Part shown: positions 1 through 64,000 of the stretch, one piece after another
How positions within the stretch are numbered: position 1 is the first letter of the stretch
Layout of the letters: each line of letters starts with the position of its first letter
Virus record (IMG/VR): IMGVR_UViG_3300030107_001446
Location: 96,001-160,000 of that record
Length of the DNA stretch: 64,000 bases
Source of the DNA: a virus
Direction: 5' to 3' (one strand)
The notes under the pieces: generated by a model
Told to the model about the DNA's origin: nothing
What the model saw: the letters and a program-made list of their open reading frames with translations, nothing else
Database searches by the model: none
Translations under genes and position numbers: made by a program

Positions 1-1
1 T

Positions 2-598
2 CTCGCTATGGAGTCGCAAGACGACAAGCAAATGATGAAAGCAGTGAAGACAATCATTAGAAACTGCACCAACCTGAAATCCAAAGTTGAAGACCTAGCA
101 ACATTTGAGATTGAATTTATATTCTTGAAGATTCGTGCTTCAGCAGTTGGTGAAGTTAGTGAATTTAAGGTCACATGCCCAGATGATGAAGAAACTCAAG
201 TAAAAGTTGAAGTACCACTAGGAGAAGTCGATGTTGTTATTCCTGAAGGACATAACAATAAGATTGATGTTGGTGGTGGTGTTGGTATTGAGATGAAGTA
301 TCCTTCATTGGAGACTTTTGTCCAACAAAATCTAACTGATACACCTTCACTTGATGATGTATTCCAACTTGCAGCAGGTTGTATAAACCAAGTGTATGAC
401 AAGGAGGAAGTATATGATTCTTTCACTAAGAAGGAAGCACTTGATTTCTTAGAGAACCTAAACTCAGAGCAGTTTGGTAAGATCCAAAACTTCTTTGAGA
501 CTATGCCTAAACTCTCTTATACATTAGAGGTAACTAATCCTAAGACAAAGGTCAAGTCAGAGTTGGTACTGGAGGGACTAGCAAGTTTTTTCGAGTAG
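2..598 (+). CDS. gp26: Baseplate hub assembly protein gp26 (5'-truncated; frame open at window edge)
   Basis: IEFIFLKIRASAVGE...CPDD and KYPS...FFETMPKLSY...LEGLASFF match T4-like gp26; frame is open upstream of the ATG at 8. Confidence 0.9.
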   Translation, partial: LAMESQDDKQMMKAVKTIIRNCTNLKSKVEDLATFEIEFIFLKIRASAVGEVSEFKVTCPDDEETQVKVEVPLGEVDVVIPEGHNNKIDVGGGVGIEMKYPSLETFVQQNLTDTPSLDDVFQLAAGCINQVYDKEEVYDSFTKKEALDFLENLNSEQFGKIQNFFETMPKLSYTLEVTNPKTKVKSELVLEGLASFFE

Positions 599-652
599 CG
601 TTAATGCATGACAGTCTTGAAAACTATTTTAGGACTAACTTCGCATTAATGC
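571..652 (+). promoter_or_regulatory. Putative -1 programmed ribosomal frameshift signal (internal SD, slippery heptamer, 3' hairpin)
   Basis: GGAGG 571-575; T TTT TTC 586-592 in gp26 frame; stems 598-607/643-652 and 613-622/627-636; -1 frame is open into gp51. Confidence 0.7.
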
Positions 653-789
653 AGCACCACAAATACTCTCTGACTGAATTAGAGAATATGGTACCATGGG
701 AACGTGATGTTTATATACAACTGCTATTAGCTCATATCCAAGAGGAAGAGCGTAGGCAAAAAGCAGACGAAAGAAAAATGTCAATGTAG
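604..789 (+). CDS. gp51: Baseplate hub assembly catalyst gp51 (possibly reached by -1 frameshift from gp26)
   Basis: NFALMQHHKYSLTELENMVPWERDVY is the cyanophage gp51 signature; directly follows gp26. Confidence 0.9.
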   Translation: MHDSLENYFRTNFALMQHHKYSLTELENMVPWERDVYIQLLLAHIQEEERRQKADERKMSM

Positions 790-3210
790 ATGTCCATCCG
801 TAGTTACGTTAAAATTAAACCTATATCCGAGAAGGGAGCTTTCACGGATGGTTTTAACGAGCTTCGTAAAGGTATTAATCAGACTGGTAAAGTTACTGAG
901 TCTATTGGTAAGAACTATGTTGAGACACATAAACTAATAAAGTTTGAGAAAGAGTGGTTAGCAGATAAGCAAGAGACAGACGTAGATACTGCTAATTTAG
1001 AAGATAAAGACGATAAGAAGAAACATAGAGGTTTTCTCTCTCGTTTTGTTCGCATGTTCAGGAGGAATAGACGAAAGGAGACTGAGAATGCAGCAGAGGA
1101 AGGTGAGAAAGATGCTGATAAGGATGTAGATAAGAAGAAGAAAGAAGCTAAAGGTCCGATGAAATCCTTTCTGGGGATGATTACTGGATTCTTAACACCT
1201 ATATTCAAATTCTTCCTAGCAATGGGTGTTTTGGATTGGTTATCAAAGAGCCCAGAGAAAGCTCAGAAAGTATTTAAAGCAATATTTGCTATCGCTAAAT
1301 TTGGTTGGGCGGTAGTAGGGTTTGGTATTAATAAGGTGATGGATGGTCTTACCAATCTATTTGGTAAGGGATTTGATGAAGGTCCAATTAAGAGGACTTT
1401 CAGATTTATGGGAGGTTTCCTTCAACTTGCATCTGGTATTGCAGCATTAAGGTTTGCATCCTACATGGTGATGCCATGGAAGTTGATAACTGATGTTAAT
1501 AGATTGAAAGATGTATTTGGTGGTCAAGCAGATCAACAGGGAGAAGCAGAAGCACAGGCAGCTTGGAGGAAGAAAGGATATAAGGATAAAAAGACAGGAG
1601 TAATATATTCAGAGAAAGAATATAAAAATATGCGTAAGTCTGCACGTCGTGCAGGTAAAGAAAATGCATTCCAACAGAGAGTAGGTCCTACTGTTAAACA
1701 GAGAGGACGTAACCTCAAAGCAGGTGCATTAAAGAAGTGGAGAAAGGGTAAGGGTGTAATTGGTAAGAAGATGAAGGGGATTGGTGGTAAGTTATCTTCC
1801 CCTGGAATGATGAAAGGTGTTGCTATTTTAGGTGGTGCAACACGTATTTTCTCAGGTATACAGAGTGGAGAGGATGCAACTGAAGCAGTAGGTGCAGGTA
1901 TTGGACAGGCAGCAGGTGGTATGTTAGGTGCTGCTGCTGGTACTGCATTATTAGGACCATTCTTAGGACCATTTGCACCTATAGTGGGTAATGCTATTGG
2001 TAGTTTCTTAGGTGAGTGGGTAGGTAAGACATTCTTACCAGTAATCAAACCACTATTTGAACCTATTGGTAAGATGTTTAGGATGTTGTGGGATCTGGTG
2101 AAGGGTTTAATGAAAGAGACTGGTTACTGGGATTTCCTTGGTACCTTATTCAAGTTTGTTGGTAAGTTAGGTCAATGGTTAATGACCATACTCGCACCAC
2201 TAGGTAACTTCATTAAGATAGTGATGGGACCTGCTATATCATTGATAGGGAAGATTATTGGCATGGTTATAGGTGCTGTCAAGAATATGATAGCGTTCGC
2301 AGCTAATCCTATAGGGTTTGCATGGAGAGTTATAAGAGGTAAGGATCCAGGTGCTAATGTTGACCTGGCAGAGGAGAAGGCAGAAGGTGGAGAGGTAAAA
2401 ATTGTTAAACGTAATGTACCTGTATTCTATGCAGCAGCAGGTGGTGCTATTAAATTAGTTAAAAGTTTAGCTGGTGGTGGAAACCCTGGACCTGTTAAGA
2501 TTACTGACTACGTTGGTAGACCTACACCAGATCAATTCGTTTATAGTTGGCAGCAGTTGAGAACTAAGCATATTGAGAAGACCCTTAATGGAGAAGTAGT
2601 TGATGTATCATCTTCCGAAGAATATGAAGAGCATCTTGGGTCAATTGATCTACATCAACTGATAAAACATAATAAGGATATTATGGATGAGTTGATAGCA
2701 CTCAAGAAAGCGAAACCTCATCATACTATTAGAGATATACTTCCAGGTGGATCCTTAGAAGGTAAGATACATCCTAGAATACTTTATCCAATACTTAATA
2801 ATAGTGTTGCAGCGAAACTGACGAACAAACGTGTGGAGACTGAGTATAAGAAGTTCTTAAAAGACTATGACTTAGTTTATACTGATTCAGAAGGTAATAA
2901 GAAGGTAAGAGCATACTCAATATACAATGAGAATTTCTCCAAGGGTGGTGAAACTCCTATAGTACCAACTCCAGAACCTTCTATACATCATACTGGTGTC
3001 CCTACCAACATTCAAATGGAAATGATGGTTAAGGATAGGGATGCTGCTAAAGAAATGACTGAGTACCACTTCGCTGAGGAGGCAATGGATGACATTGCAC
3101 CACAGGTTATCACTATTACAAGGAAAGTCCTTCAGCCCATAATAAATAACCAGGGAAGCGGTGCAACTAAAGTTGTATACACTAAACCTTCACCAATGTT
3201 GAGTTGTTAA
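790..3210 (+). CDS. Tape-measure/gp29-like virion protein, paralog 1 (806 aa)
   Basis: Charged coiled-coil N-terminus, Gly/Ala-rich amphipathic helical repeats (GAGIGQAAGGMLGAAAG), position just after gp26/gp51. Confidence 0.6.
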   Translation: MSIRSYVKIKPISEKGAFTDGFNELRKGINQTGKVTESIGKNYVETHKLIKFEKEWLADKQETDVDTANLEDKDDKKKHRGFLSRFVRMFRRNRRKETENAAEEGEKDADKDVDKKKKEAKGPMKSFLGMITGFLTPIFKFFLAMGVLDWLSKSPEKAQKVFKAIFAIAKFGWAVVGFGINKVMDGLTNLFGKGFDEGPIKRTFRFMGGFLQLASGIAALRFASYMVMPWKLITDVNRLKDVFGGQADQQGEAEAQAAWRKKGYKDKKTGVIYSEKEYKNMRKSARRAGKENAFQQRVGPTVKQRGRNLKAGALKKWRKGKGVIGKKMKGIGGKLSSPGMMKGVAILGGATRIFSGIQSGEDATEAVGAGIGQAAGGMLGAAAGTALLGPFLGPFAPIVGNAIGSFLGEWVGKTFLPVIKPLFEPIGKMFRMLWDLVKGLMKETGYWDFLGTLFKFVGKLGQWLMTILAPLGNFIKIVMGPAISLIGKIIGMVIGAVKNMIAFAANPIGFAWRVIRGKDPGANVDLAEEKAEGGEVKIVKRNVPVFYAAAGGAIKLVKSLAGGGNPGPVKITDYVGRPTPDQFVYSWQQLRTKHIEKTLNGEVVDVSSSEEYEEHLGSIDLHQLIKHNKDIMDELIALKKAKPHHTIRDILPGGSLEGKIHPRILYPILNNSVAAKLTNKRVETEYKKFLKDYDLVYTDSEGNKKVRAYSIYNENFSKGGETPIVPTPEPSIHHTGVPTNIQMEMMVKDRDAAKEMTEYHFAEEAMDDIAPQVITITRKVLQPIINNQGSGATKVVYTKPSPMLSC

Positions 3211-3213
3211 TAG

Positions 3214-5712
3214 ATGGCAACACCCGCAGTTAAAGTACAAAAGGCAACACTCTATAAGATGATATCTTATAAGGGTGCAACTTCTGGTGCTACAAAATAT
3301 ACTCCCCTAACAGCAGCTGCTGAGATGGGTAAGTTTAAGAAGTCTTTTAATACAGGTATGGGTGCGATGACAAGGGGTCTTAACTCCCTTGGTGCTACCC
3401 TGAACAGTATCTCTATCAATTCCCAGAACATGTTAGAGGGATGGAGAGATAGTATTAAGTCACAGATATCAGATAATGCTGCTCTCACTAAGAAAGAAGA
3501 CAAGTATAAGAGGTTAAAACTTAAGAGAGAGACAGATAGAGAGAAAGCAGAAGAGAAGAGAAGAAAACTTTTAGCCAGAGAAGAGACAGAGAAGAATAAT
3601 GAAGGTAAGCAACCACTCTTTAAGAAGATCAAGACGATGTTCAAGGAGGGTGCTAAAGCAGGGATAGGTGGACTGTTTGGTGGACTCTTAAAATTAATAC
3701 GTTGGGCTATACCTTTATTACTAGGATATAAGATACTAGATTGGGTGAGTAAGAATCCAGATAAAGTCCAGAAACTTGCTCAGGGGTTTGCTGCTATAGG
3801 TAAGTTTGTATATAATGTACTAGCATGGTCAGCAGGGACAGCTCTGGATGGTATTACAAAATTCTTAGAGAATCCTATAAGTCTTAAAGGTATCTTTGGT
3901 CTTGCACAGTTTTTAATAGGTGCTGCACCTATATTCTTAGGGTTTGCATTCCTTAAGAAACCACTAGCAACACTTAAAGCATTGAAGTGGGTGGTTGGAT
4001 CCCTAGGTAAGGGCATCATGAACATGATGAAATTTACCAAGGCAGGACAGAAGATGCGAAAGTTTTCTGTTGGTAAGTATGGTAAACTTCTTAACGGAGC
4101 TCTAGTTGGTACTGGTGCTGCAATGGCAACGTTAGCAGCAGGTGGTAGTGGAGCAGAAGCAGTTGGTGCGGGTGTTGGTGCGGGTGCAGGTCAGATGATC
4201 GGTGCTAAACTTGGTGCTGCTACTGGTATTCCAGGTGCGGGAGCAATAGGTGGAGCACTTGGAGGATTAGCGGGAAGTAAGATAGGTAAGGGTATCGGTA
4301 AGATGCTAGAACCCATTATCGGACCATTGAAAGAATGGTTTGGTATGGTCAGTAAGGTATTTAATGATGTCATAGGACAGATAAAGGAACCTTTTGAGCA
4401 GTTCTTCAAGACTCTTGGTGCTTTTATGTCGAAGATATTGGCAGCAATTGAACCACATATGCCACTCATTACTAAGATATTAGGTACAGGTTTTAAAGTA
4501 ATGTTCTTCCCACTGATAATGGGTATGAAAGCATTGACTGCTATTATGAAATTCTTTATGAAGGACGCAGGTCCTAAGGATGAAGTAGGTGGTGGAGGAG
4601 AAGAAACACAGACAGACACGACAGTAACTAAGAGCAGTAGCAAGGGTACCGCATCCTTTAATCCAGAGACAGGGAAGCGAGAGTATACTGGTGATATGAC
4701 TGCCGATAAGGAGACTGATCTAAGGATTGCTAAGGTTAGGATGAGAATGCATCGTGGTATGGATGATGAAGAAAGAAAGGTGTATGAAGATCAGATAGCA
4801 CGTCTCGAAGCAAATAGAGCGAATGGTGGATGGGAAATATTAACATCAGAACAAGCAAAAGAGAAGTATGGTGATATGGATTTCGCCAAGGGTGGATGGA
4901 TTAATGGTCCTCAGTCTGGTTACCCAGTATCATTAGATGGTAAGCAAACCTCATTCATTGGGCATGGTAAAGAGTGGGTAGGAAGAAAGTCAGGTGGTAG
5001 AGCATTTGTGGTACCATTCGACACTCCTGCTACAAGAAAGGATAGTTCTCTCACCAGTCGGAGAATGGGTGAAGCTGCTAGAGGTGGGTATAGTTTACCT
5101 TATTCCATAGGTGGACCTGTATATAATGTCAATGTTGATAAACTTGCTCCATCATTTGCACAGGGTGGCACTGTTGCTATAGTTAAGAAGGTAAGTAAAC
5201 CTAAAGGTGAAGACAGACCTACTGGGATGAAGAGAGTCCTAGCAGGGTATGCTGATATGTTAACTGGTAATGCGTTTGATTTTGACAAACGTGGTGACAT
5301 GAAGGATGGTATAAAGAATGTAATAAATCAGAAGAATGAGGAAGGAAAACCTGGTGGTCTGATGAGATGGATGGCAGGTGCTGCTGACATGATGACTGGT
5401 AATCTGTTTGATCTGGATGGACGTGGTAATGTTCTGGATGGTGCTAAGAGATTAAAGGATAATGTTGGTAACCAGATCAATGAAGCAAGAATTAAGAAAC
5501 AGGTAGAGAAGTTCCAGAAGATACATGGTGCTATGCATAACCCTGAGAATTATACTATTAATGAGAGTGGGGAACCTATTACTCTAGGTGGTGCAGGTAA
5601 GCAGCAAGCAATTGTACTTCCAGGTAAGAAACATTTAGACTCAGATAAATTCGTTAGACCTAAGTTTGGGGTCATTGCTGATGCTATGACTGAGCCCGTG
5701 GAGTTAATGTAA
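3214..5712 (+). CDS. Tape-measure/gp29-like virion protein, paralog 2 (832 aa)
   Basis: Same architecture as 790..3210 (LDWLSKSPEKAQK vs LDWVSKNPDKVQK; AVGAGIG vs AVGAGVG); AKGGWINGPQSGYP module. Confidence 0.6.
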   Translation: MATPAVKVQKATLYKMISYKGATSGATKYTPLTAAAEMGKFKKSFNTGMGAMTRGLNSLGATLNSISINSQNMLEGWRDSIKSQISDNAALTKKEDKYKRLKLKRETDREKAEEKRRKLLAREETEKNNEGKQPLFKKIKTMFKEGAKAGIGGLFGGLLKLIRWAIPLLLGYKILDWVSKNPDKVQKLAQGFAAIGKFVYNVLAWSAGTALDGITKFLENPISLKGIFGLAQFLIGAAPIFLGFAFLKKPLATLKALKWVVGSLGKGIMNMMKFTKAGQKMRKFSVGKYGKLLNGALVGTGAAMATLAAGGSGAEAVGAGVGAGAGQMIGAKLGAATGIPGAGAIGGALGGLAGSKIGKGIGKMLEPIIGPLKEWFGMVSKVFNDVIGQIKEPFEQFFKTLGAFMSKILAAIEPHMPLITKILGTGFKVMFFPLIMGMKALTAIMKFFMKDAGPKDEVGGGGEETQTDTTVTKSSSKGTASFNPETGKREYTGDMTADKETDLRIAKVRMRMHRGMDDEERKVYEDQIARLEANRANGGWEILTSEQAKEKYGDMDFAKGGWINGPQSGYPVSLDGKQTSFIGHGKEWVGRKSGGRAFVVPFDTPATRKDSSLTSRRMGEAARGGYSLPYSIGGPVYNVNVDKLAPSFAQGGTVAIVKKVSKPKGEDRPTGMKRVLAGYADMLTGNAFDFDKRGDMKDGIKNVINQKNEEGKPGGLMRWMAGAADMMTGNLFDLDGRGNVLDGAKRLKDNVGNQINEARIKKQVEKFQKIHGAMHNPENYTINESGEPITLGGAGKQQAIVLPGKKHLDSDKFVRPKFGVIADAMTEPVELM

Positions 5713-7157
5713 TGTCACAGGTAAAGAAGACAACCTACGCACCAGCTCGTAACAATGCTGAGATGGTAATCACTAAGATGCAGATTACCATGATGAACGA
5801 TGATGTCTATGATATCAGGGACATGGTGGCTCAGTTTAAATACTATGAGTCAATAGAATCATCATTCTTACGTGCTGAGTTTACTATGATAGATGCAATA
5901 GATTTCAATGAGTTATTGCAGGGTGCAGAGACAATAGAATTGGATATAGAGACTGCTAGTGCAATCTCTGAAGAAGGAGCAAAGGATCCTAAGAGGATAC
6001 CCCTACAGGTAAAGTTACAGGTCTATAAGATAGGTGACATCATTAAGTCTGAGAGAGGACAGATGTATAATCTGTATTGTGTATCTCCTGAGATGTTCCA
6101 TGATGAAATGACTAAGATATTAAAAGCATTTGGTCCAGGTAAAGGGTCTAAGGATGTAGAGAATATTCCTCTGCATATCTGTAAGGAGTATCTAAAGGCA
6201 GGTAAGAAGGCAGTATCTGAAAACTTTGAGAATCATTCTAAGATTACTTACATATCATGTAACTGGAAACCTAGTGATGCTATAGCATACATGACTGATA
6301 AGGTAACTAGGTTGACTGGTAGTAAAGGGGCTGTTAAACAGTCTGGATACTTATTCTTTGAGAATAGGAATGGGTTTAATTTTAAATCTATAGACTCCAT
6401 TGCTGATGGTGGTGCTACCAAATATATCTACACCTATACTTACGTGCAGCCAGGTACTGACCCTGCTGATGGTGGTGTTTATGGTATTGAATCTATAGAC
6501 TATCCAGATAAAGCAAATCATCTTCAGAATATGAGGAGGGGTACATATAAGTCTGCTGCTATAGGTATAGCATTACCAGTGCAGTCTGCTAGTTTCACTC
6601 CCACTTCAGGTAGTAAGTCAGGTGATGGTGGTAGTGATAACGTCAGTGATAATACAACGTCCCCAGGTGGTACCGTTGGTCAGGCATTCGAGATTGAGAT
6701 GATGGGTATATTTGGTAAGGCAACTACTGTAGAGAAGGTACCACCTTATAAGTTACCAGAGTTTTTTGATAACAGTCAACCTACTAGGATGAAACTCCGT
6801 GCTCTTCCTGGTATGAAGAATCAACCTAAAGGTACTAAGTTACCACCTGGAAAGACTAATGTTGGTACGGGTGGAAACCCTGACATAGATGCGATGGCAG
6901 TTGCACAATATGCTAGTGGGAGGTATAATTTACTTAAATCGATACAGTTAAAGGTAAAGATACCAGGTAATACAGGGATAGGTGCAGGATATAAAATCAA
7001 GGTAATCATTCCAGCTTCACGACAAGAATCTGATACTACAGTCAAACAAGACAAGAAGTTTTCAGGATTATATGTTGTTGCGGCTCTAACACATACCTAT
7101 GAAAAAGAAGGTCTTAGTACTGAATTGCTGTTAATTAGGGACTCTTTGCCTAAATAG
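5712..7157 (+). CDS. Baseplate hub protein, gp27-like (481 aa)
   Basis: YESIESSFLRAEFTMID, YLFFENRNGFNFKSID, and C-terminal IPGN...SGLYVVAALTH are typical of gp27/phage-D-like hubs. Confidence 0.6.
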   Translation: MSQVKKTTYAPARNNAEMVITKMQITMMNDDVYDIRDMVAQFKYYESIESSFLRAEFTMIDAIDFNELLQGAETIELDIETASAISEEGAKDPKRIPLQVKLQVYKIGDIIKSERGQMYNLYCVSPEMFHDEMTKILKAFGPGKGSKDVENIPLHICKEYLKAGKKAVSENFENHSKITYISCNWKPSDAIAYMTDKVTRLTGSKGAVKQSGYLFFENRNGFNFKSIDSIADGGATKYIYTYTYVQPGTDPADGGVYGIESIDYPDKANHLQNMRRGTYKSAAIGIALPVQSASFTPTSGSKSGDGGSDNVSDNTTSPGGTVGQAFEIEMMGIFGKATTVEKVPPYKLPEFFDNSQPTRMKLRALPGMKNQPKGTKLPPGKTNVGTGGNPDIDAMAVAQYASGRYNLLKSIQLKVKIPGNTGIGAGYKIKVIIPASRQESDTTVKQDKKFSGLYVVAALTHTYEKEGLSTELLLIRDSLPK

Positions 7158-7177
7158 TTACAAGGAGGTAAAAACTT

Positions 7178-7405
7178 ATGACTACTATAGAGCAACACAT
7201 ACAGCATGATAAAGAGATCCTTGAGGATCCAATGACTAATCCTGCTGCACGTCGTCACTACAAAGAAGAGTTGCACGACCTTATAGAGTATCAAGAGCAC
7301 CACAAATCTGAGATAGAAGGTGGTGACCATCACGATCCTAATGCTTTAGAACTATTTTGCGACCAACACCCTGACGAACCAGAGTGTTTGGTATACGACG
7401 ATTAA
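7178..7405 (+). CDS. cp12: CP12 Calvin-cycle inhibitor (phage AMG)
   Basis: C-terminal LELFCDQHPDEPECLVYDD CP12 motif; SD GGAGG upstream. Confidence 0.92.
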   Translation: MTTIEQHIQHDKEILEDPMTNPAARRHYKEELHDLIEYQEHHKSEIEGGDHHDPNALELFCDQHPDEPECLVYDD

Positions 7406-7441
7406 TATTGCTATATAATAATGAGCTCAAAGTGACAGGAA

Positions 7442-8056
7442 ATGAATAAATGGTTTGCAGGAGGACTTGGCCTTGCTATAGGCGTTAGTCATCTAGGCAT
7501 GATCGGTATTATTGCTAACCGAGGAGGTAACAGTAGTAAATTGCCGAGCCTAGATATTCCAGTAGGGTCTTTTACGACCTATGAAGCAGAAGTTTCGGAA
7601 GAAGGATATAGAATAAGATATAAAGCGAATGATCCTAAGACGATGTTCATCACCAAGGACATCAAGAAGAAGGGTGGATTCCTAGGACTGGCTAACAACA
7701 CAGTTAAGACAGTTGAGGAGTATACTATGGATGGAGCAGTACACCATGGTGGACCTGTCTCTACACCTACAGCATGGATTGACCCCGCAGCACTTGCTAT
7801 CACAGGAGGTAAGTCAGATGACATGGGAAAGGTCAGTGCAAAAACCGAAGAGTGTATAAAGGCAGTCGGTGGTGGCGAACAGACTGGAAGACTTGTCGGC
7901 ACTAGCGTTGGAGCAGCAGCTGCACCTACTGTATCAGGCATACCATTCGTAGGATGGTTAGCAGCAGGTTGGGTAGCAATGTTTGGTGGAAATCAGGGTG
8001 CAGAAATAGGCGGTCAGATGGCTGAAACTATGACAGAATCATGTGATGAGATTTAA
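7442..8056 (+). CDS. Conserved cyanophage hypothetical membrane protein with Gly-zipper-like C-terminus
   Basis: N-terminal hydrophobic helix; GRLVGTSVGAAAAP...GWVAMFGGNQGAEIGG. Confidence 0.7.
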   Translation: MNKWFAGGLGLAIGVSHLGMIGIIANRGGNSSKLPSLDIPVGSFTTYEAEVSEEGYRIRYKANDPKTMFITKDIKKKGGFLGLANNTVKTVEEYTMDGAVHHGGPVSTPTAWIDPAALAITGGKSDDMGKVSAKTEECIKAVGGGEQTGRLVGTSVGAAAAPTVSGIPFVGWLAAGWVAMFGGNQGAEIGGQMAETMTESCDEI

Positions 8057-8219
8057 TGAGCAAGATATACACCAACTAAGAGATGCGTGTATACATTATC
8101 AACAGACTGCTGACTCTCCATGGAGGATTCGTCAGTATGATCAATTGATATCTAAACTAGATGACTACTCACGTGAGTATGAGTGTGATGATTGCAAATA
8201 TTGTGAGATACATAGATGA
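8046..8219 (+). CDS. Small hypothetical protein (57 aa, MRFNEQDIHQL...)
   Basis: Manual translation; fills the gap with overlapping start/stop coupling; below the ORF-track cutoff. Confidence 0.65.
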   Translation: MRFNEQDIHQLRDACIHYQQTADSPWRIRQYDQLISKLDDYSREYECDDCKYCEIHR

Positions 8220-8359
8220 AGTGTGAAGTTACATTATATGTTGCAGGGACTGTATTCAAAGAAGAGGTGCAGGCTCGTGACTATGATGAGGCAAAGAAAG
8301 TTGCCCTTGCTAGAAATCCCAATGCTACAGTCATGGGAGTTACTGCTGTTTTCAGATGA
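8216..8359 (+). CDS. Small conserved cyanophage protein (47 aa, MKCEVTLYVAGTVFKEEV...ARNPNA)
   Basis: Manual translation; ATGA overlaps on both sides; resembles a recurrent cyanophage ORF. Confidence 0.75.
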   Translation: MKCEVTLYVAGTVFKEEVQARDYDEAKKVALARNPNATVMGVTAVFR

Positions 8360-8811
8360 GATTCAATGAAGTGGTGGGTCACTATAGGAATCAGAGACAA
8401 GCATTCTCTAATCCATCCACGTGGCCTCAGATTGATATTAGAATAATTGAACCTAACCATGGTACCTTAGAGGTTAAGTCATGGTACAAGTATAAGGGTG
8501 AAGACAAACCATATAATAATATACGTTATCAGTGGAGACATGTGGATGAAAATATCGTCTACTGTGAAAGTTATAATCTTATTGATGGTTCCAATACTTG
8601 TCCATTCGTCTGGCTTTGGAAGAATGGTTGGTGGAACGGGACTCCAGATGGAGAATGTATTCAAAATGGAATCAGGTTGGTTTCAAAAATAAGATTCAGA
8701 CCAGGTGAATATCGTGCCATAGATACAGGTTATGATGTTACAACAGGAGACTTCCGTTGGGGTAAACCTGAAGAGGATGGAGAATTTCTCTTCGTTAAGT
8801 TGGATAAATAA
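8356..8811 (+). CDS. cpeT: CpeT/CpcT-like T-type phycobilin lyase (phage AMG)
   Basis: GHYRNQRQAFSNPSTWPQI, SWYKY, PY, DTGYD...FRWG pattern of cyanophage CpeT. Confidence 0.8.
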   Translation: MRFNEVVGHYRNQRQAFSNPSTWPQIDIRIIEPNHGTLEVKSWYKYKGEDKPYNNIRYQWRHVDENIVYCESYNLIDGSNTCPFVWLWKNGWWNGTPDGECIQNGIRLVSKIRFRPGEYRAIDTGYDVTTGDFRWGKPEEDGEFLFVKLDK

Positions 8812-8829
8812 AAGAAAACTATTATATAA

Positions 8830-11526
8830 ATGTCAACCAAGACTGATTTCATGGGCAGAGACACCTACACTTGGTGGGTAGGTGAAGTTGAGGACAACGA
8901 GGATCCTTCCGAGTTAGGTAGGGTCAAGGTACGTATTCTTGGGTGGTATACTGGTGTACAGGGTGAGAAAGCATTTCTAAAAGAAGTCCCGACTGAGATA
9001 CTACCGTGGGCTACTGTACTACTACCATGTGATAAACCACAGACTAAATCTGCTGGTACTACAACAGAATTACAACCAGGTGCATGGGTGCTAGGTTTCT
9101 TCCTTGATGGTGAAGAAGCACAGTTACCATGTGTCTTGGGTTCATTTAGAGGTTTCCAACAGCAGCAGTCAGATGCTGATACCACTATTGCAGACCCTAA
9201 GATAGCAGAGAAGAAGAAGACTAATACTCCAGGACAGAAATCATTAACAGGAGAGCAGCAGAAGGATGGTCACCCTTATCCTAAGGTGCAGACAACTACT
9301 CCTAGTAATACAGATGGTAATGTAGAGGAAGCAAGAGGTGTTATCAGTACTGCGGAGCAAACTGTTCCAGGTAATGTAGTAACTAACCCTATCAAACCAC
9401 CTGTTAATGCTAATGGTATTGCTGATGGTGTTGCAGGTCCAGCAGGTAAAGGATTTGAGACTGACCTAACAAGGATGTTAACTGAGTTAGGTGAGATGGC
9501 AGCATCTATGGGCTCAGGTCCAGGTGGATTCGTCAGTGTTATTACTGGTAATAAGATGGCAGGAGACAAGGTGAGAGAGCACCTTGGTAAGGTAATGAAC
9601 TTCCTGAGCTCAGGTATATCTGGTATCTTAGCACCACTTAAAGAGATGCTTGCTAAACTCATCGCTGAGGTGGTGGGTATGGTTGTTAAGATTATATCTC
9701 AGTTTGTACCTATCGTTGTTATCAATACTATCATGTCATTCTTGACACAGATATTTGATATATTCTGTGCTAAGACACCGATGTGGTTAGGACTGGTGAA
9801 GGGAGCACTGAGTGATACGGCGAACTTCGCTAACCAAATGGCGAGCCTGGCGGTAGATAAGATAGCCAGTAGTACCATAGGTAAAGCGATTGATAGTGCA
9901 GTTAAAGGATTAAGCAACCGTATTCTTAGTGGTATCACTAACGCAATGAATCGTGTTAGAGACGTTACTGGTGATGTAATGTCTGCTGTTAGTGCTGCTA
10001 AGGGATTAGCAGGAGCAGCAAGGGCACTCGGTGATACAGTCAGTATGATTATGGAGTTTGATTTCACATCATTAGATTGGGGAAGTCTACTTCAAATCCT
10101 TCTTGCTATTCTTGGTATGTTATTTAAGAAGAATTGTGGGAGGAAGATAAAACGTCCGAAGTCCAAAGCGTGGTACCCTCTGCTTGGTACCACGGAATGT
10201 GATAACTTAGAGGATGCAGTCAAAGGGACACCATATAAAGATGTTGATGGTCTATTTGATCAAGTAATATCGGGTGCTAACTCATTAACTGCTGCTATCA
10301 CTGGTGCTACCAGTTACATCGACCAGATGTTCCAACAGATAGACCCACAGTTGATGCAGACAGAGACATCACTTAATGGTAGTAAGATTATTAATGATGC
10401 AACTCCAGGTAAAGAGAAGAGGATAGTATCAGGTCCAGGTGGTGTTAGTAGTTTTGAAGACTCATGGGGTAATAGACATACTAATGTACCTAACAATGAG
10501 ACTAAGATTATTGCTAAGGATAAGTGTGAGACTATTAAAGGTAACTATACTCTTACAGTAGAGGGTGACTTCTATCTTAAGGTAATGGGTAACTTCCATG
10601 AGGAAGTAACAGGTGCTAAGAATGAAAATCATTCACAAGGTCCACAGTCAGATTCAGAGGGAGATTCTAAATCACCTGATACGAATACTACTGGTGGTGC
10701 TGTAAATGATGTAGATACTAACGTTACTACAGGTGTTGTAGATTCTGATACACAGTCACAAGCAAATGATTTAGGGTCAGGAGGTAACTTCTTACTCTAT
10801 AAGAGGAATAAAGCATTACAAGAGAAATGCTCAGATGGTTTCTATCCAATAGATCAGATACCATATCCACCTGATGCTGATGAGTGGGGAAGGACACCTA
10901 ATGGTCCTCAATTATCAGGTGATTTAAAAGATGATACTGAGCAGAAGTCTGCTGCTAGAAAGGAAGGTGACCATGATATAGCATATACTGGTGAGGTTAA
11001 GATACAGGGTGCTAAGGTCAGCATGACAGGTATTGAGTCCTTGATGGTTAACTCACAAAACGTTAAGATAGAAGGTAATACTATTGAGAACATTGCTGAT
11101 GGTGAGATAGTCAACCAAGCAAACTGGATTACATCATTCCTAAATGCAGGTAGATTTGAGTTTATTGCTCTATTCAACCCATTCGCTGCTATTACTGGAC
11201 AGTTTAGTCTTGTTAAAGGTGCTATAATTGATATCACATGTGATTTACCATTCCCTGCGGTTGCACCACCAACACAGATAAGGATGTCCATTGGACAGAC
11301 CTTACCAGCTACCATGGCAGATATACTCGCAGGTAGTACCAATGGATTCCATGCCACATTCGTAGCAGCACCAACTGGTGTTATCTCTGAGTTTGTGCCT
11401 ATGGGTACCTTGATAAACCAGGTGGGGACTGGGATGGCATCATATTCTGTAGGTGCAGGTTACTTCGCAGCAGGTTGTGCAGGTGGTCCAACCCAGATAT
11501 ATGGCTTGCCAGTTATGCTAAACTGA
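8830..11526 (+). CDS. gp5: Baseplate hub/spike protein gp5 (OB fold plus beta-helix; no lysozyme domain recognised)
   Basis: WWVGEVEDNEDPSELGRVKVRILGWY...GAWVLGFFLDGEEAQLPCVLGS OB fold; ETIKGNYTLTVEGDFYLKVMGN beta-helix repeats. Confidence 0.9.
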   Translation: MSTKTDFMGRDTYTWWVGEVEDNEDPSELGRVKVRILGWYTGVQGEKAFLKEVPTEILPWATVLLPCDKPQTKSAGTTTELQPGAWVLGFFLDGEEAQLPCVLGSFRGFQQQQSDADTTIADPKIAEKKKTNTPGQKSLTGEQQKDGHPYPKVQTTTPSNTDGNVEEARGVISTAEQTVPGNVVTNPIKPPVNANGIADGVAGPAGKGFETDLTRMLTELGEMAASMGSGPGGFVSVITGNKMAGDKVREHLGKVMNFLSSGISGILAPLKEMLAKLIAEVVGMVVKIISQFVPIVVINTIMSFLTQIFDIFCAKTPMWLGLVKGALSDTANFANQMASLAVDKIASSTIGKAIDSAVKGLSNRILSGITNAMNRVRDVTGDVMSAVSAAKGLAGAARALGDTVSMIMEFDFTSLDWGSLLQILLAILGMLFKKNCGRKIKRPKSKAWYPLLGTTECDNLEDAVKGTPYKDVDGLFDQVISGANSLTAAITGATSYIDQMFQQIDPQLMQTETSLNGSKIINDATPGKEKRIVSGPGGVSSFEDSWGNRHTNVPNNETKIIAKDKCETIKGNYTLTVEGDFYLKVMGNFHEEVTGAKNENHSQGPQSDSEGDSKSPDTNTTGGAVNDVDTNVTTGVVDSDTQSQANDLGSGGNFLLYKRNKALQEKCSDGFYPIDQIPYPPDADEWGRTPNGPQLSGDLKDDTEQKSAARKEGDHDIAYTGEVKIQGAKVSMTGIESLMVNSQNVKIEGNTIENIADGEIVNQANWITSFLNAGRFEFIALFNPFAAITGQFSLVKGAIIDITCDLPFPAVAPPTQIRMSIGQTLPATMADILAGSTNGFHATFVAAPTGVISEFVPMGTLINQVGTGMASYSVGAGYFAAGCAGGPTQIYGLPVMLN

Positions 11527-11534
11527 TGTATACT
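11506..11534 (+). promoter_or_regulatory. Sigma70-type promoter
   Basis: TTGCCA-17 nt-TATACT upstream of 11557. Confidence 0.7.
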
Positions 11535-11556
11535 ATGGGATACATACACTAGACCT

Positions 11557-11760
11557 ATGGACATCACTGGTGATACCGAAACCTACCTCGAACACGTATT
11601 TGTTAATATTTCAAAGCGTGAAGTAAAGATCATGGACAATGAAGGATACGATGAGGTAATTTCTTGGAAGTTTGATGGTGAGGGGATGGAGGGTTTCGAG
11701 GAAACTCTTGCTCATTTCCGTGAGACTATACCAGAAGATATGATTACGTACACAGCATGA
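11557..11760 (+). CDS. Conserved cyanophage hypothetical protein (67 aa)
   Basis: ORF after sigma70 promoter; acidic; ATGA overlap with next gene. Confidence 0.7.
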   Translation: MDITGDTETYLEHVFVNISKREVKIMDNEGYDEVISWKFDGEGMEGFEETLAHFRETIPEDMITYTA

Positions 11761-12023
11761 ATATAATAGCATTAGACCAAAAAGAATTTGCAGAGAATGT
11801 AGATTTCTCTCTATCTCTAGCATCTAAGGGTCATACCCTTAAGATAACAACTCCTAGTGGAATTGTGTTGTTAATCTCACCTGTGGCCTCTGAAGTCAGA
11901 GACCCAGAGAATCCAGAGATAAATATCCCAAGTCCTGAGGATTTTAAACCTGACCCAGTAGGGACACAGGCATATGTCACTCAAGCACTATCTGAAATGG
12001 CTCCAGGAGGTAAACTATTATGA
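11757..12023 (+). CDS. Hypothetical protein (88 aa)
   Basis: Translationally coupled ORF in operon. Confidence 0.65.
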   Translation: MNIIALDQKEFAENVDFSLSLASKGHTLKITTPSGIVLLISPVASEVRDPENPEINIPSPEDFKPDPVGTQAYVTQALSEMAPGGKLL

Positions 12024-12151
12024 AACTACGTGAATCAGAAACCATAAGAAAATCGTGGACACAGACAGATTCCAAAGGCCGAAAAACAGTTTGGGAGTGG
12101 GATGAAACTCCTGAGCTACGTGCATACATTAAAAAGCAAGAATCAAAATGA
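12020..12151 (+). CDS. Small hypothetical protein (43 aa, MKLRESET...WEWDETPELRAYI)
   Basis: Manual translation; SD GGAGG at about 12006; ATGA overlaps at both ends. Confidence 0.65.
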   Translation: MKLRESETIRKSWTQTDSKGRKTVWEWDETPELRAYIKKQESK

Positions 12152-12867
12152 AAATATTCCTCGATACTGCTGAGACTTCCATCATTAGAGGGGAGTTTGC
12201 AACAGGTCTCGTTGATGGGGTAACAACTAACCCCACACTTATTATGAAGTCAGGTAGAAATCCAGAGGATGTCTATTCTGAAATAAAGGACATTGGTGTA
12301 CCAGATATCTCTATGGAGGTAGTGGGTGATGCCGAAGAAATGTTACAGGAAGGTTTACGTTTATCAAAGAAATTTGGTGACGTTGCTACAATAAAAGTAC
12401 CATGCACTAGAGAAGGACTCGGAGCATGTAAAATTCTATCAGAAGAGGGAATCAAAGTTAATGTTACGCTTATATTCAATGCTGCTCAGGCTATCTTATC
12501 TGCAAAGGCAGGTGCTACGTACGTCTCTCCTTTTATTGGGAGGTTGGATGACAATAGCGTGGCTGGATTGGAGGTTGTCAGATCAATAAGTGAAGTGTAT
12601 AGAGTGCAAGGAGCAAAGACTCAAATACTTGCAGCATCTATTCGTGACGCATATAAGGTGACTCGCTCATTCTGGAATGGTGCACACGTTGTTACCATGC
12701 CACCTAAAATATTCAGTAACTTATATAAGCATGTGCTTACTGATAAGGGATTAGAATTATTTGATGCTGATTGGGCAGAAGTCCAGAATACTATTAATCG
12801 GGAACCCTTCCAACCACCTGCATATGCAGCAGGTTTAAGACATGGTGGAGATTTAGATGCTATCTAG
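12148..12867 (+). CDS. talC: Transaldolase TalC (phage AMG)
   Basis: MKIFLDTA, GVTTNPTLI, IKVP, VNVTLIF, AGATYVSPFIGRLDD, ILAASIR. Confidence 0.97.
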   Translation: MKIFLDTAETSIIRGEFATGLVDGVTTNPTLIMKSGRNPEDVYSEIKDIGVPDISMEVVGDAEEMLQEGLRLSKKFGDVATIKVPCTREGLGACKILSEEGIKVNVTLIFNAAQAILSAKAGATYVSPFIGRLDDNSVAGLEVVRSISEVYRVQGAKTQILAASIRDAYKVTRSFWNGAHVVTMPPKIFSNLYKHVLTDKGLELFDADWAEVQNTINREPFQPPAYAAGLRHGGDLDAI

Positions 12868-13324
12868 TGAAGGAGTTGAATTTATACAACAATATTATCC
12901 CATTCCTGATGTGACATGGGATGATGTAATCCAGAAACTAGATGAAGATGTATTAGATGGAGATTGGGGGTATTCTAACGAGAAATGGCCTGATAAAATT
13001 CTCCCAGTAATAGTTGGCACAGGACAATATGTCCCACCTAATATAATGCCAATATACGAAGCAGTAATAGAGGATGTAGGTATGAATTGTATGCATACCT
13101 ATATTTCCTTCAGTAAATTATCAGATACGTTCGGTCGTCATAATGATGACATGGACGTTTTTATTGTACAAGCAATAGGAGAAACCTCATACAAATTTGA
13201 TACTGGTGTATGTCATAGGTTAAGACCTGGAGATGCTATCTTCATACCTGCCTATGTTTATCATCACCCATTTAATCATGGACCTAGAGTATCACTTAGT
13301 TTTTCAACCGATGGAAGATATTAA
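12857..13324 (+). CDS. JmjC/cupin-like Fe(II)/2OG oxygenase
   Basis: FGRHNDDMDVFIVQAIG (HxD) and LRPGDAIFIPAYVYHH (distal His). Confidence 0.8.
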   Translation: MLSSEGVEFIQQYYPIPDVTWDDVIQKLDEDVLDGDWGYSNEKWPDKILPVIVGTGQYVPPNIMPIYEAVIEDVGMNCMHTYISFSKLSDTFGRHNDDMDVFIVQAIGETSYKFDTGVCHRLRPGDAIFIPAYVYHHPFNHGPRVSLSFSTDGRY

Positions 13325-13466
13325 TTGGAGTTATGACGAACTCAAAAAGGCACTACTTGACAGTGCAGCAGACTATGATAGAATAGTTAGGAAAATGGAT
13401 AAAGATAATGACAGGACTAAAGTCGAAACTGAAGAGGGAGAAACTCAGAGCTCAAGTGAAGAGTAG
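13311..13466 (+). CDS. Small hypothetical protein (51 aa; start moved to ATG 13311)
   Basis: MEDINWSYDELKKALL...; the longer track start overlaps the upstream gene heavily. Confidence 0.5.
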   Translation: MEDINWSYDELKKALLDSAADYDRIVRKMDKDNDRTKVETEEGETQSSSEE

Positions 13467-13680
13467 ATGGTATTATATTTTCTGGGGTGCATGCACTGTA
13501 TCAGTTTTCGCAGGACAAATTTACGTTGGTTACGGATTTCGTCGTATGGCCGACTCTTTGAATAGATGGTTTGATGAAACTATTCAAATAATTCAACCAA
13601 AGACTCCACGTGGATTTTACTTACCAATCGTGCCACCACCAACAGGTGACTTTCACGAAGATGATATCGTGATTAGATAA
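13408..13680 (+). CDS. Conserved cyanophage small membrane protein (90 aa)
   Basis: Basic N-terminus then TM helix WYYIFWGACTVSVFAGQIYVG. Confidence 0.7.
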   Translation: MTGLKSKLKREKLRAQVKSRWYYIFWGACTVSVFAGQIYVGYGFRRMADSLNRWFDETIQIIQPKTPRGFYLPIVPPPTGDFHEDDIVIR

Positions 13681-13707
13681 AAAAAACCCCCATAAGGGGG
13701 TCTTTTT
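13679..13707. terminator. Bidirectional intrinsic terminator
   Basis: A8-CCCCC-ATAA-GGGGG-TC-T5 between convergent genes. Confidence 0.85.
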
Positions 13708-13758
13708 CTATGCAGTTTCGCTTAACTCCTGTGATTTAAGTATAAAACATTTGACTTC

Positions 13759-13923
13759 TTAGCAAAGAAGACTTTGACATATTCTTTTTGCTTCTGGACT
13801 CATTGCATCTATCATACAAGCGAAGTATTCATCAATATTCTCCTCTTGTGATGTGAAATCGCAACGATTATTGTCGAAATGCTTCCACTCAGCTAGTTGA
13901 TTTTGCGAAATTATATTATGCAT
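13759..13923 (-). CDS. Small Cys-containing cyanophage protein (54 aa, MHNIISQNQLAEWKHF...YFACMID...KRICQSLLC)
   Basis: Manual translation; ATAAATA on the minus strand at 14006-14000; ends near the bidirectional terminator. Confidence 0.75.
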   Translation of the reverse strand: MHNIISQNQLAEWKHFDNNRCDFTSQEENIDEYFACMIDAMSPEAKRICQSLLC

Positions 13924-14062
13924 AGTTTTTGAAATTAAAGTTTAATTGAAACATGATATATACCTTTTAGGTCATCTTGTTATCCTCTAATTCTACCACT
14001 ATTTATGTGTTGGTATCAACAAATACATCAGGATATTAACAAAAATAAATGCCTACGTACTT

Positions 14063-14212
14063 ATGCCTAATCCAAATCAACTATACGAAGACATGGAGCA
14101 GCTCAATATGCTCTACGAAGAACTCTGTTGGGATCCCGATGATGAGTTAGATATGAAAGCAGATTATGCCAATGACTGCATCATTATCACCAATAAAAAT
14201 AGGCAGTTATAA
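14063..14212 (+). CDS. Small conserved cyanophage protein (49 aa, MPNPNQLYEDME...LYEELCWDPDD)
   Basis: Manual translation; recognisable recurrent cyanophage ORF. Confidence 0.7.
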   Translation: MPNPNQLYEDMEQLNMLYEELCWDPDDELDMKADYANDCIIITNKNRQL

Positions 14213-14216
14213 GCCT

Positions 14217-14224
14217 TATAAATA
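14217..14224 (+). promoter_or_regulatory. T4-type late promoter
   Basis: Exact TATAAATA 28 nt upstream of a structural gene. Confidence 0.8.
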
Positions 14225-14252
14225 AAACTGTAGCAAATTGTCTTGAATTTCA

Positions 14253-15593
14253 GTGGCAACTAAAAGAATATCACAGTTAGAAACAATCTCTAATGATTTG
14301 GTAACTGGTGAAGCTATAATGCCTATTGTTATCTCTGACCCGCTAATACCGAATAGAAAAGCAAAGATTAATCAACTTTTCCGTGGAGTGAGTGCAGGAT
14401 CACAGACAGCCCCAGGAATAGCCTTCGACCTAGACCGAGACACAGGAGTGTACCAATCTGCAATAGATGAGATTGGATTAACTTTTGGCTCTGCTGCTTT
14501 GTACAATAGCAGAAGAGCAAATACCGATGGTAGTAGTACCTTATTGATTAGGGGAATTGATACTGCATCGGCAACTTCTAATATAGAGATGCAACCTCAA
14601 GGTAGTGGATATTTCACAGTTGCAGCACCTATAATCCAGACTGATGTTAACTTCTTACTTTCAGGTGACCAAAACCCTGCTAAGAGAGCACAGTTTAACG
14701 TAGATAATATTTCTACACAGTCAGGTACAAGAAGATTTGATTTACCTAATGTTGGTGTTAATACATCTACTACATTAGTTGCTAATGATACTTTTCAGAC
14801 ATTAACTAATAAGACTATCCTTATAAAGGATGCTGAGCTACAGATTACAGGTACCACTGATACAGCAAAGATAGCAAAGTTTGAAACTGACGCATGGGAA
14901 TCACCAGGTTCTCACACATATAAACTACCTGACTTTGGTGCATCACAGACACAATCTACATTACTTGATGACATAACAGCTCAGAATGTATTCAACAAGA
15001 ATATGGTTAACCCCACATTCTCTAATACACCTTCTGATGATGAGAATAATCCTACACGTTATGTAATATTCGATGCATCAAATCTAACTCAGGATAGGAC
15101 AGTAGTATTTCCTGACTTGAATACAGTAATTGTAGGTACTGAATCAACACAGATTTTAAGTAATAAGGTATATCAAGGAGCAGTTTTTGCAGATACTGAC
15201 CCTGCTGATGGATTAGGTAGAAAGATTCAATTAGATCTATCTAATATAGAGGATAACCAAACATATGTCTTTGGTTTCCCAGATAACCCACCAGAAGCAC
15301 CTTTAAATACTTCGGGTACAAACATCTTAGTGTCAGAGTTAAAGACACAAACTTTGAAGAATAAAACCTTCGAGCTTGCTAAGATAAATAACCCAGATAA
15401 TGTCAATGGAATAGTATCATTTGACATGTCAAATATTACTGAGGCAGTAAACATTCAATTCCCGAATGCTGATGCTACATTGTTATCTACGAATAACATC
15501 TCAGAAGTTGCTATTACCTTCGGTGGAGCACTAGCAGCACCTGTCTTAGGAGGACAGATAAGACTACAACAACATTTCATGTCAGGATGGTAA
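14253..15593 (+). CDS. Virion structural protein (446 aa, GTG start)
   Basis: MATKRISQL N-terminus and internal repeats (TLTNKTIL / ILSNKVY / TLKNKTF) typical of cyanophage tail-associated proteins. Confidence 0.7.
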   Translation: MATKRISQLETISNDLVTGEAIMPIVISDPLIPNRKAKINQLFRGVSAGSQTAPGIAFDLDRDTGVYQSAIDEIGLTFGSAALYNSRRANTDGSSTLLIRGIDTASATSNIEMQPQGSGYFTVAAPIIQTDVNFLLSGDQNPAKRAQFNVDNISTQSGTRRFDLPNVGVNTSTTLVANDTFQTLTNKTILIKDAELQITGTTDTAKIAKFETDAWESPGSHTYKLPDFGASQTQSTLLDDITAQNVFNKNMVNPTFSNTPSDDENNPTRYVIFDASNLTQDRTVVFPDLNTVIVGTESTQILSNKVYQGAVFADTDPADGLGRKIQLDLSNIEDNQTYVFGFPDNPPEAPLNTSGTNILVSELKTQTLKNKTFELAKINNPDNVNGIVSFDMSNITEAVNIQFPNADATLLSTNNISEVAITFGGALAAPVLGGQIRLQQHFMSGW

Positions 15594-15600
15594 TTAACAA

Positions 15601-17793
15601 ATGACAGCAGGAAGACTAGCCGCTGACAAACCAGGGGCAACCACAAATACAGTACTATATCGATGCAATACGGAGAGATCAGCAAGCACAGTTTTAAATG
15701 TTTGCAATCAATCAGGTAGTGCTGCTACATATAGGACTGCACTTAGGGATTATGACCAAGTGCTACATTTGGATGGATTAAACTCATCCGCATACAAGTT
15801 TCAAAAGGGTAACCCGCTATCAGCATATAAGTTGACCCTTAACCCAGGATTTACAATGAGTAATGCTATTCCTGGTACTACATTTACTACCACTAACGGT
15901 GCAACCGCAAAGTTATTAGATGTATTCAAACCTACTGACATCGCTGTTTACTACACTAAAGTCCTACCAGTTTCTTCTACTCCTTTACAAGCAGACTCAC
16001 AGGCAGGTACATTCGACGGTGGAGAAACCCTGACAGGCTCTACCTCTGGATTTACTGCTAACTTTAGAGGAAGTGTAGGTCCTACAATGTATATTGAATA
16101 TGCAGATATAGCATCTGGTGCTACTTCCGTAAAGATATCTCGTAATACTGGTCTTGCAGATGGAATGTATATCACCATTGGTGGTGTTACTGCTGCTGAA
16201 ATTGTAACTATCAATGCTTCAGGTATTGATACACTGACTAATACTCTTACTATTACAAGAGGTGCTCTTGGTACCACTGCTGCTGCTATTGTGGCAGGGT
16301 CACAGGTTAATGCATGGTCTGAATCTGCAACAACATCAACTATTGATGAGGGTGCAACATATGCAGCTGGTGACCAAACTCTAACAGTCGCTGACTCTAC
16401 TGGATTCATTGGTGGTGGTGTTATCAAAGTTGATAACGAGATAATGACCATTGATGCAGTCAACGGTAATGATTTAAGTGTAAGTAGAGGTCGTTATGGT
16501 ACTGCTGATGTTGACCACAACAACGGTGTTGCTGTTACTCTTTTAACAGATAACGGTGTATATCTCTTAAACTATTGGACAGAAGCGGAGACAATAACTG
16601 GATCCTCATCTAACGCAACAGCAATTCTAGGATTCCCAGGTAACGCTGCTGCTCAGATTGACAATAAGTATTGTATATCACAGACAAGTGCAGTCGCAAC
16701 TGACCACGTTTTAGCTGATGCTCCTACATTCAATATTGACAGGACATATAAGTATGACCTATCAGATGCTACATGTAGTAACTACCCACTGAAATTCTCA
16801 GCAGATGATGCTGAAGGTACTAATGGCTCAGGTACTGAGTATACAGCAGGAGTAAGTAAGGTAGGTACCGCAGGTACAGCAGGAGCATATACTTCAGTTG
16901 AAATTACTGATACTACTTCCAACTTACTATTCTCCTATGCAGATGGTTCCCCTGCTGGATCTACAACTGGGGTTGGTTTCCAAGCATCAGTCCAGTCAGA
17001 CCCAACATACACAGACATATATGTTTATGATGTTGGTGGTGAAGCACTCGCTGCTGCTGACACATTTACTATTAACCAGATTACTCAAACTATTGAGGCA
17101 AATGGTGTTGAAGTAGGACCTTATGGATATGTCCAAGAATGGTATCCAATGTCATGTCATCTTAAAGTTACTTTAGGAGAAGGGTCACAGGCATTTGCTG
17201 TTAATGATGCATTCTATGATACTCCTACTCTTAATAATGGTACAAGAGTAATTACCACTGTTAGAGATGGTAAGATGCTAACGTTTAATAACGTTGGTGC
17301 TGCTGATGGCTCAAGGACACAGGGTACATACACAAGTATTTCTCCTAACTCAACAGGTGGGTCTGGAGACATTGCATCTACCAAGGTAACTGTTGTGGTA
17401 GATGGATCTGGAGCAGCGACTATCACCCTATTAGATGGTGGGTATGGTCATGCTGGATCAGATACTCTCACTATCAATGACTCTCAGTTAGGTGGTGGTG
17501 GAGGTGCTGCATTAACATTTGATGTGGCAACTATCAGTACTGGTATTCATACAGACCAGACAGGAATATATGATGCTGAGGATTATTTCTTCTATGGTAA
17601 AGCAATAGATGCAAATGTTACCGATAAAAACAGTTCTATTATAGTTGGACCTGGACAGAATTTACTTGTATATTCTAGTGCAGCAGATCTTAGTTATGTG
17701 GTTAATGGATTTGAAACAAACTCAGATGACTTCCCAGTGGTACAATTGACTAAAGTCGCTACTGGTGGTGGCGGTGGTGGTGCTGCACCTTAA
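15601..17793 (+). CDS. Virion structural protein (730 aa)
   Basis: Thr/Gly/Ala-rich beta repeats (IDNEIMT...SRGRYGT), late-operon context. Confidence 0.7.
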   Translation: MTAGRLAADKPGATTNTVLYRCNTERSASTVLNVCNQSGSAATYRTALRDYDQVLHLDGLNSSAYKFQKGNPLSAYKLTLNPGFTMSNAIPGTTFTTTNGATAKLLDVFKPTDIAVYYTKVLPVSSTPLQADSQAGTFDGGETLTGSTSGFTANFRGSVGPTMYIEYADIASGATSVKISRNTGLADGMYITIGGVTAAEIVTINASGIDTLTNTLTITRGALGTTAAAIVAGSQVNAWSESATTSTIDEGATYAAGDQTLTVADSTGFIGGGVIKVDNEIMTIDAVNGNDLSVSRGRYGTADVDHNNGVAVTLLTDNGVYLLNYWTEAETITGSSSNATAILGFPGNAAAQIDNKYCISQTSAVATDHVLADAPTFNIDRTYKYDLSDATCSNYPLKFSADDAEGTNGSGTEYTAGVSKVGTAGTAGAYTSVEITDTTSNLLFSYADGSPAGSTTGVGFQASVQSDPTYTDIYVYDVGGEALAAADTFTINQITQTIEANGVEVGPYGYVQEWYPMSCHLKVTLGEGSQAFAVNDAFYDTPTLNNGTRVITTVRDGKMLTFNNVGAADGSRTQGTYTSISPNSTGGSGDIASTKVTVVVDGSGAATITLLDGGYGHAGSDTLTINDSQLGGGGGAALTFDVATISTGIHTDQTGIYDAEDYFFYGKAIDANVTDKNSSIIVGPGQNLLVYSSAADLSYVVNGFETNSDDFPVVQLTKVATGGGGGGAAP

Positions 17794-17801
17794 TATTGCA
17801 C

Positions 17802-17808
17802 CTAAATA
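17802..17808 (+). promoter_or_regulatory. Late promoter (CTAAATA)
   Basis: TAAATA core upstream of 17831; similar cores at 7150, 8804, 21400, 22295, 23131, 24784, 50879. Confidence 0.65.
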
Positions 17809-17830
17809 ACTACATCAAGGATAATAATAA

Positions 17831-20800
17831 ATGGCATTAACCCGCTTAAAGAATATTATTACGTCAAGGACTGGTCGTATTATATACGTCAACCCTGACG
17901 ACTTTGATGCGTCTGACGCATATGACAATAGAGGTAACTCAGCATTGCGTCCATTCAAGACATTGCAACGTGCTTTCCTTGAAGTAGCAAGATTCTCTTA
18001 TAGGGTTGGTCTTTCAAACGACGAATTTGACGCATTTAGTATATACCTCTATCCATCAGAGTATGTGGTAGATAATAGACCAGGTATTGCTGACTATAAC
18101 GCAATTCAACCATTTAACGAGAATACTAACTTTGACCTAACTTCCCCCTCTAACGAGCTTTATAAATTCAATTCAACTCGTGGTGGAATTATCGCACCAA
18201 GGGGTGTGTCTGTAATCGGATCTGACCTCAGAAGAACTAAGATTGTACCTAAATTTGTACCATATCCAACAGTACAAGGATCACTTGGTATAACTGCTGC
18301 TAACGAACCAGTTGAGTCTGCTATATTCAAACTAACTGGTGGATGCTATTTCTGGCAGATGTCATTCTTTGATGGTGACAACACAGGTGTATATTATAGG
18401 GATGACCTATCACAAATTGCACCAAACTTCTCACATCATAAGATTACTTGTTTTGAGTTTGCTAATGTAGAAGACTTAGAATTATATTATCAGAAGATAT
18501 CAAAAGGATACGCAGTTATCCCTGATACCTCAGGTATTATAAATCAAGACCAAATGCAACCAAGGATTGAAGAGAATAGAATCGTTGGTCCTATATCTGA
18601 TGAATTTGCAGTATCACAGATTATAAGGAATGGTCAAACTGCAACAGCATTTACCGTGGATGAACTTGGTAACCCCAAGAACCACGGTTTCTCTGTTGGT
18701 GTTGCTGTTAACGTATCGGGAGTTACTGGTCCTACTGACCAAGACGCTCTGCTATACAATGGTAGTTTCCTAGTAACGTCCGCACAGGGTAACCAATTTA
18801 CTTACCAGATGTCTGCTGAGCCATCAGGTAATGCACTAGGTAGCAACGTACTAGTCAAGGTCGAGATTGATACAGTTGACTCTGCTTCGCCATATGTCTT
18901 TAACTGTTCTCTAAGATCAGTGTGGGGTATAAATGGTATGCATGCTGACGGTAGTCAAGCAACAGGTTTCAAGTCAATGGTTGTTGCCCAGTTTACTGGC
19001 ATATCACTTCAGAAAGATGACAGAGCATTCGTCTTATACAACCAAACTACTGGAGCATATGAACCCCAGGCTGCGGGATCTGGTGCTCACATTAATGGAC
19101 TCGCACAATACCGAAAGGGATGGAGACATCGACACATCAAAGCATCAAACGACGCTTTCATCCAAGTCGTCTCTGTGTTCGCAGTCGGATTCGGAGATCA
19201 TTTCTTCTCTGACAGTGGAGGAGACCTCTCGATTACCAACTCGAACTCAAACTTTGGTAACACTTCTCTCCGATCTAAAGGCTTTAAAGCAGCAGCGTTT
19301 ACGAAGGATAAAGCAGGGCAGATAACACACGTTATACCACCCAAAGATCTGAGTGATGTTGAGGAGATATCTATCAACTGGGTGACCATTGATATATCTA
19401 AGACGAAGAGTGTTGCAGACCCAACAAAACTATTTCTCTACGGTTATACGGTAGAGACAGGCCGACCACCAAGCAAAGTGCAGGGATATACTGTAGGTGC
19501 TAGAAGGGATGATGTTAATACCCCTGATAGACTATATGTGCTCTTGATTGCCTCTGGTGCATCGGAACCAACTACACATTATGCAGAAATCAATCCGAGT
19601 GGTACCACAGTTACAGGTACTAGGTCAGGTGATGATGAATCACCTATCAAGTGGGATGAAGTAAACGCCCAGTGGTATATTCAGGTAGATGGAGCACAGA
19701 ATACTATCTACACTACACTACAGGCAAACAGTCTCTATCAGAACCTTGGATTCACACCTACTACATTCGTAAGGAGAATACCAGATGCTAGGAACTTGGT
19801 TGATAGGATATACAGGTATCGCTATGTATTGGACAAGGATTCATTCCCTGTTCCCAGACAGCCCATTACTGGTTTCGTTTTACAGCCACGAAGTAGTGAG
19901 ACCAATAGTCCTGCATATAGTAAAACCTATTACATATATGCTGTAGAAACACATGTAGAGTTCGTCCGAGGTGTGACTGACGGTGTATACTATCTGACAT
20001 TCTTGAATGCTAGTGTATCTCCATCAACATCTAACTTTAATGACTTTGCATTCTCACAGGCAACAGTAGATTTATATCCTGCATTTGACAGAGATAATCC
20101 AGTTGCTGACCCTTCTGCTGCGGTATCTATCGCAAGTAATGAAACTCTCGGTGTTGTTACTACCACTGACGGTGCTTCACCAACTCCTAATGAGGACACA
20201 CAAAGAAGTATCACTAAGGAAACATCTCAGTTTATTCTATTAGAATCTGAGAATAACTTAGGATATAATACTACTTCAAACGTATTGAATGGTATTAGTG
20301 TCACATCCAGATTAGGTGATGCTGAAGAAAGAAAGATTGCACTCAAACTAAATGCTGACAACTCAGTACAACCGATACTTGTAGAGTTACGAAGGTATTC
20401 AATCCTTAGAGCATCGGGTCACACGTTTGAGTATCTAGGTTTTGGTCCAGGAAACTACTCAACTGCATTCCCATCTACACAGGTGGAGGTATTAAGTAAG
20501 GATGCAGTTAGACTATCACAGTCACTTAAGGAGTCAGCAGGTGTTGCTTACTACTCAGGTGTTAACAGTGATGGTGAGTTATTCGTTGGTAACCAGGTTA
20601 TTAACCCAGTTACAGGTCAGATAACCAATGAAGATATTGCCCAATTAAATGTGTTGGGTGAAGAAGGTACAACTATTGAAACCTTCTCAGAGATTGTGCT
20701 TACTGATAAACTAACAGTTATTGGTGGTGCATCTAACCAGTTAGAATCTGTATTCTCAGGTCCAGTTACATTCCAGAAGAAAGTAACATCGCAGGATTTA

Positions 20801-21403
20801 ATACAGTCTCTTAACTACACATATGCCAACGAAGATGGCACAGTGTTAAGGAACACATTCCTTGCTGAGGATGATGGTACTGGTAATCCAGTAACTCAGA
20901 CAGGTGCTGCTTATAATAGTGGCGACATCGCATATAATATAGATTGGAGTCCAGGAACCTTTATAGGATGGATGTATGATACAGGTATCTGGTATAAATT
21001 CGGTCTAAGTGACACTGCACCTATCGTATCTCAGAGATATGCAGGTGTAACTCATTATGGTATTGGTGAAGCACCTGATGCTTTGAATAGATTTAGAATT
21101 ACAGGTAATATTGCTATTACTGGTGATATTGATGTATCAGGTAAATATGGTTGTGCAGACAAATATACTCTCGCAACTGGTGTCAACAGTGGTAATAATG
21201 GTGTAATGTATTCGGGAGATGGTATTACTAATACCTTCGCTATATCTCCTGGTCATACAGCATATTCATTAATGGTATTCTTAAATGGTGTATGTCAGAG
21301 GCCAGCAACAGACTATACAGTCACAGGTAATGCTGTAGACTTCTCAGTTGGTACTACTCCTCAAAATGGAGATAACATACAAATTCGTGAACTTGTTATC
21401 TAA
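17831..21403 (+). CDS. Large tail-fibre-like virion protein (1190 aa)
   Basis: MALTRL...IIYVNPDDFDASD...RPFKTLQRA N-terminus, beta-helix-like VVAQFTG/VSVFAVG, C-terminal LMVFLNGVCQRP...YTV...IQIREL. Confidence 0.8.
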   Translation: MALTRLKNIITSRTGRIIYVNPDDFDASDAYDNRGNSALRPFKTLQRAFLEVARFSYRVGLSNDEFDAFSIYLYPSEYVVDNRPGIADYNAIQPFNENTNFDLTSPSNELYKFNSTRGGIIAPRGVSVIGSDLRRTKIVPKFVPYPTVQGSLGITAANEPVESAIFKLTGGCYFWQMSFFDGDNTGVYYRDDLSQIAPNFSHHKITCFEFANVEDLELYYQKISKGYAVIPDTSGIINQDQMQPRIEENRIVGPISDEFAVSQIIRNGQTATAFTVDELGNPKNHGFSVGVAVNVSGVTGPTDQDALLYNGSFLVTSAQGNQFTYQMSAEPSGNALGSNVLVKVEIDTVDSASPYVFNCSLRSVWGINGMHADGSQATGFKSMVVAQFTGISLQKDDRAFVLYNQTTGAYEPQAAGSGAHINGLAQYRKGWRHRHIKASNDAFIQVVSVFAVGFGDHFFSDSGGDLSITNSNSNFGNTSLRSKGFKAAAFTKDKAGQITHVIPPKDLSDVEEISINWVTIDISKTKSVADPTKLFLYGYTVETGRPPSKVQGYTVGARRDDVNTPDRLYVLLIASGASEPTTHYAEINPSGTTVTGTRSGDDESPIKWDEVNAQWYIQVDGAQNTIYTTLQANSLYQNLGFTPTTFVRRIPDARNLVDRIYRYRYVLDKDSFPVPRQPITGFVLQPRSSETNSPAYSKTYYIYAVETHVEFVRGVTDGVYYLTFLNASVSPSTSNFNDFAFSQATVDLYPAFDRDNPVADPSAAVSIASNETLGVVTTTDGASPTPNEDTQRSITKETSQFILLESENNLGYNTTSNVLNGISVTSRLGDAEERKIALKLNADNSVQPILVELRRYSILRASGHTFEYLGFGPGNYSTAFPSTQVEVLSKDAVRLSQSLKESAGVAYYSGVNSDGELFVGNQVINPVTGQITNEDIAQLNVLGEEGTTIETFSEIVLTDKLTVIGGASNQLESVFSGPVTFQKKVTSQDLIQSLNYTYANEDGTVLRNTFLAEDDGTGNPVTQTGAAYNSGDIAYNIDWSPGTFIGWMYDTGIWYKFGLSDTAPIVSQRYAGVTHYGIGEAPDALNRFRITGNIAITGDIDVSGKYGCADKYTLATGVNSGNNGVMYSGDGITNTFAISPGHTAYSLMVFLNGVCQRPATDYTVTGNAVDFSVGTTPQNGDNIQIRELVI

Positions 21404-21425
21404 ATAGTAATAATAGAGGTGATAC

Positions 21426-22298
21426 ATGTCCACCAAAATTATAGGAAATCAGATTGATGCGACCACTCGTGCAATTATAGAAGCACTACAGGTTACAGAG
21501 CAAATCAATCTTCCTTCACTAAACCAAACTCAAGTCAATGCATTAGGTGCACCTGCCTACGGTACGTTAATCTATAACAATACCGAGGACATGGCACAAA
21601 TCTACAAGCAGGACGCTGCTCAAGGTGTTCCTGGATGGGATGACGTGGGTGGTGGAGGTCCATCGGTTGGTGAAAATAGTATTATTAGGACTAATGGTCC
21701 AACTATAGAAGAGAATTTAACTATAGGTCCAGTTGCTAACGGTGGTGCTGAATTTACCAACGGTTTTAGTGCAGGTCCTGTTAGTATTGCAAACGGATTT
21801 ACAGTAACTATCGAGAATGGTGCGACATGGAACATTATCGGTGGTGAAGATTACGAAGGTTTAGAAGTTGCTAGTGTCATATCAGGTACTGGTGATTTCT
21901 CACAGTTATTACATTGGACTACAACTAAGGAAGCAGTTACATACTATCAAACAAGTGGTACTGTAACTCACGACTTTAATTCAAGTTCAGTAGTATATGT
22001 GCAAAAAACAGGTGGAGGTAACTTTACTCTCAACCTAAACAACTTACCTACAACTGATGAAGGTGGTATCTATAGATTTACAGTTATCATTGAAAATGCA
22101 GGAGGTAATGGAGTCCCTACTACATTTAATATTAATGGGGTCAACACTGGTTTACAGTGGAGAAATTCAGGTACCAGTAGTCACAGTTATACATTCCAAC
22201 GCATTGAGTATTATATCATCGCAAGGCAACCACCAGGCGAAGATGATTACTTCTATACAGTATTAGCTGGTGATTATGGCAACAATGGTTATGACTAA
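21426..22298 (+). CDS. Virion structural/tail-fibre-associated protein (290 aa)
   Basis: GTLIYNNTED, SIIRTNG...SAGPVSIANGFTVTIENGATWNII motifs common in phage fibres; own late promoter. Confidence 0.7.
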   Translation: MSTKIIGNQIDATTRAIIEALQVTEQINLPSLNQTQVNALGAPAYGTLIYNNTEDMAQIYKQDAAQGVPGWDDVGGGGPSVGENSIIRTNGPTIEENLTIGPVANGGAEFTNGFSAGPVSIANGFTVTIENGATWNIIGGEDYEGLEVASVISGTGDFSQLLHWTTTKEAVTYYQTSGTVTHDFNSSSVVYVQKTGGGNFTLNLNNLPTTDEGGIYRFTVIIENAGGNGVPTTFNINGVNTGLQWRNSGTSSHSYTFQRIEYYIIARQPPGEDDYFYTVLAGDYGNNGYD

Positions 22299-22321
22299 AT
22301 AGTTTGGAGATTATTGATTAG

Positions 22322-23134
22322 ATGGCACAGTTAAACATCGGAGCAATAAAAGACCTTGGTGGTATAGGTGGATTCACTTTTACATCTGGGGGAATTACAT
22401 GTAACGGTACTCTTAATGTTACTAACATTATGATTGACGGTACGATTGCTGGATCCTCTGCGTTCATTCTTCCCAACCCATCAGGTCATGCTGAGGAATA
22501 TATCTCTAACAATGGTAGTAACCTAACATGGGGTAATCTATCAACTGCTTCTGGTGTTCGCTCAATGCAAGTGTGGACTGGAAATGGTACATGGAACAAA
22601 CCAGAGTCTAGCGTCAAGACTATTTGTGTATTCTGCACAGGTGCAGGTGGCGGTGGATCAGGTCATGGAGAAGGTGGCGGTGCAGGAGGTACCGCAGTAA
22701 GACAATTAGATGTTACTAACATATCATCAGTATCTGTAACAATAGGAAACCCAGGTGGTGGTACTAACTATGCAGGATGTGGTGGTAATGGTAACGGTTC
22801 AAGTTTTGGTGGATATTGCTCTGCCAGTGGTGGATACGGTGCAAACTGTAGGTCACAGTATACTGGAGGAATCGGAGGAAATGGTTCTGGAGGAGCACTA
22901 AACATCTATGGTGGAGGTGGCGGTGGTCACGGACACTATTATAACTATGGTAACCATGGTGGTTCATCATCCTATTGGGGTGGCACACAACCATCATCAC
23001 ACTCTCAGTCAAACTATGCTCATAGACACCAGTCTCATTGTGCATGGGGAGCAGGAGGAAACGGATCCCGACATGGTAACAGAGGTGCTAGAGGTCGTGA
23101 GGGAGTCGTGGTTGTCCATGAGTTCTATGGATAA
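22322..23134 (+). CDS. Gly-rich tail-fibre-like protein, paralog A (270 aa)
   Basis: MQVWTGNGTWNKP...GAGGGGSG...GARGREGVVVVHEFYG. Confidence 0.75.
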   Translation: MAQLNIGAIKDLGGIGGFTFTSGGITCNGTLNVTNIMIDGTIAGSSAFILPNPSGHAEEYISNNGSNLTWGNLSTASGVRSMQVWTGNGTWNKPESSVKTICVFCTGAGGGGSGHGEGGGAGGTAVRQLDVTNISSVSVTIGNPGGGTNYAGCGGNGNGSSFGGYCSASGGYGANCRSQYTGGIGGNGSGGALNIYGGGGGGHGHYYNYGNHGGSSSYWGGTQPSSHSQSNYAHRHQSHCAWGAGGNGSRHGNRGARGREGVVVVHEFYG

Positions 23135-23156
23135 ATACAACAGGATAAATTAAACA

Positions 23157-23966
23157 ATGTCTAAACTTAGAGTATCCGCTATTAAAGATTTAACAGGTGC
23201 AAATGGGTTCATGCTTGCAGGTGGTAGTATCACTGCATCTACAACTCTAACTGTATCTAACATTGTTATTAATGGTAATATTATGGGTGGGTCAACTTAT
23301 AATGTCCCAGATCAAGGTGGTAACGCAGGTAAGGCATTGATGTCAAATGGTTCTGGATTTGAGTGGGTTGAAGTTGCTGCTGCATCTGGTATTCGCTCTA
23401 TGCAGACATGGACATCCAATGGTACATGGACTAAACCTAATGATGTGACATCTATCATCGTAACCGTAGTTGGTGCAGGTGGTGGAGGATCAGGATATAA
23501 TGAATCAGGTGGTGCAGGTGGTATGTCAGAAAGAGTTATTGATGTAACTAACGTATCATCAGTATCTGTATCAATCGGTAATCCAGGTGGTGGTTCTAAC
23601 TACTCAGGATGTGGAGGAAGTGGTAACACATCTTCATTCGGTAGTTATTGCAGTGCTTCTGGAGGATATGGTGCTAACTGTAGACAACAGCATGCAGGTG
23701 GTATCGGTGGAAATGGTTCAGGTGGTAACCTGAATATATACGGTGGTGGAGGTAACGGACACGGTTCTTACTGGGCGTTCGGTAACGTCACCGCAGGTAG
23801 ATCATTCATGGGAGGATCACAACCTTCATCCCATGGTCAAGGAAATTATGCTCACAACCATCAATCTCACTGTGCTTGGGGTGCAGGAGGAAATGGTGGA
23901 CAGCATGGAGCACGAGGTGCTAGAGGTCGTGAAGGTGTCGTTATTGTTCAGGAGTTTTACGGATGA
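23157..23966 (+). CDS. Gly-rich tail-fibre-like protein, paralog B (269 aa)
   Basis: Collinear with paralog A; ends GARGREGVVIVQEFYG. Confidence 0.75.
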   Translation: MSKLRVSAIKDLTGANGFMLAGGSITASTTLTVSNIVINGNIMGGSTYNVPDQGGNAGKALMSNGSGFEWVEVAAASGIRSMQTWTSNGTWTKPNDVTSIIVTVVGAGGGGSGYNESGGAGGMSERVIDVTNVSSVSVSIGNPGGGSNYSGCGGSGNTSSFGSYCSASGGYGANCRQQHAGGIGGNGSGGNLNIYGGGGNGHGSYWAFGNVTAGRSFMGGSQPSSHGQGNYAHNHQSHCAWGAGGNGGQHGARGARGREGVVIVQEFYG

Positions 23967-24784
23967 GTGTTCTTAAGGTATCACAAGTTACTGACATTAC
24001 TGGACTGGGTGGTTTTGCCCTATCGTCTGGTAACATCACGTGTGCAGGGACACTTAAGGTTAATGATATAAACATTAACGGTACTATAACAGGGTCATCT
24101 ACACATATCATACCTAGTATGAGTGGTCAGTCAGGAAGATTTTTGAGCACAGATGGCACAAACCTAGTTTGGTCAACTGAGTTCCAAAGTGGTGGCGGGG
24201 GTGCAGGTTTCAGATCTATGCAGGTTTGGACTTCTAATGGTACATGGAATAGACCCAGTGATGTCAGAACTATCAAAGTTGTACTTGTAGGTGCAGGTGG
24301 TGGTGGAACTGGTTGCGGTGAGTCTGGTGGTGCAGGTGGACATAGTGAAAGAGTAATAGATGTACAAAACGTTTCTTCAGTTTCAGTCTCAGTAGGTAAC
24401 CCAGGTGGTGGTACAAACTATGCAGGATGTGGCGGTAACGGAAATGGCACAAGTTTTGGAGGTTATTGTTCCGCCTCAGGAGGATATGGAGCAAACTGTA
24501 GGCAGCAGCATGCAGGTGGTATTGGAGGAAATGGATCTGGTGGTAATATAAACACCTACGGTGGTGGTGGAAATGGATGGGGTTGGTGGTCAATCTATGG
24601 TCAGCATCAAGCAGGTGCATCATACTTTGGCGGTACACAACCATCCAGTCACCAACAATCTAACTACGCACACAGACACCAATCACATTGTGCTTGGGGT
24701 GCAGGTGGTCAGGGTTCCATGTTTGGTAACAGAGGAGCAAGAGGACGTGAAGGTGTGGTTGTAGTATATGAATATTATGGTTAA
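23963..24784 (+). CDS. Gly-rich tail-fibre-like protein, paralog C (273 aa)
   Basis: Collinear with paralogs A and B; ends GARGREGVVVVYEYYG. Confidence 0.75.
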   Translation: MSVLKVSQVTDITGLGGFALSSGNITCAGTLKVNDININGTITGSSTHIIPSMSGQSGRFLSTDGTNLVWSTEFQSGGGGAGFRSMQVWTSNGTWNRPSDVRTIKVVLVGAGGGGTGCGESGGAGGHSERVIDVQNVSSVSVSVGNPGGGTNYAGCGGNGNGTSFGGYCSASGGYGANCRQQHAGGIGGNGSGGNINTYGGGGNGWGWWSIYGQHQAGASYFGGTQPSSHQQSNYAHRHQSHCAWGAGGQGSMFGNRGARGREGVVVVYEYYG

Positions 24785-24814
24785 TAAATACATCAGAGGT
24801 TTCAAGTAACTATT

Positions 24815-25246
24815 ATGGCTAAATGGGCTATCGTTGAAGCATCCTCAGGTGGTCTCAGTGATATCTGTGATGAAGCAGATAAATTTGAGATCTATGAAGG
24901 AGCAGATTCAAACATGAAATGGGTCGAAGTACCCGATGACACAACTTACTCACATTATATGGCGAATGGTACCATATATGATAGTGCAGATGATCAAGAT
25001 TCCGTTGTAGAAGCAATGTTGAATCGTACTGAAGCATATGGTCCAGTGGGTGACCAACTCGATATGATGTATCGAGATCAGGTAAACAGTACTAATGAGT
25101 GGAGAACACACATTAATAATGTTAAAACTAATACTGCTAAACCATCCACAGTAACACAAACTAAATCAAACGATCCTAAGAGGATTCAATTACAAGGACG
25201 CAAAGCATGGGATCCTTGGGTTGACAACTGGGTACCACCAGGGTAG
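24815..25246 (+). CDS. Tail-fibre assembly/chaperone-like protein (143 aa)
   Basis: R..AY..VGDQLDMMY...W..HI..VK motif seen downstream of fibre genes in marine phages. Confidence 0.55.
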   Translation: MAKWAIVEASSGGLSDICDEADKFEIYEGADSNMKWVEVPDDTTYSHYMANGTIYDSADDQDSVVEAMLNRTEAYGPVGDQLDMMYRDQVNSTNEWRTHINNVKTNTAKPSTVTQTKSNDPKRIQLQGRKAWDPWVDNWVPPG

Positions 25247-25249
25247 AAT
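25221..25249 (+). promoter_or_regulatory. Sigma70-type promoter of the halogenase/oxygenase operon
   Basis: TTGACA-17 nt-TAGAAT, 20 nt before the ATG at 25270. Confidence 0.8.
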
Positions 25250-25269
25250 ATACTGATAATTCTCTTATT

Positions 25270-26730
25270 ATGAAGTTTGCGATTGTTGGTGGCGGTACCG
25301 CAGGATGGATGACTGCTGCTACTTTAATAAGACAATTTCCACAGGCGGATCTTACACTCTATGAGAGTGATAAGGTACCGCCTATTGGCGTTGGAGAGTC
25401 AACAACTCAATTCTTTAGAGTATGGTTAAAGTTCCTTGGACTCAAGGATGAAGAGTGGATGGCAGCATGTGATGCTACCTATAAAGTATCAGTAATGTTC
25501 CATGGATTCCATGATGTAGATGATTCACCATGGCAATATCCATTTGGCATCCCAAGAGCAGATACATATACTCCTGACTATTGGTTTTATAAACAATCTC
25601 AAGAAGGATTTCCAGGATCCAGACTAGCGGAGGACTACAACCTAGCAGCACAATGTGCTATAAGAAATAAACTACCTGTTGGTGAGTATGCAAATGAGTA
25701 TTATGATTTGCAGAAATCAGCAGGTTTTCATTTTAATGCTAGTAAGTTTGCTATATGGTTAAGAGATAACTATTGCTTACCTAAAGGTGTTAAGCATGTA
25801 ATTAAAGATATAAAGAAGAAACCGAAGGCAGACTTAGTATTTGATTGCACAGGGTTTGCATCTAAATTTAATAAGTCTAAGTGGATATCATTTGAAGATT
25901 GGTTACCAAATAATAGTGCATGGGTAACACGTGTGCATTATGATGATAAGGATACACAAATCAAACCATGTACTGATTGCACAGCATTAAGTAGTGGGTG
26001 GGTATGGAATGTACCAACCTATGAGACTATAGGTACAGGATATGTATTTTGTGATAAATTCATTTCGCCAGAGAATGCCCGAAAAGAGTTTAGGAAACAT
26101 CTAGCAAAGAATGTGCAGAGTGATGCTGCATTATATACTGATAAGATGTTCCGTCTTATTAAATTTAAAACTGGTAGAAGAGAGGAGATATGGAAAGGCA
26201 ATGTAGTTTCTATTGGACTATCAGCAGGATTTATAGAACCATTAGAATCTAATGGATTATTATCTGTGCATAACTTCTTACTTAATTTCATTAGATGTTA
26301 TAGGGGTAAGGTAGTAACTCAATTCACTAGAGATACATTTAATAACCATTGTAATCATACATTTGATTCGTTTGCATCATTTGTTGCTATGCATTATGCT
26401 CTTACTCAACGTAATGATTCACCATATTGGAAGCATATTCAAAATATTAAATATCCATATGATTCTGCTGTACAGGCAGCACAGATACTACATATGGAAA
26501 GCAGTTCCAATTTCCATAAAAAATTATCCTATGAAAATTTTAGTAACGAGGGATTATTCTATGTTATTGCAGGTCACAACTGGAATCCATTTACATCACC
26601 AATTGAACATGAGATGAGATTGTTTAGTGATATGCCAGATATTCCAGAGGATATCCAATGGAATGAAGAGGAATTTGATAAGATGCCATTACCTATGGAT
26701 TATTATAAGGAGAAAATATATGCAAGTTGA
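25270..26730 (+). CDS. prnA: Flavin-dependent tryptophan halogenase-like protein 1
   Basis: IVGGGTAGW, IGVGEST, CDATYK (catalytic Lys), GWVWNVP, FIEPLESNG. Confidence 0.9.
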   Translation: MKFAIVGGGTAGWMTAATLIRQFPQADLTLYESDKVPPIGVGESTTQFFRVWLKFLGLKDEEWMAACDATYKVSVMFHGFHDVDDSPWQYPFGIPRADTYTPDYWFYKQSQEGFPGSRLAEDYNLAAQCAIRNKLPVGEYANEYYDLQKSAGFHFNASKFAIWLRDNYCLPKGVKHVIKDIKKKPKADLVFDCTGFASKFNKSKWISFEDWLPNNSAWVTRVHYDDKDTQIKPCTDCTALSSGWVWNVPTYETIGTGYVFCDKFISPENARKEFRKHLAKNVQSDAALYTDKMFRLIKFKTGRREEIWKGNVVSIGLSAGFIEPLESNGLLSVHNFLLNFIRCYRGKVVTQFTRDTFNNHCNHTFDSFASFVAMHYALTQRNDSPYWKHIQNIKYPYDSAVQAAQILHMESSSNFHKKLSYENFSNEGLFYVIAGHNWNPFTSPIEHEMRLFSDMPDIPEDIQWNEEEFDKMPLPMDYYKEKIYAS

Positions 26731-28294
26731 ATCTATTTGTATTGTAGGAGGTGGATCCTCAGGATGGATGACAGCAGCATTGTTATCTAAAGAGCATCCA
26801 GAAATAGAAATAGCACTGATAGAGGATCCAAATATACCTACCATAGGTGTGGGTGAATCTACACTAGGACATTTCAATAGGTTTCTTATTAGACTAGGAC
26901 TAGAAGATAAAGATTGGATGCCATTTTGTGATGCAACATATAAATCATCTATTGGATTCAAGAATTTTAGAGAGGGTAAGGGTGAGAGGTTCCAATATCC
27001 ATTTGGTAGATTTGAGTGGGATCCAGACCAGATGGATGCTATATCTAATTTCTTTGAGTTGCAGAATGAAATAGGTAAGGATGTATATCCACCAGAAGAG
27101 TTTGCAAGATATGCTAATAAGGTTACATACTTAGCAGAATATAATAAGATGGTGGAAGAGATACCTGACTCTAATTTTAGATTTAAGGTACATACAGCAT
27201 ATCATTTAGATGCTAATAAGTTTGGTGAGTTTCTAAAGAATAAAGCATCATCTGTACATCATATACTTGCTAAGGTAGAGAATGTAATTAAGACACCTGA
27301 TGGTAGTATTCATAGTATTATTACTGATGAGGGTAATACTATTAGTGCTGACCTATTTGTAGATTGCACAGGATTTAAATCATTATTATTAGAACAACAC
27401 ATGGGTGTTAAGTTTAACTCATGTAAGGATATGTTGTTTAATGATAGAGCATTGGCAACACATATTGACTATGATGATAAAGAGACACAGATGGTACCTT
27501 ATACCGATTGTGTTGCATTATCTAACGGATGGGTGTATAATATACCATTATGGAGCAATATCGGAACTGGATATGTATATTCCAGTGACTATATTAGTGA
27601 CGAGGATGCAGAGGAAGAGTTTAGAAATTATCTACCAGAATCTGCTAAAGATTGCTCATTAATGCCCATCAAAATTAAACATGGTGTGCATGAGGTGGGA
27701 TGGATTAAGAATGTTGTTGGTATTGGATTAGCATATGGATTCTTAGAACCATTAGAATCTACTGGTCTGATGACTACACATGAGAATGCTATATTCTTAT
27801 CTGATTTGTTATCACAGCGTAACGGTATCATCACGGAGCATTCAAGGAGTGTATATAATTTCTCAGCACAAAAGACATACGAGAGCATGAAGATATTCAT
27901 ATCTATGCATTATAGTTTGTCAGCAAGAGAGGATAATGATTATTGGTCTGATTGTACAAATACTATTGAATACCCAGGTGTGAAGGGTACCATGTTACAT
28001 GGTAATTTTGCTAGTATGGATGCATTAACAGATTATTATGCATTATTAGATGGATTAAATAATAGATTCTATTCACAGAAGAGATTGGATGGTCTGATTT
28101 ATATTGGAGCAGGTCAAGATATATCTCCTATTAGTAAAGCAATGTATGATGAGAAAAATTCAGTCACACCTGAGAAGAAAGAATATATAAGAGACATACA
28201 CAAAGAATATCAAATTCATAAAAAAGAAACTATTGAGTGGTTCAAAAAGCAACCATCTCATTACCAATATTTGAAGGATAATATCCATGTTTAA
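26720..28294 (+). CDS. prnA: Flavin-dependent tryptophan halogenase-like protein 2 (start moved to ATG 26720; 524 aa)
   Basis: MQVESICIVGGGSSGW, IGVGEST, CDATYK, ADLFVDCTGF, GWVYNIP, FLEPLESTG. Confidence 0.92.
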   Translation: MQVESICIVGGGSSGWMTAALLSKEHPEIEIALIEDPNIPTIGVGESTLGHFNRFLIRLGLEDKDWMPFCDATYKSSIGFKNFREGKGERFQYPFGRFEWDPDQMDAISNFFELQNEIGKDVYPPEEFARYANKVTYLAEYNKMVEEIPDSNFRFKVHTAYHLDANKFGEFLKNKASSVHHILAKVENVIKTPDGSIHSIITDEGNTISADLFVDCTGFKSLLLEQHMGVKFNSCKDMLFNDRALATHIDYDDKETQMVPYTDCVALSNGWVYNIPLWSNIGTGYVYSSDYISDEDAEEEFRNYLPESAKDCSLMPIKIKHGVHEVGWIKNVVGIGLAYGFLEPLESTGLMTTHENAIFLSDLLSQRNGIITEHSRSVYNFSAQKTYESMKIFISMHYSLSAREDNDYWSDCTNTIEYPGVKGTMLHGNFASMDALTDYYALLDGLNNRFYSQKRLDGLIYIGAGQDISPISKAMYDEKNSVTPEKKEYIRDIHKEYQIHKKETIEWFKKQPSHYQYLKDNIHV

Positions 28295-29216
28295 TTTATT
28301 TAAAAAGAAAGAGGAACCATTTAAGAGGTGGGTAAGATTCTATTCTATACATCCAGGTGTATCAGAAATAAATCCATGGATATCTGCATCTAAACTTAAA
28401 AGGAAATGGAGAAAGGATGCACATATTAGACAGGCAAAGTATGAAGAGTCTAGGTGTCCTGCAAAGAAATGGTTTAAGATGTTTGGCACATATAATGACT
28501 ATAGAATGAAGGGTGGTGCAGAGAGAGAAATTGATCCAGATAGTATCTCTGGATTATTCTCACATGCAGTAACATGTCCTGCTATTGCACAGGTAATGGA
28601 TACTGGATGGGTGATGGTAGCACCTGCTGATATACTATTGAAATTTGATAAGGGTAACCCAAGTTTCGGATGGTTATCACAAATGAATTTCAATACAAGT
28701 GATGACTATGTTAAATCACATGTAGCGGAACAAACAGAGGGTATGAGAGATTTATTAGCACCATGGAAGGGTGAGACTCTACCAAGTGTTATTAAATTAG
28801 AAATGCCTTGGAGGGTTATGGCACACCCTGATGTATTATTCATGCAAATGCCTATACCATATTATGATGAACCAAGGTTCACCGTACCAACTGGTATAGT
28901 GGATCCTGCATTCAGTTATGAAATCAATCTACAATTATTCTGGCATCAATTACCTAGGGGTGAGGAAGACAGTGAAGTAGTATTGGTTAAGGCAGGTACT
29001 CCATTAGTACAATGGGTACCACTTGATAGAAAAACATTCGATATGAAAAATTGGAATGTAATACAAGAGGATGCTAATGAAGAGGATATTGCAAATAATG
29101 CTATTATGGACTATAATAGGTTCCAGCATTTTGCAGAAACTACTACTCTCAAAGAGAGGATAGAATTAAATAGAAACGTAGTCAGTCTAAATAAAAACAA
29201 AGAGAGGTTTAACTAA
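28287..29216 (+). CDS. Conserved hypothetical protein of phage oxygenase clusters (309 aa)
   Basis: CPAI...GW...PAD, KLEMPW, GIVD, INL.LFWH, KAGTPLVQ motifs; function unknown. Confidence 0.65.
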   Translation: MFNLFKKKEEPFKRWVRFYSIHPGVSEINPWISASKLKRKWRKDAHIRQAKYEESRCPAKKWFKMFGTYNDYRMKGGAEREIDPDSISGLFSHAVTCPAIAQVMDTGWVMVAPADILLKFDKGNPSFGWLSQMNFNTSDDYVKSHVAEQTEGMRDLLAPWKGETLPSVIKLEMPWRVMAHPDVLFMQMPIPYYDEPRFTVPTGIVDPAFSYEINLQLFWHQLPRGEEDSEVVLVKAGTPLVQWVPLDRKTFDMKNWNVIQEDANEEDIANNAIMDYNRFQHFAETTTLKERIELNRNVVSLNKNKERFN

Positions 29217-29614
29217 TGGCAGAAGAACAAGATGTGATGGAGGTTAATCTTGCCGAGAGAGCAGGAGTACAGACCGAAGAGCAGAAATTAGAAAGTACAG
29301 GTGTTATCGAAGGTCTTATAACATTTGACCAGTTGGTAATGAACTTCTTACAACAGCATCATAATGCTCTGGAAGAGTATAAGAAACTCCAACAGGCACT
29401 AGATAATATGCATTATACAAGTACTATCACTAAGATATCACTTGAAGAATTGCAGACTAAAAAAGATACTCTTAATAAATTATCTGGAGCAGTTGAAGCA
29501 CTAGCATTATATAAGAAGCATGTAGATCCTAATTGCACTGATAGAGATTTCGTATTCTCAAATGACTCAGTAGAACCTGAGATAAAAGAGGACGATATTA
29601 AGGATGAAGGTTGA
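29216..29614 (+). CDS. Acidic coiled-coil hypothetical protein (132 aa)
   Basis: Heptad-like LEEYKKLQQAL...LNKLSGAVEAL. Confidence 0.65.
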   Translation: MAEEQDVMEVNLAERAGVQTEEQKLESTGVIEGLITFDQLVMNFLQQHHNALEEYKKLQQALDNMHYTSTITKISLEELQTKKDTLNKLSGAVEALALYKKHVDPNCTDRDFVFSNDSVEPEIKEDDIKDEG

Positions 29615-30290
29615 TTTATTATTTCCTACACCATTATGGACATTTGATGATTGTGGTATAGATTTAAACAATCTTGCCCAATTTTGCCAACAGGTGAAGG
29701 ATGAAGATGAAAGAGGAAGAACAGCATCAAATGATGGTGGATGGCAATCTTGGGACTTCGTACCACAGGTTATGGAGCAGAAGCATATGCCATTACATGA
29801 TGTCTATGAGTATCTAACAACTATCGCATATTCTGCATGTGATGATTGGGGATATCAAAAGTATAGACTCAAGATGACTAACCTCTGGATTAATATAAAT
29901 CAGAAAGGAAATTTCAATCATTTACATACACATCCTGGTTGTCAATTATCAGGTGTATTCTATGTTAAAGTACCACCATGTTGTAGTGGTGAATTAAAGT
30001 TTGTTAGAGATATGAAAGACCAATGCTTAAAAGAAGCATGGGGATGCTCAGAGAACTTTGACCATTATGAGAGAGAATATAATAATATAGAGAGATATGT
30101 AACACCAGAGGAGAATAAAGCATTATTGTTCCCTGCTTGGTTAATGCACTCAGTTGATAGAAGTGCTAGTGATGATGATAGAATATCATTATCATTTAAT
30201 TTTAATGTATACTCTGAACATTATGTGAAAAATGGAATCTATCCAAGTCAAGAACCTACTAGGCAAACATTACCACTCTCGCTTATGTAA
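29604..30290 (+). CDS. Fe(II)/2OG oxygenase, TIGR02466-like
   Basis: WININQKGNFNHLHTHPGCQLSGVFYV...LFPAWLMHSV...RISLSFN. Confidence 0.88.
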   Translation: MKVDLLFPTPLWTFDDCGIDLNNLAQFCQQVKDEDERGRTASNDGGWQSWDFVPQVMEQKHMPLHDVYEYLTTIAYSACDDWGYQKYRLKMTNLWININQKGNFNHLHTHPGCQLSGVFYVKVPPCCSGELKFVRDMKDQCLKEAWGCSENFDHYEREYNNIERYVTPEENKALLFPAWLMHSVDRSASDDDRISLSFNFNVYSEHYVKNGIYPSQEPTRQTLPLSLM

Positions 30291-30894
30291 ATTAGTATCG
30301 GGGATGAATGGATTCCCATGGTATTTTTTAAGTGATGATGTCAGTTATAGTACTCAAGGGTACGAGTTTGGTGATGTACGATTATTGGAGATACCTGATA
30401 AGGAACAGACAGTAGGATTCACACATGTATTGTTAGACCAGAATAATGTTGAGTCACCATGGTTACCACAGTTTCAACCATTACTTGATAGTGTAGAAGA
30501 TCAATTTGATTATCAAATTGATTGGTTACGTGTTAGATTATCTCTACTATTAAATAATGGTAAGACAGGACATAATGCACCACACACAGATAGTGAAAAG
30601 GATCATTATGCAGCATTATATTATTTTCACGAGAGTAACGCACCAACAGTTTTCTTTAATGAGATGGATGAAGAGAGTCGTGGTACAATAGATGAGAGAT
30701 GGATGTTTGCAATGACAAATAAGAAATGGACAGTAGCAGACAGAGTATATCCTGAACCAAATATGTTGCATATATTTAATGGACACCAGTTCCATGCATC
30801 ATCCACACCTACTGGTAAGGAGAAATATAGAATAACATTAAATCTTAATTGGACTACACCTCGTGACCTCTTTAACCCTGATAGAAACCCTTAA
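30232..30894 (+). CDS. Fe(II)/2OG oxygenase-like protein
   Basis: PHTD...ALYY...IFNGHQFHASS...RITLNLN. Confidence 0.8.
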   Translation: MESIQVKNLLGKHYHSRLCKLVSGMNGFPWYFLSDDVSYSTQGYEFGDVRLLEIPDKEQTVGFTHVLLDQNNVESPWLPQFQPLLDSVEDQFDYQIDWLRVRLSLLLNNGKTGHNAPHTDSEKDHYAALYYFHESNAPTVFFNEMDEESRGTIDERWMFAMTNKKWTVADRVYPEPNMLHIFNGHQFHASSTPTGKEKYRITLNLNWTTPRDLFNPDRNP

Positions 30895-31585
30895 AACTAA
30901 AGATTGGGAATATGATGACACACCACATTTATTCAAGAGTGGGGTGGATCCACATGGTTTGGTAACGTGGAAGGATATAGAATACTGTTTAAATAATCCT
31001 AATCAGTTTAACATCAAGTTTATTAATAAACATATTAATCAGTTTATTGAGTATCCTAAGTTTAAGAGAGCATGGGATGCACATGACCAACCAGAGGTCA
31101 GAGAACTGATGAATATATTTGCTGATGGTCACACATGTATAATAGAGAAGTTTGAGTATATACATCACAGCAAGCAGTACATATTAAAACAGATAGAAGA
31201 TATATTTAATGTGCAAGCATCAATGCATATATTTTGTGGTCTAGGTGATACTAGATCATTTAATATACATGAGGATTATGCTAATAATTTAATCATACAA
31301 GTAGAAGGAGAGACACACTGGGAAGTATATGAGAACCGTGCATCACATTTAATACCACAGTTAGATTATACTTCTGTTGCTGATAATTTAGGACAGGGTG
31401 TTGACCCATCTAAACTGACAATAGCAATTGATCATGTGATGCAACCAGGAGATATATTATACATACCTGCAAGGACATATCATCGTGCGTTCCCTAAAGC
31501 AAAGAGATTATCTCTCAGCATACCATTACAACATTTGTGCAGTGCACAACCAGTAGATAGAAATTATTATGATCTCCCCTGTTAA
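30863..31585 (+). CDS. JmjC/cupin-like oxygenase
   Basis: SFNIHED...IIQVEGETHW...MQPGDILYIPARTYH...RLSLS. Confidence 0.85.
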   Translation: MTSLTLIETLKTKDWEYDDTPHLFKSGVDPHGLVTWKDIEYCLNNPNQFNIKFINKHINQFIEYPKFKRAWDAHDQPEVRELMNIFADGHTCIIEKFEYIHHSKQYILKQIEDIFNVQASMHIFCGLGDTRSFNIHEDYANNLIIQVEGETHWEVYENRASHLIPQLDYTSVADNLGQGVDPSKLTIAIDHVMQPGDILYIPARTYHRAFPKAKRLSLSIPLQHLCSAQPVDRNYYDLPC

Positions 31586-32177
31586 TGTTCATCCTTATTT
31601 GTATAAGGGTAATTATGATTTTAAATTTGATACCATTAAGGATAGGGTTGATGAGTATGTAAATTATGCTAGGGAGAATCCAATGGATGAAACTCCTGAG
31701 ATGGATGGTGGTGTGACTACTGTTGTGCAATGTTTTAATGACCCACCACATAACTGGGATATATTCCAGGACTTCAATGAATATGTGTTCAAGTGTGTTG
31801 ATGACTTATGGAATCTATGGAAGTATCACCCTATGCCTAGAGACTTGATGCAATCATGGATAAATGTACATCCTAAGGGTGCATGGACTAAAGAGCATCA
31901 TCATCAACATGTAGCAGTGGCAGTAGCAGCATACTTGCATGTACCAGAGAATAGTGGTAGACTATTGATCAAAGACCCACTGGGAGTTTATAAGTATAAT
32001 GAACCCCTAATATATGGATACCACGATAAAGGTTTCGATTGGGAAGCAGTTGATGTAGAATCAGGAGATATATTATTCTTTCCTGGTTGGTTGACACATA
32101 AAACTGAGGTAAATAGTAGTGAGCATGACAGATATGTCATGTCAATGAACATTAGAGCATTACATCATCAGGCATGA
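31569..32177 (+). CDS. Fe(II)/2OG oxygenase, TIGR02466-like
   Basis: SWINVH...EHHH...YLHVP...FFPGWLTHKT...RYVMSMN. Confidence 0.85.
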   Translation: MISPVNVHPYLYKGNYDFKFDTIKDRVDEYVNYARENPMDETPEMDGGVTTVVQCFNDPPHNWDIFQDFNEYVFKCVDDLWNLWKYHPMPRDLMQSWINVHPKGAWTKEHHHQHVAVAVAAYLHVPENSGRLLIKDPLGVYKYNEPLIYGYHDKGFDWEAVDVESGDILFFPGWLTHKTEVNSSEHDRYVMSMNIRALHHQA

Positions 32178-32890
32178 GTAAATTAATATCAGTATATGAT
32201 ACTAAATTAATATCAGATAAGTTATTATATGAGATAACATATCTACCGTACAAGATGATCAGGACTGATACACCACCATGTGAGAATCAACCTGATGTAG
32301 ACATGCGTCATAGTTATTGGACACATCAATTATATAATTTTTGTCCAGTAAATGATCCAGAGTACTATGAGAATGCAGGACTAGAAGCAAGTAACAATCC
32401 TATCTACCTAGATGTGTTAGGATATTTGGAAGCAAAATGCCCAGATTTGCCCCCTCGTGCTCATCTTTATAGTGCATATATTAATGTCTTAAAGTATGGT
32501 AACTCACCTGCTGTACATGTTGATGCACCTTATCATGTGGATAGTAATAAAACTGTATTAGTTTATTTAAATCCAGAGTGGAATTGGAATTGGGGTGGTG
32601 AGACTATGTTCTTTGATCATAATCTTGAAGCAAAGAGAATAGTATCATTTAAACCAGGTAGAGTAGTATTATTTGATGGTAGACTACCACATTTAGGTTG
32701 TGCACCGTCAGCACATTATCTTTATAACAGATACATTATGGCATTCAAATTTATGGATCCAGATGTAAGACAGAAGTTATTTGATAAATATGACATGGAG
32801 AATCATCCACCAGTATTTGATATGGGTGTGATGGGATTTAGTCCTAAGGTAACAAAACAATTATGGGAGAACAATGACGCAGGAATCTGA
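32174..32890 (+). CDS. Fe(II)/2OG oxygenase, prolyl-hydroxylase-like
   Basis: VHVD...TVLVYLNPEW...WGGET.F...KPGRVVLFDGRLPH...RY. Confidence 0.88.
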   Translation: MSKLISVYDTKLISDKLLYEITYLPYKMIRTDTPPCENQPDVDMRHSYWTHQLYNFCPVNDPEYYENAGLEASNNPIYLDVLGYLEAKCPDLPPRAHLYSAYINVLKYGNSPAVHVDAPYHVDSNKTVLVYLNPEWNWNWGGETMFFDHNLEAKRIVSFKPGRVVLFDGRLPHLGCAPSAHYLYNRYIMAFKFMDPDVRQKLFDKYDMENHPPVFDMGVMGFSPKVTKQLWENNDAGI

Positions 32891-33050
32891 CCCTAGATGT
32901 TTCAGACAATTATTAATTCCATCTGAAATGAAAACATTAAGGAAGGCACTTTTCATTTATCAGGGTCAATTATATAAGAAATATGGCAAATTAACTAAAG
33001 AACAACGTAGTGAAATTGAGTCCATATATGATAAATTACATCTAAGATGA
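32874..33050 (+). CDS. Small basic hypothetical protein (58 aa)
   Basis: Manual translation; fills the gap with overlaps at both ends. Confidence 0.55.
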   Translation: MTQESDPRCFRQLLIPSEMKTLRKALFIYQGQLYKKYGKLTKEQRSEIESIYDKLHLR

Positions 33051-33685
33051 ATCAACCAGAAATAATACCTGCATTTAGTCAACCAATATATGTTAACACC
33101 GTAGAATTGGATGACTATTTAATATCTGAGGTAGTTAATTCACCAACAAATGATGATAGTTTTCATCACGATCCTACCTATAGAAATAATGGTAGTATGT
33201 CAGTTGATAGACAATGGTTACAATCTCATCCAGAGATTAGAAATATTGTTGAAGAGCATTTAGATAATTATGTATTTAATGAGTTAGGAATTGGAAGACA
33301 AAGACATCAATTAATCCATACATGTAGTTGGGTTAATATGCATGAGAATGGTGATGTTGCACAAGGTCACACACATACAAATAGTATGTTTAGTGGTGTT
33401 ATGTATTTTAAAATACCAGAGAATAGTGGTGAGTTAAGATTTCATTGTCCTGCAATTATTCCTACATATGTAACACAAACAGTATTACCTGACATAGTTA
33501 GATCTAATGTATATAATATGAGAGAGATTAATATTATGCCTGAGGTAGGTATGATAATAATATTTCCATCACACTTAGCACATAGTGTTAGTGTTAATGA
33601 AAGCAATGAGCAGAGATATTCAATGGCATTTAATTATTTTATGAAAGGTCAATTTGGATACGATGACAACTCATTAACAATATGA
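33047..33685 (+). CDS. Fe(II)/2OG oxygenase, TIGR02466-like
   Basis: SWVN...HTHTNSMFSGVMY...IFPSHLAHSV...RYSMAFN. Confidence 0.88.
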   Translation: MNQPEIIPAFSQPIYVNTVELDDYLISEVVNSPTNDDSFHHDPTYRNNGSMSVDRQWLQSHPEIRNIVEEHLDNYVFNELGIGRQRHQLIHTCSWVNMHENGDVAQGHTHTNSMFSGVMYFKIPENSGELRFHCPAIIPTYVTQTVLPDIVRSNVYNMREINIMPEVGMIIIFPSHLAHSVSVNESNEQRYSMAFNYFMKGQFGYDDNSLTI

Positions 33686-34020
33686 CAATTCCACTATTAT
33701 TAGCAGAGGCAATTCCTTTGGAAATTAGAAACATTCTTAAGTCCCTAAAGAAGGGCATGAAGGTTAAGTTGAAAGATGGTGAAGAAGGGACAATTAATTT
33801 TATATCTGACCAATATATAACTGTTAGTTGTAATAGACATGATGACCCTAATAGTATGCATGGGTATAAAGAGACAAATGTATTAGTATATCCCCAAGAT
33901 TGGGATGATATCTATATTGAGGATGAGCATTTTTATAACCATAAGAATTATAAAGGTTATATCAGAGAACATCCTGGAAATGAAGATTTGCCAACTGATA
34001 TTACAGGTATGGACAAATAA
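33682..34020 (+). CDS. Hypothetical protein (112 aa, possible SH3/Tudor-like fold)
   Basis: GMKVKL.DGEEGTINFISDQYITV; coupled ORF. Confidence 0.65.
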   Translation: MTIPLLLAEAIPLEIRNILKSLKKGMKVKLKDGEEGTINFISDQYITVSCNRHDDPNSMHGYKETNVLVYPQDWDDIYIEDEHFYNHKNYKGYIREHPGNEDLPTDITGMDK

Positions 34021-34037
34021 AAAATATATGATATAAT
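34010..34037 (+). promoter_or_regulatory. Sigma70-like promoter
   Basis: TGGACA-16 nt-TATAAT upstream of 34059 and 34219. Confidence 0.55.
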
Positions 34038-34058
34038 ATAATATATTTGAATTAAAGA

Positions 34059-34226
34059 ATGAGAAAGTGGTGGAGAGTCTGGAAGTATAGTTTAGGGAGT
34101 TTTAGCGATGAAACAACGAAGAGGTATGATAATATTGTACTCATTATTCGATCTCTTATCTTTCTTACTTATCTCGTCACTAATTGTTTTATTGTTAGTG
34201 GTGTAATTAGACATTGGAATGATTGA
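34059..34226 (+). CDS. Small conserved cyanophage membrane protein (55 aa, MRKWWRVWKYSLGSF...RHWND)
   Basis: Manual translation; TM helix; recurrent cyanophage ORF. Confidence 0.75.
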   Translation: MRKWWRVWKYSLGSFSDETTKRYDNIVLIIRSLIFLTYLVTNCFIVSGVIRHWND

Positions 34227-35013
34227 CACAGTATTATATGGTGATTGTAGATATACATTACCAACAATAAATCATAAGTGTAGGATGTGTGTTACATCCC
34301 CACCTTATTATGGATTGCGAAATTATAAAGGTGCAGATAATCAAATAGGTTTAGAGCAATCACCTGAGGATTATGTTGATGAGTTAGTTAAAGTATTTCG
34401 ATTAGTGAGAGATATATTAACTGAGGATGGGACATTATGGGTTAATATAGGTGATAGTTATTATAACTATCGAGGTGGTAAAGGTCAGGCATTACCTAAT
34501 CAATCATTTGGTGGTGACCAAGATCTACCACAAATAAATCCTAGACGTGGTAATAAATTACAAGGATATAAAGAGAAAGATTTAATTGGCATACCTTGGA
34601 TGTTAGCATTCGCATTACGTCAGGATGGATGGTATCTAAGACAGGATATAATATGGAATAAACCTAACCCTATGCCTGAGAGTGTAAGAGATAGATGCAC
34701 TAAATCACATGAGTATATCTTTTTATTATCAAAGAATCAGAATTATTATTTTGATGTGGATAGTATTAAAGTGCCAACTGTTGATGGTAAACAATTAAAG
34801 AGAAAGAAAACAGTATGGGATGTGAAGGTTAAACCTAATAGAGCAACTGGACATCACGCAGCATATCCTGAGGAATTAATAACACCTTGTATATTGGCAG
34901 GTAGTGAAGAGAATGATATTATACTTGACCCATTTATGGGTAGTGGTACTACAGGGACAGTTGCCAAGGGATTTGGACGTAGATACATCGGATGTGATTT
35001 ACAAGAGTATTAA
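34219..35013 (+). CDS. Beta-class amino-DNA methyltransferase (m4C/m6A) 1
   Basis: VTSPPYY (motif IV) precedes DPFMGSGTT (motif I). Confidence 0.93.
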   Translation: MIDTVLYGDCRYTLPTINHKCRMCVTSPPYYGLRNYKGADNQIGLEQSPEDYVDELVKVFRLVRDILTEDGTLWVNIGDSYYNYRGGKGQALPNQSFGGDQDLPQINPRRGNKLQGYKEKDLIGIPWMLAFALRQDGWYLRQDIIWNKPNPMPESVRDRCTKSHEYIFLLSKNQNYYFDVDSIKVPTVDGKQLKRKKTVWDVKVKPNRATGHHAAYPEELITPCILAGSEENDIILDPFMGSGTTGTVAKGFGRRYIGCDLQEY

Positions 35014-35086
35014 GGAATGTTACAAATAAAAGACGTGGCGTAAATATATGTTATATTAAGTATGTCAAACAAATACTATTCATAAA

Positions 35087-35743
35087 ATGACAAAGACTTT
35101 TAAAACAGATTTAATATCCGACCTTGAGACAGTAACATTATGTGCTATCAAGGATTTAAATGAGTATATCACCGACTTTAGGATATATGGACGTAGTTTA
35201 CAAGACTACAAGAATACAATGAATACAGCAGACTTCACAAAGTTTTTCCAATATATTGTGAATGATGCCATTGAAGATACAATCAAGAATCTAGGTATTG
35301 ATGCTAGACGTGAAGAGGTATCAGGATATGATTATGTCTTTGGTGATACACCAGTTGAATTTAAATTAATGGGTGGAGACAGTAAGGCATCATTTGCTAC
35401 TGGTAATAAGACATCACACTTTGGTGGTGCAAAGACTAACATAGTATGGACAATTAAATATACATTTAATGATAATCAAATTGATTCATTTGGTATGGTT
35501 GTTATCGATACTAACTTAACAGAGTCAAATGTATGGAAGTCATCATCAGGACGTAAGGATAGTTTCTCAACACTTGAATTATTAGTGGGTGAAGAGAATT
35601 GTATATTATCTCAAATAGGTATAGTAAGACCTGCAACAAAGAAATTACATTTCTTACCATTACCTACTCAACAAATATTACCTGTTGATAATGAAGTTAA
35701 AAGTTTAAACTTCTCAGGATTTGAGAAGATGAGAGATTTATAA
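35087..35743 (+). CDS. Putative PD-(D/E)xK nuclease (restriction-endonuclease-like), 218 aa
   Basis: Helix followed by GYDYVFGDTPVEFK (D...ExK); lies between two MTases. Confidence 0.5.
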   Translation: MTKTFKTDLISDLETVTLCAIKDLNEYITDFRIYGRSLQDYKNTMNTADFTKFFQYIVNDAIEDTIKNLGIDARREEVSGYDYVFGDTPVEFKLMGGDSKASFATGNKTSHFGGAKTNIVWTIKYTFNDNQIDSFGMVVIDTNLTESNVWKSSSGRKDSFSTLELLVGEENCILSQIGIVRPATKKLHFLPLPTQQILPVDNEVKSLNFSGFEKMRDL

Positions 35744-35748
35744 ATCTC

Positions 35749-35777
35749 TTGACAATATCCGAGGATGCCAGTATAAT
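35749..35777 (+). promoter_or_regulatory. Consensus sigma70 promoter
   Basis: TTGACA-17 nt-TATAAT upstream of MTase 2. Confidence 0.85.
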
Positions 35778-35800
35778 AGGGTATCCTCTATTAATGTTGA

Positions 35801-36646
35801 ATGCTAGAAGTTAATAAAACATACCATATTAATTGCATTGCAGGGATGGAGAAACTTGATGATAAATCAGTTGATTTAGTCGTCACGTCACCACCCTATG
35901 ATGATTTAAGGACATACAACGACTCTAGTAGTTGGAGTATGGAAGTATTCTATGCAGTTGCTTGTCAACTGGAGAGAGTATTAAAAGATGGTGGTGTTAT
36001 AATGTGGAATGTGAATGATGCTACAGTAAATGGTAGTGAGACAGGCACAAGTTTTAGACAGGCATTACATTTTAAAGATGTATGTGGTTTAAGACTACAT
36101 GATACTATGATATATGAGAAAACAGGCATTGCTTTTGCATCAGGCAGTAAGAGTGTTAGGTATTCTCAAGCATTTGAATATTGCTTTATACTATCTAAGG
36201 GTAAACCTAAGACAGTTAATATTATCATGGATAAACCTAATAAGTGGGCAGGATCCACATCATGGGGTAAAGCAAGAAGTAGAAAGAAAACAGGTGAATT
36301 AGATATTAGAGAGAATAAGACAAATCCGATTAAAGAATATGGTGCTAGGAATAATATTTGGAGGATTAAGAATTGTGGAGGATTTGGACAATCAAATAAA
36401 GAGAGTTACAAACATCCTGCAACAATGCCAGAGGAGTTAGCATTAGGTCATATTCAAACATGGACAAATGAAGGTGATTTAGTATTGGATCCTTTCATGG
36501 GTAGTGGCACAACAGCACAAGTATCCTTAGAAAATAAGAGAAACTTCATTGGATTTGAAATTGATGATACATACTATAAAATGTGTCTAGATAGAATGAA
36601 ACCATTGCAAGATAATTTATTAACAAGATTAAATGACATTGCGTAG
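35801..36646 (+). CDS. Beta-class amino-DNA methyltransferase (m4C/m6A) 2
   Basis: VTSPPYD...HPATMP...DPFMGSGTT...FIGFE. Confidence 0.93.
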   Translation: MLEVNKTYHINCIAGMEKLDDKSVDLVVTSPPYDDLRTYNDSSSWSMEVFYAVACQLERVLKDGGVIMWNVNDATVNGSETGTSFRQALHFKDVCGLRLHDTMIYEKTGIAFASGSKSVRYSQAFEYCFILSKGKPKTVNIIMDKPNKWAGSTSWGKARSRKKTGELDIRENKTNPIKEYGARNNIWRIKNCGGFGQSNKESYKHPATMPEELALGHIQTWTNEGDLVLDPFMGSGTTAQVSLENKRNFIGFEIDDTYYKMCLDRMKPLQDNLLTRLNDIA

Positions 36647-36851
36647 TAAAGTTTGGGTATCACCCAAATCTGATAATGCTAAAGAAAAATACTTAAAATA
36701 TTTAAATAGTAAGAATATTGTAAGATTAGAGCATAAAAGAAAAGACAGATGGTTCTTTTCATCTATTGATAACCCCGATTATATGTTTTGGGTAGATTAT
36801 CCAAATGATAATAATTGGGACTATAAGGAGTTAAACAATGACACCAATTAA
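36633..36851 (+). CDS. Conserved cyanophage hypothetical protein (72 aa)
   Basis: VSPKS...FFSS...Y.FWV...D.NW pattern. Confidence 0.7.
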   Translation: MTLRSKVWVSPKSDNAKEKYLKYLNSKNIVRLEHKRKDRWFFSSIDNPDYMFWVDYPNDNNWDYKELNNDTN

Positions 36852-37101
36852 TGTAACAGAAACAGAGCATCCCGCAGCGATGCATCAACAAGATGTAAAT
36901 TCATGCATCGCTCATTTAAGAGATGCAGTAGTTGACTATGTAGAGAGCGAAGTTGTAACTCCTGGAGAATTTGTAAATTGTGTTAAATCAGCACTAGGTG
37001 ATAGCATAACATATCATCAACAACGATTAGATTTGTTGAAAGATGTTGAGCATCTATTGAATCAAACATCTAATAAGGAGTTATTAAATGAAGGGCAATG
37101 A
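36838..37101 (+). CDS. Hypothetical protein (87 aa)
   Basis: Coupled ORF with SD GGAG. Confidence 0.65.
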   Translation: MTPINVTETEHPAAMHQQDVNSCIAHLRDAVVDYVESEVVTPGEFVNCVKSALGDSITYHQQRLDLLKDVEHLLNQTSNKELLNEGQ

Positions 37102-37297
37102 AGGAGACGAGGCAGCGAAGGCACTTGAAAAACTAATTAATTTAACTAAGAAATACTCAGAAACTGAATTGGATGAGGATGGATTAAGAGAATCAATTAG
37201 TGAAAGAATAAATGCAACAAATGAGTTGAAAGATATTCTTACTAAGGCAAAGAATGCACGAGAAAGTTCTTATAAACAATGGCGAGCAAGTGATTAA
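37088..37297 (+). CDS. Hypothetical coiled-coil protein (69 aa)
   Basis: Coupled ORF with SD GGAG. Confidence 0.6.
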   Translation: MKGNEGDEAAKALEKLINLTKKYSETELDEDGLRESISERINATNELKDILTKAKNARESSYKQWRASD

Positions 37298-37824
37298 TGT
37301 ATGACGTTAAAGTTATAGATGATTATTTCCCAGAGTGGTTAGTTAATATTGTAAGTAGGGATACTGAGCAAATGCCAGTAACCTATACTAACTCACCATA
37401 TAATACATTTGATAGAGCAAGATTCTTTGGATGTATGATGATAGAGCAAGATAAACCAAAAGATCATCCACCTTATTGGTTTAATGAATATTTTAATAGA
37501 TGTATCTATAATGATATATTGAAAGAATATGAAATAACTAATTGCTACCGTATATTATTAAATGGACAATTACCTGATATGAATGGATGCAATCATAATG
37601 ATGCAGACTCTCAGGATTATATGACAGCAATTTATATGGCACATGGCACAAGTGGTGATACTGTTATAGTTGATAACCACGATTGTGATTATAAGAGAGT
37701 GCCATTTAAGGAAGGAAGGATAGTTATATTCAATAGTAGTATATGGCACAGAGGTGAAGCACCTAAGGAAGGATACAGAGTAACACTAGGAGCAGTATAT
37801 CCACTATTCAAACCAACATTATGA
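37297..37824 (+). CDS. Fe(II)/2OG oxygenase
   Basis: NHND...TAIY...FKEGRIVIFNSSIWHRG...RVT. Confidence 0.85.
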   Translation: MYDVKVIDDYFPEWLVNIVSRDTEQMPVTYTNSPYNTFDRARFFGCMMIEQDKPKDHPPYWFNEYFNRCIYNDILKEYEITNCYRILLNGQLPDMNGCNHNDADSQDYMTAIYMAHGTSGDTVIVDNHDCDYKRVPFKEGRIVIFNSSIWHRGEAPKEGYRVTLGAVYPLFKPTL

Positions 37825-37925
37825 TACCAACACCAATATTTGAATTAATTGTTTTAGTTATAGGCATTATATGGATAAATGTGTTATTATCACATTTAGG
37901 AGTATATGGTGATGATGAAGAATGA
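37821..37925 (+). CDS. Small membrane peptide (34 aa, MIPTPIFELIVLVIGIIW...)
   Basis: Manual translation; ATGA overlaps at both ends. Confidence 0.5.
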   Translation: MIPTPIFELIVLVIGIIWINVLLSHLGVYGDDEE

Positions 37926-38338
37926 ATCTCAATCTCGACCTAAACCAATTAAAATATTTAAGGGGAGTATTATCCATTGCTAGGATGTATAAACCATATG
38001 AGGATAGAGGGGACGCTAATTTATGTCCTAAGGGGACACTATGGAATGATTTTCAAGAGGATTTGTTTATACAAGTAGAAGCAGCGATACAAAGACAGTA
38101 TCCAAAGTGTCCACCTTGGTCACCATACGGTCAGTTTTCGACTATAATAGAAGAGTCAAGGAAATTAAACGAGCAAATGACTTCAAAAGCACTCACAAAA
38201 GCAGATTTCGACCTAATCAACCTTGTTTTTTCAAGTGCAGCAGCACTTGATGTAGATGTGAAACTTGTTGATGATGGTGATACCACACACGACCACTTTT
38301 CAGATGTGTGGAATAAAGTTATCGATGGAGGTAACTAA
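37922..38338 (+). CDS. Hypothetical protein (138 aa)
   Basis: ORF with SD GGAG. Confidence 0.65.
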   Translation: MNLNLDLNQLKYLRGVLSIARMYKPYEDRGDANLCPKGTLWNDFQEDLFIQVEAAIQRQYPKCPPWSPYGQFSTIIEESRKLNEQMTSKALTKADFDLINLVFSSAAALDVDVKLVDDGDTTHDHFSDVWNKVIDGGN

Positions 38339-38339
38339 T

Positions 38340-38522
38340 ATGTCATCATTACATCACGAGTCACTACTTGAAACATGCTACGAGGAAGCATGGGTAGATT
38401 TCGCAAAAACAAATAACCTAACATTTGACCAACTGGATGCACTAGACCAAAATAGTGAGTTAGGTTACCTGCCAGTAATAGCAGAGGATGCACAAAGAAG
38501 ATTTGAGGAGTTGTGCAGATGA
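38340..38522 (+). CDS. Conserved cyanophage hypothetical protein (60 aa; start moved to 38340)
   Basis: MSSLHHESLLETCYEEAW; SD GGAGG just upstream. Confidence 0.7.
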   Translation: MSSLHHESLLETCYEEAWVDFAKTNNLTFDQLDALDQNSELGYLPVIAEDAQRRFEELCR

Positions 38523-38650
38523 ATAAATTTGAAATAACATTTGATGAGCAATATCAACTCATTAAATTATATGATTTACTTAGGGATAATGGTATGATAA
38601 ATGACCTACCTAATGAAATCGAAACATTCTTTGAAAAACTACTGGACTAA
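38519..38650 (+). CDS. Small hypothetical protein (43 aa)
   Basis: Manual translation; ATGA overlap. Confidence 0.55.
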   Translation: MNKFEITFDEQYQLIKLYDLLRDNGMINDLPNEIETFFEKLLD

Positions 38651-38654
38651 TTAA

Positions 38655-38945
38655 ATGACACTAACCAAATCATTATTCACAACTGATGAGATACAGGATC
38701 TCAAAGAAGAGTTTGTAGAGTTTCAAATTAATGAAATGACTACTGAAGAGATGGCAGCATACATTCGTGATGCTGAATTAAAGAAAGTTAATCCATTAAC
38801 TGAAGACCAACTCAGAAATGAAATTGATGAGTATGATGAGTATTTGTATGAAATACTTGCAAATTATGTTAAGGATGTAGATAATAGTTGGGAAATATTA
38901 AATGAGTTTATACACGATAGACAACAAAACATTTATTTTGAATAA
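38655..38945 (+). CDS. Acidic hypothetical protein (96 aa)
   Basis: ORF track; tight packing. Confidence 0.65.
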   Translation: MTLTKSLFTTDEIQDLKEEFVEFQINEMTTEEMAAYIRDAELKKVNPLTEDQLRNEIDEYDEYLYEILANYVKDVDNSWEILNEFIHDRQQNIYFE

Positions 38946-39169
38946 TGGAAGTAATCATCACACCAGAAAATGTCACAATGGCATTATCCCCAAAACAATG
39001 GGAATTAACTGATTATCAGTTATCATCACTTATTGAGTTTATCAATGAGAATAACCAATATAATGATGAAGAAGAGACTATCGATCATTGGGATGAGATA
39101 GCATACAAATTAATGCAACAATGGGACTATAGGTATGCAGATGAAAAGAGAAGATACATTCGAGAGTAA
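38945..39169 (+). CDS. Hypothetical protein (74 aa)
   Basis: ORF track; TAATG overlap. Confidence 0.6.
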   Translation: MEVIITPENVTMALSPKQWELTDYQLSSLIEFINENNQYNDEEETIDHWDEIAYKLMQQWDYRYADEKRRYIRE

Positions 39170-39170
39170 T

Positions 39171-39332
39171 ATGGAGAATTTTATAACAAGATATGCTAAC
39201 CAAAAAGGTTACACCACTAGGGAATGCTACACACCTATCAAAGTGCAAGAAGTTCCTGAAGCATTCAAGCATAAATATGCTACATACGATGAATACATCG
39301 ATGCACTAGCAGATTACATTAATGGTTATTAA
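39171..39332 (+). CDS. Hypothetical protein (53 aa; start moved to 39171)
   Basis: MENFITRY...YDEYIDALADY. Confidence 0.6.
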   Translation: MENFITRYANQKGYTTRECYTPIKVQEVPEAFKHKYATYDEYIDALADYINGY

Positions 39333-39334
39333 TT

Positions 39335-39541
39335 ATGGCACTAAGTAAACAAGTAAAAGACAGTTTAGAAGCAGCATCCGAGGATTTGAGGAATGCGTTG
39401 GCATTTAGTGCCAGATGTGAGAAACCTTACATATCAAAACATATTGCAGATATGTTATCACAAATTGATAATATAATATATGTTGTCCCAATATTAGATA
39501 AAGTGGAGGAAATGCAGGATGGCATCATTGATGATAACTGA
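39335..39541 (+). CDS. Conserved cyanophage hypothetical protein (68 aa)
   Basis: MALSKQV.DSL..A...LRNALAFSAR.EKP. Confidence 0.75.
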   Translation: MALSKQVKDSLEAASEDLRNALAFSARCEKPYISKHIADMLSQIDNIIYVVPILDKVEEMQDGIIDDN

Positions 39542-39911
39542 TGGAGTTAGGGATAACGATGAATTAAAATATTATGAGGACATTTATATTACTGATGATA
39601 ATATAACTGTTGAATCTAAACAATTACCTGCTTATACTATAGTAGATAATACATATTATACTGGTGAAACTACTGAAGGATACAGAGTAAATGCTAGGAT
39701 TAAATGTCAACTAGGCAATCCCGAAGGGATGCAGAGACACATGACAGCAGGTGATAAGGTATTAAATCCTATGATATTTAATGGTAATATATTATGGACA
39801 TATGAAAAGATAGGTATGTTTGATACAGTAGCAGAAAGTAAATCATTTATTGAATCATACATCAATGAGGATGCAACTAAACTAATCAATGAGAGACAGC
39901 ATGATGTGTGA
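39519..39911 (+). CDS. Hypothetical protein (130 aa)
   Basis: ORF track. Confidence 0.6.
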   Translation: MASLMITDGVRDNDELKYYEDIYITDDNITVESKQLPAYTIVDNTYYTGETTEGYRVNARIKCQLGNPEGMQRHMTAGDKVLNPMIFNGNILWTYEKIGMFDTVAESKSFIESYINEDATKLINERQHDV

Positions 39912-39965
39912 CAGTTGATAAAGAGTCCAATACTATGCCCATTCTTGCCCACATGTGCTTATAAT
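39907..39965 (+). promoter_or_regulatory. Early promoter with palindromic upstream element, copy 1
   Basis: TGTGACAGTT-GATA-AAGAGTCCAA, then TATAAT at 39960. Confidence 0.7.
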
Positions 39966-39993
39966 ATGCGAGTATCAATCGCATTCTTGCTTA

Positions 39994-40251
39994 ATGACAG
40001 TAACACGCACTAGAAGGACTAGGAAGGCATCTACAACTAAGAAATCCCCTGCTAGACCTAAAGTGACTAAAGTTACACCACCTGCAAGACCTGATACACT
40101 TCTCAAATTTGATGACTACAAGAAAGACATCAAATTAAGACTAGAAATCCATAACTATGAGATTTCAGCACTATGGGATGATGTTAAATGGTCTTATGAT
40201 AAAATCTCTAAGTATGTCAAATCATCATATGATAGGGCATTCAACCAGTAG
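39994..40251 (+). CDS. Conserved cyanophage early protein, basic N-terminus (85 aa; start moved to 39994)
   Basis: MTVTRTRRTRKASTTKK...DYKKDIK.R.EIHNYE. Confidence 0.7.
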   Translation: MTVTRTRRTRKASTTKKSPARPKVTKVTPPARPDTLLKFDDYKKDIKLRLEIHNYEISALWDDVKWSYDKISKYVKSSYDRAFNQ

Positions 40252-40299
40252 AGTAAGTGTCACAAGACCCCTACACAGGGGTCTTTTTTAATGTATAAT
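40241..40299 (+). promoter_or_regulatory. Early promoter with palindromic upstream element, copy 2
   Basis: TCAACCAGTA-GAGT-AAGTGTCACA, then TATAAT at 40294. Confidence 0.65.
40265..40289 (+). terminator. Intrinsic terminator nested inside promoter copy 2
   Basis: AGACCCCT-ACAC-AGGGGTCT followed by T5. Confidence 0.85.
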
Positions 40300-40392
40300 A
40301 ATAATATGAGATGAAAGTTATGCGGATGCACAATTAAGTGCTAGTCAACCGAGCAACATACAATCATCTCTTTCAATTTATTATTAAATCCC

Positions 40393-41628
40393 TTGATTTC
40401 ACTTAGACCACATCAATTACGAGCATTAAATATAATGCAACGTGAAGATAAGGGACAAATAATAGTGCCAACTGGAGGTGGTAAAACATACATTATGATT
40501 AACGATTACATTGCTATGTTACAAGAATGCAATGAAATTGAAAGTGATAATGTAACAGTAGTTGTTGCACCTCGTATATTATTAGCACAGCAATTATGTG
40601 ATGATTTCTATCATCAAGTCCCACAAGATTTAAACATATTTCATGCACATAGTGGAAGGACTTCGTTTCCAAGTTCTACTAAATCAAATGAAATTGCAGA
40701 GTTTGTTGATAACAATCATCAAACAATTATATTCACAACTTATCATTCATTGAAGAAAGTTGTAGAATCTGATATAACAATAGATTGCATATATTTTGAT
40801 GAAAGTCACAATGGCACAGCAAGATCATTCTTTGAAAGTGTTAGTAACTGTAGTCAATATGCAGAGCGTTGTTATTACTTTACAGCAACACCTAGAATAT
40901 CATATAAACATGATAGAGGGATGAATAACAAACATATCTGGGGAAATATCCTGGAATCCGTCCCTGCACCTGAGTTAATTGATGGTGGAAGTTTAATACC
41001 ACCAACTATAATTCCATTTGAAGTTGATACTAACTATGCTAAACATAATGCACATGTCCATCATTCAATTACTATACAAAATGTTATCGACAGTATAGAA
41101 TTAGAGGGCAGCAAAGTGTTAGTTAGTGTCCCATCATCTAAGGTATTAATTAACATGTTATCACGCACATATTTGATAAAAGAGTTAAGAAATAAAGGAT
41201 ACGATTTATTACACATAACAAGTAAATTTGGTGCTTATGTCAACAACAAAAAAGTTAATCGCTCTCAATTCTTTGAGACTCTCAAGCAATGGGGTGAAGA
41301 GAAAGAAAGAAAGTTTATCATCTTTCATTACAGCATCCTATCGGAAGGCATCAACGTTAGTGGACTCACTCATACAGTATTCTTGCGAAATCTTAACATC
41401 GTTGAGATGGCACAAAGCATCGGACGTGTTATTAGGATGGATAAACAAGATACCAAAGATATTGCAGAAGGCACTATTGATAGTGGGGATATTTGTAATT
41501 ATCGCAAATCCACTGGTTATTGTATTATTCCTACTCACAAGAGTTATGGCACTAAAACTCTCAAAAGAATGCAAAGAATAACGGATGACATTTTTAGAGA
41601 TGGTGTGCATACCACAGCATATTGTTAA
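40393..41628 (+). CDS. Superfamily 2 (DExH) helicase, ResIII-like (411 aa, TTG start)
   Basis: VPTGGGKT (Walker A), FDESH, FTATP, LSEGINV, QSIGRVIR. Confidence 0.9.
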   Translation: MISLRPHQLRALNIMQREDKGQIIVPTGGGKTYIMINDYIAMLQECNEIESDNVTVVVAPRILLAQQLCDDFYHQVPQDLNIFHAHSGRTSFPSSTKSNEIAEFVDNNHQTIIFTTYHSLKKVVESDITIDCIYFDESHNGTARSFFESVSNCSQYAERCYYFTATPRISYKHDRGMNNKHIWGNILESVPAPELIDGGSLIPPTIIPFEVDTNYAKHNAHVHHSITIQNVIDSIELEGSKVLVSVPSSKVLINMLSRTYLIKELRNKGYDLLHITSKFGAYVNNKKVNRSQFFETLKQWGEEKERKFIIFHYSILSEGINVSGLTHTVFLRNLNIVEMAQSIGRVIRMDKQDTKDIAEGTIDSGDICNYRKSTGYCIIPTHKSYGTKTLKRMQRITDDIFRDGVHTTAYC

Positions 41629-41652
41629 AATGTGTAAACCGCAACCAGTACG

Positions 41653-41710
41653 TGTGCCACCGCACAAAGTGTCCACTAAATGCGGACAAGGTGCGGAAAT
41701 CGGTTATAAT
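41653..41710 (+). promoter_or_regulatory. Early promoter with palindromic upstream element, copy 3
   Basis: TGTGCCACCG-CACA-AAGTGTCCAC, then TATAAT at 41705. Confidence 0.7.
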
Positions 41711-41718
41711 AAGAATAT

Positions 41719-41806
41719 GGGAAACGAAATCCCATCCCTGAGACTCTTAATTATCCACTTGGTAAACAGGTTAGCATAGAGTCAGACATCTGGGATTTTG
41801 TTTCTC
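41719..41806 (+). other. Long hairpin in a predicted 5' leader
   Basis: Nested stems 41719-25/41800-06, 41726-34/41791-99, 41742-47/41778-83, 41757-61/41767-71. Confidence 0.55.
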
Positions 41807-41838
41807 TCACCTTTGTAAATCTTTACTTCTCTCTTAAC

Positions 41839-42153
41839 ATGCGTAAAATTGAATCAGAAATGAATGCAGCAGTAACAAATCGTTACAACTTCAGCAAGTC
41901 AAATACAACTGTAAACATCAATGACAGAATCGCTGAAGTCAGACTTCATGGAAATTTAATCGCTAGAGTTGGTGACAATTTCGTCCAAATCTTCGATGGT
42001 GGTTGGCAATCAGTTACAACCAAATCTAGATTAAATGCACTATTACAGGCAGTAACACCTAACGGTGGTGTATTTCAAAGAGATTGGACTTGGTATTACA
42101 ACTCAAGCAAAGTTGGCACAGTCCCATTTTTCTCAGGTATGGAAGCAGCATAA
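41839..42153 (+). CDS. Conserved cyanophage early protein (104 aa)
   Basis: MRKIE..MN...VRLHGNLIA...FDGGWQSVTTKSRLNALL. Confidence 0.8.
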   Translation: MRKIESEMNAAVTNRYNFSKSNTTVNINDRIAEVRLHGNLIARVGDNFVQIFDGGWQSVTTKSRLNALLQAVTPNGGVFQRDWTWYYNSSKVGTVPFFSGMEAA

Positions 42154-42230
42154 ACCCTGCTCTCACCTGAGTTTTTACTGGCATTTAATATAATGTAAGT
42201 CCAGTATTTTGTCCCTTTGCTTATTACAAA

Positions 42231-42338
42231 ATGTCAAACAACGTTGCATTTAACTTTCTTGTTGAATCTCTATCTAGAGCAGAAACAGGTAACGAATTAA
42301 TCGCACTAATTGACACATACCTTGCAAATCAAGGTTAA
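42231..42338 (+). CDS. Small early protein (35 aa, MSNNVALTFL...AETGNELIALIDT)
   Basis: Manual translation; TATAAT at 42189 upstream. Confidence 0.6.
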   Translation: MSNNVAFNFLVESLSRAETGNELIALIDTYLANQG

Positions 42339-42388
42339 TTAAATAATAATGAGGGGTGCAATTCCCCTCTCATTCTTAACAATCTCTC

Positions 42389-42565
42389 ATGTTAAATCAT
42401 CTTTCAGACTTATTAGAATCATGGTGTAATAGTCAGCAATTAGAGTTTATTAGTGCTGACGATTTACTGTATGGTTACTATCAACAACTCACCATAGATC
42501 AACGTGCTTGGTTAAACAATTACATTGAAATATGGGATAAAACACAACAATTTGAGGTGGGTTAA
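42389..42565 (+). CDS. Small early protein (58 aa, ...ISADDLLY...QRAWL.NYIEIWD)
   Basis: Manual translation; follows the hairpin at 42351. Confidence 0.65.
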   Translation: MLNHLSDLLESWCNSQQLEFISADDLLYGYYQQLTIDQRAWLNNYIEIWDKTQQFEVG

Positions 42566-42567
42566 TC

Positions 42568-42798
42568 ATGTATAAAAGTGAAACATTAGGACGTATCTTT
42601 TGGTGTGAAGATGATACTTATGACTTCAAATCATGTCCTATGAAGTTAGATGGCACAGGCGATTTTGACTATTGGGATTATGTATCAGAGTGGACAGAAT
42701 GGCATGAAGTAGATATGAATTTACTCTTTGATATTCACAAAGCATGTATATTTAATAAGAGAGAATATGCAGGTAGTATAACATTTAATGGGGTATAA
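42568..42798 (+). CDS. Hypothetical early protein (76 aa)
   Basis: ORF track; SD GAGGT. Confidence 0.65.
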   Translation: MYKSETLGRIFWCEDDTYDFKSCPMKLDGTGDFDYWDYVSEWTEWHEVDMNLLFDIHKACIFNKREYAGSITFNGV

Positions 42799-42801
42799 TT
42801 A

Positions 42802-43014
42802 ATGCACTATTCAACACCATACGACATAGGATTAGGCGATTTAGTGTTATTTAAGGGCATTATTTACTATGTCTTAATTAACTACATTAAAGGTGAAACT
42901 GACGCTAAAGGTTATACACCAAACAGCAACAGAACCATCTTAATTAATGATACTTTCGGCACAAGGATTATGTGTCATAATTATAAAGAATTGGAGGTAA
43001 TTGATGAAGAATAA
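42802..43014 (+). CDS. Hypothetical early protein (70 aa)
   Basis: ORF track. Confidence 0.6.
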   Translation: MHYSTPYDIGLGDLVLFKGIIYYVLINYIKGETDAKGYTPNSNRTILINDTFGTRIMCHNYKELEVIDEE

Positions 43015-43126
43015 AAGTATTACATCACAACTAAGTGATGAAGCAATTTATCAAATACTAGAGATAATTGCAAGTGAAATTGATAATATAGATGATAAAG
43101 AGTTATTCATTAGTATGGAGGATTAA
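43004..43126 (+). CDS. Small acidic protein (40 aa)
   Basis: Manual translation; SD GGAGGT upstream. Confidence 0.55.
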   Translation: MKNKSITSQLSDEAIYQILEIIASEIDNIDDKELFISMED

Positions 43127-43128
43127 CA

Positions 43129-43314
43129 ATGCAAAGTGATGAGTTTGAAATCAAATTACCTGTTTATTTTACATGTAACGAGTATAAATTCGTAAGGGAA
43201 TGTATTCAAAATGCACAGGATAATTGGACACAAGATAAATACAAAACTTGTGATATTGTCCTTAATAAGTTATATGAATTAAGTGAAACTTGCATACAAG
43301 ATAGAATCAATTAA
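43129..43314 (+). CDS. Hypothetical early protein (61 aa)
   Basis: ORF track; SD GGAGG. Confidence 0.6.
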   Translation: MQSDEFEIKLPVYFTCNEYKFVRECIQNAQDNWTQDKYKTCDIVLNKLYELSETCIQDRIN

Positions 43315-43343
43315 CCTTTAAACATTCAATCGCATTATTATCA

Positions 43344-43607
43344 ATGACAAAACTAAATCCACGTCCAGTTTACAACAATCCACAGAAACCAGTTGTTAAC
43401 AACAATGTCAACAAATTCCCCAGATTAACTAATCAAGAATGGGATGATATTATAGGATTAATTGATGATAAACTAGAAAGGCAATATTATGAATGTTATC
43501 AAACAATAAAGGACAAACTAGAAGCATATAGGCAAGAAGATGTAATTGTCAACAGGTTATGTGACACTAATATTAGTGACTACGATAAGATACCAAATCG
43601 CTATTAA
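43344..43607 (+). CDS. Hypothetical early protein (87 aa)
   Basis: ORF track. Confidence 0.6.
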   Translation: MTKLNPRPVYNNPQKPVVNNNVNKFPRLTNQEWDDIIGLIDDKLERQYYECYQTIKDKLEAYRQEDVIVNRLCDTNISDYDKIPNRY

Positions 43608-43618
43608 TACATTATAAT
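43560..43618 (+). promoter_or_regulatory. Early promoter with palindromic upstream element, copy 4
   Basis: TGTGACACTA-ATAT-TAGTGACTAC, then TATAAT at 43613. Confidence 0.65.
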
Positions 43619-43644
43619 ATTAGTATAGACAACAAACAAACCTT

Positions 43645-43899
43645 ATGAATCCAGTATTAAAGCAATTCATTGATTACATTTTTTCATTCTACGGATGTCC
43701 TGATGATGTCCTTTACCCACTTGTTAAGGATAACAGGATGGTAACCAAACATGAAATTTATCAAGCAATCAAAGTTTATATTGCTAAACTGGAAACCGCA
43801 TCCGCAGGATCTTTCTACACTTGGGGCGGTGGTGATTCTCTAGACAGAGAAAGAGTAAGGGATATTTTAATCTCAGATTTCAACTTCACACTTCAGTAA
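43645..43899 (+). CDS. Conserved early protein (84 aa, ...FIDY..SFYG...WGGGDSLDRERVRDIL)
   Basis: ORF track; downstream of promoter copy 4. Confidence 0.7.
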   Translation: MNPVLKQFIDYIFSFYGCPDDVLYPLVKDNRMVTKHEIYQAIKVYIAKLETASAGSFYTWGGGDSLDRERVRDILISDFNFTLQ

Positions 43900-43919
43900 A
43901 CCTAATTCATTCTAAAATT

Positions 43920-44087
43920 ATGCCAAATGCTTCAAACAAACTACAGACAGACCTTTATAACATCGCATCTAATCACGAAGGAATTTTAGATATGATAGTT
44001 TACGGATTTGTTAATGATATGTCACCATCTCAAGTAAGACAATATCAAGACATGCTAGACACCAATTTTCCTAATCAAGTATCCTAA
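43920..44087 (+). CDS. Small early protein (55 aa)
   Basis: Manual translation MPNASNKL...NFPNQVS. Confidence 0.5.
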   Translation: MPNASNKLQTDLYNIASNHEGILDMIVYGFVNDMSPSQVRQYQDMLDTNFPNQVS

Positions 44088-44088
44088 A

Positions 44089-44217
44089 ATGTTACAACTT
44101 CCTACTTCTTACCTAAAATCAGACACATTACTCAAAATCTATCAAACAGTAACACGCAAACCACAAAGTGTTTACAATCCCCCTAGAAGTAGAAAGATTT
44201 CAATACTTAATGATTAA
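44089..44217 (+). CDS. Small early protein (42 aa)
   Basis: Manual translation MLQLPTSYL...; tight packing. Confidence 0.4.
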   Translation: MLQLPTSYLKSDTLLKIYQTVTRKPQSVYNPPRSRKISILND

Positions 44218-44269
44218 ACACTAAGTATTAACAAATCACTCACAGATCGCCAAATTTTTTATTAATCAA

Positions 44270-44599
44270 ATGACCAAACTTTCCACTCTAATTGATAACA
44301 TAAACAACACACAAGTTGTAGAGCAAAATGTATATAAACTTGCAAAATGTGTAGATGCTAGTTATAAACAATCATATGATTATAGAGTCATTAATTGTGA
44401 AGTTAAAAAAGGTAAAAAGTATTGGAAACTAATATTTGACAACAGCGTTCATGCCTTTGTAGATGTAAACAATGGTGACGTATTTAAACCTGCTAGTTGG
44501 AATAAACCTGCTAAACATGTGAGGTATAACTTATTAACTAATCCAGAGATTTGCTTCACTAAATGTGATTGGGCAGGAGGATATTTGTATATAAGATGA
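44270..44599 (+). CDS. Conserved T4-like phage early protein (109 aa)
   Basis: KKGKKYWKL...SVHAFVD...GDVFKPASWNKPAKHVRYNL...DWAGGYLY. Confidence 0.8.
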   Translation: MTKLSTLIDNINNTQVVEQNVYKLAKCVDASYKQSYDYRVINCEVKKGKKYWKLIFDNSVHAFVDVNNGDVFKPASWNKPAKHVRYNLLTNPEICFTKCDWAGGYLYIR

Positions 44600-44627
44600 T
44601 AACAATCTCACCACACATGCAAGGGAG

Positions 44628-44660
44628 TTTTCCACAATTAGCGGACATACTTGTGGAAAA
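44628..44660. repeat. Perfect 10-bp inverted repeat made of two TTTTCCACA (DnaA-box-like) sites
   Basis: TTTTCCACAA-13 nt-TTGTGGAAAA; third TGTGGAAAA at 44982-44990. Confidence 0.8.
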
Positions 44661-44809
44661 TAGTGTATATTTTAAATGGTTAATTAAACATAGGTATGTG
44701 TTATTTAACGATGATAATATTGACTCTAGTTAGTGTTATCTAAGAGCGTAACATAGCGAGATTTTTTTGTCAACAACTATGGAGAAATATGTCAATCTTC
44801 GCTAACACC

Positions 44810-44838
44810 TTGACATGACACATTTTTTCCTATATAAT
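44810..44838 (+). promoter_or_regulatory. Consensus sigma70 promoter
   Basis: TTGACA-17 nt-TATAAT. Confidence 0.85.
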
Positions 44839-44859
44839 AACAATGTAAGCACAATTACA

Positions 44860-45012
44860 ATGGGAAGATCTTACAAACGTAATGACCCTTATTCATCACA
44901 TAAGGCGAAAAGTTTGAGAGAAAAGAGAAAACAATCCAACACTAAGTTCAAAGGAGTTACTAACAACAATCCGCACAATAATGTGGAAAAGTATTACAAA
45001 CCCCGCCCCTAA
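44860..45012 (+). CDS. Small basic protein (50 aa, MGRSYKRND...; start moved to 44860)
   Basis: The track start at 44815 lies inside the promoter; ATG 44860 follows the predicted TSS. Confidence 0.65.
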   Translation: MGRSYKRNDPYSSHKAKSLREKRKQSNTKFKGVTNNNPHNNVEKYYKPRP

Positions 45013-45052
45013 TTGCCCCCCTATACTATGCCCCGCATTGCCCTTTTTTGCT

Positions 45053-45223
45053 ATGTCTAAAATAACAACTATTCAGACAATTCCACCAGTAAATGTTAAA
45101 TTGTGGTCACACGGTTCTAAACACTTTTGGGCATACGATTACCCAGGAAATAGTAAGAACGGACCATTTAAATCTGAGAAATTAGCATTACTTGACGCAA
45201 CCCAATTCTCTAGTGATTCATGA
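45053..45223 (+). CDS. Hypothetical protein (56 aa; start moved to 45053)
   Basis: MSKITTIQ...FWAYD...NGPFKSE. Confidence 0.6.
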   Translation: MSKITTIQTIPPVNVKLWSHGSKHFWAYDYPGNSKNGPFKSEKLALLDATQFSSDS

Positions 45224-45411
45224 CAACAATTCCACACAAATTGCAGTTATTACTTAACACATACGATGAGGGATTATTACCCCCTGATTTACAAATAGAG
45301 ATGGCACAGTTCTTAATAGATTGTGACCTACATAATGAGTTATTACAGTATCAACAACTATGCGACTATTACATCGCTGAGGGTATATGTTATGACGTGC
45401 AATTAGCATGA
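45220..45411 (+). CDS. Conserved hypothetical protein (63 aa)
   Basis: YDEGLLPPDLQIEMAQFLID...YQQLCDYYIAEGICY. Confidence 0.7.
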   Translation: MTTIPHKLQLLLNTYDEGLLPPDLQIEMAQFLIDCDLHNELLQYQQLCDYYIAEGICYDVQLA

Positions 45412-45527
45412 CTAATTAACACATAGTATGCACACAGTTATTAACAATTAAGACAGTTAATTTCTGTGTGTATGTGTATATTAAAAAATCGATAAATGCT
45501 AACCTACAAAAGTATACCATCGATATC

Positions 45528-45559
45528 AAAAAATTTTCCCAGTAAAAAATTTCTCCAGT
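45528..45559 (+). repeat. Tandem 16-bp imperfect repeat
   Basis: AAAAAATTTTCCCAGT / AAAAAATTTCTCCAGT immediately before the ATG at 45560. Confidence 0.6.
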
Positions 45560-46039
45560 ATGGTTTTAAACCCTAGACAAGAAAAGAAAATCGCCCTGCA
45601 AGAAACCTATAAGGATTTGGTAGGTCTCCCATGGCCTGCTCGTAGGTATCCAGGGTGTTACGATATTATACAGAAATACGCTAAGGCACAATTAGACCTC
45701 GACCTACCTAACTTCTCAGGGGTCTACCAGTCATTCGCAGATGACGCTGTAGCACAGGCAAATGGTCTATGGATAGAGAAACCTACATGGGGTGAGGAAT
45801 TAGACTTTACAAACCTACAGAAGGATGACCTATTATTGTTTAGGTTATATACACAGGAAGGTAGGATTGTTACTCCAGAGAATGAGCGTATACCTAATCA
45901 TGGTGCTGCTTACCTAGGTGATGGTTATATGCTACATCAACCATATAAGGAGTTAAGTCAGATAGTAGACATGAAAAGTAGTGGATGTAAGATATATCAG
46001 ACATCTTGTGTAGGTGTAGTTAGGAATAACACTACATAG
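45560..46039 (+). CDS. NlpC/P60-family cysteine peptidase-like protein (159 aa)
   Basis: LVGLPW...GCYDII (Cys), DLLLF, PNHGAAYLGDGYMLHQ (His). Confidence 0.8.
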   Translation: MVLNPRQEKKIALQETYKDLVGLPWPARRYPGCYDIIQKYAKAQLDLDLPNFSGVYQSFADDAVAQANGLWIEKPTWGEELDFTNLQKDDLLLFRLYTQEGRIVTPENERIPNHGAAYLGDGYMLHQPYKELSQIVDMKSSGCKIYQTSCVGVVRNNTT

Positions 46040-46064
46040 CAATAGACAACTGAATAATAAGTTA

Positions 46065-46229
46065 ATGAGCAAAAGGTTTACTTTACAGATAGAGGAGACC
46101 TACGACGGTGATTGTTATGTTAACATACCACAGGATTTAATGGATGAATGTGGATGGAAAGCAGGAGATGTGCTAGAATATGAAGAAGAGACCGATGGGT
46201 CTGTTATCTTGATTAAAAGTGAAGAATGA
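46065..46229 (+). CDS. AbrB/MazE-like small DNA-binding protein (54 aa)
   Basis: Manual translation; YVNIPQDLMDECGWKAGDVLEY...GSVIL matches the swapped-hairpin pattern. Confidence 0.7.
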   Translation: MSKRFTLQIEETYDGDCYVNIPQDLMDECGWKAGDVLEYEEETDGSVILIKSEE

Positions 46230-46320
46230 GATATAATCAAATAATGCTAACTATACTGGTTGTATGTAATATCATCAACTTGGTAAAAAATTAGCGTTTG
46301 AAAAAAATAAAAAAATCGTC

Positions 46321-46569
46321 GTGGAAACTCCAAAGTTTAACAGTGATGAGGAATTCATCGCTTGGGCATTACAAAATATAAGTGAAGCAATAAAGAATCT
46401 ATCCAGTAGAATAGAAGCTTTAGAGGGGGCAATAGGTAAAATGCCTCCCCCTGGTGCTGATATGATTAAGTATAAAGTCCCAGGTGATGACTCCTACTCT
46501 AATTTGAAAGAGTTATTTGATAATCTGTATAAGAGGATAAATACCTTAGAGAATAATAGTAAAACGTAG
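46321..46569 (+). CDS. Coiled-coil hypothetical protein (82 aa, GTG start)
   Basis: LSSRIEALEGAI...LYKRINTLE. Confidence 0.65.
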   Translation: METPKFNSDEEFIAWALQNISEAIKNLSSRIEALEGAIGKMPPPGADMIKYKVPGDDSYSNLKELFDNLYKRINTLENNSKT

Positions 46570-49500
46570 TGCCAGCTTATATTCAGGAAACAGGTCGAAG
46601 TTTTCCGAATCCTACTAAAGGCGGTGGTTTTAACCAAGTCTTTAAACGTCCTTCATCAGGTGAGTATACTACTCATGGAGATTACCCTGATGTAGGTAGC
46701 GGTATGGACTATAGTATCACCTTTGAGGGTGCTGGTCCAGGTACTATGCCTATGGGCAAAGATATTGTCCATTATATTGGTGATGATGACCCTACTAATG
46801 TTACCAGTGGTGGTGGGGAAAGAAGAGGAGTCTATAGATGGTATAGAGGGGTCAAAGATGACCACATGTATACACAAGACCCTCAACAAAAGAAATCAGA
46901 CTTCGGTTGCGAGAATGAGTCTTGGAGGACAGCAGCAGGAGGATATAACTCAGAACCTAGGCAAGGGACACCTGTATTCTATGTAATGAGAGAGCAGGTA
47001 CCTAATAGTGTGCCACTCAATACCTATTACAGTCACTGGCCTGACGATTCACAACTGACCGTAGGAGGTAATGTCCCTACTGGATTAAACGGAGTAGGTT
47101 GTGGAAGAAACAAATACTTTAATACTGGTAAGTTAGGATATGCCTTTACTTCAGAAGCAGATGCATTAGCATACTGTAGTGGTGGAGAGACTCCTGTCCC
47201 TCTATATGAGTATCTACATCCTGACCCAGACCATTTCTATACAATAGACCCTGCTAATGAAGTTAATCTTAGTGGTGGTCCTATAGCACCTAAACATGCC
47301 TATGGTGGAGAATACTCCTACCTAGGCATTTTGTGTTGGGTATTTGCTGAACCTCCTAGAGATGCACCTACCGATACTATAGTAGACGTAGGTAAAATAG
47401 GTCCAACAGGGCAAACTCTTAACAAGAGTGGTTGGTATGACTACACTGATGATGACCAATACTCCTATGGTGAGTCTGGATGGGGTTCTGGAGGGTGGTC
47501 TGAGTTCATGTATAGGCAAATGCGTGACTCAAACAGTAATGCAGTAGAGGGTCCACCTGCTGTTAACGGTTGGGGTAACCCAGATAACGTAGATATGCTA
47601 TCTAATGATGCTCAATTTGAATGGGCTTATGGTTTATCTGGTGCTGTAAAGGGTGCTGTGCCTAGATTCCTCGGTTTTGAGGACATGTATGATGCTCAAT
47701 TCGTCTTTTATTTGTTTGATACCTCCTTCCCATGGAATGGTCCTATCTTTTCTACACAGTATATCCTCTCAAATGCGAAATGTTGTCCAAATACTACTGA
47801 CCCAGAGGGTTGTCCGCAGTGTGCACCAGTATGGACGTACCATTCTCACTTCTATGAGATACAATCAGACTCATGGGAGACTACAAAAACAGAGATTTCC
47901 ATACATGATGAGAGTAGTACGGGTGTAAAAGAGTCATTCTGGACTATAGGAACTGATTCTACTACACTATTCTTCCGTTATGTTACCCGTACAGGTGACT
48001 TTAACCGTGGAGATAAGATAAATGGGTGGGATATTGACGCAGTTTACTACTTTGGTGATGAATTAAAGTGTGGAATAATGGAATTAACGTGGGATCAGGG
48101 TAGTGGTGCAACGAAAAATACCTTTTCTTATCAACAATCCTTCACTTCTACGGATAATGGGGAGATAGAAGTGCTTGCTGGCTACGGTGTACCCAATAAA
48201 GCAGCGTTTTGTGGCACATATGAGTTTCCAAAGAAGATATCTTACTGGAAAGTAGAGGTAGATCCACAGGCTTTGATACCTCATCGTAAGATGGATGAGG
48301 CAGAAATGCGAGCTGTAGTCGGAGATGATGGTACAATCGTCGCAATAGACATAGTTAATGGCGGTAGAGGGTATGTTTTAGAGGATACAATCATAGAATT
48401 AACGCATCCGAGGGAAATGGATAACTTCTCTGCTACGGATACAGCAGATTTTATGGAAAATAGTATTAATAGTGACACGGATTACGATAAAGCACTCGGT
48501 AATAGTCGCACAGAGAAAGGATTTAAGCGTAAAAACATGGAATCTGCTGTAAAAGCGTATGGAACGCATAGCGGAATCGTGGATTTGAGTAAAGATAAGA
48601 ATAATGAGCTCTATAAACTGAAAAAAGCAGTCGTAGAAGTAGAGAAAATAGACGAAGCAGGTACAATTAAGCGTGTAAGAGTCGTAGATGGTGGTGCAGG
48701 ATACAACCAAGCGAATGTTCCTACCGTAATGATAGTACAACCAGAGAAAATTAAGGTATCAGAGGACGCATCTCAGGATGAGATAGCTGCGACTGAGAAA
48801 GGAATGCAAGAAGCATGGAATCACGAGTTTACGGATGGAGATGTGCAACCAATTTCATCTACATTTGACAAAGAAACCATGGGAATCATCGGATCTTCCA
48901 TGGGAGTCTCCCCACAGGGAGAAAATTCAGGATCATCTGTCTATGTTGAGGTACCAGACTCCTATGTAAGGGCAGCTAGTGACGGTGTAGACGACGATGT
49001 AACCAAATTATGCATGAATATACCCGCAGAATGTATTAATGTAGATGCTAAGGGTTATATTTCTGATGCTATGCCTGATGAAACCCAGTTTGAAATCATA
49101 TCTGGAGCAGATCCAAACGGTATAGGACTATTTGAGAAGGAAGTGATGCCATATGCATATAGTGGCACTGCTCAAGTAGACCAATACTCAGAGAATGTCT
49201 CCCACTTATACGGTCCATTTGGTAAACAGAGGTGTATTGAGGTAAGACAACCTAAACTTTACAACATAACTCGTTGGTTTGATATGCCATGTGCATATTT
49301 GGATGCTAACGAGGCAGGTGAGCAGAAGGCATTTGGTTATCTACCCTTTAAATACTGTGGTTCTGAGCAGAAGGATGCAACCTTTAGAGTATCACTTAGT
49401 TGTGAGGGACGTATAACTGGTAGTCAAGGTGGTGCGTGTATGGATTTCATACAGAGTTTACCTACTCCGCATCTACAACAGAAGAGACCTACACCAACAA

Positions 49501-50180
49501 ACAATAGATGTTGGAATTGTAGACGTGGTAATGTACCTGGTAGGTGTTACCGTGACCCTAGTGACCCTAATGACATTGTATTTGTGCCAGTAGGTTTGGA
49601 TGAGAATACTTACGACTATAATAGGAGTAACTTTACAGAGCTAGAGCAGTTACAAATGTGGGCAGGGCAGAATATTACCAGTGCAGCCGCAGTGCAGACA
49701 TGGTTAGGACACCCAACCGCACAAGACCCTGCTGGTACTCCGCACTCTGTTGATTATACTGAGCTTACTGTTGCGTCATGTAGCGGAGGAGTCCCGCCAA
49801 ATGAGTGTTGGGATACCTATGTGCGTGGAGTAACTGCGTCAGACGGTCCATTAGTAGTGTATAGTGAGTACGATGCGAACGGAAATGGCGGTGGTGGTAG
49901 TACCTTCTGTCAGACAAGTCAATTATATGACTCTTGTGTTGCACTAGATAAGTGTATGGATGCGTCTATTGCCATCAACCCTAAGCGTATGACTGGTAGT
50001 GGCACTAATGCACGGATGTTAATGGGTCCGTATAATGGAACTATGACCGTGCGGAATTATCTTACTGGTGGTACTATTGCACTAGATAAGAGTATCAAGA
50101 ATTATGGTAACCCATACTTTGATGAGTGTAGTGAGGAGAATGCGTGGACAGAAGGTACACAGGTTAACGAGGATTTATAA
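46569..50180 (+). CDS. Large Cys-rich virion/baseplate-associated protein (1203 aa, GTG start)
   Basis: DUF5648-like repeats (PLYEY...DHFYT), baseplate-type IVNGGRGY / VVDGGAGY motifs, upstream of PAAR/gp25. Confidence 0.7.
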   Translation: MPAYIQETGRSFPNPTKGGGFNQVFKRPSSGEYTTHGDYPDVGSGMDYSITFEGAGPGTMPMGKDIVHYIGDDDPTNVTSGGGERRGVYRWYRGVKDDHMYTQDPQQKKSDFGCENESWRTAAGGYNSEPRQGTPVFYVMREQVPNSVPLNTYYSHWPDDSQLTVGGNVPTGLNGVGCGRNKYFNTGKLGYAFTSEADALAYCSGGETPVPLYEYLHPDPDHFYTIDPANEVNLSGGPIAPKHAYGGEYSYLGILCWVFAEPPRDAPTDTIVDVGKIGPTGQTLNKSGWYDYTDDDQYSYGESGWGSGGWSEFMYRQMRDSNSNAVEGPPAVNGWGNPDNVDMLSNDAQFEWAYGLSGAVKGAVPRFLGFEDMYDAQFVFYLFDTSFPWNGPIFSTQYILSNAKCCPNTTDPEGCPQCAPVWTYHSHFYEIQSDSWETTKTEISIHDESSTGVKESFWTIGTDSTTLFFRYVTRTGDFNRGDKINGWDIDAVYYFGDELKCGIMELTWDQGSGATKNTFSYQQSFTSTDNGEIEVLAGYGVPNKAAFCGTYEFPKKISYWKVEVDPQALIPHRKMDEAEMRAVVGDDGTIVAIDIVNGGRGYVLEDTIIELTHPREMDNFSATDTADFMENSINSDTDYDKALGNSRTEKGFKRKNMESAVKAYGTHSGIVDLSKDKNNELYKLKKAVVEVEKIDEAGTIKRVRVVDGGAGYNQANVPTVMIVQPEKIKVSEDASQDEIAATEKGMQEAWNHEFTDGDVQPISSTFDKETMGIIGSSMGVSPQGENSGSSVYVEVPDSYVRAASDGVDDDVTKLCMNIPAECINVDAKGYISDAMPDETQFEIISGADPNGIGLFEKEVMPYAYSGTAQVDQYSENVSHLYGPFGKQRCIEVRQPKLYNITRWFDMPCAYLDANEAGEQKAFGYLPFKYCGSEQKDATFRVSLSCEGRITGSQGGACMDFIQSLPTPHLQQKRPTPTNNRCWNCRRGNVPGRCYRDPSDPNDIVFVPVGLDENTYDYNRSNFTELEQLQMWAGQNITSAAAVQTWLGHPTAQDPAGTPHSVDYTELTVASCSGGVPPNECWDTYVRGVTASDGPLVVYSEYDANGNGGGGSTFCQTSQLYDSCVALDKCMDASIAINPKRMTGSGTNARMLMGPYNGTMTVRNYLTGGTIALDKSIKNYGNPYFDECSEENAWTEGTQVNEDL

Positions 50181-50713
50181 TGGCATTTGGATTTTTAAAA
50201 CCAGTTGCATCACTTAACGGACTACCTTGCAGTGGTCACGGACTTTGTTTGCCTTCTACTATACACTCTGTACAGAGTTGTGGTAGTCCTCCTATTCCTT
50301 ATTCTATTGTGATTAAGGAATTTACATGTTGGTGGCCTCCGCACCCTACGGTTCCCTTCTTCCCTGTTACACCATTACGTGCTACAGTGTTAGTGAATCG
50401 TATTCCCATCATGTTATTGGGTGATACATTCATACCACACATTGCTGTGTGTACCAATATAATTGTGTACATATGTCCTTGTGGTAAGGCAATGTGTCCA
50501 ACGCCCACTCCAATCCCTTGTAGCGTCCTTACAATCGAAGATGGTGGAGGAGTCGGTCATACTAGAATCTGTATGGCAACGACCTTTACTGTATTTGCAT
50601 TGAAGCGACCTATAGGTAGGATTCTGGATCCGTTAGGAGTTGGATTCTCAGGGTTTAGTTACCCTTGTTCATCTGTGGTTGCATTTGGGCATGCAACTGT
50701 GTTAGCATCATAG
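50180..50713 (+). CDS. PAAR-like spike-tip protein (gp5.4 analogue)
   Basis: CSGHG, TVLVNRIP...GDTFIPH, GHTR, TVFALKRPIGRILDP, C.S.VA.G..TV. Confidence 0.75.
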   Translation: MAFGFLKPVASLNGLPCSGHGLCLPSTIHSVQSCGSPPIPYSIVIKEFTCWWPPHPTVPFFPVTPLRATVLVNRIPIMLLGDTFIPHIAVCTNIIVYICPCGKAMCPTPTPIPCSVLTIEDGGGVGHTRICMATTFTVFALKRPIGRILDPLGVGFSGFSYPCSSVVAFGHATVLAS

Positions 50714-50729
50714 TAGTTTATTTTAAATT

Positions 50730-50867
50730 ATGGCATTATACTCGTCAACTGGTGGATATATTACTCCTCCTGCAAAGAAAACAAGACAAGGAAACTCGAA
50801 AAACACAAAATTGAGTGCTACTTCTCGTAATGGAGCAAGAAAAAAATATAGGGGTCAAGGAAAATAG
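50730..50867 (+). CDS. Small basic protein upstream of gp25 (45 aa, ...KKTRQGNSK...KYRGQGK)
   Basis: Manual translation; recurrent T4-like ORF ending YRGQG. Confidence 0.75.
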   Translation: MALYSSTGGYITPPAKKTRQGNSKNTKLSATSRNGARKKYRGQGK

Positions 50868-50878
50868 TCGGGAAACCC

Positions 50879-50886
50879 TATAAATA
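50879..50886 (+). promoter_or_regulatory. T4-type late promoter
   Basis: Exact TATAAATA upstream of gp25. Confidence 0.8.
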
Positions 50887-50913
50887 AACATATTGGCACT
50901 AAATATAGGTAAT

Positions 50914-51327
50914 ATGCCATCGTATAGGTTCAGATCTGAAAAATATATCAGTAGAGGGTTTAAGGATTTAGCAGTCTCTTTTAAACCAAACCCTTCTACA
51001 GGAGATTTTGGTGTGGTCAAAAATGAAAACGCTATAAAACAGTCTGTCCGAAACATCATATTAACAATGTTTGGTGAAAGACCTTTTCAATATGAAATTG
51101 GGTCTAGGGTTAAAGCACTATTGTTTGAGCCTTGGGATCCATTTAGTGCTGATAGTATGAAAAGTGAAATTCGTAATGCTCTGGATAGATTAGAACCAAG
51201 AATCGAAGTTAACCAAATTAAGTTAAGGGATGATTCTGATATAAATTCCATCCAGGTTGGTATTGACTACACTATCGTGGGTCAAGAAGAAATACAAAAC
51301 GTCGAATTTCTCTTAGAGAGAGCATAA
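50914..51327 (+). CDS. gp25: Baseplate wedge subunit gp25 (start likely ATG 50914)
   Basis: FKDL...AIKQSVRNIILT..GERPF..EIGS...EPRI. Confidence 0.93.
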   Translation: MPSYRFRSEKYISRGFKDLAVSFKPNPSTGDFGVVKNENAIKQSVRNIILTMFGERPFQYEIGSRVKALLFEPWDPFSADSMKSEIRNALDRLEPRIEVNQIKLRDDSDINSIQVGIDYTIVGQEEIQNVEFLLERA

Positions 51328-53426
51328 TGTCCGCTATTCCATCACAATTAACGTCGTTAGACTTCTTTGAAATCAAAGAATCTATCAGATCTTACCTTAG
51401 AACTCGTAAAGAATTCACAGACTACGACTTTGAAGGTAGTTCTGCGTCATATTTGATAGATATTCTTGCTTATAACACTTATTATACTGCCTTTAATGCT
51501 AATATGGCATTAAATGAGGCATTTTTGGAGACTGCTACTGTTAGAGATAACATTGTAAGGATAGCAAAGCAGTTAAATTACACTCCAAGGTCTATAAAAG
51601 CAGCTAGAGCATGCTTGAGATTGGTTGCACAGACAACAACATCTCTAAATGGCACTACATTCCCAGAATTTTGCACATTACATAAAGGTGATGTGTTTGT
51701 AGCAGAGAATGAGGCTGATACTTTTACCTTTGCATTGACAGAAGACATCAAAGTTGCGGTAGATTCATCTACTGGAAAGGCAACCTTCGATAATGTATTG
51801 GTATATCAGGGAAATCTGCTAACATACAACTATACAGTTGATTATACAGTCAAGCAGGACTATGTAATACCTGCTGAAAACGTTGATACCTCTCTTTTGA
51901 GAGTAGATGTATCTCCAAATGCTCAATCCTCTGAAACTGACACCTATAGTCAGGCAGCAAACATCACATCTACTGATGCTACCTCAAGGATTTACTATTT
52001 GGAAGAGGCAGATGACCTTAGATACCGTTTAGTCTTCGGTGATGGGGTTATTGGACGTAAATTAATCGATGGAGAATACCTTACCCTCACCTATGTGGTA
52101 ACAAATGGTGTTGAGGCTAATGGATGTAAGAATTTTGACTATATTGGTTATATAAACGACTCAGATGGTAGACCAATTAACCCTTCTGCCATCACATTGG
52201 TCACCAAAGACGCTGCACAGGACGGTGAAGAGCACGAAACCGCACTTTCGGTTAAGTTTAGAGCACCTAGGGCATATGCAACCCAAAACAGGGCAGTTAC
52301 TGAAACAGATTATGAGCATATCGTCTCTGAAATCTATCCACAAGCAGCTTCAGTGACTGCTTATGGTGGTGAGAAGTTAAATCCACCTGTTTATGGTAAA
52401 GTTTATGTCGCTATACGACCAAAAACAGGAAATAAGCTTAATGAGACAACAAAACAGAAGATAAAAAACGATTTGAAGAAATATTCAGTCGCTTCTATTG
52501 AACCAGTCATCATTGACCCAACTTCTTTCTACGTTATTCCAAAATCTTACGTTTATTACAACGGAAACGAGACTGGACTTACTGGATCGCAACTTGGCAC
52601 TAAAGTTTTACAGTCTATTGATGCTTATAACAGAAATGGACAGAATAACAGGTTTGGAGGACGTATAGACGGCTCTAAATTTGGTGCAATGCTTGATAAT
52701 AGCGATACCTCCATTGCAGGTAACGTTACACAGATGACTTTAGGTCAAAATCTCGATAAATTCACTTTTGGTAACGTATTTACCCAATGTCTTGATTTTG
52801 GTAACCCACTTTATAACCCATCTAACTATTCTGGCAATCCAGATGGAGGAGATGGTGATAATACAGGTGTTTCCTGTAAACCTTCCTTCTCTGTTGCTAA
52901 ATCTGGTACATTTTATGCCACAGGCTACACAGAAGACCTTGTAAACCTCACTTTAAGTGATGGTGCTACTGCTGCTGCTATATCAACTCCTGGTTTAAGC
53001 ACAAATGTAACAAATCAGGTGTTAGTCCCAGTAAATATAAGAGATGATGGATCAGGAAACCTTATTCTAGTTACTACTAGAGATGAGACTGAATTGATAC
53101 TCAATCCTTCCGTTGGAAGTGTAGATTATGCGAATGGAATAGTCTGTGTTGGACCGATTGCAATACAAGGCACTCCAGATGATACTGAAAGACTTCCAAT
53201 TCAAGTATTACCAGCTGGTGGATCAATTAATATCCCACCAGGTGTAGATCCAACAATCTTTAACCCATCAGTCAATCCTATTGACTATACAATCAACGAT
53301 ACTGCAATCCCCACCTTCGATCCTAACAACTTTAATGGTTTCAATTTCGGTGATATTGGGGGCATAAATATTATCGATTATCCAACTGATACGTTCACGT
53401 ATCCAGTCAGCGACTCCTGTTTCTAA
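51327..53426 (+). CDS. gp6: Baseplate wedge subunit gp6
   Basis: LDFFEIKESIRSYL...FTDYDFEGS...LAYNTYY...QNRAVT..DY. Confidence 0.95.
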   Translation: MSAIPSQLTSLDFFEIKESIRSYLRTRKEFTDYDFEGSSASYLIDILAYNTYYTAFNANMALNEAFLETATVRDNIVRIAKQLNYTPRSIKAARACLRLVAQTTTSLNGTTFPEFCTLHKGDVFVAENEADTFTFALTEDIKVAVDSSTGKATFDNVLVYQGNLLTYNYTVDYTVKQDYVIPAENVDTSLLRVDVSPNAQSSETDTYSQAANITSTDATSRIYYLEEADDLRYRLVFGDGVIGRKLIDGEYLTLTYVVTNGVEANGCKNFDYIGYINDSDGRPINPSAITLVTKDAAQDGEEHETALSVKFRAPRAYATQNRAVTETDYEHIVSEIYPQAASVTAYGGEKLNPPVYGKVYVAIRPKTGNKLNETTKQKIKNDLKKYSVASIEPVIIDPTSFYVIPKSYVYYNGNETGLTGSQLGTKVLQSIDAYNRNGQNNRFGGRIDGSKFGAMLDNSDTSIAGNVTQMTLGQNLDKFTFGNVFTQCLDFGNPLYNPSNYSGNPDGGDGDNTGVSCKPSFSVAKSGTFYATGYTEDLVNLTLSDGATAAAISTPGLSTNVTNQVLVPVNIRDDGSGNLILVTTRDETELILNPSVGSVDYANGIVCVGPIAIQGTPDDTERLPIQVLPAGGSINIPPGVDPTIFNPSVNPIDYTINDTAIPTFDPNNFNGFNFGDIGGINIIDYPTDTFTYPVSDSCF

Positions 53427-53432
53427 GAATAA

Positions 53433-56400
53433 ATGACTCCGATAACCAAGAATATCAACGTCTCTGATAGGGTCGAAAATCAGTTACCTGAATTTATACG
53501 CCAGGAAGACAGACAATTAGTCAACTTCCTATTTGAATACTATAAATCACAGGAAAAAACTGGTAGACCATACGATATCCTCAACAACTTGATGAGGTAT
53601 CTTGACCTTGACAAATACTCCTCAGAAGAGTTGTCAAGTAGCACGAGCTTGTTAAAAGATATTGGGGTAGATGACACTAAGATAGAAATAGAGAGTATTA
53701 ATGGATTCCAGACAAGAGATGGATCCATAATGGTTGATAATGAGATCATTTACTACGAGGGAGTCACTCGTGGACCTGATGTTATTATTACACCTGGTAT
53801 TTCACTTCCACAGTTTAATAAGAAGAAGCAACAACTAGAAAACCCCTTCACATCGTTTGATGGTGTTGAAAGAGTCTTCCCATTAAGTTTTTTAGGTACT
53901 CCTATAGCACCTCCTAGTGCAGAGCACTTAATTGTAGTGACATACAACGATATGCTGATTCCTGGATCAGAGTATACTGTTAATGGCACTAATATATCAT
54001 TTACAAATCCACCTAGAGCAAGAACAGGTGCAGATGATTCAGAATTTACTCAAGTAGTATATTTGGTTGGATATGCAGACCAAACAATCGTTACTGCTGA
54101 CCAAATCCCATATCAAGAGTGGCAGAATACTCAAGTTTATCCATTAAGAGTTAATGGACAGTCTTATACTCCAACTTCTGATATTGGTTTAATTATTAAC
54201 AAGAATGGTAGGTTACAAACTCCTCAAGACGACTATACCCTCTTTGAAGACAAGGTTATCTTCAAAAACCCAGTCGGTGCTGCTGATCTTATCCATATTA
54301 GGTCTGTTGAATATGTTGCTCCTGCATATGGGTCTGGAGCCTCAGCTATTGCTCAAGTTGATACTATAGGTCAGATTGAAGCAATCATTCCTAAGGATGG
54401 TGGTAAGAAGTATCGTCTAGATTTCGCTCCTAAGGTTGCTATAACCCATAAAGATGGTATTAGTGCTACTGCAAAGTCCCTAGTTGGTGGTATTAAGGAT
54501 ATTAACCTTATAGATGGTGGACAAGGGTATTCTTCTTATAACCCACCTATCCCAGTAGTTGTAGCACCTGCAGATCCTAATGGATCCATTGCACAACTAA
54601 GTTTAACAGTTAATGATGTAACTGGAACAGTTGATAGCGTTACTATTACTAATAGTGGTAGTGGATATGACTTTATTCCCGCTATTTCCTTTAAGAATCC
54701 TTCTGGTGCTACTATAGGTGCACCTACTATTGACATAGAAGGTAGAGTTAACATAGGTAGCATCCCTGTTATCACTATGGGTAGTGGATATAGTAATCCA
54801 CCTACAGTTTATATTGATGCTGCTCCAGATGGGGGTATCAATGCTCAGGCAGTCTCTAAAATCAACCAAGATGGTCAAGTATATGAGATTACCATTGTTA
54901 ATAGGGGTAAAGGATACATTACACCTCCTAGAGTAAAGATTGTTGAGCCTATAGGTGCTCAAGTCCTCGATGTAACGGTTGCATCGGGAAGTGTTACAAA
55001 TATTGAGATGTTAACAGGTGGTAGCGGTTATACAGACGCACCATCAGTCTACATAGTTGACAAAAGGGTTGATGGATATGGAGAACCAATTGGAGGTACT
55101 GGTGCAACAGCAGTTGCCACCATTTTTAATGGTGAAATCACCGATATCAACATTACTAACTTTGGAACTGGTTATTCCGAGTCTGAACCCCCTCAAATCT
55201 ATATTGCAGAACCTAAATCCGCTAGAGCATCGGTAGATGTAGGTTTTGACGAAGTAACTGGATTCGACATCCTAGAAAAGGGCAGTGGATACTCTTCTTC
55301 TGCCTTTTTACAATGTTCTCGTGGTGTTTCTGGTCCTGTTAAGTATGATAACCTTCATAATGAGATATATGCCACTGAAGCGAATTTAAGACAGTCTGAT
55401 CACCATGCAGGTGCTGCTGTAGTCAATTTAGACACTTTATTCATCAAAGAAGTCTTCGATAAGTTTAGAAGGCAGTATTTGCCGACTTTAGACATTGATT
55501 TTGCGTCAATTAACCCAGTTCAGGTAATTAAGAATATTACCGACTTCTATATCTCGAAAGGTACTAAATTATCGACTCAATACCTCTTCAAAATTCTTTT
55601 TGGTGAAGATGTTGACCTTTATTATCCAAAAGATGAAATAATCAGTCCATCTCATGCAACTTGGGTTGTAGACACGGTTTTAAGAGCCGAATTGATGGAA
55701 GGAGACCCAAATAACCTAATTGACTCCCAAGTTAACCAATATGCCGATGATGTAGACCCTAATGTTACTGCTGCGTCTGCATTGATTGAAAACGTCATTA
55801 CAATCATCGAAGGAACCGATACAATCTACGAATTGGCGATTTCTGAAGAAACCTTGGTTGGAAGCTTCATTATTCCTTATAAAACTCGTCTTGTTGAGCC
55901 ATTAACGACCACTGGGCAAATAATCACTGTTGACTCTACTATTGGATGGCCTGAAAGAAATGGTACCATAAGAATAAATGATGAAGAAGAAGTACAATAT
56001 AAAGAGAAATCTCTAAACCAATTCATTGAATGTACCAGAAGCAAAAACGGAATTGTTGAAGATTGGGATCCAGGAACAATAATTCAGTCCGATATTTACG
56101 TTTGGACTAACTTTGGAACAGCACAGCAATGTAAGTTAAGAATATTAGGAATTGCTGAAGCAGGTACTACAGTTCTTAATGATACAGGGTCATATTACCT
56201 TCAAGGAGATAAACTAAAGGTAGCAAACCTTGGATCTACTGCTGAGGAGTTAAGACTCCAATCTTGGTTATATAACGTCAAGAAACTTATCCAAGTTACC
56301 ACTATAACTCCTGGTGGAGTTAATAACCAGACTGCGACTGTAGTTTGCGGTAACCCACATGGATTATTGGTTTCTGACCAAGTTACCATATATGGTGCTA

Positions 56401-59400
56401 ACCCAGTTGTCTATAATGGCACATTTACGGTTACATCACGTATTGACCAATTTACTTTCTCTTATCAGATAGCAACACCTACAGAGATAATTCCTACTGG
56501 TAATATCCTCTTATCTGTTGACTTAAACAGAGGTAAGTCTGATGTAGTATCAATAAACAAGGTTGTTAGTGAGTTTACAACTAACATACAGAATGCATTT
56601 TTCAACGATAACTATGTTTATGTTGCTGCTTCTGGTTTACCCAACTATAAGATTGGTCCTTTCACTGGGTCAGCTCTCATCCCAGGAAACCAAAGGAAAC
56701 TCTTAAGATTCCCCAGAACAGTACAAACCGTCTCAGAAAGACAAGCAGTTGCTCCAGGTACTCCAATAGGTAGTTGGGTCAACGGTGTTTCTATATGGTC
56801 ATATAAGTCTCCAGACTATATCCAGTATGGTCCTTTAACCTCTGTTAGTGTTACTAGCGTTGGTGAAGGATATGATGCAGGTGCTAAACCCAACGTAGAA
56901 ATCACTGGGGGTGGTGGAACAGGTGCTACTGCTGAAGTTATAGTTAATGGTAGTCTTTCATCATTTGATGTTATAGAACAGGGTAGTGGATATACAGAAT
57001 CACCTTTAGTATCAATCGTAGGTGGCGGTGGTATTGGTGCTACTGCTCAAGCAGTTATTACAGGTGGTAGAGTAACAAGAATTTTAGTTGAGCAACCAGG
57101 TTCAGGTTATACGACTCAACCCCTAGTTTCTATTACTGGAGGTGGAGGCACTGGTGCGACTGCTACTGCCAGTGTCCGTGGACCTATTAGTAGTGTTAGT
57201 ATTACAAACTTCGGTAGTGGATATACTTCACTCCCTGACATTAAAGTTAACTCTGGTGAGAATGCTTTAGCACAACCAATCGTATTAAATGGTAGAATCG
57301 TTTCTATCGCTATTATCAACTCTGGTAATTCCTATACAACAGCACCTAATGTAATAATCAATGGTGATGGATTTGGTGCAATCGCTAAAGCAACTATCGG
57401 TACAATTGGTGAAGATAAAGGACGTGTATTAAGCGTTTCTATCACTAACCGTGGAATTGGGTATACACAAGGTTTAACAACCGTCAGACTCGAAGCAGTG
57501 GGTCAATTAGCGTCATTCCAACCTACAGTTTACCAATGGAATAGAAACCTTCAATATGAATTGGTAGACAAGTTTGATGGTGCAAGTGGATATGTATTTA
57601 CTGGATTTAACAACCAGTTTGGTGGTGAATATGCTCACCTATCAGATCCTAAAGAATTAAGATATGTTGTTGGTGATAACGTATTCTTAAATCCTGTTAC
57701 ACAGAATTTCCAAGAAGTTGCTTCTAACTATGACCACTCACCTATTATAGGTTGGGCATTTGATGGAAACCCAATTTATGGTCCTTATGGTTACATTGAC
57801 CCAACTGACCAGAATAGTGGTATCAGAAGGATGCGTACATCCTTCAAATTGAAGACTAATGTTGTATTTGATGCAACTACTAATCCTAACCCTTCTAGGG
57901 TAGATGGACCTCCTATTTCAACATATGCTGCTGGAACATTTGTTGATGATTACTACTATGATTTCCAATCTGGTGATTTAGACCAATATAATGGTCGTTT
58001 CTGTAAAACACCTGATTATCCAGATGGCACATATGCATACTTCGTAACTATCGATGCTAGTGACGCAGGTATTGCTGAATTCCCATATATCGTTGGACCT
58101 CAGTTTAACTCACTTCCAGATTCATGGAATATGAATCAAGCAGCAACACAGGAGAATATTCCTGATGGAGTTGTCCGTTATAGAGATCCATATACTGATG
58201 TTGACATTGATATTGACCGTCAACCAAACCAGACTGCTGATGTCTTTACTACTGAGATAGAAGGTTATCCTATCATCTTTGAAATACAAGACTCTAATAA
58301 TGATGGTTTGATTGATGCTAATGAGCAACAAGAATTATTAGAGATGTCTGAAGAGGCAACTCTACAAATATACGATTATTTCCCAAGAGTATCAGCAGAG
58401 TCTAGAGTTGATATTGAAGTTGAGACAACTACCCAATTTGAGAATGCTCAGATAGATGGATTCGTTGTTGAAAACCCAGGTGTTTCATATCAGGTAAATG
58501 ACACCATATTCTTCGATAATGAAGGAACTGGTGGATTTGGTGCATCTGCTCTTATTGAATCTGTTAAAGGACAGAATATAATTGGTTATCAAAAAGAAAT
58601 GATTGGTGACCGTCCTTACGGTGTAATTACTACTGATATAGAGCATGAATTACGTCAACAGGATGAAATCATTGTAAACTCACGTCCTGTTATTGATAAT
58701 ACTAATAAGACGTTTAGAGTTAAGGTTGTAGCGGGTGTTGAGAATATTGCTATAACTCAATCAGGTACTGGATATAATACAGATATTCCTCCAACATTTG
58801 AGTTAATTACTGCATCTGGACAAGATGCTGAGTTATCACTTGTATTAGAGAATACAGGTCAAGTTAATGCTGTTAATATCATTAACTCAGGTAATGGATA
58901 CGATTCTGATAATCCTCCTCAGATTAGGGTATCACATCCACAACAATTCAAGAAAACAAGGTATTGGTTAGCTGAATATCAAGAAGCAACAGGTATAGTT
59001 AGTATCAATGATATTGTAACCACTGAAGAGCGTTATACTTATATTTGCGGTAGCATCACTGAGACAGATGGTGATATGGCAGCATTCCTTGCCAAGTTTG
59101 ATGATTTAGGTCAACTTGTTTGGGAAAGAAACCTTCTTCCTCAAAATGCAGGTCAGAAGAAAGCAGAATTCATTAAGATTCTAGTTGACGCAGTTCCAGA
59201 GAATGACCTCATATATGTTGTTGGACATACTTACGATCCAAACAATTCAGCATATAATCCTGATATATGGTTAGGTAAGTATGAATCTGGATTTAATAAT
59301 GCTAATGCACCTGATGGTATTCTTAAATGGCAGAAAGCGATTGCAGGTATCAGTGGTACTACAAGAAGGGATTGGGTAACTTCCTTAGCACTTGACCAGG

Positions 59401-62400
59401 AAGGTCGTATCTATCTTGCAGGTTATACAGATAGTAATTCCATAGATCCTAACGATATGTGGATTATCCAGTGTAACTTGGATGGTGACCTTGTAGAGAA
59501 GAGAAAGATTGCATCTGCAACTGATTCTGAAATGATTAATCAGATTCAGTGGATATCTGATGATAGATTCTTCATGGTTGGTCAAAATGACGAAAATGAC
59601 GATTGTATCTTCGGTGTATTCTGGTTTGACGGTGCAAACCTTGAAATTGAATATATTCGCCAAATTCCAACAATAGGTGGATATGTAAGAAATCCTAAAT
59701 TCACTATTGACGAATATGACGATGTAATCTTAGTTTGGGACGTATATAACGGTGCAGCACAGAAATACGATAAAGTCCAGATTAACAAGTTCCCATTATC
59801 TACAGCATCTACTTCATGGACATGGAGTAAGACTGTAACCATTAGTGGTGATATTGACGCTATTAGACATGCAGGAGTCAATGTAGATAAGTTTGGAAAT
59901 TATACTTTAGTTACTGATGTAATAGAAGACCAAAATCAGAGATATGCGATATACCACTATATCAAGTATGATGGTAACGTAATTAAAGAATCTAAAGTTG
60001 ATGATACTACAAGTATCGGATTCCAAGCTATAACTCACTCAGTTGATAACTCTGGTGATGTAATAATGGTTATTAACAGACAACAGTCTGACCAAATTGC
60101 AGCATATAGATTTAATGATGATACTGATTTAGATTACGACTTTACTAAGCAGAATAAGGCAGCAATGACCTTCTATTCTCCATCTGACGCATCATATGAT
60201 TCATCATTCTATAAGTATGGCACTGGTGCACTTAAACTAAGTGCAGTTAACCCAGTTTCTCTTCCTAATCTTAATCTTGAGTCTAAAGAGTGGAGTTTCA
60301 GAGCATGGTTATCCATGAATTCTACTGCTCATTCTACAGACCATAAACCACTTCTTTGGGATATTCTACCAGTAGCAGGTGATTCAATTCAGGTTGAATT
60401 GGATGGTGATACTAATAGTGCAAACTATGAGAAAGTTATAATCTATGTAAACTCTGTACAGGTTGCAACTTCTCTTCTTGCTACTAACTGGACTGCATTT
60501 GCAGGTGCATCATGGGTGCATGTTACATTCCAGAAGAGAGAAGAATCATTAGGTCTTTATCAATATGAAGTCTTTATCAATGGTGCTTTAGTTTGTAACT
60601 TCCAATCAACATCTGATATCAGTGTTGGTAGTGCAGTCCTTTGTGGTAAGTCTGCTGGACCTACATCTAACAATACATTCATTGGATGGGTAGATGACTA
60701 TGTGATTGATGATGTTGCTCCATATCTTTCTGCTTATAGTGTGCCATCGGCCGAGATTGAAATTACTACTTCAAACTCTGATTCTGCCTTAGTTAAATTT
60801 GACAGAGAGCATACTAAGAGAGGAAGTTATGCACTTAGTGGACTAGACAATTATACACAATTAGACTTTACAGATAATGAGATTACAACTACATGGGTTG
60901 ATGTAGGTCTATCTGCTATCAGTCCATGGATTGTTGGAGCAGGTGGTTTACAGATTCTTGATATGTCTCAGGTTGTTTCTAACCTGAATCCTGGCACATA
61001 TACATTTACTGCTAATAAGTTTGAGTATGGTACTAAGACTTCTACAATACCATCTCCTCTAGGTAAGAAACTTATTATTGAACCTGAAGTAATCAGTAAA
61101 TTCTATATTAGAGATGCTCTATATCAGAAGATTGATAATGTAATGGAATTCACCTTCAGTCAAGATATTAAGTTGACTAAAGGATCAATACTTCAACAAT
61201 TCAACAGCTCTGGTGTTACACAAGCATATGGTACTATTGTAAAAGTTCCAGAAGGAACTCTCCTGAATCCTGGATATGGTAATAAGTATCAAGTTGGTAA
61301 AATATATGGTACTTTTAATAACACTGACCGTTATAGGACAGTAGCAAATGATATTAACCAGATTGAAGGAACTTACTTTAATACAGAAGAAGAGGAATCA
61401 CCTTGGCAAGCAAATACAGCATATACTGCGGGTGATAGAGTATACGCTGATAAGAAGATTTACGAAGTCCAAGCAACAGGTACTTCTGGTACTATTTCAT
61501 TATCACATACATCTGGTGTTGCTAGTGACGGATTATTAAACTGGGCATTTATTGATGATGCAGGTAAGTTTACTGTTGACTTAACACAACATCCATATCC
61601 TAGACCTCAGTGGGTTGGTATGGATATGCCAGAATGGTTACCAGATCGCTTATATGTTGAGGGACAAAGAGTATGGTGGAAACTCAATGTATATGAAGTA
61701 GCAGTAGGTGGTGCAGGTGTAGCAGGAACAAATGCTCCTGTGCATGATACTGGTGATGCATCTGATGGTGGTGTAACATGGACTCACGTTTCTACTGAGG
61801 AAGCAATCAGCGTCTATAGTAGATTGATGGGTTATGATATGGGCAATAATTATACGGTCCAGATCATGGAAGTCCATCCTGGTTCAGTATACATTCCAGA
61901 TGACGTTGTTAGTTTAAATGCAGGAAATATAACTCTTGCTGAAGATGAAAAGAGTGTAGAGATATCTGGATTTGCTTCAGTTAAAAAGATTCAAGTTACT
62001 GCACGTTTAGAGAAAGATATAATTAGGACAAATGCTGTAAGGACAGAATTTGTTTATTGCACATCAAATACTGCTCATATGTTTAAAGCAGGTGATATCC
62101 TCTTTACTGAAGGATTCAGTACTGCACAATTTAATGGTAGTTTCTTTATTGACCAAGTAATTGGCACTAGAGAATTTACATTTGCTATTAGAGCAACTGC
62201 AAGTAGTGATCCTGCATTTATTAATAATGCTCTTGGTGGTGTTAACATCTATGCAAAACACCCAACATTAGAGTTTACTAGAAATCATCAGTATGTCTTT
62301 GACCTATCTGACTCTTCTAACTTTGGATATTACTTATCATTCTCTCAAGATAACCAATACAAACTAGAATACTCATTTAACAACATTGAAAGAAATGGAA

Positions 62401-64000
62401 CTCCTGGTATTGCAACAACACCAGCTCCAACAGTTCAATTCTCTGTATTAGGTGAAGTTACTAATATTTCCTACTACTTTGACCCATCAAGAACTGGTGC
62501 TGATTCACCAGTAGGTACAAACAGTTTTATTGATGTCATTAAAACTCCTTTCGATGGTAGATTTACTATTTCAGAAGTACCAACAGATACATCATTCAAA
62601 TTCCCACTCCTTAAGGAACCTGAAAGGACTAATGCTGAGGTTGGAGAAGATTATCTAGGTAATGATTATTCATACTATTCAACTACATCTGTAAGGGCAG
62701 TTGGACCTATTAATACAATTCAACTGGTTTCTCCAGGTGGATTCTATCAGAAGTTACCTATCATTAGTGATATTGCATCTTTCAGACAAATTGAGAAATG
62801 TGTAGTAGTAGATGGAGGTACTGAATATGCTCCAGGTGTTTACTATGATGTGCCTATTGCAGGAGATGGTGAAGGTGCTAAATGTACTGTTACTGTTGAA
62901 GTAGATGAGGAGATTGGATCAGGAACTATTACAGGTTGTGCTGTAACTGACCCAGGTAAAGGTTATACAACTGCATCTATTGATATTGACGCTATACCTG
63001 GAATATTAGGAGCAACTCTTGCTGGATCTGGTGGTAGTGTAAATGTTGTTATTCCATCAGAAGGTAGTGGTGCATCTGTATTCTTAACAGGTACTAATAT
63101 TGGTAAGATTAAGAGATTAAAGAATAATGAATTTGGTTTCGGTTATTCACATGACTATACCTTAAAACCAGAGATTACCTTCCCTGTTAACTTACAACTC
63201 TTTAATACTTCAATACTAAGTCAGATTACCATAACTGATCCAGGTTCTGGATACTCATCAACTCCAGCTGTTGTAATCGAAGGTGGTGGTGGATCTGGTG
63301 CTGAAGCAGAAGCAATTATTAAGAATAATAGATTATCTGAGATAATAATCAAGAATCCAGGTGCAGGTTACTCATCTGAACCAACTGTTACTCTTAAATC
63401 AGAATTTAACTACGTTGTTAACTTAGACCTTAATTATCTACAGTTTAACTTCCCACATGGTATTACGTCAGGTGCAGAAGTTACATTTAGGGCAGAAAAC
63501 GTAGGATCCACAACTGGCGAATTACCAAAACCATCTACCGCAGGTTTAACCAGTTTGGTGGCAAATCAGGTTTACTATGCTATTGCTGGTACAGCAGCAG
63601 GACTAGAGCCTGACCAATTAAGATTCGGTCTTACTAAAGCATCTGCATTAGCAGGATCTTACATTACCTTCTTAACACAAGGTAGTGGTCGTCAAGTCCT
63701 TTTAACTGAGGTATTCGGTGGTAAAGCAACTGCTGTTGTTGAAACTTCTAGATTCCTTGAAGGTGAAGATGTATACCAAGGTTCTAATGTTGAAACTGCC
63801 ACTGCTATGGGTACAGTTTCTACTAACACTGGTTGGCAGATAGGTCCTAAGATTCTTAAGATTGTTGATTATACTGGTGATTGGGCAGTTGGTGAGTCTG
63901 TAACAGGTACTATTTCTAAAGCATCTGGTGTTATCGATAACTTCTCGATTGCACGTGGTGTGTTAAATATCGGCTCCCTAACGAAGACACCAGGCCGATT
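53433..64000 (+). CDS. gp7: Baseplate wedge initiator gp7, >3500 aa (3'-truncated)
   Basis: VENQLPEFI...FLFEYYKSQE N-terminus, many GSGY repeats, KGT...YLFKILFG; same frame at both ends (…LNIGSLTKTPGR); absent from the ORF track, consistent with no stop in the window. Confidence 0.88.
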   Translation, partial: MTPITKNINVSDRVENQLPEFIRQEDRQLVNFLFEYYKSQEKTGRPYDILNNLMRYLDLDKYSSEELSSSTSLLKDIGVDDTKIEIESINGFQTRDGSIMVDNEIIYYEGVTRGPDVIITPGISLPQFNKKKQQLENPFTSFDGVERVFPLSFLGTPIAPPSAEHLIVVTYNDMLIPGSEYTVNGTNISFTNPPRARTGADDSEFTQVVYLVGYADQTIVTADQIPYQEWQNTQVYPLRVNGQSYTPTSDIGLIINKNGRLQTPQDDYTLFEDKVIFKNPVGAADLIHIRSVEYVAPAYGSGASAIAQVDTIGQIEAIIPKDGGKKYRLDFAPKVAITHKDGISATAKSLVGGIKDINLIDGGQGYSSYNPPIPVVVAPADPNGSIAQLSLTVNDVTGTVDSVTITNSGSGYDFIPAISFKNPSGATIGAPTIDIEGRVNIGSIPVITMGSGYSNPPTVYIDAAPDGGINAQAVSKINQDGQVYEITIVNRGKGYITPPRVKIVEPIGAQVLDVTVASGSVTNIEMLTGGSGYTDAPSVYIVDKRVDGYGEPIGGTGATAVATIFNGEITDINITNFGTGYSESEPPQIYIAEPKSARASVDVGFDEVTGFDILEKGSGYSSSAFLQCSRGVSGPVKYDNLHNEIYATEANLRQSDHHAGAAVVNLDTLFIKEVFDKFRRQYLPTLDIDFASINPVQVIKNITDFYISKGTKLSTQYLFKILFGEDVDLYYPKDEIISPSHATWVVDTVLRAELMEGDPNNLIDSQVNQYADDVDPNVTAASALIENVITIIEGTDTIYELAISEETLVGSFIIPYKTRLVEPLTTTGQIITVDSTIGWPERNGTIRINDEEEVQYKEKSLNQFIECTRSKNGIVEDWDPGTIIQSDIYVWTNFGTAQQCKLRILGIAEAGTTVLNDTGSYYLQGDKLKVANLGSTAEELRLQSWLYNVKKLIQVTTITPGGVNNQTATVVCGNPHGLLVSDQVTIYGANPVVYNGTFTVTSRIDQFTFSYQIATPTEIIPTGNILLSVDLNRGKSDVVSINKVVSEFTTNIQNAFFNDNYVYVAASGLPNYKIGPFTGSALIPGNQRKLLRFPRTVQTVSERQAVAPGTPIGSWVNGVSIWSYKSPDYIQYGPLTSVSVTSVGEGYDAGAKPNVEITGGGGTGATAEVIVNGSLSSFDVIEQGSGYTESPLVSIVGGGGIGATAQAVITGGRVTRILVEQPGSGYTTQPLVSITGGGGTGATATASVRGPISSVSITNFGSGYTSLPDIKVNSGENALAQPIVLNGRIVSIAIINSGNSYTTAPNVIINGDGFGAIAKATIGTIGEDKGRVLSVSITNRGIGYTQGLTTVRLEAVGQLASFQPTVYQWNRNLQYELVDKFDGASGYVFTGFNNQFGGEYAHLSDPKELRYVVGDNVFLNPVTQNFQEVASNYDHSPIIGWAFDGNPIYGPYGYIDPTDQNSGIRRMRTSFKLKTNVVFDATTNPNPSRVDGPPISTYAAGTFVDDYYYDFQSGDLDQYNGRFCKTPDYPDGTYAYFVTIDASDAGIAEFPYIVGPQFNSLPDSWNMNQAATQENIPDGVVRYRDPYTDVDIDIDRQPNQTADVFTTEIEGYPIIFEIQDSNNDGLIDANEQQELLEMSEEATLQIYDYFPRVSAESRVDIEVETTTQFENAQIDGFVVENPGVSYQVNDTIFFDNEGTGGFGASALIESVKGQNIIGYQKEMIGDRPYGVITTDIEHELRQQDEIIVNSRPVIDNTNKTFRVKVVAGVENIAITQSGTGYNTDIPPTFELITASGQDAELSLVLENTGQVNAVNIINSGNGYDSDNPPQIRVSHPQQFKKTRYWLAEYQEATGIVSINDIVTTEERYTYICGSITETDGDMAAFLAKFDDLGQLVWERNLLPQNAGQKKAEFIKILVDAVPENDLIYVVGHTYDPNNSAYNPDIWLGKYESGFNNANAPDGILKWQKAIAGISGTTRRDWVTSLALDQEGRIYLAGYTDSNSIDPNDMWIIQCNLDGDLVEKRKIASATDSEMINQIQWISDDRFFMVGQNDENDDCIFGVFWFDGANLEIEYIRQIPTIGGYVRNPKFTIDEYDDVILVWDVYNGAAQKYDKVQINKFPLSTASTSWTWSKTVTISGDIDAIRHAGVNVDKFGNYTLVTDVIEDQNQRYAIYHYIKYDGNVIKESKVDDTTSIGFQAITHSVDNSGDVIMVINRQQSDQIAAYRFNDDTDLDYDFTKQNKAAMTFYSPSDASYDSSFYKYGTGALKLSAVNPVSLPNLNLESKEWSFRAWLSMNSTAHSTDHKPLLWDILPVAGDSIQVELDGDTNSANYEKVIIYVNSVQVATSLLATNWTAFAGASWVHVTFQKREESLGLYQYEVFINGALVCNFQSTSDISVGSAVLCGKSAGPTSNNTFIGWVDDYVIDDVAPYLSAYSVPSAEIEITTSNSDSALVKFDREHTKRGSYALSGLDNYTQLDFTDNEITTTWVDVGLSAISPWIVGAGGLQILDMSQVVSNLNPGTYTFTANKFEYGTKTSTIPSPLGKKLIIEPEVISKFYIRDALYQKIDNVMEFTFSQDIKLTKGSILQQFNSSGVTQAYGTIVKVPEGTLLNPGYGNKYQVGKIYGTFNNTDRYRTVANDINQIEGTYFNTEEEESPWQANTAYTAGDRVYADKKIYEVQATGTSGTISLSHTSGVASDGLLNWAFIDDAGKFTVDLTQHPYPRPQWVGMDMPEWLPDRLYVEGQRVWWKLNVYEVAVGGAGVAGTNAPVHDTGDASDGGVTWTHVSTEEAISVYSRLMGYDMGNNYTVQIMEVHPGSVYIPDDVVSLNAGNITLAEDEKSVEISGFASVKKIQVTARLEKDIIRTNAVRTEFVYCTSNTAHMFKAGDILFTEGFSTAQFNGSFFIDQVIGTREFTFAIRATASSDPAFINNALGGVNIYAKHPTLEFTRNHQYVFDLSDSSNFGYYLSFSQDNQYKLEYSFNNIERNGTPGIATTPAPTVQFSVLGEVTNISYYFDPSRTGADSPVGTNSFIDVIKTPFDGRFTISEVPTDTSFKFPLLKEPERTNAEVGEDYLGNDYSYYSTTSVRAVGPINTIQLVSPGGFYQKLPIISDIASFRQIEKCVVVDGGTEYAPGVYYDVPIAGDGEGAKCTVTVEVDEEIGSGTITGCAVTDPGKGYTTASIDIDAIPGILGATLAGSGGSVNVVIPSEGSGASVFLTGTNIGKIKRLKNNEFGFGYSHDYTLKPEITFPVNLQLFNTSILSQITITDPGSGYSSTPAVVIEGGGGSGAEAEAIIKNNRLSEIIIKNPGAGYSSEPTVTLKSEFNYVVNLDLNYLQFNFPHGITSGAEVTFRAENVGSTTGELPKPSTAGLTSLVANQVYYAIAGTAAGLEPDQLRFGLTKASALAGSYITFLTQGSGRQVLLTEVFGGKATAVVETSRFLEGEDVYQGSNVETATAMGTVSTNTGWQIGPKILKIVDYTGDWAVGESVTGTISKASGVIDNFSIARGVLNIGSLTKTPGR

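Follow-up and report, generated by a model that had tools for sequence, protein, structure and literature searches.

Gene content of the locus

The window analyzed here, 64,000 nucleotides from a marine T4-like cyanophage, spans positions 96001-160000 of a virus record of 199,258 bp, rated complete by CheckV. It begins inside gp26, the start of which lies 107 nt upstream (Table 1). The initial annotation of the window was accurate in its statements on the gp26 sequence, and the extent of the ORF had to be corrected, as the gene is cut by the window edge and encodes 234 aa in full (L188:1394-2098). The match to PF12322 T4_baseplate has an E value of 9e-57 for the part of gp26 within the window and of 1.2e-70 for the full gene (Pfam).

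The 3' end of gp26 reads AGT TTT TTC GAG TAG. The -1 frame, which the initial annotation described as open, is indeed open from position 544 and runs via CGA GTA GCG TTA into ATG 604 and on to the TAG at 787-789. It would add to gp26 the residues R-V-A-L followed by the 61 codons annotated as gp51, and this extension matches phrog_634 with an E value of 6e-28, as well as positions 239-276 of phrog_150. The slippery heptamer, the -1 frame and the 65-codon extension had all been placed correctly, CGA GTA GCG TTA ATG CAT being in frame with 604-789. The predicted gp26-51 fusion is 298 aa long. Its predicted tryptic junction peptide in the window is SELVLEGLASFFR, followed by VALMHDSLENYFR, and the zero-frame C-terminus is SELVLEGLASFFE.

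Table 1. Features at the gp26-gp51 junction and directly downstream, numbered from the first base of the window.
Feature	Position	Strand	Remarks
gp26, C-terminal 198 codons and stop	1-598	+	PF12322 T4_baseplate, phrog_150; product name baseplate hub assembly chaperone
GGAGG, SD-like pentamer	571-575	+	Possible local stimulator; 10 nt before the heptamer, overlaps gp26 Glu-Gly codons
Slippery heptamer T_TTT_TTC	586-592	+	X_XXY_YYZ phase, tRNA-Phe in P and A sites; proposed -1 tandem-slippage site
-1 frame extension, 65 codons and stop	592-789	+	Codons 592-786, stop TAG 787-789; phrog_634, Pfam Gp51_C
Zero-frame stop TAG of gp26	596-598	+	One codon past the heptamer; TAR here in 142/146 unique loci
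Two-tier hairpin	598-652	+	Likely frameshift stimulator; starts 5 nt past the heptamer, buries ATG 604-606
gp51 ORF, 61 aa from ATG 604	604-789	+	Called 'baseplate hub assembly catalyst' in annotation of relatives
Two tandem tape-measure-like genes	790-5712	+	806 aa, 790-3210; 832 aa, 3214-5712; follow the junction directly

The two long ORFs that follow match phrog_167 'tail length tape measure protein' with E values of 1e-10 (806 aa) and 1e-5 (832 aa), their best matches being lysin-labelled PHROGs. Each has a Gly-rich hydrophobic middle part. The T4 counterpart of this tandem pair is the single gp29, and in phage Cr30 an annotated tape measure gene is found two genes after gp51.

Conservation of the slippery heptamer and of the -1 register

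TTTTTTC alone is no commoner than chance would have it, as the window contains 8 copies where 12.4 are expected, and the significance of a frameshift at this site must therefore be sought in comparative conservation rather than in the single sequence. A total of 187 related loci were gathered, namely four GenBank cyanophages, four distant GenBank phages, 178 IMG/VR contigs retrieved with three different gp26 queries, and the window itself. Among them 182 were usable, with gp26 identities of 30-98%, and these represent 146 unique loci, 142 of which have the standard spacing between heptamer and stop.

Each of the 182 usable loci has its gp51-like ORF in the -1 frame relative to gp26, and the -1 and zero frames overlap by at least 25 nt in all loci. 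An in-phase X_XXY_YYZ heptamer is present in 144 of the 146 unique loci (143 with T_TTT_TTC and one with T_TTT_TTT). TTTTTTC precedes the stop by 6 nt in 141 unique loci and by 12 nt in two, TTTTTTT stands 6 nt before the stop in one (Cr30), and the remaining two, Salmonella phage Vi01 and Vibrio phage K351, carry no canonical heptamer. The alignment of gp26-gp51 junctions, which the initial annotation had proposed as a check, thus favors both the heptamer and the register.

Within the 142 loci of standard spacing, the entropy of the heptamer is 0.00 at six positions and 0.06 bits at the last. Its three synonymous sites show 0.00, 0.00 and 0.06, while adjacent third-codon positions reach 1.2-1.8 bits. 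The codon ahead of Phe-Phe varies (AGT, TCT, GCT, AAT or GAT), with T as the third base in every case. One lineage (L183:1850-1885) has its heptamer two codons earlier, in GGT_TTT_TTC_GGT_TTA_GCA_TAA, which is in phase and followed by a conserved -1 peptide. A variant heptamer, T_TTT_TTA, was observed in L190 (1350-1420). The junction of the window is shared by cultured relatives such as P-TIM40 (Prochlorococcus NATL2A) and S-WAM1, S-SZBM1 and S-ShM2 (Synechococcus).

Putative stimulatory elements around the heptamer

The initial annotation had drawn a two-tier hairpin after a 5-nt spacer, and RNAfold yields exactly these stems, i.e., 598-607 paired with 643-652 and 613-622 paired with 627-636. 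The minimum free energy (MFE) of the hairpin is -22 kcal/mol (z = -4.4), a stability matched by none of 200 shuffles (RNAfold), and the region is the most stable 60-nt window among about 180 in its own locus. Family-wide, the 60 nt past the heptamer have a mean z of -1.1, the minimum falling exactly at offsets 0-6, and in a third of the loci this segment belongs to the locus's own top 5% for folding. In some clades (L018, L171, L088) folding after the heptamer was found to be no better than background.

In the clade of the window the inner stem is largely preserved, and about half of the sequences retain the outer stem. In a second large clade the hairpin is another one, of 7-9 bp (e.g., CTCTTCC/GGAAGGG), which occurs in two or three registers. 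The RNAalifold consensus for each clade retained essentially no shared structure, owing to the differing registers of the hairpins. True compensatory changes in the two stems of the window are few: 619-630 changes from G-C to A-T in four sequences and 604-646 from A-T to G-C in three. Folding past the heptamer is enriched family-wide without being universal or homologous between clades, and the exact two-tier form occurs only in part of the window's clade.

Codon choice in this segment was examined with a permutation test, in which synonymous codons were swapped between sequences column by column in 200 permutations, uncorrected for relatedness. With permuted codons the mean MFE was less negative, at -12.2 instead of -15.3 kcal/mol in one clade and at -13.0 instead of -16.4 kcal/mol in the other, and the real mean was reached by 0 of 200 permutations in both (z -9 and -13.6). 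This result suggests that codon choice is co-adapted for folding.

Each arm of the outer stem (598-607 and 643-652) is a near-copy of the palindrome GCATTAATGC and codes for Ala-Leu-Met in the -1 frame (in RVALMH and FALMQ). Given that both arms resemble this palindrome, the outer stem is confined to relatives with TTA ATG at the first of the two sites. In addition, contigs from two metatranscriptome libraries break or branch at approximately 591-666, and one change, T>A at 636, is located inside the inner stem; these breaks and this substitution probably reflect strain variation in the hairpin region.

Concerning the upstream GGAGG, a 5-nt SD-like core occurs at this place in 59 of the 142 unique loci and a 4-nt core in 46. 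The initial annotation was right about its presence at 571-575 and about its dnaX-like spacing, but the element lacks conservation, no SD-like core being found here in the other 37 loci. We therefore rejected it as a conserved feature, all the more as the cores in the remainder stem largely from the Glu-Gly codons. In the -1 frameshift of Escherichia coli dnaX, the slippery site A_AAA_AAG is preceded by an SD and followed by a hairpin. The window has this layout, with an SD-like pentamer 10 nt upstream, a heptamer and a hairpin after 5 nt. The two cases differ in that the SD-like element is not conserved in the cyanophage family, and in that the shift would extend the protein here, whereas it truncates the product in dnaX.

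Coding signature of the -1 frame and the gp51 start codon

Over the first 18 codons past the slip site, the entropy of the -1 frame by codon position is 0.61 / 0.36 / 1.30. This pattern is a clear coding signature in the -1 frame, starting directly after the heptamer. The first codon past the slip is CGN (Arg) without exception, and the overlapping zero-frame residue is variable (E, A, G, D, V). The conserved -1 peptide reads R-[IV]-A-L-x-H-[DN]-x-L-E-x-Y-Y-K-T-N-F-A-L. Of 144 unique loci, 35 have an ATG where the window has its gp51 start codon, the others having CTG, TTC, TTT, GCA or GCG, and in 96 of the 144 the first ATG lies 19 codons inside the conserved peptide. No GGAG, GAGG or AGGA was found within 20 nt upstream of ATG 604. 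The view that the gp51 ATG is buried in the outer stem and has no good SD is thus borne out, with 604-606 inside the -22 kcal/mol stem and an SD core missing.

In the four GenBank cyanophages S-WAM1, ACG-2014a, P-TIM40 and S-MbCM7 (L001-L004), gp51 is missing from the annotation in two and called as 31 aa and 48 aa in the others; both of these calls begin at an internal ATG and lose conserved residues. A frameshift would explain why gp51 is annotated so inconsistently (31 aa, 48 aa or missing), because there is no start codon where one is needed. A non-AUG start of translation, at the Ile/Val codon past the slip, was also considered and rejected, as ATA and GTA alternate there.

The most serious alternative is that gp51 is a separate small protein, translated by coupled reinitiation at ATG 604 after the TAG at 596-598, the heptamer being a mere Phe-Phe end of gp26. 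The ATG 5 nt past the stop in the window would suit such a mechanism, and so would Cr30 and Vibrio phage K351, where an ATG overlaps the stop and likewise gives the -1 register; the two genes are also annotated apart in GenBank. However, the ATG is absent from 109 of the 144 unique loci, and the peptide ahead of the first available ATG is conserved and bears a coding signature. Phe-Phe coding needs neither the fixed synonymous sites of the heptamer nor the fixed third base preceding it. Furthermore, ATG 604 has no SD and is situated inside a -22 kcal/mol stem, and the homologous tail in T4 is fused to a gp26-like domain. Separate initiation thus fails for most relatives, although this phage, having an ATG at 604, may also translate a 61-aa gp51 on its own. 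We regard separate initiation of gp51 as improbable and -1 frameshifting as the better reading of the junction.

Homopolymer variants and transcriptional slippage

A second alternative is transcriptional slippage, in which RNA polymerase would add a U within the T6 run and no ribosome would slip. The site is a homopolymer, and assemblies with T7 or T4 at this place do exist. Known slippage-prone runs are longer than six T. Here it is T6 followed by C that is kept exactly, rather than longer runs, and structure is selected 5-9 nt downstream, as at ribosomal sites. The assemblies with T7 or T4, which are Pilon-polished long-read contigs, retain the out-of-frame stop, and this fits homopolymer errors. 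Public-run contigs were compared over positions 300-1000 of the window, using assembled contigs only. Those from two RNA libraries show T6 and no indel across the site, a weaker point against polymerase slippage, since contigs hide rare variants and are silent on translation. Taken together, slippage at the level of transcription is very improbable, and a ribosomal slip is preferred.

Natural in-frame fusions of gp26 and gp51 were also considered. P0010 (T7) and P0002 (T4) were rejected as probable homopolymer errors in Pilon-polished long-read assemblies, and the contig of P0017 has a further frame break upstream. Fusion-like gene calls of 294-301 aa in public data (L189:2200-2230, L191:2200-2230, L190:1350-1420) belong to T7 or T4 contigs or to a contig with a further frame break. 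Finally, a chance arrangement without effect on decoding, to which the ordinary frequency of TTTTTTC (8 in the window against 12 expected) would be congenial, can be practically dismissed, given that motif, phase and -1 register are strictly conserved in 144 unique loci of several phage families.

Relation to gp26 and gp51 of T4

T4 genes 26 and 51 are transcribed in divergent directions. T4 gp26 (208 aa) is PF12322 from end to end, while T4 gp51 (249 aa) consists of PF12322 at residues 1-201 (E 4e-52) and a C-terminal tail, and its residues 147-246 match phrog_634, the family of the small cyanophage gp51. The Pfam family of this tail is Gp51_C (PF28602), recorded on relatives of the phage studied here. 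Correspondingly, the 61-aa ORF of the window matches the gp26 PHROG profile at 239-276, directly after the stretch matched by its own gp26. The two T4 proteins share 20% identity (BLASTP E 2e-6). Leiman et al. (2010, PMC3004832, Table 2) place both among the hub assembly chaperones. T4 gp51 is essential, its function is given as unknown (Leiman et al., 2010, PMC3004832), and it is reported to be absent from the particle (PMC3004832).

PF12322 thus occurs in both T4 proteins, and the T4 gp51 tail is homologous to the -1 extension of the window, so that the tailless short form and the tailed long form predicted here would both have their counterparts in T4. Because of this domain layout and tail homology, the predicted fusion corresponds in architecture to T4 gp51, and the unshifted product to T4 gp26. 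The difference is that T4 employs two diverged paralogous genes on opposite strands and needs no frameshift, whereas in the window one gene and a slip would yield both forms, with an identical N-terminal 233 aa. The Gp51_C-type tail of the window is in the -1 frame, and its joining to PF12322 depends on the predicted frameshift. PF12322 is present in two copies in T4 and in one copy in this 199-kb genome, P-TIM40, Cr30, LPCS28 and Vi01. Separate genes for the short and the long form were not found in this genome, where a single PF12322 gene stands against the two of T4.

Cronobacter phage LPCS28 (Straboviridae, L088:1700-1910) has GAT TTT TTC GAT TAA, followed by a gp51-like -1 ORF of 57 codons that has no start codon and is unannotated in RefSeq, in a genome with a single PF12322 gene. 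Since LPCS28 is a member of T4's own family and keeps the frameshift layout, the arrangement extends beyond cyanophages. In Vi01 (L087:1800-2340) gp26 is followed by a gp51-like peptide in the -1 frame, but the junction reads ATT_TTC_ATT_TAA and lacks a canonical heptamer, and some 500 nt past gp26 are unannotated. Vibrio phage K351 (L086:1750-2000) also has a -1 gp51-like peptide, preceded by CTT_TTC_AAG_TAATG, in which the ATG overlaps the stop. As far as their sequences go, Vi01 and K351 may rely on a single-tRNA slip on U_UUC or on separate initiation.

Predicted tail assembly chaperone fold of gp26

Lambda gpG/gpGT is reportedly produced by a -1 frameshift. Frameshifting of this type is said to be conserved in the tail assembly chaperone (TAC) genes of long-tailed phages, including P2 E/E+E', and to be regarded as a hallmark of these phages.

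The predicted fusion is spelled out in P0010, a 301-aa ORF of a relative with one extra T in the assembly, of which an AlphaFold model was obtained (mean pLDDT 87). For its N-terminal 90 residues the best matches were 3fgx, 2ob9 and 3klu (Z 7.4-7.7), after which came nothing but generic helical matches to the tail. The N-terminal 100 residues of the phage's own gp26 were also modelled (pLDDT 76) and compared with 48,161 chains by VIA-align. The same entries came first, namely 2ob9 (Z 7.7, rmsd 3.4 Å, 82 aligned), 3fgx (Z 7.7, rmsd 3.1 Å, 80 aligned) and 3klu (Z 7.2, rmsd 3.8 Å, 85 aligned); no other of the 48,161 chains had a Z of at least 5, the next match being at 4.8. Foldseek on the isolated domain placed 2ob9 first (probability 0.90-0.96, E 0.06). 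With the whole 301-aa model Foldseek gave no significant match, so that the TAC likeness emerges only by VIA-align and with the isolated domain. The three entries are solved tail assembly chaperones (PMC9603447).

Z values below 8 and a Foldseek E of 0.06 would by themselves be only suggestive; the agreement on the same three entries between two models and two programs leads us to conclude, with moderate confidence in these predicted structures, that the N-terminal domain of gp26 shares the TAC fold. It is followed in the model by a second, alpha/beta domain of approximately 140 aa. No membership in a curated TAC sequence family was found for gp26, Pfam giving PF12322 T4_baseplate only, and a PDB sequence search returned no match at E up to 1. 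Because a curated TAC sequence match is missing, we describe gp26 as working like G/GT and sharing the fold, and not as a member of the TAC family.

The likeness to lambda gpG/gpGT consists of a canonical heptamer near the 3' end of the chaperone gene, products predicted to have a common N-terminus, a place just before tape-measure-like genes and, in the model, a TAC fold in the N-terminal domain. The differences are that gp26 has no Pfam TAC family match and carries the extra alpha/beta domain of ~140 aa, that the extension in the window is short (65 aa, helical), and that the pathway is that of a T4-type hub.

Proposed mechanism and implications

We propose that most ribosomes stop at the TAG at 596-598 and release the 234-aa gp26, while a fraction would move back by one base at U_UUU_UUC (586-592). 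In this phage the hairpin at 598-652 would promote the slip, to which the GGAGG located 10 nt ahead of the heptamer perhaps contributes. The slipped ribosomes would then read the -1 frame through the gp51 ORF and produce the 298-aa fusion with the junction ...GLASFF-RVALMHDS.... In such a scheme the long form would correspond to T4 gp51 and the short form to T4 gp26, a pair which in T4 comes from two paralogous genes. The pair would work like lambda gpG/gpGT, as indicated by fold, decoding logic and position before tape-measure-like genes.

The analysis shows how the site is conserved, how the two frames lie and where the -1 coding signature begins, together with domain architecture, PF12322 copy number and predicted fold. 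On these grounds it is highly probable that gp26 is decoded in two ways by -1 slippage, giving a short and a long chaperone; the slippage itself, its efficiency and the binding partners of the long form are inferred. The initial annotation had taken gp51 to be mainly a -1 extension of gp26 and the two to be a G/GT-type pair. This proposal gains support from the conservation of heptamer and register among all relatives of the cyanophage type and from the dispensable ATG, and further from the architecture of T4 gp51, the single PF12322 gene and the TAC fold of the gp26 N-terminal domain.

Moreover, we somewhat favor the reading that gp26/gp51 are the T4-lineage homologues of lambda G/GT and that the -1 frameshift is ancestral, having been kept across Kyanoviridae, some Straboviridae and other T4-related phages and replaced in T4 by gene duplication. 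In the full-text literature searched, outside subscription journals, we found no report of this frameshift or of another tail-chaperone frameshift in T4 or its relatives, in line with the initial annotation, which knew of no description of it for T4-like cyanophages.

On a practical note, in-frame 'fusions' at this site in long-read assemblies are probably homopolymer errors and should be treated with caution. None of the current annotations of marine cyanophage genomes, which number in the hundreds, includes the 298-aa protein predicted here. Its existence would place the T4-type hub chaperones within the conserved frameshift scheme of tail chaperones. Finally, the function of T4 gp51 would become testable, in terms of the ratio between short and long form and of binding to the tape measure and the tube, as for G/GT.
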